Of a DNA stretch of 31,681 nucleotides, positions 1 through 31,681 are shown piece by piece (within the stretch, counting starts at the first letter, position 1; every line of letters starts with the position of its first letter). The notes beneath the pieces are model-generated. The model made no database searches, was not told where the DNA came from, and saw only the letters and a list, made by a program, of their open reading frames with translations. This DNA is from Minisyncoccota bacterium. Its GTDB lineage: Bacteria; Patescibacteriota; Minisyncoccia; Phycocordibacterales; UBA9973. The stretch spans positions 1 to 31,681 of the forward strand of contig DAORIU010000001.1 of the NCBI GenBank assembly GCA_035438645.1, in the 5' to 3' direction. Position numbers and translations under genes: made by a program.

Positions 1-67
1 TCCGTGCAATAATGGATACATTATTTATCTATTTAAGAGTTTAAAGGACAAATTTATTTACTTTTAT

Positions 68-96
68 ATTATAAAATATACAAACTGTAAAGTCAA
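68..96 (-). promoter_or_regulatory. sigma70-type promoter TTGACT-N17-TATAAT pointing off the left end of the window
   Basis: Reverse complement of 68-96 reads TTGACT-ttacagtttgtatattt-TATAAT, directly after the pilB stop codon. Confidence 0.6.
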
Positions 97-99
97 GCA

Positions 100-1848
100 C
101 TACTCACTCACCACACGTAACACTTCATCTATTGTAGTGTTCCCTTGGATGGCTTGGAAAATACCGTCCTCTATCATAGTCATCATCCCCTCTTTTTTAG
201 CTTGAGCTTCTACTTCATCTGCTGAGCCACCACGGAGAATTATTTCTTTGATTGTTGCTGAGACCTTGAGCGCTTCGTGAATACCAACACGTCCTTTATA
301 TCCGTCTTCTGATTCTTCACTTTTTACAGGCTTATAAAAAGGTATTTCTTTCCATGGAGTACCTGGCTTTATCAAATTTTCTTGTTCTATAAACACTCGA
401 GCATGATCTAGATCTACAACATCAGAGAGTGCTTTGAGTTCTCCGTCAGAGAGGAAATACTTTTCTTTGGTAGAAGTCAGTCGACGCACCAAACGCTGAG
501 CCACGATTACCTTAGCTGTTGAAACGATAAGAAATGGTTCTACTCCCATATCGATAAGTCTAGGGATTGCACCAGCTGCTGAGTTGGTGTGGATAGTTGA
601 GAGAACCAAGTGTCCGGTTAGAGCTGCATTAACTGCCAAAGAAGCCGTCTCCCCATCACGAATCTCTCCCACCATGATGATATTTGGGTCTTGTCGAAGG
701 AGGGCTCTAAGTCCGTTGGCGAAGGTCATACCGATCTCACTTTTTACTTGAGTTTGGTTGATACGGGGCATTTGATACTCTATAGGATCCTCTACTGTTG
801 AGATATTTACACTCGGAGTATTCAAAATATCAAGCATTGTATACAAAGTAGTTGTTTTTCCAGATCCAGTTGGCCCTGACGCTAGCACAATACCTGAGTG
901 TTGTTTCATCCCCTCATGTATCCTCTCTAGACTCTCCCCATGAAAGCCTAGCCCCTCCAAAGTAAAGCCGTGTGAAGATTCACGCAAAATACGAATAACG
1001 GTTTTCTCACCGAAATATGTCGGAAGTGTTGAGACACGAAATGATACAGGGGTATCATCAAGCACTATTTTAAATCTTCCGTCTTGTGGAAGTCTTTTTT
1101 CATCAAGCTTGAGATTTGAGAGCACTTTGATACGAGCAGTTATAGCTGGAGCAGCATCCTTAGGGAGAGTCATAGCATCATGAAGAATACCGTCGATACG
1201 ATAGCGAACAATCAGAGACTCTTCTCCTGGCTCAATGTGTATATCAGAAGTATTTTGCAATATTGCATGAGAAATCAAAGAGTCTACTATCTTTACAACT
1301 GGCAAATCCTCCGCCATTTGTTTGAGATCTTTTTCGGTAGTCTCATCACTTTTTTCGTCCACCTTTTGGATGCTCCCTACCTCCTTTTGTATTATCGAAT
1401 CAAACTCTGCCTGTAGAGACTTTTTGTATTGAACCAAAACACTTTTGATAGAGTCACTGTCTGTCAGTCTAGGCAAGATTCTAAGACCTGTCTTTTTCTT
1501 TACGAAATCAATAGCCGGAAGGTTATCTATATCTAGCATACAGATCTCTAGATCGTTGCCTCTTTTTTTATAAGCGACTATATTGTATTTTCGAGCAATG
1601 GGCTCAGGGATCATCTGCAAAATATCTCTTTCAATTTTTTCTTTTTCGAGACTAAGATAAGGTATACCCAAAACGTAGGCTTGTAGCTTACGTAGTTCTG
1701 GCTCTTTTACTTTTCCTAGAGAAAGGACAAAATCAGAAAGAGCTACATCTTTTTGTTTTTTCTGTTTTTCAAAATTAGTAATATCCTCTACTGATAGTAT
1801 TTTTGTATCAATCAAAAGATTTTTAAGTTTTTCTTCGTCAATAACCAT
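100..1848 (-). CDS. pilB: GspE/PilB-family type II secretion / type IV pilus assembly ATPase
   Basis: N-terminal MshEN-like/T2SSE_N region (IPEPIARKY), DIHIEP, RYRIDG, Walker A GPTGSGKTT, TVEDPIEY, LRQDPNIIMVGEIRD, TGHLVLSTIH. Start moved from 1893 to ATG 1848 (MVIDEEKLK) because 1879-1909 is a terminator and a TGnTACAAT box sits at 1859-1864. Confidence 0.93.
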   Translation of the reverse strand: MVIDEEKLKNLLIDTKILSVEDITNFEKQKKQKDVALSDFVLSLGKVKEPELRKLQAYVLGIPYLSLEKEKIERDILQMIPEPIARKYNIVAYKKRGNDLEICMLDIDNLPAIDFVKKKTGLRILPRLTDSDSIKSVLVQYKKSLQAEFDSIIQKEVGSIQKVDEKSDETTEKDLKQMAEDLPVVKIVDSLISHAILQNTSDIHIEPGEESLIVRYRIDGILHDAMTLPKDAAPAITARIKVLSNLKLDEKRLPQDGRFKIVLDDTPVSFRVSTLPTYFGEKTVIRILRESSHGFTLEGLGFHGESLERIHEGMKQHSGIVLASGPTGSGKTTTLYTMLDILNTPSVNISTVEDPIEYQMPRINQTQVKSEIGMTFANGLRALLRQDPNIIMVGEIRDGETASLAVNAALTGHLVLSTIHTNSAAGAIPRLIDMGVEPFLIVSTAKVIVAQRLVRRLTSTKEKYFLSDGELKALSDVVDLDHARVFIEQENLIKPGTPWKEIPFYKPVKSEESEDGYKGRVGIHEALKVSATIKEIILRGGSADEVEAQAKKEGMMTMIEDGIFQAIQGNTTIDEVLRVVSE

Positions 1849-1878
1849 ATGCACTTTTATTGTAGCATGGTCAAAAAT

Positions 1879-1909
1879 AAAAAACCGCACCATAGTGGTG
1901 CGGTTTTTT
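1879..1909. terminator. Intrinsic terminator hairpin (bidirectional type)
   Basis: aaaaaaccgcacca-tag-tggtgcggtttttt, a perfect inverted repeat 3 nt from the stop of 1912..3180. Confidence 0.85.
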
Positions 1910-1911
1910 GT

Positions 1912-3180
1912 TTAAAATTCTATAAATAAGAACTTTCTTCGAAGAGAAACAGTAGCTTGATCAGATGCCGAACTAGATCCATCGGTACAAGAAACAGTAT
2001 AGGTAGTATTTACTGTTGGAGAAACAGGGATTGATCCAGATATAGCTCCACCTGTTGAAAATCCTATACCTGAACAAGATGTTGCATTGTTAGATGTCCA
2101 AGACAGTGTTGATGATTCTCCTAAAGCTATTCTTTCTGGGTTTGCGGTTAATGCAGCCGCTACCTCTGAGCCAGTATCAGGCAATACTGTGACAGTCTCT
2201 GAGTCACTAGCACTACCATTTACTCCAGTACATGACAGAGTAAATGTAGTATTGGCATACAGAGAGCCAGTTGATTCATGAGGATATGAACTACTTGTTG
2301 ATCTGCTACCTGTCCAAGAAGAGCTCAGAGGGCTTGCACTAGCTGTACAAGAAGAAACGTTGGCACTTGTCCAAGACAGTGTTGCTGATCCTCCGCTAAA
2401 AATACTAGAAGGCGCAACACTTAAAGAAACAGATGGTGTAACCACTACCGCCTGACAAGCTGATCCATTCCAAGATGATCCATCAGCACAAGAAGCACTC
2501 ATTGATGACTGCGCAAGCTCTACAGAATTATGATAGAGAAAAAAAGTAGTCGCCCCATGGTTTACAGTACTACTTACATTCGTTCCTGAGGTAGCCCAAG
2601 AAACATGTGTTCCATTTGGATTATTATGGGTTACTTCAGTAGCTGCACCAGTGAGGTCTGAAGTTGTCCATGTTACGGAGCTGTTACAAGTTGATGCCCC
2701 ACTGCTAATAGTACAGTTCGATGCAGTAATAGCGCCTGTTGGAGTTGGGGCACTACTTACAACAACCAGAGCTGTTGCGCTGACACTTGATGGTGTTGCG
2801 CTTGATTTTACACAAGTGATTCTAAAAACGTAACTACCAGCAACGAGATTTGTTACCTGCTCTGGTGAAGGGTTGCTTGAAGTACTGCGAGAACCAGACC
2901 ATGTTGTTGAGCTTGGGCCACTTGCAAGATCTGCATCACAACTATCTGGTGTTCCAGAGGTTGTCCATGTAAGAGTTGTTGTGTTTGTAGGCAGTGTCAT
3001 TGTGTTAGGACTTGCAGAAAGAGTAACACCAATAACAGCCCCACCACCCCCCACAGTATAAGCAATATCAGAAGTGTAGTAGTTCCACACCGCATAAGAA
3101 TCAGTGTAAAAACCAAGTGTTATAAAAAATACAAATATCGCGACTATGTTAATTTTGTTTTTATTAATTTTGTTTTTCAT
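1912..3180 (-). CDS. Secreted Ser/Thr-rich surface protein with repeated Ig/PKD-like beta-sandwich modules
   Basis: Basic N-terminus plus hydrophobic signal (IVAIFVFFITLGF...SYA). Repeated L/V-S/T-W-T-S/T...C motifs (LTWTTSGTPDSC, LSWTSANVSSC, LSWTSNNATSC) and two W.GSRSTSS motifs. Ends in RRKFLFIEF. Confidence 0.75.
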   Translation of the reverse strand: MKNKINKNKINIVAIFVFFITLGFYTDSYAVWNYYTSDIAYTVGGGGAVIGVTLSASPNTMTLPTNTTTLTWTTSGTPDSCDADLASGPSSTTWSGSRSTSSNPSPEQVTNLVAGSYVFRITCVKSSATPSSVSATALVVVSSAPTPTGAITASNCTISSGASTCNSSVTWTTSDLTGAATEVTHNNPNGTHVSWATSGTNVSSTVNHGATTFFLYHNSVELAQSSMSASCADGSSWNGSACQAVVVTPSVSLSVAPSSIFSGGSATLSWTSANVSSCTASASPLSSSWTGSRSTSSSYPHESTGSLYANTTFTLSCTGVNGSASDSETVTVLPDTGSEVAAALTANPERIALGESSTLSWTSNNATSCSGIGFSTGGAISGSIPVSPTVNTTYTVSCTDGSSSASDQATVSLRRKFLFIEF

Positions 3181-3198
3181 ATATTTTATTTGTAATTA

Positions 3199-5670
3199 TT
3201 ATTGTTGACACTCTTTATCAGGCGGGCAAGACTCTACAACATCAACCTGAAGTTGTGCTGGGGAAGTTCCACCTGGTCCTACACACTCGATGTTATATGT
3301 TGTTGCTGGTTGAACGCTCGGATAAACAACTGAGTTGCCTGCTGTTTGATTCCCTGTGTAGAAGTCAACACTAGAGCAAGAAGTTGCATTTGTTGATGAC
3401 CATGAAAGAGTTGTCGAATCTGGTGTAACAATAGAAGTTGGAGAAGCTGAGAAGGTAATAACTGGTGGCTCAGGGGTCAATGTTACAGAATCTGTACCTG
3501 ATCCGGCAGCATTAGAGCAAGAAACACTATATGTTATAGGAATACTTGTTACGGTTACAGACTGAGTACCATATGGAGCTCCTGCTGTTGAGAAGTTTGT
3601 TCCTGTACAAGTTGTCACTCCGCCTGCCCACCCTGATGACCATGTAATAGTTACAGTGTCTCCAACATTTGCATATGTTGCACTAGCTGTAATCTCTGGT
3701 GACGGTGGATAAAGTATACGAGCATAGTTAACCGGAGGGGTAATAACCCATGGTAGATATGGAGGGACGCCAACATGAGCAGTTTTACCTGAAGTGTTAG
3801 GTAAAGCTATACCACCACAACCGAAAGTAAACGGTGGCAAAAAATTCCCTAGTACCTCATTATAACTATAGCCAGGAGAGATAGTATAAGAAGTTCCTGA
3901 TAAAACCGTAGTAATACTATAAGTATCTGTTAGAGGATAAGATTGCCCCTCTCTAAGGACAAGCTTGAACCCTAGTCCAGTGACATCAAGCGGTGTTGTT
4001 CCTGTTATATCAGAGTAAAATTCAACCAGAACACTAGTAACATTTCGATGGTTTAATATAACAGGTGGACAAATTGCTCCCTGACTTATTGTTTCTTGCC
4101 AAGTAGAAACACCTTGTTCTGTTAACTTTATATATACTGGCTCAAGAAGCCCTGCAGTAAATGTAATATCAAAACTTTGAGGGAGTGGAGGGTTGGTTGG
4201 GACATTAACAGTGAAGCTCCCAGGGTTATTGGCCAAACGAATTTCAAAAGGGGTTAGAGTTATAGTGCTTGGGTTAAAAAGATCTACACTGTTATTGTTT
4301 ATAGTTACAGCACTAAGAGAGACTGTTTGTGATAAATCTGTAAGATTCTGAATAGAACCATCTACATTTATAGTATCTCCTTGATTGAAGTTAAGGCTAC
4401 CAGGATTAAGAGGGTTGTCAGCATTTACGGTAACCAAAACTTCGTTATTTGCTCCGGCATAGTAAGTATTAGCTTCTACATAAGAAGTAAAAGAAGCTAA
4501 AACAAATATAAACGTAGCTACAGTAGCACTGCCCATAGGTGGTATTTTTTTGTTATTTTTTAACAATCTAACAACAAAAATTATAAGTGCTAAGATAATG
4601 ATACCTAAAGCTAAGAACTTTTGTTTTTGTGGGGCTTTTGTTGAGGTTGTCTCTATAGATGATTCAAAACTATCAAGGATGTTGCCCTCTGAGTCTTTTA
4701 TGTTTACAGAAAGCACAGGGTTTGTACAAGAAATACGATTTTTGATTGAGATCTTTTGGACATGTGAAACCAAAGCAACTTCTGCTACACCACAAGTAAT
4801 GTTATGCGAAGAAAGTTTTACGTCCACCTTTGTGGCTCCACTACCCGCCCACGAAAGATCTACTTCTGCTATGCCTCTGTATTTATAGTAATCAGCGTCC
4901 AAAGAAGCATTTAATATTTTTGCTGAAACTCCGGGAATAATAAGGGGGATTGATACTGTATTTGAAAGAGTTTCCCCAGATCTTAGTTGGATCTTAAGAA
5001 TATAAAATCCAGAAGGAAGTGTTTTTGGTATATCAATTAAAAATGTTTGCTTGCTTTCTGCTTTGAAAGACAAAGGATTTTGCGAAAAAACCTCAGCGAT
5101 TGGTTTATTAAAAGATGATTGTTCAAACACAGAAAGAACAGGTGTAGAAATAAATAAATTTTTAGTTATATTCTGTGCTTCGCAAGCTACCTTTGTATTT
5201 TTTTCAGACAAGATACATGACCCAGGGACAACTACTAATCCTTGTGTTGAAGATAAAGACACCTCGCCAACAGATGCATTAGCAAAAGGGAATCCTGCCT
5301 TATTGCTTACACCGATAGACAATAAATATACTCCCGAGAGGCCTGTTGGAGCATTGTAAACAATACTTTTAGATATACTACTATTTTCTGGCAAACTCAG
5401 AACTTCGTCATAATGTTTTTCATCAACAACAATACTCCTATTTGATTTTGAGCTTAAGCGAACGCTGTACTGAAGTCCTGTTTGGATACCGCTACCATTT
5501 GATATGGTGAAGGATATGTTTATGGATTGACCAATTTGATTTGCTATTTTTGCACCTTGAACATTAACCTCTGCAATAGATTTTACTGCGTGAGTTTGTG
5601 CGGAAATTGTTTGAGCTGATAAAAAACTAGTAAAAATTATTGTAACAAAAACAAGTAGGTATTTTTTCAT
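3199..5670 (-). CDS. Large exported/membrane protein with a central hydrophobic hairpin and C-terminal Ig/PKD-like repeats
   Basis: Signal peptide MKKYLLVFVTIIF...ISAQ (start ATG 5670 rather than 5688). Internal TM KFLALGIIILALIIFVVRLL. C-terminal repeats ITWSSG..TTCTG and LSWSSTNATSC resemble those of the downstream gene. Confidence 0.75.
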   Translation of the reverse strand: MKKYLLVFVTIIFTSFLSAQTISAQTHAVKSIAEVNVQGAKIANQIGQSINISFTISNGSGIQTGLQYSVRLSSKSNRSIVVDEKHYDEVLSLPENSSISKSIVYNAPTGLSGVYLLSIGVSNKAGFPFANASVGEVSLSSTQGLVVVPGSCILSEKNTKVACEAQNITKNLFISTPVLSVFEQSSFNKPIAEVFSQNPLSFKAESKQTFLIDIPKTLPSGFYILKIQLRSGETLSNTVSIPLIIPGVSAKILNASLDADYYKYRGIAEVDLSWAGSGATKVDVKLSSHNITCGVAEVALVSHVQKISIKNRISCTNPVLSVNIKDSEGNILDSFESSIETTSTKAPQKQKFLALGIIILALIIFVVRLLKNNKKIPPMGSATVATFIFVLASFTSYVEANTYYAGANNEVLVTVNADNPLNPGSLNFNQGDTINVDGSIQNLTDLSQTVSLSAVTINNNSVDLFNPSTITLTPFEIRLANNPGSFTVNVPTNPPLPQSFDITFTAGLLEPVYIKLTEQGVSTWQETISQGAICPPVILNHRNVTSVLVEFYSDITGTTPLDVTGLGFKLVLREGQSYPLTDTYSITTVLSGTSYTISPGYSYNEVLGNFLPPFTFGCGGIALPNTSGKTAHVGVPPYLPWVITPPVNYARILYPPSPEITASATYANVGDTVTITWSSGWAGGVTTCTGTNFSTAGAPYGTQSVTVTSIPITYSVSCSNAAGSGTDSVTLTPEPPVITFSASPTSIVTPDSTTLSWSSTNATSCSSVDFYTGNQTAGNSVVYPSVQPATTYNIECVGPGGTSPAQLQVDVVESCPPDKECQQ

Positions 5671-5701
5671 ACAAATAAAGTATAACACTAGTAAATAAAA
5701 A

Positions 5702-5730
5702 AGTCCCCCGATAAGAGGGACTGCTTTTTT
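5702..5730. terminator. Terminator hairpin downstream of the lipoprotein gene
   Basis: agtccc-ccgataaga-gggact flanked by A and T runs. Confidence 0.65.
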
Positions 5731-5742
5731 AGAAAGATCGAT

Positions 5743-6426
5743 TTAATTCTTACTGAACCACCTTTTAACCAACTGGTTGTTGTTGTTGTTGCGAAATTCA
5801 ACAACAAAGGTTTTGTTGTTTAGAAAGGTGATTTTGTCATACGCCTGGTTAGCGAAAACAATACCCTCTCCTACTAAACTCCACTGTCCAGTAGAAATTC
5901 CACCGCCAGGTGCGCATTCACTACCGTAGGTCTTTGTGGTCCCGTCGGGTAAAAATTGGATCGGCAGACAAACCAGACCACTGGTCTGGATTGGGCCTCC
6001 GTCAATCTGGATGGCTGTTAACCGGAAGATTCCGTCTCCAGCCCCTGATTTGAATACTTCAGAAAGCTGAGGAGACCAACAATCAGCGACAACGGTAGTT
6101 TCTGCTGTTTGACCATTTTGACCATGGGCAACCAACTTTACATCTAATGGGCCTGTGACAGAACTAACCGTGTAGCTATTTCCATTAACAACCCCGGGAG
6201 AGGCTGTTACTGAGGTGGCATTGGTCGCTGTTACAGAACCAACCGCATTTTCTCCGTACCACGCCTTTGAGGGAGCAGTAGCAGAAATTTTAGGCTTTGT
6301 TTCAGCGGGAGGGTTTGGTTCAACATGACCGCCACCACCAGCACCACCGGAATTTTTGCCACAAGACACAAATATAAGGATGACGAACACTACGCTCATC
6401 CTCAAAGCGTTTAAAACATTTTTCAT
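5743..6426 (-). CDS. Putative lipoprotein (lipobox FVS-C) with Gly/Pro linker and a lipocalin-like C-terminal beta domain
   Basis: MKNVLNALRMSVVFVILIFVS-CGKNSGGAGGGGHVEPNPP. The start at ATG 6426 is supported by the promoter at 6499-6528, which lies inside the longer ORF call. Confidence 0.65.
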   Translation of the reverse strand: MKNVLNALRMSVVFVILIFVSCGKNSGGAGGGGHVEPNPPAETKPKISATAPSKAWYGENAVGSVTATNATSVTASPGVVNGNSYTVSSVTGPLDVKLVAHGQNGQTAETTVVADCWSPQLSEVFKSGAGDGIFRLTAIQIDGGPIQTSGLVCLPIQFLPDGTTKTYGSECAPGGGISTGQWSLVGEGIVFANQAYDKITFLNNKTFVVEFRNNNNNQLVKRWFSKN

Positions 6427-6498
6427 GCTTTTTAATTTAGAGAATGAAGGCAATATCGCCAAAAAATCGATTAAAGGTACTTTCGTACGTTTGAGTAT

Positions 6499-6528
6499 AT
6501 TATATACCCAAAATAGGCATTTTGTCAA
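6499..6528 (-). promoter_or_regulatory. sigma70 promoter TTGACA-N18-TATAAT for the lipoprotein gene
   Basis: Perfect consensus hexamers on the minus strand. Confidence 0.65.
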
Positions 6529-6682
6529 TGTAAACACCCTAAAATGGGGATAATCTGTGGATATTTGCCTATACAATATATATATGCTATATTCCCCCTT
6601 AGTAAATGTCCGGCCCAAAAAGCTCGGACATTTCTGTTAAAAATACAAAAAACCCTTACAAAATAATACAAAAATCAAATAT

Positions 6683-7903
6683 ATGTTAGATATAAAAGCC
6701 CTAAAAATTGCTATAGAACAGCTTGAAAATGAGCGCCGAATAGGCCGAGATAAGCTTATTGACGCTATAGAACAGTCACTAGCTGCCGCTTATAAAAAAG
6801 AGTACGGCAAAAAAGGCCAGGTTGTTCGTGCCCACATCGATCTAGATGGTGGTTCTGTTTCTTTTGACCAAGTAAAGACTGTAGTAGATGACAGCATGGT
6901 TTACTTTGAAGACGAAGCTGATGAAAGACCAGAGGCAGACGAAAGAGAAAGCTACAACGAAGAAAAGCACATACTTCTCGACGATGCCAAGATGATGAAA
7001 AGTGGTGCTCAGGTAGGAGATGAGATAATTTTTAATCTAGAACCAAAAGAAGACTTTGGACGTATCGCTGCTCAAACTGCAAAGCAGGTTATTATTCAGC
7101 GTATCAGGGAAGCAGAACGTGGCTCTATCATGGAAGAGTTTGGTGGCAAAGAAGGCGATATTGTTTCAGGACATATTCAAAAAGTAGATAAGGGTACTGT
7201 ATTTATTGATTTTAACAGAGCAACAGGAATCATCCCCCCAGCTGAACAAATCCCAGGTGAGCGTTACGCTCGTGGTGCCCGTGTACGTGGATACCTATAC
7301 CATGTCGAAGAATCTCCTCGAGGTATCAATCTTCGCATTTCTCGCACTCATCCAAAATTTATGGAAAAGCTCTTTGCTCAAGAGTCTCCTGAAATAGCAA
7401 CTGGTGTTGTCGAAATAAAGTCTATAGCTCGAGAACCAGGAGCAAGAAGCAAGATAGCTGTTTACACTGCAGACCCAAACATCGATCCTGTAGGATCATG
7501 TGTTGGTCAACGCGGAGTTAGAGTTTCTACTGTTATGAATGAACTTGGTGGAGAAAAGATAGATATTATCGAATGGTCAGAAGATCCGAGTGAATTTGTT
7601 CGCAAAGCTCTCTCTCCAGCAAAAGTTTTAGATGTTGTACTAGATGAAGCAGAGCACAAAGCAACCATCGAAGTTACCCCGGATCAACTCTCTCTAGCTA
7701 TCGGAAAAGGTGGCCAAAATGTTCGTCTCGCAGCCAAGCTCACTGGTTGGAAAATAGATATCAAAGGCGCAGAAGTTCCAGAAGGCGAAGGGTCAGCAAG
7801 TTCTGAAGGAGAAGACTTCAAACCTTTGACAGAACTAGTATCTGAAGAGGCGGTGCAAGAAACTCCAGCAGAAGAAGTACAAAACGAAACTGAAAATTCT
7901 TAA
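6683..7903 (+). CDS. nusA: Transcription termination/antitermination factor NusA
   Basis: N-domain AIEQSLAAAYKKEYG, FGRIAAQTAKQVIIQRIREAER, S1 domain, ISRTHP, KH motifs AREPGARSKIAV, VGSCVGQRG and SLAIGKGGQNVRLAAKLTGWKIDI. Confidence 0.97.
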   Translation: MLDIKALKIAIEQLENERRIGRDKLIDAIEQSLAAAYKKEYGKKGQVVRAHIDLDGGSVSFDQVKTVVDDSMVYFEDEADERPEADERESYNEEKHILLDDAKMMKSGAQVGDEIIFNLEPKEDFGRIAAQTAKQVIIQRIREAERGSIMEEFGGKEGDIVSGHIQKVDKGTVFIDFNRATGIIPPAEQIPGERYARGARVRGYLYHVEESPRGINLRISRTHPKFMEKLFAQESPEIATGVVEIKSIAREPGARSKIAVYTADPNIDPVGSCVGQRGVRVSTVMNELGGEKIDIIEWSEDPSEFVRKALSPAKVLDVVLDEAEHKATIEVTPDQLSLAIGKGGQNVRLAAKLTGWKIDIKGAEVPEGEGSASSEGEDFKPLTELVSEEAVQETPAEEVQNETENS

Positions 7904-7937
7904 TAACTTTATAAAAACTAACTTTCAATTAACTAAT

Positions 7938-8486
7938 ATGAGTATGAATCTTTGGCACGATATACCTTTGGGAGATAATCCAACAGAAGCATTTAACTGC
8001 ATCGTTGAGATCTCAAAAGGCTCACACAACAAATACGAAATCGACAAAAAAACTGGCGTGATTGCTCTAGATAGAGCCAACTATAACGCAGCACCATATC
8101 CATTTGATTATGCTTTTGCTCCACAAACTCTTTGGGAGGATGGCGATGCTCTTGATGTTGTACTACTAACTACTTACCCTATAAATATCGGTGTAATGGT
8201 AGAGGTCCGACCAATTGCGATTATGAACATGGTAGATAGTGGAGAAAGTGACGCAAAAATCATCGCAGTTCCAACAAGTGACAAGCGTTTTGATCATATC
8301 CACGACCTCAAAGACCTAAACAAACACTCACTCAAAGAATTCACTCACTTTTTTGAAACTTATAAAAATCTAAAAAGTGATGATGGGCATATCGAACACC
8401 CTGTAGTTATCAACGGTATTGAAGGGAAAGATAAAGCCATCGAAGCGATCAAAAAATCAATCGAGCTTTACAAACAAAAGTTTTAG
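7938..8486 (+). CDS. ppa: Family I inorganic pyrophosphatase
   Basis: VEISKGSHNKYEIDK, YPFDYAFAPQTLWEDGDALDV (DxDxxD motif), DSGESDAKIIAVP, HFFETYKNL. Confidence 0.96.
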   Translation: MSMNLWHDIPLGDNPTEAFNCIVEISKGSHNKYEIDKKTGVIALDRANYNAAPYPFDYAFAPQTLWEDGDALDVVLLTTYPINIGVMVEVRPIAIMNMVDSGESDAKIIAVPTSDKRFDHIHDLKDLNKHSLKEFTHFFETYKNLKSDDGHIEHPVVINGIEGKDKAIEAIKKSIELYKQKF

Positions 8487-8490
8487 CAAT

Positions 8491-8521
8491 AAAAAATGCC
8501 TCCCGGAAGGGGGGCGTTTTT
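8491..8521. terminator. Bidirectional terminator between ppa and a convergent small gene
   Basis: aaaaaatgcctccc-ggaa-ggggggcgttttt. Confidence 0.75.
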
Positions 8522-8531
8522 AATTCTTTTG

Positions 8532-8717
8532 CTAATAGCCAACAGGTTTGGATGTCCTCGCAAAATATGTTACTAATGCAAGTACTATGAGATAGATGCC
8601 TGCGCAAATATCGTACCTAAATGCAAAATAAAGCAGTACAAAAAATAAAATTATTGCGGGTACCTTAAGAAAATTGAGTATAACAACCCAAAAACCCTTA
8701 TTGTGTATTTCTTTCAT
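8532..8717 (-). CDS. Small two-TM membrane protein (61 aa)
   Basis: Two hydrophobic segments; fills the gap between a terminator and the divergent next gene. Confidence 0.55.
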   Translation of the reverse strand: MKEIHNKGFWVVILNFLKVPAIILFFVLLYFAFRYDICAGIYLIVLALVTYFARTSKPVGY

Positions 8718-8793
8718 GGTTTTACAAAATTTGATAATACTATACAGTAATACCTGCTCTAGTCAATCGTCAGAAGTTGTGTATAATAAACGT

Positions 8794-9264
8794 ATGGTAA
8801 AAAAGACTAGTATTCTTATTTTTATAGCTATTTTGGCGTTTGGCGCTCCGGCGTTTGCCCAAAACACACAAACCTCAGCAAAAGAGGTGCGCTTTGAAAC
8901 CCTAACAAAAAAACAAAAAGTAGAAGCCGAATTACGCTCTACCTCAAACAAACTCAAAATAGCCATCAACAAAACACAAAAGCTACTAGACCTTTTGAGC
9001 AAAAATGACAAAGACACATCTCTAGCCCAAGAGTCACTAGACTCTGCCAACACCTATTTAGAAGATGCTAATGAAGCCATAGATCAATACTCGGGTATTT
9101 TCCCAGAAATCAATCCAGCAGACAAAAAAGCTAAAGAAGTGGTTCTGATAAAAGAGCCCCTAAAAAAAGCGCAGGAGTCTCTAAAAGATGCAAAGTCTTC
9201 ACTCATAGAGAGCATCAAAATATTAAAAGAAGGCCTAGCTCCAAAAGATAATTCTGAAGAATAA
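8794..9264 (+). CDS. Secreted helical/coiled-coil protein
   Basis: Signal peptide MVKKTSILIFIAILAFGAPAFA-Q followed by K/E/L-rich heptads. Start at ATG 8794, 6 nt after TATAAT. Confidence 0.75.
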   Translation: MVKKTSILIFIAILAFGAPAFAQNTQTSAKEVRFETLTKKQKVEAELRSTSNKLKIAINKTQKLLDLLSKNDKDTSLAQESLDSANTYLEDANEAIDQYSGIFPEINPADKKAKEVVLIKEPLKKAQESLKDAKSSLIESIKILKEGLAPKDNSEE

Positions 9265-9265
9265 A

Positions 9266-9466
9266 ATGCAGGAGCAAAACAAAAGTCCATGGGCTATTGT
9301 AATCATACTGTTGGTTATAATACTTTGTGGGCTTTTTTGGTTTAGCCAAAAACCAGAAGAAATAACTCCGGTGCCTATAACCAAACCTTCTTTTAGTGAT
9401 AGCGCACATGCACTAGAAGCCTCTGTAGAAGGCATTATTATCCCCGACTACCAGGACGAAATATAA
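9266..9466 (+). CDS. Small single-pass membrane protein (66 aa)
   Basis: One TM (WAIVIILLVIILCGLFWF); starts 1 nt after the upstream stop codon. Confidence 0.7.
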   Translation: MQEQNKSPWAIVIILLVIILCGLFWFSQKPEEITPVPITKPSFSDSAHALEASVEGIIIPDYQDEI

Positions 9467-9507
9467 CTTTTGGCATCAAAGGCAGAGTATGTTAGACTGC
9501 GCTAACT

Positions 9508-10548
9508 ATGATTAAAAACATCGATAATTTGGAAGTAAAAAACTTAGAAAATGGACAAGTAGAAATCAAAGGAGAAATCTCTTGGGAAGCTTTTTCTAGC
9601 TTTGAAAAAAAGGCACTAGAGAGGCTTTTGCCACATGTAGAAGTAGCTGGCTTTAGAAAAGGTAATGTGCCAGAAGCCATTGCCAAAAAAGAGCTTGGGG
9701 ATGAACTCATACTCTCAGACATGGCAGAGCTTTCAATCCAAGAATTTTATCCTCAGATTTTGGAAGAGAAAAAGATTGATGCTATAGGCCGGCCCAGTGT
9801 TACAATCACAAAACTCGCTAGAGAAAACGCTCTCGGATTTACTATCGTTACTGAAGTTTTACCAGAGATAACTCTGCCAAACTACAAAAAAATAGCTAAG
9901 GATGCTCCAAAGGCATCTGGTGTTTCTGTCTCTGAAGAAGAGGTTGATAAGGTGATAGAAGATCTAAGACAAATGAAAGCTTATGGTCATGTCCACCATC
10001 ACGATGATCACAATCATGCTCACGAAGAACCACTTCCTGAAGTAAATGATGAATTTGCCAAAAGCTTTGGCGCCTTTGAAAGCGTTGCTGATTTGCGAGC
10101 AAAAATCAAAGAAAATACCTTGAAAGAAAAAGAGCAAAACGAAAAAGACAAACGTCGTATCGCTATCATGGATGGCATCATTACCGAAGCCAAGTTTATC
10201 GTTCCTTCTATCATCATAAAATCTGAACAAGAAAAAATCCTCGCTCAAATAGAAGCCGACGTTTCTCGCAGTGGTATGGAGTTTGAAGAGTATTTGAAAC
10301 ACACAAATAAAACACGTGAAGGTATAATGGAAGAATTTAAATCAGAAGCTGAGAGACGTGCTAGATTTCAAATGTGTATCAACGCTATCGCCAAAGACAT
10401 GGATTTCAAGACGACAGATGAGGAAGTAAAAGCTGAAGCCGAAAAACTAATGCAGATGTATCCAGGTGCCGACCTTGCCCGCACTACAGCTTATGCTGAC
10501 ATGCTTCTAACAAACGAAAAGATTCTTTCGACACTAGAGAGTTTGTAA
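9508..10548 (+). CDS. tig: Trigger factor lacking the FKBP PPIase domain
   Basis: Ribosome-binding signature VAGFRKGNVP, IDAIGRP, LPEVNDEFAK and a C-terminal SurA-like domain. Only 346 aa. Confidence 0.92.
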   Translation: MIKNIDNLEVKNLENGQVEIKGEISWEAFSSFEKKALERLLPHVEVAGFRKGNVPEAIAKKELGDELILSDMAELSIQEFYPQILEEKKIDAIGRPSVTITKLARENALGFTIVTEVLPEITLPNYKKIAKDAPKASGVSVSEEEVDKVIEDLRQMKAYGHVHHHDDHNHAHEEPLPEVNDEFAKSFGAFESVADLRAKIKENTLKEKEQNEKDKRRIAIMDGIITEAKFIVPSIIIKSEQEKILAQIEADVSRSGMEFEEYLKHTNKTREGIMEEFKSEAERRARFQMCINAIAKDMDFKTTDEEVKAEAEKLMQMYPGADLARTTAYADMLLTNEKILSTLESL

Positions 10549-10556
10549 AAATAATG

Positions 10557-10582
10557 AAATGCCCCGATAAGTCGGGGCATTT
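10557..10582. terminator. Terminator after tig
   Basis: aaatgccccga-taag-tcggggcattt, a perfect stem. Its T-tail overlaps a TTGACT hexamer ahead of the next gene. Confidence 0.8.
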
Positions 10583-10623
10583 GACTTTGGGGCAAAATTT
10601 AGTAAGGTAATGAAAAAAGTACA

Positions 10624-11427
10624 ATGAAAAGAAAAATATTAGTTAAAGAAACAACTGTTACTGGCCCTAATTTTTGGGGGCGAAATTCAAGTATTACATT
10701 CTTACCTGCTGGAAAACCTGGATGGTTTTGGAGAACCAAAAAAGGTGATATACCGATTGATCATAATATCGTTGTATCCAAGAAAGGCAGGCTACAGGCA
10801 AGGTATGGTGATGAAAAAATAAATGTCCTAGAGCATATTATGGCTTTAAAATTTTTAATTTGTCTGGACCAAGTGATTCTTGTTACTCATAACCCTTGGC
10901 CTCCATACATAGGAGGGACAGGTGGCTATGCTAGACAGCTTTCTAAATCTTGGGTGCAGACTGACTACAATTTTGAAACAATTGAGCCAAATAAAAATAG
11001 CCTTGTTCAGCTAGACAACAAGCTGGCTACTGAGGTTTCAATTAAAAAAACTGAAAACCCTGGATTATTGATTACTGTTCATAGCCATTGGAGTCCACTA
11101 CCCCCGTACAAAGAAACATTAGATATCAGCGACCTTGATAGCAGGAAAGACATTTTAAATGCCAGACCTCAAGGATACCCCGCACACCGGGAATATTTTG
11201 CTGAAATTGCAGGTTTAATTGGTTGGCCAAACAAAAATTATGTGTCTTGGATAGACAAAACAAAGCCACTGATAGAAACATCTCGTGAGTGGTGGACACA
11301 CGCCGTACAAGACTGCCTTGGTGAGCTGGCTCTTTGTCACTACAGGAAGATTCCATCAGCTAAAGTTTTTAGATGGTGTGCTGGACACAAACAAACACTT
11401 GAAGCAGTTAAAATTTCTTTTTCGTAA
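10624..11427 (+). CDS. Divergent LpxC-like (UDP-3-O-acyl-GlcNAc deacetylase fold) zinc hydrolase
   Basis: Motifs matched by eye to LpxC in the expected order: V.G...G..ITFLPA...G; INVLEH (E70,H71); PPYIGG; NARPQGY; THAVQDCLGEL (H226,D230); CAGH (H255). Confidence 0.65.
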   Translation: MKRKILVKETTVTGPNFWGRNSSITFLPAGKPGWFWRTKKGDIPIDHNIVVSKKGRLQARYGDEKINVLEHIMALKFLICLDQVILVTHNPWPPYIGGTGGYARQLSKSWVQTDYNFETIEPNKNSLVQLDNKLATEVSIKKTENPGLLITVHSHWSPLPPYKETLDISDLDSRKDILNARPQGYPAHREYFAEIAGLIGWPNKNYVSWIDKTKPLIETSREWWTHAVQDCLGELALCHYRKIPSAKVFRWCAGHKQTLEAVKISFS

Positions 11428-11432
11428 AGTAA

Positions 11433-11462
11433 AAAAGGTCGGACAAAAATGTCCGGCCTTTT
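11433..11462. terminator. Bidirectional terminator after the LpxC-like gene
   Basis: aaaaggtcggaca-aaaa-tgtccggcctttt. Confidence 0.8.
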
Positions 11463-11523
11463 ATCTTTTTATTGCTGATTCCCAAATATCAATCAGGTAA
11501 TCAATATTATTGTATGTATACAT
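11461..11523 (-). CDS. Candidate 20-aa micropeptide MYTYNNIDYLIDIWESAIKR
   Basis: ATG-to-TAA ORF lying between a TTGACT-N16-TATAGT promoter (11541-11568, minus strand) and the terminator at 11433-11462. Confidence 0.3.
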   Translation of the reverse strand: MYTYNNIDYLIDIWESAIKR

Positions 11524-11688
11524 AGTAGGGGTTTTTCTTAACTATACCATTATAGTATATTTAGTCAAACACTTTTTGCTTTTCGGACAAAATACGGTTA
11601 TAGTACATGCGTACCGAACTACTGTTTTAACCGAAATACTGATTTCCTACTAACTACTTACTAACAACTACTAACTTTTTAAAAACTT

Positions 11689-12279
11689 ATGTTAATCCCA
11701 ACCGTACTAGAAAAGACACCTCAAGGCGAGCGTGCTTATGATATTTATTCTCGATTACTCAAAGATCGTATTATATTTTTAGGAGGACCTGTAGATGAAC
11801 AAATTGCAAACCTCATTGTTGCACAATTATTATTCCTCGCAAATGAAGACCCGAAAAAAGATATTCATCTATACATAAACTCCCCTGGCGGAAATGTAAA
11901 GGATGGACTTGCCATTATTGATACTATGAACTTCATAAAACCAAATGTTTCAACTATATGTTTTGGTATGGCAGCATCAATGGGTGCAATGATTTTATCT
12001 GCTGGAACAAAAGGTAAGCGTTTTGCATTACAAAATGCTGAAATAATGATTCACCAACCATGGGGAGGAGCAGAAGGACAAGCCACTGATATTGAGATCG
12101 GAGCTAAACAAATAATCAAACATAGAGAAATACTTTATAAAATGCTTTCAAAAAATACTGGACAAACTGTCTCCAAAATTGAGAAAGATGCTGATCGAAA
12201 CTACTGGATGAGTTCCGAAGAAGCCAAAAAGTACGGCATAGTAGATGCTGTTATTACCAAAAACCCTGGGATAAATTAG
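11689..12279 (+). CDS. clpP: ATP-dependent Clp protease proteolytic subunit
   Basis: [33 protein letters not shown] (S97), MIHQP (H122), DADRNYWM. Confidence 0.97.
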
Positions 12280-12387
12280 TAGCGGACCTGTCCCGTTAGA
12301 AATAGACAAACAATATGAAACGAATTTCAAAAATTAAAAACTTAAACAAAATAAGTTGCGGTACATTCGCTACTTATTTCTAATGGG

Positions 12388-13875
12388 ATGAATCCTATTT
12401 TACTGGCTGTAGGAATGCTTCTAGCAGGAGGAGCTCTCGGTTACAGCATACGCGCTATTATATTTATCCTTCGCAAAAACTCTCTAGAGATCACTATCGG
12501 AGAGCGTTTGGTGCACGCCAAAGAGCAGGCTCAAAAGATAATAGATGAGGCTCGAGAAACAGAAAAACAAAAAGAGCACGAATTCAAAAATACAGAAGAG
12601 CGCCTCATCAAAAAAGAATCCCTCTTGGACCAAAGACAACTAGAACTAGATAACAAGTCAAAAACTTTAGAAGAAAAAGAGGCCAAAATAGAAGAGTTAA
12701 GAACTCAAGCTAAAAGCTTGGTAAAAGAGAGACTCTCTCTACTAGAGAGTATCTCTGGATTTTCTCTAGAAGATGCCCGAGATGCTCTTATCATAGAAGC
12801 GCAAAGAAAGTATGAAGAAGACCTCTCTGTACGAAGCAACAAACTCGAAAACCAAATGCATGAAACACTGGAAAATCGCGCCAAAGAAATTCTGATGACT
12901 GCTATCCAAAGACTCTCCGTCCCTACCACCAACGCCCTGACAACGAGTAGTGTCGCCATCCCAAACGAAGAAACCAAAGGCAAAGTCATCGGAAAAGAAG
13001 GTCGCAATATCAGAGTTTTTGAAAAAGCTTCTGGGGTCGAGCTTTTGATGGATGAGTCCCCTGGCTTTATAGTTTTGTCTTGCTTTGATCCTGTGAGACG
13101 CGCTATAGCAACACTTGCTCTTGAGAGTTTGGTAAAGGACGGACGGATCCAACCAGCGCGCATAGAGGAAGAGCTAGAAAATGCCAAAAACAACATTCAT
13201 GAAGTTATCAAACAAAAAGGCTCTGATGCTGTTTATGAGTGTGGCATCTTCAACCTTGATCCTCGTGTAGTAGCGATACTAGGTAGGTTACACTATCGCA
13301 CTAGTTACGGACAAAATGTTTTACAACACTCTATCGAAATGGCGCATGTAGCCGGCATGCTTGCTACAGAACTTGGCGCAGATGCTTATATCGCAAAAGC
13401 TGGTGCACTGGTTCACGATATCGGCAAGGCACTAGACCATGAATTTGAAGGAACTCATGTAGAAATAGGTATAAAAATGCTACGACGCTTTGGCACTGAT
13501 GAGCGCATTATCTCTGCTATGAAAAGTCACCACGATGATTACCCACACGAGTCTCTCGAAGCTGTCATAGTTCAAACAGCCGATATGATCAGTGGTTCTC
13601 GCCCTGGAGCAAGGCGTGATACTGCTGAGATGTACTTGAAGCGACTAAATGAACTCGAATCTTTGGCAAATAGTTTTGAAGGGGTAGAGAAAGCATTTGT
13701 TTTGCAGGCTGGAAGAGAGGTAAGAATATTTGTCACACCAGAAGCTATCTCTGATCTAGAATCCAAAAACTTAGCGCGCGACATTGCACTCACTATCGAG
13801 CGTGACCTGCGTTACCCTGGCCAGATTCGTGTAACAGTTATCCGCGAAACAAGAGTAATAGACTACGCAAGATAA
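12388..13875 (+). CDS. rny: Ribonuclease Y
   Basis: N-terminal TM, coiled coil, KH domain (KGKVIGKEGRNIR), HD domain (GQNVLQHS...HDIGKA, HHDD, SRPGAR), C-terminal QAGREVRI...YPGQIRVTVIRE. Confidence 0.97.
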   Translation: MNPILLAVGMLLAGGALGYSIRAIIFILRKNSLEITIGERLVHAKEQAQKIIDEARETEKQKEHEFKNTEERLIKKESLLDQRQLELDNKSKTLEEKEAKIEELRTQAKSLVKERLSLLESISGFSLEDARDALIIEAQRKYEEDLSVRSNKLENQMHETLENRAKEILMTAIQRLSVPTTNALTTSSVAIPNEETKGKVIGKEGRNIRVFEKASGVELLMDESPGFIVLSCFDPVRRAIATLALESLVKDGRIQPARIEEELENAKNNIHEVIKQKGSDAVYECGIFNLDPRVVAILGRLHYRTSYGQNVLQHSIEMAHVAGMLATELGADAYIAKAGALVHDIGKALDHEFEGTHVEIGIKMLRRFGTDERIISAMKSHHDDYPHESLEAVIVQTADMISGSRPGARRDTAEMYLKRLNELESLANSFEGVEKAFVLQAGREVRIFVTPEAISDLESKNLARDIALTIERDLRYPGQIRVTVIRETRVIDYAR

Positions 13876-13908
13876 ACAAAATCCCCGCAATTAGCGGGGA
13901 TTTTGTTT
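13874..13908. terminator. Bidirectional terminator after rny
   Basis: aaacaaaatccccgc-aatta-gcggggattttgttt. Confidence 0.85.
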
Positions 13909-13910
13909 AG

Positions 13911-14114
13911 TTAGTTTTTATTTTCATTATAAGCCTGCATTGCTTCAGCGAATTCTTCGTCTGAACCAAAAAAGACATCATCATTTGGTAATGTTCGGTG
14001 TTTTCTAGGTCTACCCATAGAGTCATACATATCTTTCTCGAATACCTTACCTCGCTCTGGAGCATCACTTGTTTCTTCTAAAATCTCTTTTTCTACTTGA
14101 TTTTCCATTGACAT
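13911..14114 (-). CDS. Small acidic hypothetical protein (start may be ATG 14108)
   Basis: 67-aa ORF convergent on the rny terminator and divergent from the ClpP-like gene. Confidence 0.55.
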   Translation of the reverse strand: MSMENQVEKEILEETSDAPERGKVFEKDMYDSMGRPRKHRTLPNDDVFFGSDEEFAEAMQAYNENKN

Positions 14115-14117
14115 AAT

Positions 14118-14146
14118 TTGACAAAATATTATTTATATGATACAAT
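14118..14146 (+). promoter_or_regulatory. Strong sigma70 promoter TTGACA-N17-TACAAT with extended -10 (TGn)
   Basis: Near-perfect consensus 20 nt upstream of ATG 14167. Confidence 0.75.
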
Positions 14147-14166
14147 TGTATTAAATTGCAACAAAA

Positions 14167-14667
14167 ATGTCAAGTATTATTCCTATATACGGGGAGATAA
14201 ACGAACAAAAAGTTGCTGAAGTAAAAAGTTGTTTACAAAGGTTGAAGGAGGCACCTCATGATAAAGAGCTTATTTTTAAGTTTAACTCAGAAGGCGGAAA
14301 CATGGAAAGCATGGAAAAAATAAAAACTTTCATGTACTTCATGAACAAAAAACAGGGGTACACAATAATTGGCAGGATGATATATGCCGAATCCGCTGCG
14401 CTGCTTTTATTCCTTAATTGCGAAGAAAGACAGGTTACTAAAGATAGTATAGGTGTTATACATATGGCAACACTAAATCGTGAGTATGACCTAAACAAAC
14501 TCAAAAGAGAGAGAGAAGATCAAGCAAACTTTATCGTAAAAAGATGCAAAGAGAAGATAAGCCTTCAACAAGTTTTTGATCTTGAAGGTAAGAAGCTTGG
14601 TTATCAAGAACTCCTCGACCTGGGTTTTGCAAATAAACTTGTAGAAACCTTTACTTTAGCAAATTAA
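14167..14667 (+). CDS. Divergent ClpP-like (crotonase-fold) serine peptidase
   Basis: IYGEI, FNSEGG (cf. INSPGG), AESAA (S76), VIHM (H99), C-terminal ELLDLGFANKL (cf. EA..YG..D.V). Confidence 0.7.
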   Translation: MSSIIPIYGEINEQKVAEVKSCLQRLKEAPHDKELIFKFNSEGGNMESMEKIKTFMYFMNKKQGYTIIGRMIYAESAALLLFLNCEERQVTKDSIGVIHMATLNREYDLNKLKREREDQANFIVKRCKEKISLQQVFDLEGKKLGYQELLDLGFANKLVETFTLAN

Positions 14668-14693
14668 GGCTGAACGACTTTGTTCAGCCTTTT
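14666..14693 (+). terminator. Terminator after the ClpP-like gene
   Basis: aaggctgaac-gacttt-gttcagcctttt. Confidence 0.75.
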
Positions 14694-14717
14694 ATTATTT
14701 CACGCTATAATATAAAC

Positions 14718-17441
14718 ATGTTCACTCCCAAAGAAACATTCAACTCTCAAGAAGCAGAGATAGGCCATATAGCAAAAGAATCACAGCGCTCTTATATATT
14801 GCAAGAAGGAGGCACCAAAACTATAGAAGAAGCTACTCGCAAAAGCATCGAAGATTATGCAAAAGTAGAAGCAAAAGACTTCCTACATGAAACTCGCGCT
14901 CTCCCTACTCATGAAGCAGAGCGCATAGTGCTTCGTCTGCGACCAGAAACACACGATCAAAAGATAGAAGAGCTCTTTGGGCTCATGGTAGAAAAAGGTA
15001 TAAAAAATGCCCTAGATATAGCCAAAAAAATGGCTGATCCACACTTAGAAGATGACTTCCACAGGTTTTTAGTCCAGTATTTACACACTATCGGTGCCAT
15101 ACCAGGGCTCAAAGAAAAAGACGAACTTTTTAAACAGTTAAACCACACTCTTTTTTCTGTTGCCCTACCACCAGAGACAGAAGAATCTGACTTTAAGAAA
15201 AAAGTTAGTGCTATGAGTCAGTTTTATACTAGCTTGATCAGTTTGGTTGGTATAGAGAACACTATTTCTATAGAAATAGCAGTAGAGCAAAAAACAAAAA
15301 ACATAAATATATTTATCGCTGTTCCTCGCACTAGTATTGATGGCTTTGAAAAATTTGTACACTCATTTTTCCCAGGATCTGCTGTTGAAGAGGTGGTTGA
15401 TGATTTCAACATCTTTGGAGAAAAGACCAGCGCTGTTTCTATAAGTTTGGCAAAACTAAAAGAAGACGCTTACAAACCACTAAAAACATACACCGACTTT
15501 GAAAATGATCCTTTTTCTGCAACTCTTGGCGCTCTATCTCAAATAGCTGAAACAGGTGAAGGTTGCGCAGTACAAATAGTCCTCTCAGAGAGCCTCAAGC
15601 ATATAGCAGAGAGAAACAACCATATACTAGCTGAAGCTCACAGTGGCGCGGGCAAGGTCAAAGATTTGTACAAAAATGCCACCGAAGGTATAGGTAAAGG
15701 CTTGGCCAAAGAAGTATTTAGTCTTTTCAAAAAGGCCAAAGAGGAAAAGCCTGATGAAGACAAAAAGATAGATACTGAAGGTATCGAACTTCTCAAAAAG
15801 AAAAACGATTCTCGTATAGTCGAAGCCTCTTTGCGTATCATAGCTTCTTCAAGTGATATTTCACGCGCCAGAGAGATACGCTCTGCTATAGAGGCAGGTT
15901 TTGGGCAGTACAACTATGTTGGAGGCAACAGCCTACAATGGCAAGAAGCAGTCGGCACCAATGTCTTAGAAGAATGCAAAGCTTTTTCTTTCCGAACACA
16001 CAGTAGCAACAAAATGGAGCTTTCACTGAACGAAGTTTCTTCTTTAGTTCACTTCCCAACAGGCACCAAAGGCCCTAGCGAACTCCAAAGCAACGACAGC
16101 GCTAGCGCACCAGCACCTCTTGGTGCATCCAAAAAAACAGAGGGTGTTTATTTGGGAACAAATACTTTTAGAGGGCAGACTTCTGATGTTTTCTTGGCCA
16201 AAGAAGATAGAGTTAGACACTGTTATGTTGTTGGACAGACAGGTACCGGAAAAACAACAATACTCAAAAACATGGCTATCCAAGATATCCAAAATGGTAA
16301 TGGTATTTGTTTTATTGATCCACACGGCAATGATATAGAAGATATCCTAGCCAACATCCCACCAGAGAGAGTAGATGATGTTATTTATTTTGATCCAGCA
16401 TACACAGCAAGGCCTATGGGGCTAAACATGCTCGAGTACGATATAAACTATCCTGAACAAAAGATATTTGTTATCAATGAGCTTCTCAGTATTTTCAACA
16501 AACTCTTTGATATGAAAACAGCTGGTGGACCAGCCTTTGAACAATACTTCCGCAACTCAGCAGGTCTTGTTATGGAAGATCCAGAGAGTGGCTCTACACT
16601 TCTAGAGATCAGTCGTGTTATGAGTGACAAAAGCTTTAGAGCTCTCAAACTCTCAAGATGCAAAAACCCTATTATTAAACAATTTTGGGAAAATGCAGAA
16701 AAGACCACAGGAGAAGCATCACTGGCAAACTTTGTACCATATATCACCAACAAGTTTGACCCATTCGTCTCCAACGACATTATGCGGCCTGTTATAGCTC
16801 AACAACACAGTGTCTTAAACTTCCGCGAGATAATGGATGGCAGAAAAATCTTGTTGGTAAACCTTTCAAAGGGCCGTCTGGGTGATATCAACTCTCACCT
16901 CATCGGACTTTTGCTTGTAGGCAAGATAACTATGGCTGCACTTTCTAGAGTAGATATCGTGGGTAAAGAAAATGTAAATGACTTTTACCTTTATATAGAT
17001 GAATTCCAAAATGTAACCACAGACTCTATCGCTACCATCCTCTCTGAAGCTCGAAAATACCGACTAGCTCTAACAGTTGCCCACCAATACATCGAGCAAC
17101 TAGAAGAAAAAATCAAAAACGCAGTTTTTGGAAACGTAGGAAATATGATCATTTATCGTGTGAGTCCAGAGAACGCTTCTGTTTTTGAAAAACAACTTGC
17201 CCCTACATTTACCCCTGATGATGTTCTCAAACTCCAAAACTTCAATGCTTATGCCAAGATCTTGGTTGGTGGTGTACCAGAGAAGCCATTTAATCTTCGT
17301 ATTCCTCCCCCACCAAAAGGCAATATGGCAATATCAGATAAAATCAAAGAGCTTTCATATCTCAAATACGGACGACCTCGAGAAGAAGTTGAAACAGAAA
17401 TAATGGCAAGATATAGACCAAAAGAAGAGCCAGCGCTCTAA
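14718..17441 (+). CDS. VirD4/TraD/HerA-like coupling ATPase (T4SS DNA-binding-domain protein)
   Basis: RVRHCYVVGQTGTGKT (Walker A), ICFIDPHG, Walker B FYLYIDEFQN, SEARKYRLALTVAHQYIEQL, GNVGN. Long N-terminal extension. Confidence 0.88.
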   Translation: MFTPKETFNSQEAEIGHIAKESQRSYILQEGGTKTIEEATRKSIEDYAKVEAKDFLHETRALPTHEAERIVLRLRPETHDQKIEELFGLMVEKGIKNALDIAKKMADPHLEDDFHRFLVQYLHTIGAIPGLKEKDELFKQLNHTLFSVALPPETEESDFKKKVSAMSQFYTSLISLVGIENTISIEIAVEQKTKNINIFIAVPRTSIDGFEKFVHSFFPGSAVEEVVDDFNIFGEKTSAVSISLAKLKEDAYKPLKTYTDFENDPFSATLGALSQIAETGEGCAVQIVLSESLKHIAERNNHILAEAHSGAGKVKDLYKNATEGIGKGLAKEVFSLFKKAKEEKPDEDKKIDTEGIELLKKKNDSRIVEASLRIIASSSDISRAREIRSAIEAGFGQYNYVGGNSLQWQEAVGTNVLEECKAFSFRTHSSNKMELSLNEVSSLVHFPTGTKGPSELQSNDSASAPAPLGASKKTEGVYLGTNTFRGQTSDVFLAKEDRVRHCYVVGQTGTGKTTILKNMAIQDIQNGNGICFIDPHGNDIEDILANIPPERVDDVIYFDPAYTARPMGLNMLEYDINYPEQKIFVINELLSIFNKLFDMKTAGGPAFEQYFRNSAGLVMEDPESGSTLLEISRVMSDKSFRALKLSRCKNPIIKQFWENAEKTTGEASLANFVPYITNKFDPFVSNDIMRPVIAQQHSVLNFREIMDGRKILLVNLSKGRLGDINSHLIGLLLVGKITMAALSRVDIVGKENVNDFYLYIDEFQNVTTDSIATILSEARKYRLALTVAHQYIEQLEEKIKNAVFGNVGNMIIYRVSPENASVFEKQLAPTFTPDDVLKLQNFNAYAKILVGGVPEKPFNLRIPPPPKGNMAISDKIKELSYLKYGRPREEVETEIMARYRPKEEPAL

Positions 17442-17476
17442 GACACACTGGTGCAAAATATGTTATTATTTTGCAT

Positions 17477-18358
17477 ATGACAGAAAAAATACCATCAATA
17501 GAAAACCAAGAATCAAACGAGGTCCACCAAGAGCTTGCTCAGATTTCAGAAATTAAACTCCCTGAAAAAAAGGTGGAACTAGACCCAGAAACACAAAACG
17601 AAATAAAAGCTCTAAAACATAAGTTAGAATTTGAGCAAAGCCCTACTGGCTTAACAAATAAAAAAGATGATGGTAGCAAAAGAGATGGCACAATTTACAA
17701 CCTCCCTGAAAATAGACCAAAACCAAAAGGTGGAGTAAAGACAGCTCTTCTAGCGATTAGTGCTGGCTTTATGAGTTTGTTTGCTAGCAAAGAAGCAAAA
17801 GCTGGATCTGGCCCTGAAGACAGCCTCGGCAAAAAGCCTTTGGCAGAGAAAGTATCTCCTGCCGACTCATCGCAATCTGGATTTTACAAAAAGGGTTTTG
17901 AACAAAAAAGAGATGGAGAGAGTATTGGCCATATAACAATCGAAGGACATACTTATATCCCTCAGAAAGATACAACGAAAGAGTTTTATTCTTATCATTT
18001 TTCTGAAACTGGTAAAACAAAGAACTCATTAGGAGAAATACTCTCTATAATGAAATCAAAAGGATTTGAACCTGCGGATGGGGATATGTTGGAAAAAATA
18101 TATAAAGAAAATGAAAACAATATTGAGTTTACGCAAAAAATAAAGTGGTTAATGGCTCCTACACCAGAACCTGATGGTGATGACACAAGGGCAAGAGAAG
18201 GATTTATGACTACAAAAAATGGCAAGATTTCTTATGTCATACCTGAACACTCAGTGTTTCCTACCAAAAATCCAAAAGGTCTCGGAAGATTTGAACTTGA
18301 TCAAGGCTTTGAAGCTAGTGAGTATGGAATCTTGTTTTATAAAAAAATAGAAAAATAA
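17477..18358 (+). CDS. Hypothetical protein with a charged N-terminus and an internal signal-like hydrophobic segment
   Basis: Long ORF containing KTALLAISAGFMSLFASKEAKA-G; ATG 17477 lies 7 nt after TGnTATTAT. Confidence 0.7.
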   Translation: MTEKIPSIENQESNEVHQELAQISEIKLPEKKVELDPETQNEIKALKHKLEFEQSPTGLTNKKDDGSKRDGTIYNLPENRPKPKGGVKTALLAISAGFMSLFASKEAKAGSGPEDSLGKKPLAEKVSPADSSQSGFYKKGFEQKRDGESIGHITIEGHTYIPQKDTTKEFYSYHFSETGKTKNSLGEILSIMKSKGFEPADGDMLEKIYKENENNIEFTQKIKWLMAPTPEPDGDDTRAREGFMTTKNGKISYVIPEHSVFPTKNPKGLGRFELDQGFEASEYGILFYKKIEK

Positions 18359-18360
18359 AA

Positions 18361-18392
18361 AAAGACCACCTGTCATAACTCAGGTGGTTTTT
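18361..18392. terminator. Bidirectional terminator
   Basis: aaagaccacctg-tcataact-caggtggttttt. Confidence 0.75.
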
Positions 18393-18433
18393 CATTTGAT
18401 TTGGATTTCTTTTCATAACAGTAACGTCGTTGA

Positions 18434-18550
18434 TTATTTGTTTTTAATATTTCTCAAAAAGTCTCTATGTACTAAAATAACATAGATTGAGACTCCAAAG
18501 AGGAAAAGACTAAAACAAATAAAAATGAGATGAGACGTTGACTGGTTCAT
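18434..18550 (-). CDS. Unannotated 38-aa single-TM protein MNQSTSHLIFICFSLFLFGVSIYVILVHRDFLRNIKNK
   Basis: Translated by hand: one hydrophobic helix with a basic tail. Has a TTGACA-N17-TAAGAT promoter (18593-18621) and a downstream terminator. Confidence 0.6.
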   Translation of the reverse strand: MNQSTSHLIFICFSLFLFGVSIYVILVHRDFLRNIKNK

Positions 18551-18592
18551 GAGATTGGATTTAAGTTAAAGATCTTATATATGTCTTCTTAT

Positions 18593-18621
18593 ATCTTAGC
18601 ATAAACAAAACTATTTGTCAA
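18593..18621 (-). promoter_or_regulatory. sigma70 promoter TTGACA-N17-TAAGAT
   Basis: Consensus hexamers upstream of the 38-aa ORF, back to back with the hup promoter (TTGCAT-N16-TATAAT, 18624-18651, plus strand). Confidence 0.65.
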
Positions 18622-18738
18622 TTTTGCATGAAAAAACCCTTGATATATAATGGTGTTAGCGTAAAGCTACTATTAGCTTACACGCTCTGACGAGAATTTA
18701 TCAGACGCAGTCCCCTAGTGGGAAAACAAAGAACAACT

Positions 18739-19011
18739 ATGAACAAAGCATCACTTGTTGAACTAGTACACGGCATTGTTGGCGGTACAAAAGTACAAGC
18801 AGAAGAAGTAGTAGAAAGCATCATCAGCGGTATCACCAAGACTCTTAAAAAGGGTGACGAGGTATCTATCGCTGGCCTTGGAATCTTCTCTGTGAAGACT
18901 CGTGCAGCTCGTACTGCTCGCAACCCAAAAACTGGTGAACCAGTAAAGGTAGCAGCAGCTCGTGTGCCACGCTTCCGTGCAGCTAAAGCTCTCAAAGACG
19001 CTGTAAAATAG
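18739..19011 (+). CDS. hup: Histone-like DNA-binding protein HU
   Basis: MNKASLV..., GDEVSIAGLGIFSVKTRAARTARNPKTGEPVKVAA.RVPRFRA.KALKDAV. Start at ATG 18739. Confidence 0.96.
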   Translation: MNKASLVELVHGIVGGTKVQAEEVVESIISGITKTLKKGDEVSIAGLGIFSVKTRAARTARNPKTGEPVKVAAARVPRFRAAKALKDAVK

Positions 19012-19036
19012 CATTTTCCCGAGCTCGGGTATATGC

Positions 19037-19070
19037 AAGCAAAAATCCCCCAAAAGGGGGATTTTTGCTT
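19037..19070. terminator. Terminator after hup
   Basis: aagcaaaaatccccc-aaaa-gggggatttttgctt. Confidence 0.85.
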
Positions 19071-19150
19071 TATATATTGCAAAATATAATTCTTTTGGTA
19101 TATTGTTATTTAAACCCATTTATTAACCCCCAAAACCAATTTTTTAGCCT

Positions 19151-19477
19151 ATGTGTAAAAAAGTTGTTGTTCTTTTTTCAGACCCTCATAACCCTCCTGA
19201 AATCAGAAAAGCTTTGTCAGGTATTGGCACAACCTTTTTTCAGGTTGATACAAAAAACCTGATCGACAAACTGAAAGGGTTGAAAGTAAACACTATCTTG
19301 ATGGACTCTATTTGCCCTAAGCTGGCAAAAAAGGTTTTTAATGCCTTCCCCTCCGACGATATCAAGGTTGCTTATGTGGGAGGAAAACCAAACCAGCTAC
19401 AGGCCCTCCCTTCTGGAGCGGTCATCTGGGATAATTGGCCTTTTGCTCGGAAAGCTCTTGACCCGGCAGCCGCTTAA
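19151..19477 (+). CDS. Atypical stand-alone CheY-like/receiver-fold protein
   Basis: Alternating beta/alpha pattern: VVVLFSD, TILMD (D52), VAYVGG. The canonical acidic pocket and Lys-Pro are degenerate. Confidence 0.5.
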   Translation: MCKKVVVLFSDPHNPPEIRKALSGIGTTFFQVDTKNLIDKLKGLKVNTILMDSICPKLAKKVFNAFPSDDIKVAYVGGKPNQLQALPSGAVIWDNWPFARKALDPAAA

Positions 19478-19494
19478 AAAATGATTGAACGATT

Positions 19495-19527
19495 AAAAAA
19501 ATCCCGCCTTTGGCGGGATTTGTTTTT
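19495..19527. terminator. Bidirectional terminator between convergent genes
   Basis: aaaaaaatcccgcc-ttt-ggcgggatttgttttt. Confidence 0.8.
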
Positions 19528-19562
19528 CAAAAGTACAAATTAAAACTACAACTGCACAATAA

Positions 19563-20633
19563 TTATTTGGGTTTTTGTCCAAGATCTTTGAGTTTTCCTA
19601 CATGGCTTGAGATAGCGTCAAAAAATGTTGGGAAAACAACAATTTTAAAATCAAACCTTTTGCACTCTTCTGCAACAATCTTGTGAATATCTGGCAAGTG
19701 AACATGGGATATCCTTCTAAACACATGATGTTCAATCTGAAAATTTAGCGCACCTACCCACCAAGTAATAAATTTATTATTGGTGGCAAAGTTTGCTGTA
19801 TGCTCAATCTGGTGCTCCATGGAGTCTCCACCTCGAGCCTCTTCGACTATTGAATTTTTTACACCACGAACAACGTGTGCCGGCTGAAAAACTATCGAAA
19901 GCAAAAGCCCTAGAAATCCTCCAAAGATCAAAAAACCAACCAACCATGCATTGAAGCCAAGCTCCCTGATAGGCAACCAAAAAAACACAAAAGCAAAGAA
20001 AATCTTACCTGCCCAGAACAATACATGGTCTGAGATTTTGAATCTAAGAGGCTCACCCATAACCCTACCGCTAAAATACTTCGTAAAATCTTTCAGTGGC
20101 CAGATAAAATAAAGCAGGCTATAAGCTATAGGCCAGTACCAGTGCTGAAATTTATGCACAGAGCAACGCTTTTGTCCTTCATGTAGGCGCAAAAGTGGCC
20201 AAGCCTCTATATCCTCATCAACACCCAAAACATTAACACCGTCATGGTGCGCAACGTTGTGCTTTTTTTTCCAGATACCTGAACTAACACCCAAAAATTC
20301 TGATGTTGCTCCTGCTAACATGTTTTTTATTTTGCTTTTTGAAAATGCACCATGATTACCATCATGCATTATGCAAAAACCAATACCTGAAGCAAAAAAT
20401 GCTCCAACAAAACAAAGTGGTATCTTCCAAAAAACTGACAAGTCAGTGTAAATGAGTAACCACCAAGTCAGCCAAAATCCTGCCAGGAAAAATATTGTTT
20501 TGATAAACAAGGCGCGATTTCCTTTTTTTGAAATTTTCTTTTGAGAAAAATAAGCGTTTACCTTGGCGTTGATTTCTTTAGCCATGGCACTTTTGTTGAC
20601 GAGCATTAACTCTTTGACAGAAATAGCTTCCAT
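19563..20633 (-). CDS. Membrane-bound fatty acid/acyl-CoA desaturase (three His boxes, no fused cytochrome b5)
   Basis: HDGNH, HNVAHH and QIEHH boxes plus hydrophobic segments; no HPGG motif. Start is probably ATG 20633 (or 20585). Confidence 0.92.
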   Translation of the reverse strand: MEAISVKELMLVNKSAMAKEINAKVNAYFSQKKISKKGNRALFIKTIFFLAGFWLTWWLLIYTDLSVFWKIPLCFVGAFFASGIGFCIMHDGNHGAFSKSKIKNMLAGATSEFLGVSSGIWKKKHNVAHHDGVNVLGVDEDIEAWPLLRLHEGQKRCSVHKFQHWYWPIAYSLLYFIWPLKDFTKYFSGRVMGEPLRFKISDHVLFWAGKIFFAFVFFWLPIRELGFNAWLVGFLIFGGFLGLLLSIVFQPAHVVRGVKNSIVEEARGGDSMEHQIEHTANFATNNKFITWWVGALNFQIEHHVFRRISHVHLPDIHKIVAEECKRFDFKIVVFPTFFDAISSHVGKLKDLGQKPK

Positions 20634-20704
20634 AACTAAAGTTTTAATTTGTTTTAAATAACGATGTTTGATATAAGTGTAACAATTTGCCACAAAAAAG
20701 CTAT

Positions 20705-20733
20705 TTGACATCAGACTCCTAGATGAGTAGTAT
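20705..20733 (+). promoter_or_regulatory. sigma70 promoter TTGACA-N17-TAGTAT
   Basis: Consensus match. It contains ATG 20723, so the true start is ATG 20747. Confidence 0.7.
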
Positions 20734-20746
20734 CAAAATAAAAAAT

Positions 20747-21076
20747 ATGAAAAAAGTATTGATTCTTTCAAGTTGTGCCGACAATATGGCGCCCCAACTC
20801 GGATTTAAGACTGAAGATATCGAACTCGGAAACTACAAAAACTTATCGGAGACAATTGAAAAAGCAAAATCAGGAACCCTAAGAGCTATTATTGTTGACT
20901 CATCACTTAATTCTTTTGACCTGTACAAAATCATTTTTGGTCTAAAAAGATATGGTATGGGAGACTCACCAGAAATGCGACTGATCATTCTGGGAGGAGA
21001 GAAAGAAATAGATGGAGCAAAAACACTCAAAAGCATAGCTGATCTCGAAAAAGAATTTGCCCTGAATGTTTCCTAA
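20747..21076 (+). CDS. Second atypical CheY-like/receiver-fold protein
   Basis: MKKVLILSS, AIIVD (D51), LIILGG; size and pattern resemble 19151..19477. Confidence 0.55.
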   Translation: MKKVLILSSCADNMAPQLGFKTEDIELGNYKNLSETIEKAKSGTLRAIIVDSSLNSFDLYKIIFGLKRYGMGDSPEMRLIILGGEKEIDGAKTLKSIADLEKEFALNVS

Positions 21077-21182
21077 AAAACAAGCAAAGAAATAATTACG
21101 CCTTTATTTACCCCACTAATTCTTCAGCGGGGTTTTTATTTTTGTGCTGTACAACGCGGAGCTCCTTGTTAAAGGAGTGAAA

Positions 21183-21327
21183 TGGTGCGGGATAAGGGGG
21201 TCGGTCACGAGTATTTTTCTGCTGAAAAATCTCGCTACCCCGCCTCGCGCCAGTCGCGCTCCGGCTTTCTCTTCCCTACCCTCACAAACAAAAACACCCA
21301 GAGAAAGTCTGAGTGTTTTTGTTTGTG
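21183..21327 (-). mobile_element. tRNA-associated structured mini-element ending in a duplicated tRNA-Gly 3' end (att-like)
   Basis: 21186-21203 tgcgggataagggggtcg vs 21328-21345 tgcgggataagggagtcg (17/18 identical); stacked hairpins lie in between. Confidence 0.55.
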
Positions 21328-21398
21328 TGCGGGATAAGGGAGTCGAACCCTTCACCTCAGTTTGGAAAACTGATGTTTTACCGATAAACTAATCCCGC
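21328..21398 (-). tRNA. tRNA-Gly (TCC)
   Basis: GCGGGAT/ATCCCGC acceptor stem, anticodon arm TCAGT-TT TCC AA-ACTGA, T-loop GGTTCGAC; CCA not encoded. Confidence 0.95.
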
Positions 21399-21423
21399 CT
21401 TCGCTAAAGCTTCGGCGGACAGG
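21394..21423. repeat. REP-like short palindrome
   Basis: cccgccttcgctaaagcttcggcggacagg; a related copy occurs in reverse orientation at 23753-23782 (23/30 identical). Confidence 0.55.
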
Positions 21424-21493
21424 CCCGCTAAGCTTTAGTAATTATAATATTTTTTATTAAAAATCTACAACTCTTCTCACCTTCAAAACTGAG

Positions 21494-21564
21494 TCGGGGT
21501 GCCGGGAATCGAACCCGGCCCTCATGTTCCCAAAACATGTATACTACCGATATACTACACCCCG
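21494..21564 (-). tRNA. tRNA-Pro (TGG)
   Basis: CGGGGTG/CACCCCG acceptor stem, anticodon arm CATGT-TT TGG GA-ACATG, T-loop GGTTCGATT; CCA not encoded. Confidence 0.95.
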
Positions 21565-21759
21565 ACTCAGTTTTTAAGATTTAAAGATCGCACACTCCCC
21601 AAAACATATGTTACTACCGATGCTACTGTCTTACCAAGTGAGGGTCATTTATTTTATAAAATGACCGAACGAAGGTTGGACAGAAAGCTCCGCTTACACC
21701 CCGAAAGTGTCTATAACAAAGGACACTATACTATAACTTTGGGTTTTTTACCATAGAAA

Positions 21760-22128
21760 CTAACTTATATCTATCAGCTCTACCTTTGCAGGGCTATCCA
21801 TATCTATCTTTTCTAAGAGCACCACTATCCCCTGCGCATTGTAGTTTTTGATCCCTTTCAAAAGACAGTAGTGCTCTACAGATATAAGAAACTTTCTAAG
21901 CTTTTCTTTTGTTAGGTTTTCAGCCGGATTCATCCAACTCTCCTGCCGGCCAGCCTTAACCTCAAAAAAGTAATGCGCGCCATGTGCCCGAGCTATAATA
22001 TCTATTTCACCAAACTTGTTTGAGAAATTACGCTCCAAAATCACAAACCCGTGCTTGGTCAGAAACTGACAAGCCTTTTCCTCTCCTATTTCTCCTATTT
22101 TCTGAGTTTTTGATGTAAATTGTTTCAC
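21760..22128 (-). CDS. yraN: YraN/UPF0102 family PD-(D/E)XK nuclease-like protein
   Basis: GEIGEEKACQFL...GFVILERNF...GEIDII...FFEVK; GTG start. Confidence 0.9.
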   Translation of the reverse strand: MKQFTSKTQKIGEIGEEKACQFLTKHGFVILERNFSNKFGEIDIIARAHGAHYFFEVKAGRQESWMNPAENLTKEKLRKFLISVEHYCLLKGIKNYNAQGIVVLLEKIDMDSPAKVELIDIS

Positions 22129-22161
22129 GTGAAACTATATTTTTGTGTTTCACCTGAAACA
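22121..22161. promoter_or_regulatory. Tandem parS-like sites
   Basis: TGTTTCACGTGAAACT (22121-22136) and TGTTTCACCTGAAACA (22146-22161), each 15/16 to the consensus TGTTTCACGTGAAACA. Confidence 0.75.
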
Positions 22162-22370
22162 CTAACAAAAGCTTTGATAATAATGATTATTTTATCAAAA
22201 AGACAAAAAGACTACAATTTTATACCCCGCAAAAAGGCGTCGTTTATCCCACTTACGCACACACTTATCCACAGTTTTGTCAAAAAATAGCCCTTTAAAG
22301 GTTCAAAACCCACCAAAAATGCTTTTTGTCTAAAGGACAGTGACTAACAAAAATACAAATCTCTTGCCCT

Positions 22371-22425
22371 ATACAAAAAGCCCGCGTGGATGTTGATAAA
22401 ACTATCTAACGTGGGCTTTTTGTAT
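22371..22425. terminator. Long hairpin/terminator downstream of tRNA-Gly(GCC)
   Basis: atacaaaaagcccgcg ... cgtgggctttttgtat. Confidence 0.7.
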
Positions 22426-22465
22426 TGTAGTGCTGTGCACTGCGAAGCTCAACATGAGCTATAGG

Positions 22466-22536
22466 TGCGGGTACAGGGACTCGAACCCTGGTCTCATTCT
22501 TGGCAAGAACGTATTCTACCCCTAAACCATACCCGC
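22466..22536 (-). tRNA. tRNA-Gly (GCC)
   Basis: GCGGGTA/TACCCGC acceptor stem, anticodon arm CGTTC-TT GCC AA-GAATG, T-loop GGTTCGAG. Confidence 0.95.
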
Positions 22537-22538
22537 AT

Positions 22539-23198
22539 TTATTCAAATTTTTCAAACTGCGCTAAAGACAACCATTTCAAGATTTTCTTTTTTGCAACAG
22601 TACTCGAAATTATACTCATACCTACACCATATTGCAATCTTTTTATTTTTTCCCTACCCTGAATAACCTGAGTTTTATGAAAAATAAGGCCAGAAATAGG
22701 CAATTCTTTGGACCAAACCTCCTTGCATACAGCTTCATTATTATCTTCATACAAAATAAGCCCAAATCTAAAGCTATTTTCAGGTATTTTGAGGTATTTT
22801 TGAGCAAAATTCACAAATATACGATGTATATAAAAATCCGTATTGCTAATACGCACCAATTCCTTACTTTTCCTATCGCCCTCCCCTGCATAAAGCATTA
22901 ACCCTGCCCAAAACAATGGTTCATTTTTATATAGCTCATATTCCTCCTGTGCTTCTTTTTCAACTAGAGCATACTGGTACTGAAGCTTTAACTTGCGCAC
23001 CAAATTCATCCGCTCCATACGCTCTTTTGAGGCTCCCAGGTTTTTCTTTGCATGTTCCAAAGATAGGTGCTTGGACCAATCTTGATCTTTAAACCACAAA
23101 GAAAGTGTTGCACGTGAAACTCCTGTATCGCGCTGTATTTCGCGATATGTCCTGCCTTCTTTACGTAACTGGAATATTCTTTCTTTGTCCTGTCTCAT
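22539..23198 (-). CDS. HTH plus LAGLIDADG-like endonuclease-fold protein
   Basis: N-terminal HTH (LRKEGRTYREIQRDTGVSRATLSLW), then LFWAGLMLYAGEGDRK, VRISNTD and YGV. Start is probably ATG 23198; the stop is 2 nt from the tRNA 5' end. Confidence 0.7.
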   Translation of the reverse strand: MRQDKERIFQLRKEGRTYREIQRDTGVSRATLSLWFKDQDWSKHLSLEHAKKNLGASKERMERMNLVRKLKLQYQYALVEKEAQEEYELYKNEPLFWAGLMLYAGEGDRKSKELVRISNTDFYIHRIFVNFAQKYLKIPENSFRFGLILYEDNNEAVCKEVWSKELPISGLIFHKTQVIQGREKIKRLQYGVGMSIISSTVAKKKILKWLSLAQFEKFE

Positions 23199-23264
23199 CC
23201 TATACAAGTATAATACGTCGGTTTAATTTTACAAATAGCCTATAAAATAGTACTATCTAAGTAC

Positions 23265-23336
23265 GCACCCGTGGTGAAATGGATATCATTCCGGTCTTCG
23301 GAACCGTCGTTCCAGGTTCGAATCCTGGCGGGTGCA
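23265..23336 (+). tRNA. tRNA-Arg (TCG)
   Basis: GCACCCG/CGGGTGC acceptor stem, anticodon loop CT TCG GA, T arm CCAGG-TTCGAAT-CCTGG; CCA not encoded. Confidence 0.93.
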
Positions 23337-23479
23337 CAAACGGTACGCAGAAGGCAAACTGCTTTGCCTTCGAAGCGTTTTGCAAGGCGCAGGCATGTAC
23401 GAAGTACAGCCGAGCCGGGGTCGCAAACACTTTGCAGAATTGGAGCAAAGCGAACAATTATGCTTAGTGATTTGTGACC
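23337..23479 (+). repeat. Second copy of the tRNA-trailing structured element
   Basis: Hairpin gaaggcaaa-ctgc-tttgccttc, then AAGGCGCAG-[hairpin]-GAGCCGGGGTCGCAAA...TTTGTGACC, the same scaffold as the element behind tRNA-Gly(TCC). Confidence 0.55.
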
Positions 23480-23501
23480 ACTATTACGCTACACTACTAT
23501 C

Positions 23502-25016
23502 ATGAACACTAAAACTATCCCTTCATTTGTTTCACATGTAACACAAAGGCTTCAAGAAGCCGGTTTTGAAGCATACCTTGTTGGTGGCTGTGTTAGAGAT
23601 CTTTTGACCGCCAGAGTACCTAAAGACTGGGATGTCACAACAAATGCTAAGCCAGAAGAAATACAGAATGTTTTCAAAGACCTCAAAAATGTTTACGAAA
23701 ACAACTTTGGAACAGTCACAGTTGTTAATATTACCCCAGATAGAGCTTCACGCTTGTCCTCTGAAGCCTTGGCGAAGGAGGATGAAACACCCAAAGAAGA
23801 GGTTCAGGTGACTACATACCGATCAGAGGCCGGTTATTCAGACAATAGGCGTCCAGATAGTGTTTCATATGAAACACTACTAGAAAAAGACCTCGAAAGA
23901 CGTGATTTTACTATGAACGCTATCGCATATGACCCTATAAAAGACAGTATAAAGGACATATTTGGAGGTATAAAGGACATAAAAGACAAAAGTATAAAAT
24001 GTGTCCTTGATCCAGATACACGCTTCGGAGAAGACGCACTACGCATCATGAGAGCTATAAGGTTTTCCACAACTTTGGGTTTTTCTATAGAAAACGCTAC
24101 ATTTGAAGCCATCCTCAAAAAAGCGGACTCTATAACAAATATCTCTGCCGAAAGAGTGCGTGATGAATTTATGAAAATAATAGACTCTAATGCTCCAGCA
24201 GTAGGAATAGATATGCTCCAGAAAACTGGGCTTTTGAAACATATCATCCCTGAACTAGAAGAGGGCATAGGTTGTGACCAAAAAGGTGCTCACATATACG
24301 ACGTCTACCAGCACTTGTTACACGCTCTGCAACACTCTGCCGACAAAGGCTTTTCTCGTGCTATACGTCTTTCGGCTCTTTTTCATGACATCGGCAAGCC
24401 GGCCACACGTAGATACGATGCCAAGAAAGACAAATACACCTTTTTTGGTCATGAGGTAGTAGGGGCTCGTATGACCAAAAAGATCCTAGAGAGGCTCAAG
24501 GTTGATCGTGGTACAGCGGATTTGGTAGTTTCACTAGTGCGAAATCACATGTTTTTCTCTGATACTGAACAAATAACACTTTCAGCGGTTAGAAGAATTA
24601 TTCAAAAGGTTGGACCAGAACATATTTGGGAGCTTATGCAGGTGCGTGAATCTGACAGGGTAGGGATGAAAAAGGCCGAAGCTCCATATAGACTACGCAA
24701 ATACCACGCGATGATCGACGAAGCACTCAGAGATCCTATATCGGTTTCACAGCTTGCTATAGATGGTACCTACCTTATGGAACAGTTACACATGAAACCA
24801 GGACCTCGTATGGGCTGGATTCTTCACGCACTCCTTGAAGAAGTCCTCGAAGACCCCTCGCTCAATACCGTAGAAAAACTGACAGGGCGAGTAAAAGACC
24901 TGGACGAGCTTGAAGATAAAGACCTAAAAACGCTAGGGGAGAAAGGTAAGGATAAAAAGGAAAATCTAGACCAAGAAGAGGTGAAGAAACTCAGAAGTAA
25001 GCACAATGTAAAATAA
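23502..25016 (+). CDS. cca: Class II CCA-adding tRNA nucleotidyltransferase with HD domain
   Basis: VGGCVRD, DWDVTT, RRDFTMNA, RFGEDALRIMRAIRF, ERVRDE, ALFHDIGKP, HEVVGA. The four tRNAs here lack an encoded CCA, which favours a CCA-adding role over poly(A) polymerase. Confidence 0.9.
   Translation: MNTKTIPSFVSHVTQRLQEAGFEAYLVGGCVRDLLTARVPKDWDVTTNAKPEEIQNVFKDLKNVYENNFGTVTVVNITPDRASRLSSEALAKEDETPKEEVQVTTYRSEAGYSDNRRPDSVSYETLLEKDLERRDFTMNAIAYDPIKDSIKDIFGGIKDIKDKSIKCVLDPDTRFGEDALRIMRAIRFSTTLGFSIENATFEAILKKADSITNISAERVRDEFMKIIDSNAPAVGIDMLQKTGLLKHIIPELEEGIGCDQKGAHIYDVYQHLLHALQHSADKGFSRAIRLSALFHDIGKPATRRYDAKKDKYTFFGHEVVGARMTKKILERLKVDRGTADLVVSLVRNHMFFSDTEQITLSAVRRIIQKVGPEHIWELMQVRESDRVGMKKAEAPYRLRKYHAMIDEALRDPISVSQLAIDGTYLMEQLHMKPGPRMGWILHALLEEVLEDPSLNTVEKLTGRVKDLDELEDKDLKTLGEKGKDKKENLDQEEVKKLRSKHNVK
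23753..23782 (-). repeat. REP-like palindrome inside the cca coding sequence
   Basis: Reverse complement tcctccttcgccaaggcttcagaggacaag; the plus strand encodes (R)LSSEALAKED. Confidence 0.55.
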
Positions 25017-25039
25017 AAAACCACCCGAAAGGGTGGTTT
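25015..25039. terminator. Terminator after cca
   Basis: aaaaaaccaccc-gaaa-gggtggttt. Confidence 0.85.
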
Positions 25040-25063
25040 GGCGACTTTTGAGTTCAATGCTTA

Positions 25064-25453
25064 TTAGTTATAGACTGGCACTTTTTCTTTTTGATATAAC
25101 GAATAAGCCTTGCGGGAGAGCTCTGAGTTAAACGCCAAAAGCTTATCGAGCATTGTCATATAACATAAGCGAGCACTTGATTTGTTTTGGTCATAAAAAA
25201 CAGCAAAGGCTTTTTCCATGCTAGACAAATCCTCTGATAACAAAAACAGAAAATCAGCAACCTGCCCGTGAAGCCTGCCTGCTGAAGCCCCTTCTAAAAC
25301 AATACTGGCACTATAAAGCTCCTGCTTGTAATAACGCAAAGCCTTTCTCATCAACTTTTGTTCAGAGCGTGGGACCCTTTTTTGCCCTAAAAAGTTTTGC
25401 CAAAAACTAACCAGCTCAGGCTTAACTCGTATAGTCGGTGGATTATTTTTCAT
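25064..25453 (-). CDS. Hypothetical helical protein (129 aa)
   Basis: ORF between two terminators with a TAAGAT box upstream; no family recognised. Confidence 0.6.
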   Translation of the reverse strand: MKNNPPTIRVKPELVSFWQNFLGQKRVPRSEQKLMRKALRYYKQELYSASIVLEGASAGRLHGQVADFLFLLSEDLSSMEKAFAVFYDQNKSSARLCYMTMLDKLLAFNSELSRKAYSLYQKEKVPVYN

Positions 25454-25592
25454 GATCTGATTTTTCTTAATCTTACACCAATTAAAAAAATAATAAAATT
25501 AAAAAAACAAAAAGCCCTCCCCTTATTTATTTACGAAATATTTCGGGGGAGGGCGGCTTAAAAACGGCTTACTGTGCCGTATCTTTAGCATC

Positions 25593-25835
25593 TTAGATCC
25601 GGGCGTTGGTTGTCATTCTCCTTACCCTTTTTTGATAGGAATCTCTCAGCAGTCCTTTTATGAAGAAGACTATGAGAAGAAGGGCATCAATGGTGACAAT
25701 CACCCAGCTAACTATGGTTAGAAATCTGAATATGTCTTCTTTTTTTGGGAAAAAATGCTTAAACGCACTGGGAACAAAAACAAAAGTTATTGTTGTACAC
25801 AGTAGTACTATAAAAAGAACGGAGTATCTCTTCAT
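25593..25835 (-). CDS. Small two-TM membrane protein (80 aa)
   Basis: Two hydrophobic helices and a basic tail; TGnTACAAT upstream and a hairpin (25512-25559) downstream. Confidence 0.65.
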   Translation of the reverse strand: MKRYSVLFIVLLCTTITFVFVPSAFKHFFPKKEDIFRFLTIVSWVIVTIDALLLIVFFIKGLLRDSYQKRVRRMTTNARI

Positions 25836-25875
25836 AAGATTTTGATTTATGGTTCTTTTTTATTGTAACACAAAA

Positions 25876-26649
25876 TTAGTTTAAATCAAGCTCTATCAAA
25901 ATAGGGCAGTGATCAGAGCCATAGTAGTCGGAGAGAGTTTGGAAGCTTTTGATTTTTGGAAAAATATCTTCTGTACAGAAAAAATAATCTATCCTCCAGC
26001 CGACATTTCGCTCTCTAGCGCGAGTCTTTTGATCCCAATATGTATAGACATCTTTTTCTTCTGGATTAAAAGCACGATACACATCTATCCACCCCTTCTT
26101 TACAAGCTTATCCATCCAGGCGCGCTCAACAGGCAAAAAACCGGTATTTTCTACATTTTCCTTTGGCCTTGCCAAGTCTATTTCATTGTGAGCAGTATTT
26201 ACATCACCGCAAAATATAACAGGCTTTTTCTTTTTGAGTTTTTCTACAAAAGAAAGAAATGCATCATAAAAACGCAGTTTATAATCAAGCCTCTCTGGAC
26301 CACCGCCACCGTTAGGGAAGTAGCAAGTGATAAGATAAAAATCTTCATACTCTGAGACGATAGTGCGACCCTCAGCATCGAACTCTTCTACTCCAAAACC
26401 AGGCTTTGAAGAAATAGGCTCTTCTTTACTATATATGGCCACACCACTGTAGCCCTTGCGTGTACGACAAGGAGAAAGGGTTAGGTGGTAGGAACGGAAA
26501 TTTTTTAAATCTTCTGACAATTGATCAAGTTCGCTCTTGGTTTCCTGCAAACACACTATATCTGGTTTGTATTTATCAAAAAGAGGCTCAAAATATCCTT
26601 GTTTTGCTGTGGCGCGTAGGCCATTGGTATTCCAGGAAACGATTTTCAT
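25876..26649 (-). CDS. xth: Exodeoxyribonuclease III / AP endonuclease
   Basis: MKIVSWNTNGLRA, DIVCLQETK, GYSGVA, EGR, YFPNG, CGDVNTAH, YTYWD, GWRIDYF, GSDHCP. Confidence 0.97.
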   Translation of the reverse strand: MKIVSWNTNGLRATAKQGYFEPLFDKYKPDIVCLQETKSELDQLSEDLKNFRSYHLTLSPCRTRKGYSGVAIYSKEEPISSKPGFGVEEFDAEGRTIVSEYEDFYLITCYFPNGGGGPERLDYKLRFYDAFLSFVEKLKKKKPVIFCGDVNTAHNEIDLARPKENVENTGFLPVERAWMDKLVKKGWIDVYRAFNPEEKDVYTYWDQKTRARERNVGWRIDYFFCTEDIFPKIKSFQTLSDYYGSDHCPILIELDLN

Positions 26650-26724
26650 ATAACTATTATACAGACCCTACTTCGCTAGTCTACTTCGCTGAATCTATGA
26701 AGATAAGAGAAGGCTACGCAGGGT

Positions 26725-26755
26725 AAAAAAGAAAGCCATCCGGGAAGGATGGCTT
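26725..26755 (-). terminator. Terminator upstream of xth
   Basis: Minus strand aagccatcc-ttcc-cggatggctttctttttt. Confidence 0.75.
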
Positions 26756-27062
26756 GAGAGTTTGCCCAAAAGGGCTATATAAGTTTAGAGTTGTTTTTTG
26801 CGTTTTTATTGCAAGTTGTTGAAAGAACAATATTTTTAAAGAGTAAGTTTCTTTATGTTTACTTTAGCTACCGAAGTAACTAGTGTTTTGCCTGTGAGGC
26901 ATATATCGATGCAAGCACCGAATTAAAAAATATTTTTTGTTGTTGCTTGCGCAAAAACTGACGAGTCTTTTTGCTAAGCGAAAGATCATCTGTGTTTATT
27001 ATACATCAATAAAATTTTTGCAACAACAGTGGATAACCTTTCGACGCAACTCAAGGTAAGCC

Positions 27063-27102
27063 AAAAACAAAAACCCCTCCTTTTAAAAAGGAGGGTTGTT
27101 TT
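27063..27102. terminator. Terminator after the 27114 membrane gene
   Basis: aaaacccctccttt-taa-aaaggagggttgtttt. Confidence 0.75.
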
Positions 27103-27113
27103 AAATTTCATTT

Positions 27114-27569
27114 TTAACCAAACATTCTTGGTCGCGGCACCTTTTTAGGTCCTAAAAACCTATAAGCCAACAAAATAAAAATTATCGGGAAAAATAGTTT
27201 GATGGACCATCGCAACAAAACAATGCAAATGGTGTTAAACCTGAAAAATGACTGCTCATTATCAGGATCAGTCCAATTGTTGGGGTCTTTTTGGCCGTAT
27301 GAAACCTTTTTAGGAAGATTTAGCAAGGTTTGCATCCAGGATGGTGTTTCAATATCAGTGCGATACCGATGCCATCCATATCCAGGCTCTAAATAGCCAT
27401 ACGTCTTTTTTACCCCAAGAATGTTTCGAAAAATAGGATTATCTCCCGATACTATCTTGCCGTCACCAGGAACGTTCTTATTGAATGAATCTACCATTTG
27501 ATAGATTGAGCCTACAACCATAAATAGTAGGCTTAAAACGATAATTAAATTCTTAATGATATTTTTCAT
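27114..27569 (-). CDS. Two-TM membrane protein with an extracytoplasmic loop
   Basis: MKNIIKNLIIVLSLLFMVVG...IVLLRWSIKLFFPIIFILLAY; start at ATG 27569. Confidence 0.7.
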   Translation of the reverse strand: MKNIIKNLIIVLSLLFMVVGSIYQMVDSFNKNVPGDGKIVSGDNPIFRNILGVKKTYGYLEPGYGWHRYRTDIETPSWMQTLLNLPKKVSYGQKDPNNWTDPDNEQSFFRFNTICIVLLRWSIKLFFPIIFILLAYRFLGPKKVPRPRMFG

Positions 27570-27648
27570 ATTTAAAGTTGATTGTTTACCAAAAATCCCA
27601 CAAAAAATCTTTGGCAAACAATCAACTTTTTATAAAGAACTACTTTGT

Positions 27649-27677
27649 ATAATAGCAGAGAAAGTGATTTATGTCAA
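27649..27677 (-). promoter_or_regulatory. sigma70 promoter TTGACA-N14-TGC-TATTAT
   Basis: Consensus -35, 17-nt spacer and extended -10. Confidence 0.7.
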
Positions 27678-27743
27678 GTTTTTATATAACAAAAAAGCCC
27701 CGGTCTTTCGACACAGGGCTCTCACTAATCACTCTTCACAAAA

Positions 27744-28454
27744 TCATTGCTTCTGATCTTTTACCTCAACCGGCGCATCTTTCACCTCAGGATTTTCCTT
27801 TTTCGGTTCCCAGATATCAGCAGTCCATGAGCCATCAGAGCCCGCCTTAAATGTTCCGCCATTTTCTTTTATAAGCTTCATCAGCTCAGAAGCAGTTGGC
27901 GGTACAGTATGGTGAGGAGTAGAAGGTGCCGGTGCAGGAGGATAGATGAAAAACGGGGTTGTAGCAGGTGCCACAGGAGGAGTTGCTGTATTTCTACTCA
28001 AAAAATACAGGATAATACCCAACGCAACCAAAGCCACAAATCCCCAGAATATCCATTCTCCAGAACGATCAGCAGGAGGATCTGACGGGCTTTTCTGTTC
28101 AAAGCTCAGACCATCCAGGAATCCTTCGTACCTACCTTTCCAGTAATGACTATCGGCATTTTTCTGATAAAAATCAGATATCTGCCGTAAATATTCATAC
28201 TGGTAATATTCTCTCCCGTACCAGGTGCTATACCATGCCCTACCGTTATTTTTCTTGGAGCCAGAAGGCGCGGGCGGATAAACGTTGATGGTATTATTCA
28301 CCCCATTATTTACCGCCGGTTCAATAGGATAATCAACAGAGGCGGGGGTAGTATTAACCACATTCACACTGCTCTCTTTTTGAGGGGTAGTGGATTGTGC
28401 AGAAACATAGGAAATCATAAGGGACATCAGTCCCAAAAACATAATTTTCTTCAT
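27744..28454 (-). CDS. Signal peptide plus single-TM protein with a Pro-rich cytoplasmic tail
   Basis: MKKIMFLGLMSLMISYVSA-Q, a Tyr/Trp-rich segment, TM WIFWGFVALVALGIILYFL, then PPVAPATTP..PPAPAP. Confidence 0.75.
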   Translation of the reverse strand: MKKIMFLGLMSLMISYVSAQSTTPQKESSVNVVNTTPASVDYPIEPAVNNGVNNTINVYPPAPSGSKKNNGRAWYSTWYGREYYQYEYLRQISDFYQKNADSHYWKGRYEGFLDGLSFEQKSPSDPPADRSGEWIFWGFVALVALGIILYFLSRNTATPPVAPATTPFFIYPPAPAPSTPHHTVPPTASELMKLIKENGGTFKAGSDGSWTADIWEPKKENPEVKDAPVEVKDQKQ

Positions 28455-28535
28455 TGTTAATTGATTTTGTTTTTAAAAGATCAGTCCACTTGTATTTAGG
28501 CGGGACTAGTTTTGTGCCGTTTTGTATTTAAATAT

Positions 28536-28564
28536 ATAATAGCATATTTTGAGCTAAATGTCAA
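28536..28564 (-). promoter_or_regulatory. sigma70 promoter TTGACA-N14-TGC-TATTAT
   Basis: Same architecture as 27649-27677; overlaps the Xer stop region. Confidence 0.7.
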
Positions 28565-28565
28565 G

Positions 28566-29480
28566 TTATCTTTTGCTATGAAACCTCTTGTGTACGTCAC
28601 GAAGTTGTTTGTCTGTCACATGGGTATATACCTGAGTTGTCGCAATATTTGCGTGCCCAAGCATCATTTGCACAGAACGAATATCAGCGCCATTTGAAAG
28701 GAGATCGGTAGCAAAAGAGTGGCGAAGTACGTGAGGAGTAACCTTTTTGGAAATACCAGCTTTGATAGCATAGTGCTTTACGATGCGCTCGATAGAACGG
28801 GGAGTAAGTCTGCGATCTGCGCGACTAACACCGTTGATAGCTACATCGACAAACATTGGCTCATCCATATCTTTGCGGGCCTTGAGATAAGACTTGATGG
28901 CTTCTTTGGCATCCTCAGAAAGGAAAACCACACGCACTTTTTCACCTTTTCCACGGATAGAGAATTCATCTTTGGAAAGATCTAGATCTCTATTTAGTGA
29001 GCAAAGCTCAGACAAACGAAGACCTGTAGAGAAAAATAATTCTATCAAAGCTTTGTCTCTCAAGCCTTTGAGTGTAGCGGTGTCTGGAGCTTTAAGTAGT
29101 CGAGAGAGTTCGTCAGTAGAGATGAGGTCAAGGTGTCTTGCGCCTGTTTTGGCAAGCTCTATAACATCAGGAGAGGTAGCAGAGATATTTCTCTTTTTGC
29201 AAAACTTCAAAAAGCTTCGTAGCGCTATCATATAATAGTTTTGAGTGTTTTTTTTCATAGTACCAGCAGACTGACCGCGTACTTTGACCCCTGGAGCACG
29301 GTTAAGCTTGAGGCGAAACTCGCGCAAGATGTCTTCAGAAATATCTCCCACACTTTTGATACTCATGTCGAGCGCAAAACGAGAAAGATAGTGATCATAA
29401 TTTTCAACAGTCTTGAGACTTCGCCCTTTTTCTATTTCTATATATTCTAGAAACTGCCTTTTGGCATCATTAAATAGCAT
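28566..29480 (-). CDS. XerC/XerD-family tyrosine recombinase
   Basis: SAM-like N-domain (SLKTVENY), [54 protein letters not shown] (R-K-H-R-H-Y all present). Confidence 0.95.
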
Positions 29481-29561
29481 ATATATAGTATACAGTGTCG
29501 CAAAACAATAAACACTGCAAGGCTATTGCATTTTTTTGGTATTTATGTTATGATGACTATT

Positions 29562-29822
29562 ATGTTAACAAGCAAGAAAAAACAGGCAATTATCAAAAAA
29601 CACCAAATTCACGACAAGGACACTGGTAGCAAGGTTGTTCAAGTTGGTGTGCTTTCTGAAACTATCGACAAACTAGCCGATCATCTCAAGAAACACAAGA
29701 AAGATAATCACTCTCGAAGAGGACTTATCAAGATGGTAGCAGACCGAAGAAGTCACTTGAAAGCATTAGAGAAAAGCAATCCAAAGCAACACGCTGCCGC
29801 TCTAAAAATAGTAAAACAATAA
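29562..29822 (+). CDS. rpsO: 30S ribosomal protein S15
   Basis: [42 protein letters not shown]; start at ATG 29562. Confidence 0.96.
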
Positions 29823-29830
29823 TAAATGAT

Positions 29831-29863
29831 TAATAAAATCTCTCCGAGCGAGAGATTTTATTA
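29831..29863. terminator. Terminator after rpsO
   Basis: taataaaatctctc-cgagc-gagagattttatta. Confidence 0.8.
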
Positions 29864-29989
29864 ATTTGAGTTATACTTAATTACATATGGTTCACGTACA
29901 AAACTGTACGCTGACCATTGGAGCTTCGAAACTCTATTATTTACATAATATAAAAAACAGGAAAAATAATTTAACCTGTTTCGTACGTG

Positions 29990-30502
29990 ATGGCAATTAT
30001 AAAACAAAAAGAGCAACGTGTAGGAGTATTTATAGATACTCAAAACCTTTATCACACTGCAAAAAATTTATATAAGAAAAAAGTAAACTTTGGAGCTGTC
30101 CTCAAAGATGCTGTAGCGGGCAGAGGACTTATCAGAGCTATCGCATATGTCATAACAACAGAAAACGAAGACGAAAAAGCTTTTTTGGGAGCTCTCGGTA
30201 AGGCTGGTATAGAAACCAAAGCCAAGGACCTGCAAATATTTTATGATGGAAGCAAAAAAGCTGATTGGGATATTGGTCTGGCAATAGACGCTGTGACTAT
30301 GGCGCCCAAGCTTGATGCTATCGTTATAGTCTCTGGCGATGGGGACTTTGTACCACTTTGTAACTTTTTGCGTTATCACCATGGAGTACAAGTAGAAGTT
30401 ATGACATTTGGCAAAAGTGCATCAGCGACTCTCAAGGACGTAGCCGATGAATTTATAGATCTCTCTGCAAACCCAAAGAAGTATTTGATAGGCTATCACT
30501 AA
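29990..30502 (+). CDS. NYN (LabA/DUF88, PIN-like) domain protein
   Basis: VGVFIDTQNL, KADWDIGLAIDA, IVSGDGDFVPL, S..LK..ADEFIDL. Confidence 0.92.
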   Translation: MAIIKQKEQRVGVFIDTQNLYHTAKNLYKKKVNFGAVLKDAVAGRGLIRAIAYVITTENEDEKAFLGALGKAGIETKAKDLQIFYDGSKKADWDIGLAIDAVTMAPKLDAIVIVSGDGDFVPLCNFLRYHHGVQVEVMTFGKSASATLKDVADEFIDLSANPKKYLIGYH

Positions 30503-30508
30503 AAAATT

Positions 30509-31354
30509 ATGAGCGAACCAGAAACAAAAAAACCCTTAATGCACACCTTTGAACAAGATATGTCAAAGGCTATGGACGCAACTGACGCAAAAGTTGTTCA
30601 GGAGATTTTGGAACGTGGAAGAGAAAAAGAGTTTACCGAAAAAGAAAACTACACCAGAAGAAAACAAAAAGCTTGGTACAAACTAGGTGCTACTGTGTTT
30701 ATAATTTGTGCACTAATATCTTCTGGTTATGCTTTTTATCATTATAAAAACCTGACAGTCACTGCAGAAAAACCAATCTCAATAGGAGTGTTTCCTAGCA
30801 CAGAAGCCATAACTACAAACTCTTCTGATATACGTAAAACCATAGAAACTATCAGAAATGAAGCCGACCTTGAGCAAAACAAGCCATACCTCGTTCCACT
30901 AGTAGAGAGTGCGGAATCCCCAGCGCTTTTAAATGTAAATCAAATCTTTTCTTTTTTTGAATCTGGTGCCAGTGAACCATTTGTTACTTCTTTTAGTATT
31001 GTCCGGCTTGGGGTTATGAATGATGGGGTAGAGAACATTCCTTTTGTTATTGCTGGCGTCAAAGATCCAGAAATAACCAACAAAGAACTTCTCATCGCCG
31101 AAAAGTCACTGCTTCAGTATTTTTATAAAAGTTTAAATATAGATCTGAGTTTACACAAAGAAGAGGTAGGCAAAGGATTTGTTTCAGAATTTTTGTACAA
31201 TGTTCCAATAAAATCTCTCAAGTACAAAGACCCAAGCGGTGCCGAAAAAAACCTCTTTTTCTATGCTCGAGTAACAGACAATGTAGTTGTGTTTACTACC
31301 TCACCAAATGTCCTAAAGTCCATATATGACAGCCTCATAAGACAGGGTCTTTAG
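30509..31354 (+). CDS. Single-pass membrane hypothetical protein
   Basis: Charged N-terminus (HTFEQDMSKA), one TM and a soluble C-domain; starts 6 nt after the NYN stop. Confidence 0.75.
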   Translation: MSEPETKKPLMHTFEQDMSKAMDATDAKVVQEILERGREKEFTEKENYTRRKQKAWYKLGATVFIICALISSGYAFYHYKNLTVTAEKPISIGVFPSTEAITTNSSDIRKTIETIRNEADLEQNKPYLVPLVESAESPALLNVNQIFSFFESGASEPFVTSFSIVRLGVMNDGVENIPFVIAGVKDPEITNKELLIAEKSLLQYFYKSLNIDLSLHKEEVGKGFVSEFLYNVPIKSLKYKDPSGAEKNLFFYARVTDNVVVFTTSPNVLKSIYDSLIRQGL

Positions 31355-31403
31355 GGGCAAAAAAGGGCTTGCTCTTTGGGCTAATCGTGCTACCATAAAG
31401 TCC

Positions 31404-31681
31404 ATGAATACAACAAAGACCAAGGAAATACTGCTCGCAGAACAAACACTCCTAGAAGGAGAGCTTAGCAATATTGCAAGGTTTAACACTGAAACAAATC
31501 AATGGGAAGCTACCCCTGATACTGATCTTATGAACATGTCAGATGATAATGATGCTGCTGATCGATTTGAAGACTTCGAAGAGCGCACAAGCATGCTCAA
31601 AACTCTTCAAGCTCGTCTAACTGATATCAAAGAAGCTATCGCAAAAATGGATTCTGGTTCATATGGAAAGTGTGAAGTTTG
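31404..31681 (+). CDS. DksA/TraR C4 zinc-finger family protein (partial, runs off the window; absent from the ORF track)
   Basis: Translated by hand: MNTTKTKEILLAEQ...SDDNDAADRFEDFEER...I.EAIAKMDSGSYGKCEV. Shows a DxxDxA tip and the YG.C start of the zinc finger. Confidence 0.88.
   Translation, partial: MNTTKTKEILLAEQTLLEGELSNIARFNTETNQWEATPDTDLMNMSDDNDAADRFEDFEERTSMLKTLQARLTDIKEAIAKMDSGSYGKCEV

Follow-up and report, generated by a model that had tools for sequence, protein, structure and literature searches.

The presence of an LpxC-like gene in a member of the Patescibacteria, between the genes for trigger factor (tig) and ClpP, raises the question of what such a protein does in a bacterium of the candidate phyla radiation (CPR). 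LpxC is regarded as an enzyme with one function, which marks lipid A synthesis and serves as a drug target in Gram-negative bacteria. According to one review, its fold matches no other known architecture (PMC6281622), and a study of Parcubacteria genomes reported neither lpxC nor kdsA (PMC5220378). The gene considered here lies in a window of 31,681 nt (the whole stretch of DNA that was analysed), which belongs to a 519.6-kb assembly of 72 contigs that was obtained from a wastewater metagenome and is 88.9% complete; the sequencing runs that contain the locus are DNA runs only. A preliminary description, made from the sequence alone, had proposed an orphan, repurposed metal-dependent deacetylase inserted between tig and clpP in an organism that probably lacks lipopolysaccharide (LPS), and had suggested a scavenged or host-derived glycolipid or a nucleotide sugar as a possible substrate.

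The layout of the locus is summarized in the table, with the flanking genes assigned by Pfam matches. The terminator that the preliminary description ascribed to the gene corresponds to the hairpin and T-run immediately downstream of the stop codon. In the 78-nt spacer upstream of the ORF, one base differs in the corresponding contig of a sister strain (L029). The protein has no signal peptide or hydrophobic stretch at its N-terminus, which aligns with the N-terminus of LpxC, and it is therefore predicted to be cytoplasmic.

Features of the LpxC-like locus and codons of the residues discussed (positions in the window; residue equivalences are to E. coli LpxC and rest on alignment)
Feature	Position	Strand	Remarks
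tig (trigger factor)	9508-10548	+	Upstream flank of the LpxC-like ORF
Hairpin 3' of tig	10557-10582		Terminator-like on minus-strand reading; upstream boundary of the LpxC-like unit
Candidate promoter TTGACT-16 nt-TAAGGT	10581-10608	+	Weak and tentative; read by eye, score under promoter-scan threshold; 15 nt before ATG
LpxC-like ORF (protein P0001)	10624-11427	+	267 aa plus stop
E70-H71 codons	10831-10836	+	Equivalent to E78 (general base) and H79 (Zn ligand)
W92-P-P-Y-I-G-G98 codons	10897-10917	+	Family signature; replaces canonical P-I-x-D105-G-S
A180-R-P-Q-G-Y-P186 codons	11161-11181	+	Replaces glucosamine-binding loop A-R190-T191-F192-G-F
G200-W-P-N-K-N-Y-V-S-W209 codons (Insert II)	11221-11250	+	Placed by two profile alignments
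H226-A-V-Q-D230-C-L-G-E234 codons	11299-11325	+	Putative Zn ligands H226, D230; A227 for K239; E234 for D246
R250-W-C-A-G254-H255 codons	11371-11388	+	H255 equivalent to H265 (general acid)
Hairpin of 13 pairs, then T-run	11433-11462	+	Terminator-like; downstream boundary of the LpxC-like unit
Divergent segment bearing clpP	11580-12457	+	100-nt blocks mostly 60-82% identical to L029, gapped blocks lower
clpP	11689-12279	+	Downstream of the LpxC-like ORF
RNase Y gene (rny)	12388-13875		Downstream of clpP

The assignment to LpxC is a remote one at the level of single sequences. The Pfam LpxC model passes its cutoff narrowly (32.6 bits versus 27, E 8e-8) and the match covers model positions 17-263 of 268, while the sole NCBIfam match at E up to 10 is PRK13188, with 15.4 bits versus a cutoff of 465, and no LpxC equivalog model was returned in that search. 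A single-sequence phmmer search of the PDB likewise returned no LpxC, and profiles were needed to reach it. A nine-member family profile, aligned against 4MDT and 3NZK, aligns end to end with the E. coli and Yersinia enzymes (E 2e-4 to 4e-4), and a 150-member profile matches Aquifex aeolicus LpxC with an E-value of 9e-19, even though identity to LpxC is only 15-18%.

Structure prediction agrees with these profiles. An AlphaFold model built from the 150-sequence alignment (pLDDT 97.2, pTM 0.94) contains two beta-alpha-alpha-beta domains with both Insert I and Insert II, and all of the PDB matches listed by Foldseek, the top 50 of 54 at E<=0.001, are LpxC structures (TM 0.78, E 5e-15). In VIA-align, 253 of 267 residues align to LpxC with a Z-score of 28.2, and the next unrelated fold scores 5.3; fold searches of the AlphaFold DB clusters and the ESM Atlas return LpxC-type folds only. 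Both the Pfam match and the modelled fold are as the preliminary description had anticipated, and on the predicted structure the ORF is a full-length LpxC-fold protein.

Residue equivalences to E. coli LpxC were taken from two independent profile-to-PDB alignments, made with the nine-member and the 150-member profiles, that give the same register for the residues stated here. In the E. coli enzyme, H79, H238 and D242 bind zinc and E78 and H265 (with D246) are catalytic; K239 contacts the pyrophosphate and the 6'-hydroxyl group, the R190-G193 loop contacts glucosamine, and G210 and A215 line the acyl groove (PMC6286764, PMC9842644). The residues that had been picked out beforehand as LpxC-like (E70-H71, H226-A-V-Q-D230, G254-H255 and A180-R-P-Q-G184) are borne out by both alignments. 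Equivalents of all three zinc ligands, H71, H226 and D230, are present in the sequence alignment, G254/H255 is aligned to G264/H265, and R181-P182-Q183-G184 is aligned to R190-T191-F192-G193.

The positions that would contact the substrate are different. With G200-W201-P202 aligned to G209-G210-S211, W201 falls at G210 and Y206 at A215, the small residues of the acyl groove, and D105 aligns to I96 or to a gap. Relative to E. coli LpxC, the replacements are thus F192Q, G210W, A215Y, K239A and D246E, with D105 lost and a proline at T191. The replaced positions rank among the least tolerant in a deep mutational scan of E. coli LpxC, where the only residues accepted are F, I, M, W or Y at position 192, A or G at 210, M or N at 239 and D at 246, and where proline is tolerated in place of T191 (PMC9842644). 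As aligned, the protein appears to retain the catalytic core and to carry, at six of the least tolerant substrate-site positions, residues that would be incompatible with LpxC function in E. coli. The D246 position, E234 here, is alanine in 86 of 150 family members; since D246 is indispensable in E. coli and alanine prevails in the family, details of the proton relay must differ.

An exhaustive phmmer search of 1.84 billion representative sequences (E<=1e-3) places the protein in a family of at least 215 clusters at 50% identity. The members are about 260-290 aa in length and feature the motifs EH, WPPY-x-G, x-Q-G-W/Y-P, GWP[HN]-x5-WPQ, H-[RA]-x-x-D-x-L-G-A-L-S and S-x-C-x-G-H, all of which recur in the window protein, the last three as GWP[HN]..W, H-[RA]-x-x-D-x-x-G and G-H. 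The residues that replace the LpxC substrate site are specific to the family and rich in tryptophan (WPPY, QGWP, GWPH..WPQ). In an alignment of 150 near-full-length sequences with a mean column identity of 22%, H71 and P94 are invariant, and E70, H226, D230, G254, H255, W34 and W209, among others, are at least 90% conserved; beyond the five catalytic or metal-binding residues, about 15 positions reach this level. Equivalents of E78, H79, H238, D242 and H265 are each found in at least 155 of 159 family sequences (E70 in 157 and H71 in 158), and W201 and W209 are preserved in 129 and 148 of the 150, respectively.

A comparison with canonical LpxC sequences, one of the checks proposed in the preliminary description, sets this family apart. 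In a FastTree phylogeny that also includes 16 canonical sequences, the stem leading to the family measures 1.58 substitutions per site and has a local support of 100%. Members score at least 241 bits against the family profile (295 for the window ORF in the genome search and 288 for P0002, the 94%-identical sister allele), whereas canonical or fused LpxC sequences score at most 73 bits. The best Pfam LpxC E-value among the 150 members is 7e-16, and none of them is a canonical LpxC. All family members that bear a source name are Patescibacteria (Parcubacteria group, Nomurabacteria, Taylorbacteria and Sungbacteria); the nearest ESM Atlas cluster is mostly labelled Fibrobacterota, on the basis of few members with a taxon, and the family may therefore extend outside the CPR. 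By these measures of sequence, the Patescibacteria WPPY family is clearly distinct from canonical LpxC, and no paper describing it was found in open-access PubMed Central or bioRxiv.

One pair of positions may bear on the nature of the substrate. Arginine or lysine at 227 occurs together with serine or threonine at 250 in 132 of 150 family sequences, whereas 12, including the window protein, combine a non-basic residue at 227 with arginine or lysine at 250; a basic residue at both positions is found in none of the 150. R250 is located on the strand leading to H255 and was gained in a clade that lacks the basic residue at 227. Because the 12 swapped sequences fall within one 17-leaf clade of the FastTree phylogeny, the pattern represents few evolutionary events. 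The loss of the lysine from HKxxD, read in the preliminary description as a departure from LpxC, holds insofar as A227 stands for K239, but it is a trait of this clade, with HRxxD in most of the family. A strict equivalence of R250 to E. coli K262 was considered and rejected, as the register of this strand is shifted by two residues between the alignments, and the claim made from the alignment is limited to a mutually exclusive basic residue at 227 or 250. This distribution hints at a requirement for one positive charge close to the active site, which would fit a phosphate-bearing substrate.

The absence of lpxA, lpxB, lpxD and lpxK noted in the preliminary description applies to the window, where no lpx gene other than the LpxC-like ORF is found, and the wider search that it recommended gave the same result. 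Neither LpxB, the LpxA C-terminal domain, the LpxD N-terminal domain and LpxK nor WaaA, KdsA-type proteins and Omp85/BamA have a match in the 88.9%-complete assembly, in which the LpxC-like gene is present as a single copy. A search for LpxB and LpxD in five further carriers of the genus, of which two are 98-99% complete, likewise found neither.

The gene is sporadic in its distribution. It was detected in 6 of 51 species genomes of the genus and in 1 of 400 additional genomes drawn from the phylum, a search of 24 other families of the order found none, and its frame is intact, full-length and without stops in all carriers. All carriers of the genus, and four metagenome contigs as well, have it in the tig-clpP interval; in two of these loci it is on the opposite strand. 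Four non-carriers have tig, then 428-493 nt, then clpP, and a six-frame search of these gaps with two family HMMs detected no gene remnant above noise, so that gain and loss are indistinguishable there. The insertion claimed in the preliminary description is thus supported by the empty gap in these four relatives, but it is a recurrent site in the genus rather than a single event. A single-protein scan for related loci in genome contigs returned no match. An origin in a defence system or a phage was rejected, as PADLOC and PHROGs gave no match.

The gene diverges much faster than its neighbors. Alleles within the genus are 32-61% identical (mostly 32-47%) irrespective of the tig and rny grouping, although pairwise identities of tig and rny yield one consistent grouping; between genome G469 and genomes G033 and G025, for example, tig is 81-84% identical and the LpxC-like protein only 42-43%. 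The clpP gene occurs in three allele classes in the genus, at odds with the grouping by tig and rny. On both sides of the segment that bears clpP, the window and the sister contig L029 share about 97% identity, and ClpP is 67% identical in amino acid sequence versus 99% for trigger factor, which indicates that the clpP allele next to the LpxC-like gene is a replaced one. (The gap between clpP and rny is 108 nt in the window versus 1-7 nt in relatives.) Since the divergence of the LpxC-like gene is discordant with its flanks and clpP alleles are swapped, the tig-clpP interval is a recombination hotspot, and the combination of one site, either strand and alleles of 32-61% identity argues for an old hotspot, not a recent event. 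The gene is an accessory, fast-diverging cassette with a putative terminator of its own. In comparison with L029, dN/dS is 0.43 for the LpxC-like gene (94% amino acid identity) versus 0.03 for tig, and this value could reflect relaxed constraint.

Outside the genus, the gene is found in other contexts. One subclade preserves a co-directional operon (GT4 glycosyltransferase, LpxC-like, GT4-like, GT4, UDP-sugar dehydrogenase-like, GtrA, PMT_2) in two assemblies whose LpxC-like proteins are 50% identical. In another context the gene is divergent from mraZ and a division and cell-wall cluster, and further contexts include housekeeping or unannotated genes. The glycosyltransferase operon is the sole functional hint, and it points to glycoconjugate synthesis. 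A GT4 partner in the genome analysed here was considered and rejected, as PF00534 has no match there; the operon context of the other subclade is therefore not directly transferable. An FGE-fold partner was rejected as well: PF03781 has no match in this genome, and the 12 gene contexts covered by the analysis contain none.

Taken with the residues above, we infer metal binding and catalysis, and favor, at a probability of roughly 0.7, a catalytically competent zinc-amidohydrolase that performs LpxC chemistry on a different substrate. Such an enzyme would be a soluble cytoplasmic protein in which Zn2+, held by H71, H226 and D230, activates water; E70 would act as the general base and H255, supported by E234, as the general acid, and in the net reaction an amine would lose its acetyl group or another short acyl group. 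The substrate would be other than the lipid A precursor UDP-3-O-acyl-GlcNAc, because replacements affect the loop that binds glucosamine, the 'DGS' motif, the lysine that binds pyrophosphate and the small acyl-groove residues, and because the rest of the pathway is lacking. For the same reasons, the protein is best described as LpxC-fold and LpxC-like in mechanism, outside the LpxC enzyme family. The repurposed metal-dependent deacetylase of the preliminary description therefore survives in most of its parts (LpxC fold, zinc ligands and acid/base pair kept, substrate residues replaced, lipid A partners not found), with the exception of the one-off insertion.

The class of substrate can be narrowed only tentatively. 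The basic residue at 227 or 250, together with the glycosyltransferase operon in one subclade, makes it possible, at somewhat less than even odds, that the enzyme acts on an N-acetyl-hexosamine whose carrier bears phosphate; a nucleotide, a sugar phosphate and a polyprenyl diphosphate are examples of such carriers. MurA (PF00275) and Mur ligases (PF08245) were not found in the 89%-complete genome, and a Mur ligase match is absent in 31 of 40 other genomes of the genus; an MraY-like gene (L032:1258-2316), with 141 bits to TIGR00445 and thus below the cutoff of that model, adjoins FtsW (L032:122-1252). Membrane steps of wall synthesis therefore appear to be present without the cytoplasmic precursor pathway. 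On a speculative and rather unlikely reading of this gene set, the LpxC-like amidase would be a lineage-specific enzyme of salvage or surface remodelling in an episymbiotic lifestyle and would act on N-acetylated envelope precursors from the host; these might be muropeptide-, nucleotide- or polyprenyl-linked amino sugars. If such salvage occurs, the fast, hotspot-borne diversification would reflect adaptation to different hosts or phage pressure.

Several other readings can be weighed against the amidohydrolase with an N-acetylated sugar substrate. The amide hydrolysed could instead be a non-sugar one (an N-acyl amino acid, a peptide N-terminus, an acetylated polyamine or another small molecule), in which case the location beside tig and clpP might point to a function in processing proteins or peptides. 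The LpxC residues that contact the sugar and UDP are indeed mostly replaced, all carriers of the genus have the gene at the tig-clpP site, and GT4, MurA and Mur ligases were not found in the genome analysed here. This is nevertheless unlikely: the gene has its own terminator, may lie on either strand and is missing in 45 of 51 genomes of the genus, a pattern more typical of a permissive insertion site than of an operon partner, and other subclades carry it elsewhere, one of them inside the glycosyltransferase operon. Nor does the protein replace peptide deformylase, a possibility prompted by the vicinity of tig, as def is present in the genome. The dN/dS value, the patchy distribution with many genomes lacking the gene, the very fast divergence of alleles and the unconserved D246 position would all be compatible with a decaying or non-catalytic relic, derived from a former LpxC or a horizontally acquired copy and either binding or regulatory in function or drifting to loss. 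The frames of the carriers are all intact, however, the catalytic and metal-binding residues and the other conserved positions persist at 22% mean identity, and the model is very confident (pLDDT 97.2). An active site kept across such depth is not that of a drifting gene, and we regard a relic as distinctly improbable.

Readings that retain lipid A chemistry fare worse. Salvage or sabotage of lipid A precursors or acylated GlcNAc lipids from a Gram-negative host could draw on the full-length Insert II in the model and on a fatty acid desaturase in the window, but, as aligned, the acyl groove has tryptophan and tyrosine for glycine and alanine and glutamine for F192, changes of which E. coli LpxC is intolerant. 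In addition, the protein lacks a secretion signal and no route is known by which cytoplasmic intermediates of a host would enter the cell; such a role is very improbable. That the protein is an ordinary LpxC, whose lipid A pathway is complete but was left unassembled, can be almost entirely discounted. This would be in line with the Pfam gathering threshold being passed and with an assembly that is only 88.9% complete, yet this genome gave no match to seven families of the pathway and the outer membrane, LpxB and LpxD were not found in the further carriers, nearly complete ones included, and the family is clearly separate from canonical LpxC.

The closest known system is LpxC itself (EC 3.5.1.108; PF03331; structures include 1YH8/1P42 of A. 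aeolicus and 4MDT of E. coli), with which the protein shares the predicted two-domain fold with both inserts, the same aligned zinc ligands (His, His and Asp), Glu general base and His general acid, a similar length and a cytoplasmic location, which is predicted for the LpxC-like protein. It differs in its low identity, its own tryptophan-rich motifs and its replaced substrate residues, and the gene is accessory and sporadic, whereas LpxC is essential and universal. Orphan LpxC homologues are already known from monoderm Bacillota, where 'lpxC2' paralogues have no known function and have been read as possible remnants of a paralogous region (PMC11448272). Like these, the present gene is an LpxC homologue in a bacterium that has a single membrane and lacks the remainder of the lipid A pathway; unlike them, it belongs to another phylum and to a long-branch clade of its own, in which all named members are Patescibacteria.

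A functional analogy, for the subclade with the glycosyltransferase operon, is offered by the PIG-L/LmbE-type GlcNAc de-N-acetylases, such as MshB and BshB, zinc-dependent enzymes that act after a GT4 transferase on a GlcNAc conjugate. The GT4, LpxC-like, GT4 operon of that subclade may share this logic. The fold of these enzymes is unrelated, and the analogy concerns a subclade other than that of the genome analysed here, which has no GT4 match.

If the favored reading is correct, a conserved LpxC-fold family that is catalytically intact and occurs in bacteria lacking lipid A would represent a second chemistry for the fold, and would open a way into the envelope or salvage biochemistry of ultra-small bacteria, which is poorly understood. 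Where automatic annotation labels a CPR gene as 'LpxC', this should not be taken as a sign of LPS. The ESM Atlas also contains LpxC domains fused to response-regulator receiver domains and to AAA+ domains of sigma-54 activators, in clusters of 83 to 381 members from Acidobacteriota and Nitrospinota; these fusions suggest that the LpxC fold also serves as a sensor or regulatory module.

Some further features of the window were observed. The fatty acid desaturase mentioned above is located at 19563-20711 (Pfam FA_desaturase, 103 bits) in this 520-kb genome; CPR genomes have been reported to be without fatty acid synthesis (PMC5220378). The trigger factor matches only Pfam Trigger_N and Trigger_C, and an FKBP-type PPIase domain was not reported at E<=1. 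Both hairpins that bound the LpxC-like unit share words of 10-12 nt (ccccgataag; aaatgtccggcc; tcggaca) with a second pair of hairpins, at 5704-5725 and 6604-6633, although 12-mer repeats are expected by chance in 31.7 kb on a rough estimate; the second pair bounds an unrelated ORF of 290 aa (5743-6618). Downstream of RNase Y there is a second, short ClpP-like ORF of 166 aa (14167-14667), which matches Pfam CLP_protease with 27 bits over about half of the model and has a counterpart in a related contig (L002).

Follow-up and report, generated by a model that had tools for sequence, protein, structure and literature searches.

What kind of element stands directly behind two different tRNA genes of a Minisyncoccota bacterium, and how did it come to stand there? 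The question is raised by a stretch of 31,681 nucleotides of its genome (the window), in which the initial annotation had described tRNA-Gly(TCC), on the minus strand, and tRNA-Arg(TCG), on the plus strand, as each followed by a hairpin and then by a shared scaffold, and had proposed tRNA-targeted non-autonomous elements or structured RNAs. The arrangement was confirmed, and both halves of the proposal gained support, the first from insertion comparisons and the second from a strand-specific fold and RNA contigs. On balance, the two stretches probably represent a single kind of insertion cassette, devoid of genes and specialised for tRNA and tmRNA 3' ends.

In tRNA orientation the cassette, which measures 110-200 nt and encodes no protein, runs from the tRNA end (S1, the last ~20 nt in tRNA-Gly) through a long, near-perfect hairpin that resembles a terminator and one or two arms to the core and, in long copies, to a spare copy of the tRNA end (S2). 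The host gene of the first copy, tRNA-Gly(TCC) (21327-21398, minus strand; ARAGORN; Rfam tRNA model, 66.6 bits), is directly followed on the same strand by a perfect 19-bp hairpin built as A-tract, stem and T-tract (21283-21326), and a 147-nt segment folded here gave z = -7.9. Next come a degenerate antisense arm, AGGGTAGGGAAGAGA (21268-21282, minus), which in the fold pairs with both the tRNA-Gly 3' end and the spare copy, and a miniature core (21203-21267, minus; 48.9 bits, E = 5e-10 with the covariance model R1), in which P2 is formed by 21263-21265 with 21242-21244, P3 by 21247-21259 and P4 by 21203-21239. The copy ends in S2 (21183-21202, minus), which repeats tRNA-Gly from the T-loop to the 3' end with a 14-nt exact match, and an encoded CCA then adjoins. 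Orthologues of this core of identical length are present in genomes G033 and G020 and a fuller one, with as1, a CUGC hairpin and as2, in G007, while in G019 the Gly-type hairpin is placed after the spare copy and not after the tRNA. The second host gene, tRNA-Arg(TCG) (23265-23337, plus strand; ARAGORN, Rfam), is followed by a 46-nt hairpin of the class B form (23338-23383, plus; fold), the base of which includes the last bases of the tRNA and the inner perfect stem of which (23350-23371) carries a CUGC tetraloop. The full-size core (23384-23479, plus; R1, 90.7 bits) has its P2 at 23386-23388 with 23414-23416, its P3 at 23392-23411 and its P4 at 23419-23479. The short spacer beyond it (23480-23501, plus) is host flank outside the element and holds a -10-like box of the gene for the CCA-adding enzyme (cca, Pfam; ATG at 23502); a promoter-like match, GTGACC-18-TATCAT, precedes cca, with the GTGACC end of the Arg core at -35 distance.

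The window contains the scaffold motif, GAGSCGGGGTNGC, two times, where shuffles predict 0.04 occurrences, and the whole 520-kb genome (G000) contains it seven times; R1 was trained on these seven motif-bearing copies. The model returns exactly the core coordinates of the initial annotation, and further copies enriched at tRNA 3' ends, which that annotation had envisaged, do exist: R1 finds eight in G000, all eight directly 3' of a tRNA and on its strand, and more than 250 in the same order, in 46 of 61 genomes. Across the order the host genes comprise at least 20 tRNA species and tmRNA; of 106 copies inspected, about 85% lie behind a tRNA or tmRNA gene with which they share the strand (~74 behind a tRNA and at least 13 further ones behind tmRNA). 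The use of tmRNA as a further host gene was new relative to the initial annotation, as was the division into two architectural classes. Up to about a quarter of the tRNA genes carry a cassette, the same tRNAs being occupied in different families of the order, and 15 of the 61 genomes are free of it. Only five of 150 other genomes drawn phylum-wide gave R1 matches, so this core is essentially restricted to the order. No named family was recovered, in line with the initial annotation: with Rfam 15, at gathering and at E<=10 thresholds, only the tRNAs match in the window, and a full-text literature search found no description of the family.

The core comprises P2, P3 and P4, in the consensus order AAG-S-C-G-S-A, P3, GAG-S-C-GG and P4 with its GTGACC end. 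Over 104 distinct copies it is 96.4% paired, compared to 80% in shuffles and 28-40% when slid, a figure somewhat favoured by the fitting of the 104-copy alignment to the model. Two-sided changes are found at 14 of the 18 core pairs, while a G.U pair and a bulged A are invariant. The swap between GCC/GGC in the Gly copy and GGC/GCC in the Arg copy, read as compensatory from the two copies, corresponds to pair 5:86, which covaries throughout the 104 copies (GC 41, CG 33, AU 17, UA 4); the covariation suspected in the terminal stems likewise recurs, at pairs 98:208 (GC 59, AU 41) and 99:206 (UA 46, CG 35, AU 22). The tRNA-sense strand folds much better than the antisense strand in 102 of the 104 copies, and G.U pairs number 231 on the sense and 44 on the antisense strand, an asymmetry which does not discriminate RNA from single-stranded DNA. 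Structure is kept more than sequence across copies, with varying lengths and conserved extrahelical A's. Selection acts on the core as a single strand of tRNA sense, and the evidence supports its acting as a strand-specific folded single strand, most simply RNA.

Metatranscriptomes point in the same direction for the Gly copy. In two runs, contig depth over its core was 1384 and 1005 where the flanking genes had 80 and 55, although such values, being totals over organisms, reflect expression poorly; two DNA runs showed no depth excess there. Element words were also found in RNA runs from at least six studies. Over the Arg core, with a depth of 65 against 45-72, there is no RNA excess, so that expression of short copies is doubtful; the hairpin ahead of the core also resembles a terminator. 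By eye, a GC stem between an A-tract and a T-tract can be recognised in the hairpins; a consensus terminator scan does not report them, the T-tract being base-paired inside the extended stem.

The arms, together with the spare sense copy at 21183-21202, had escaped the initial annotation. The arms are the exact Watson-Crick complement of the T-loop, T-stem and 3' acceptor strand of the tRNA, and they follow the complement of its 3' strand rather than a copy of its 5' strand in 12 cases against one; as arm 1 is the 3'-strand complement at wobble positions, an origin of the arms by tandem tRNA duplication was ruled out. Two classes of architecture can be separated, long copies like that at tRNA-Gly, which end in a direct copy (S2) of the last ~19 nt of the tRNA, and short copies like that at tRNA-Arg, which use only the last 3-6 tRNA bases (..GCAC) and are without a long S2. 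S2 is specific to its cognate tRNA, 32 of 64 copies exceeding the 99th percentile of the scores with non-cognate tRNAs (p = 2e-15). The hairpin loop is usually the CUGC tetraloop, placed some 21 nt upstream of the core; in 62 of 71 copies the distance is 20-24 nt, and a spacing of 43-48 nt between tRNA and core is common to 26 copies. The arm matches the real tRNA end better than S2, which decays (28 against 2), so a closed tRNA-like fold by way of S2 is not the conserved feature in old copies, and that candidate was correspondingly weakened.

Relatives permit occupied sites to be set beside empty ones. Between tRNA-Arg and cca, three sites are occupied, 19 are empty and one (G004) bears a deletion scar, the three occupied sites belonging to three separate, supported clades with empty sisters. 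At tRNA-Gly, 13 sites are empty and the occupied ones carry at least three variants of the core; in G005 the flank 3' of S2 matches the flank which directly follows tRNA-Gly in the empty site of G031, its native terminator included. As far as such genome comparisons reach, they establish that the cassette is DNA which was inserted, that it directly repeats the tRNA end, and that it is gained and lost at the same site within one genus. The Arg copies of G000 and G018 are identical over 46 of 46 hairpin and 92 of 96 core positions, whereas their flanking genes are only 65-69% identical; at the Val site of G000 and G029 the flanks are 90-100% identical, yet the hairpin stem and P3 have been replaced. 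Identical hairpins stand behind different tRNAs, and cassettes occur in tandem stacks. Read by the same comparisons, modules have been exchanged between loci and the history of the cassette is decoupled from that of its flanks, which supports, on comparative grounds, its horizontal movement between genomes. Among the reads, joints from 21203 to 21326 and from 23337 to 23512 exist, which do not by themselves indicate an empty or excised form; no excised or circular form was seen.

These patterns bear directly on a non-mobile explanation, in which the element would be a tRNA-trailer RNA of benefit to the host, either an ancient small RNA or a cis-acting module of processing or termination, that has descended vertically and has been deleted time and again through S1-S2 recombination, while selection or palindrome correction at replication kept the arms matched to the tRNA. 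Such a history would account for the occupation of the same tRNAs in different families, for the strong covariation with some invariant nucleotides, for arms that are still complementary to S1 in old copies and for the G004 scar, and it agrees with the contig depths and words of the RNA runs and with the precedent of RtT, a processed RNA. It sits poorly with three occupied Arg sites in three clades that have empty sisters, with an element 96-100% identical where flanking genes are 65-69% identical, with the reverse pattern at the Val site, with identical hairpins behind different tRNAs, and with the absence of the element from 15 of 61 genomes and its restriction to about a quarter of the tRNAs. 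Vertical descent of a helper RNA is considered fairly improbable.

Direct repeats of a tRNA 3' end from the T-loop onwards are also the classical footprint of tyrosine integrases, and one such repeat, starting in the T-loop, is present in the Gly copy. The cassettes could then be scars, that is attL/attR remnants similar to CIMEs, of integrase-carrying islands or phages which once occupied the tRNA genes and have since been mostly deleted. This is contradicted by the shared core: the same covarying core follows eight different tRNAs within a single genome and at least 20 tRNA species in all, and a shared fold under selection is not expected of scars. The repeat is moreover absent from the short copies, no integrase beyond one Xer type was found, and searches for vectors gave no match, neither in phages and plasmids by blastn nor in IMG/VR, where exact-pattern scans produced hits at chance level only. 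An origin as scars is accordingly rated as highly improbable.

The initial annotation had suggested, as a possibility, a trans-acting nuclease or recombinase. None was identified, and the reverse transcriptase, IS110 and Y1 genes surveyed do not track the cassette, the one housekeeping recombinase of the Xer type being near-universal. An all-against-all comparison of open reading frames from 30 loci returned only syntenic host genes and no linked protein gene, and no private integrase accompanies the cassette in the 61 genomes. The Y1 (HUH) transposase PF01797 occurs in 28 of the 61 genomes; it is absent from G000, with its eight copies, and from G028, G041, G057 and G047, with six to ten copies each, and present in the element-free G006, G043 and G046. 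IS200/IS605 PATEs and REP/RAYT systems were ruled out, PF01797 being uncorrelated with the cassette. Among the 46 element-positive genomes 19 encode a reverse transcriptase, and among the 15 element-negative ones 7 do, G000 having none; of 26 copies, CCA follows S2 in five and S1 in three. As the enzyme is uncorrelated and the spare copies are not enriched in CCA, a retro-origin of the retron, group II intron or SINE-like kind was rejected. Bacterial Y RNA (YrlA) was excluded likewise, since the Ro60/Rsr TROVE domain (PF05731) is found in one of the 61 genomes only and that one is element-free.

The single recombinase that remains (a Phage_integrase match, exactly one in 58 of the 61 genomes; in the window at 28608-29123, minus strand) opens the further possibility that the unit is a recombination site which moves as folded single-stranded DNA. 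The helix between arm and tRNA end would then recreate the 3' end of the tRNA gene as a double strand, in the manner of integron attC sites and CTX-phage attP(+), which rebuild their partners, and the single Xer would insert the element in the T-loop/acceptor region. A strand-specific fold that keeps structure over sequence and conserves extrahelical A's would suit such a site, as would a direct repeat that begins at a fixed position of the T-loop, a cassette history decoupled from the flanks and the lack of any other candidate enzyme tracking the cassette. C-GNA-G triloops, present in 25 of 104 P3 stems, and GCGAAGC mini-hairpins, also found, are typical of stable DNA hairpins. However, the sequence of the hairpin arms is not conserved, which would leave a sequence-specific recombinase without obvious binding arms; the known Xer-exploiting elements use dif for integration and are not known from tRNA genes; contigs from RNA libraries pile up on the Gly copy; and neither a circle nor a junction was observed. 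Taken together, a folded-DNA site appears unlikely.

Returning to the favoured insertion cassette, it would be transcribed with the tRNA or just after it, and the helix between arm and tRNA end may imitate the acceptor/T-arm stack of a tRNA, so that tRNA-processing enzymes may carve out a stable small RNA, as reported for RtT. Spread would proceed without an enzyme of its own, through housekeeping functions acting on the repeats of tRNA ends, for which the single Xer-type recombinase, RecA and fold-back or template-switch copying are candidates. A bolder proposal, which we regard as rather unlikely, is that the cassette represents a mobile element of a new, enzyme-less kind. It would be a strand of ~150 nt, RNA or DNA, whose arms rebuild the top half of the target tRNA and which thereby hijacks either the tRNA-maturation enzymes or the cell's only Xer recombinase for its excision and its insertion behind tRNA genes, while fold-back copying of the neighbouring tRNA end writes new targets; RtT would be a fossil built on this principle.

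The genomes of Patescibacteria are tiny, densely packed with genes and almost devoid of classical mobile DNA; despite this, the cassette occupies as many as a quarter of their tRNA genes. If the cassette is what it appears to be, a parasite or helper of ~150 nt persists and moves without a gene of its own, and the E. coli tyrT/RtT repeat, a puzzle for 45 years, becomes open to a first comparative approach. In practical terms the cassette offers an insertion module matched to its target and defined by structure, would be an abundant small-RNA source left unannotated in metatranscriptomes, and gives rise to contig breaks and to wrongly called 'att sites' when CPR genomes are binned.

Several known systems share part of this plan. 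For integrative elements that use a tRNA or tmRNA 3' end as attB, a T-loop sublocation has been reported; like them and CIMEs the cassette is an insertion between direct repeats of the tRNA end that begin in the T-loop, leaves the tRNA intact, and shows empty and occupied sites and tandem stacks; unlike them it is 110-200 nt long, lacks cargo and integrase, has a folded core and an internal antisense copy of its target, and exists in short copies without the repeat. With integron attC and CTX-phage attP(+) it has in common a strand-specific fold, bulged bases, structure kept over sequence, variable length and a host tyrosine recombinase as the only ubiquitous candidate enzyme, but an IntI/attI context and a dif-like target are missing, an R/L box consensus was not seen by eye, and RNA evidence exists for the cassette. 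IS110 bridge RNAs and seekRNAs are likewise structured non-coding units with segments that match the DNA target; in a bridge RNA, however, these correspond to adjacent target halves, whereas the sense and antisense segments of the cassette cover the same target stretch and pair mutually, and a bridge RNA was ruled out on this ground and by the absence of IS110 (PF01548 above cut-off in 0 of 61 genomes). The closest known system is the E. coli RtT/tyrT repeat (RF00391, rttR; the 178-bp repeats of tyrT-tyrV), which has the same architecture. RtT is reportedly freed from the tRNA transcript by processing. Both units stand directly 3' of a tRNA on the same strand; in that of RtT the final 19 nt directly repeat the tRNA 3' end from the T-loop on, AATCCTTCCCCCACCACCA, and a 10-nt antisense segment, GGGGAAGGAT, lies ~100 nt upstream, the two pairing to close a GC-rich multi-hairpin fold. 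RtT differs in being confined to one tRNA in enterobacteria, in its tandem repeats and in its overlap with a small ORF (tpr), while the cassette occupies at least 20 tRNA species and tmRNA, shows insertion polymorphism and has its antisense arm split around the CUGC hairpin; the models do not cross-match, RF00391 giving no match in the window (E<=10) and R1 at most 4.7 bits on the rttR locus. The antisense-plus-sense plan of RtT is present in the Gly copy, and over 3-6 nt only in the Arg copy.

Behind both tRNA-Gly(TCC) (21327-21398, minus strand) and tRNA-Arg(TCG) (23265-23337, plus strand), each called by ARAGORN and Rfam, a strong hairpin is followed by a common scaffold, as the initial annotation had claimed. 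The window has two occurrences of the motif GAGSCGGGGTNGC, where 0.04 would be expected, and the whole 520-kb source genome has seven. A covariance model of the shared core (helices P2, P3 and P4), trained on these seven copies, returned exactly the core coordinates first proposed (21203-21267 and 23384-23479) and found one more copy in the genome. All eight lie 31-120 nt behind a tRNA and on its strand, the hosts being Arg-TCG, Gly-TCC, Lys-TTT, Val-TAC, His, Leu-TAA, Tyr and one tRNA truncated by a contig end. Within the order the model has more than 250 matches, in 46 of 61 genomes and 20 of 25 genera, while an even draw across the phylum gave matches in only five of 150 genomes. Among 106 inspected copies, about 74 lie no more than 250 nt downstream of a tRNA on the same strand and at least 13 further ones follow a tmRNA 3' end (..CATCTCCAC); most of the remainder are contig-end truncations or second units of tandem stacks. 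One tandem (locus L021) has a different core in its first unit, and a third motif, TACTGTTCYYGTARGGAAAGATTCC, recurs there and in L018. Neither stretch matches Rfam 15, even at E<=10. The first observation is thus confirmed, and its cautious reading, a tRNA-targeted family without a name, is supported by the additional copies, their linkage to tRNAs, the covariation of the core and the lack of an Rfam 15 match.

A feature overlooked at first is a hairpin, usually with a CUGC tetraloop, at a constant 20-24 nt before the core (62 of 71 copies). Likewise overlooked were two classes of copy, short (Arg type) and long (Gly type). In the short class the hairpin stands directly 3' of the tRNA, its outermost pairs being formed by the final bases of the tRNA (..GCAC) with their complement, and the distance from tRNA to core is 43-48 nt in 26 copies. 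The long class runs from a terminator-type hairpin through arm 1, the CUGC hairpin, arm 2 and the core to S2, where arm 1 is the complement of the acceptor 3' strand, arm 2 that of the T-stem 3' strand and T-loop (..GGAATCGA), and S2 a direct copy of the tRNA's last ~19 nt, from T-loop position 57. The Gly copy of the window is a miniaturised long copy, with a 65-nt core, a degenerate arm and S2 followed by CCA; orthologues of identical format are present in G033 and G020, two relatives. S2 is cognate-specific, 32 of 64 copies scoring above the 99th percentile of non-cognate scores (p = 2e-15). At wobble positions arm 1 is the Watson-Crick complement of the 3' strand 12 times and follows the tRNA's own 5' strand once, which rules out that the arms are remnants of a duplicated tRNA. 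In 28 cases the arms are closer matches to the genuine tRNA end than to S2, and in two the reverse holds; S2 decays, the arms do not. Across the genus, for copies of both classes, almost all tRNA genes have CA(A/T/C) in place of a complete CCA after the discriminator, and these two bases are retained in the spare copies. Behind the His copy, the copy at the end of contig C8 and L017 stands a second conserved module, GTCGA(optional hairpin)GGGAGATAAGY, with another tRNA-end copy after it; in the source genome it lies at L002 (contig C13, 8549-8625) and L001 (contig C8, around 5700-5787, minus strand).

Over 104 distinct copies, pairing reaches 96.4% of the cells of the core, where shuffles give 80% and slid versions 28-40%; the alignment was fitted to the model and is somewhat favourable. 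Two-sided base changes occur in 14 of 18 core pairs (311 cells). A G.U pair in P4 is invariant (100 of 104 copies), as are a bulged A in the same helix and the junction positions A10, G83-A84 and G88-G89. The core fold is under selection and strand-specific. In 102 of 104 copies the strand with the polarity of the tRNA is the more stably folded one, with 231 G.U pairs against 44, so the structure is used as that single strand. This asymmetry is absent from the tRNA-proximal hairpin (31 of 63). Two wastewater metatranscriptome runs contain the locus, from a strain ~96% identical. Their summed contig word depth was 1384 and 1005 in the bin of the Gly core and S2, 320 and 397 in that of tRNA-Gly, and 80 and 55 over the flanking genes; two DNA runs have no excess over the Gly core. 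Words of the 105-nt Gly element occur in RNA runs of at least six further studies, the surrounding 3.5-kb stretch in RNA of one study only, and the Arg core has no RNA excess (65 vs 45-72). Because the depth of a contig is a sum over organisms and a weak indicator of RNA level, these data support, and do not prove, abundant RNA from the Gly-type copy.

Nearby, tRNA-Pro(TGG) (21493-21575, minus strand) has a complementary leader and trailer (ACTGAGT ... ACTCAGT), whose pairing in a precursor would lengthen the acceptor stem by ~7 bp. Just upstream of it, at 21592-21632 (minus strand), lies a fragment like its D-arm and anticodon arm (..GTAGCATCGGTAGTAACATATGTTTTGGGGAG..), with raised depth in the RNA runs (558 and 423). 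The spacer between tRNA-Gly and tRNA-Pro (21394-21440) holds a REP-like palindrome (ccttcgctaaagcttcggcgg..ccgctaagctttag) and is replaced by 33 other letters in an RNA-run strain; related CGCTAAAGCTTCGCGG hairpins stand between tRNA-Arg and cca in G020, G008 and G002, where the element is missing.

At this tRNA-Arg to cca junction, the element is present in three genomes of the genus (the source genome G000, G018 and G012); 19 others have only 16-50 nt between tRNA and cca start codon, and G004 retains the last 18 nt of the core, a deletion scar. In a tree of the CCA-adding enzyme each of the three carriers belongs to a different supported clade whose sisters are empty, and supported branches force three changes at the site. 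Between G000 and G018 the hairpin is identical at 46 of 46 positions and the core at 92 of 96, whereas flanking genes are 65-69% and spacers 73-77% identical. The tRNA-Val site of G000 and G029 has the opposite pattern: the tRNA is identical and the flanks 90-100% so, while the hairpin stem differs at ~45% of its positions, all changes being perfectly compensated, and has a replaced P3 beside it. The tRNA-Gly(TCC) site is empty in 13 congeners, and at least three core variants are found where it is occupied; the sequence after S2 in G005 is orthologous to that directly after tRNA-Gly in the empty G031, native terminator included, which makes this a clean insertion of ~160 nt with a direct repeat of 19 nt. 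The same hairpin stands behind Lys in G020 and Leu in G000, and likewise behind Leu-GAG in G009 and Tyr in G027/G034, so modules have been exchanged between loci. The element is inserted DNA with a history of its own. A trailer RNA owned purely by the host is a main rival reading; the covarying core and the RNA over the Gly copy speak for it, these empty sites and exchanges against it, and it is unlikely.

Also at the Arg junction, GTGACC, the last hexamer of the core, lies 18 nt before a TATCAT box abutting the cca ATG (23474-23503, plus strand), a spacing kept in G018 and G012; the element may be the source of a -35-like box for a leaderless cca gene. A 222-aa ORF between tRNA-Gly(GCC) and tRNA-Arg (22539-23207, minus strand), with only a weak N-terminal HTH_23 match in Pfam, is found in G018 at 65% nucleotide identity and absent at the same site in G031, G021 and G006; it is itself an insertion polymorphism.

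Thirty 3-kb loci have no common neighbouring protein family beyond syntenic host genes. Among the 61 genomes, reverse transcriptase occurs in 26, uncorrelated with the element and absent from the source genome, IS110 in none and Ro60 in one; Y1 transposase occurs in 28, is missing from the source genome and several element-rich ones, and is found in genomes free of the element. Two pattern scans of IMG/VR, and blastn against phage and plasmid collections, did not find the family. The element appears to be without an enzyme of its own. A ~350-aa reverse transcriptase gene lies 0.2-1.3 kb from a copy in two relatives (G055:C2:77780-78640 and G011:C1:152532-154645), probably by coincidence given the lack of overall association. 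The Y1_Tnp matches (HUH transposase / RAYT-like) are multi-copy ORFs of ~220-250 aa, in relatives such as G053, G006, G046 and G022, and are uncorrelated with the element. Nearly every one of the 61 genomes has exactly one strong match to a Xer-type tyrosine recombinase, here located in the window (28608-29123, minus strand). A single-stranded-DNA recombination site served by Xer, for which this near-universal enzyme speaks and against which the RNA depth over the Gly copy does, appears quite improbable. We lean towards a selfish or semi-domesticated insertion cassette that moves by housekeeping functions and has a core working as an RNA made from the tRNA's transcription unit.

Bridge RNAs, Y RNAs, retroelements and REP/RAYT systems were each rejected on a failed defining test. 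In the E. coli tyrT-tyrV trailer (RtT), every 178-bp unit has at its end a sense copy of 19 nt from the 3' end of tRNA-Tyr, starting in the T-loop; a 10-nt antisense segment ~100 nt upstream pairs with this copy and closes a multi-hairpin fold. RtT has the same sense-plus-antisense plan as the element; however, our core model does not match RtT (4.7 bits) nor RF00391 the window, and RtT is therefore taken as an analogue in architecture rather than a demonstrated homologue. Islands of the classical tRNA-integrating kind resemble the element in direct repeat and empty sites but differ in size, fold and the internal antisense copy, and that the copies are integrase scars is very improbable. Folded single-stranded DNA sites (attC, CTX attP(+)) share with the element a logic of structure over sequence.
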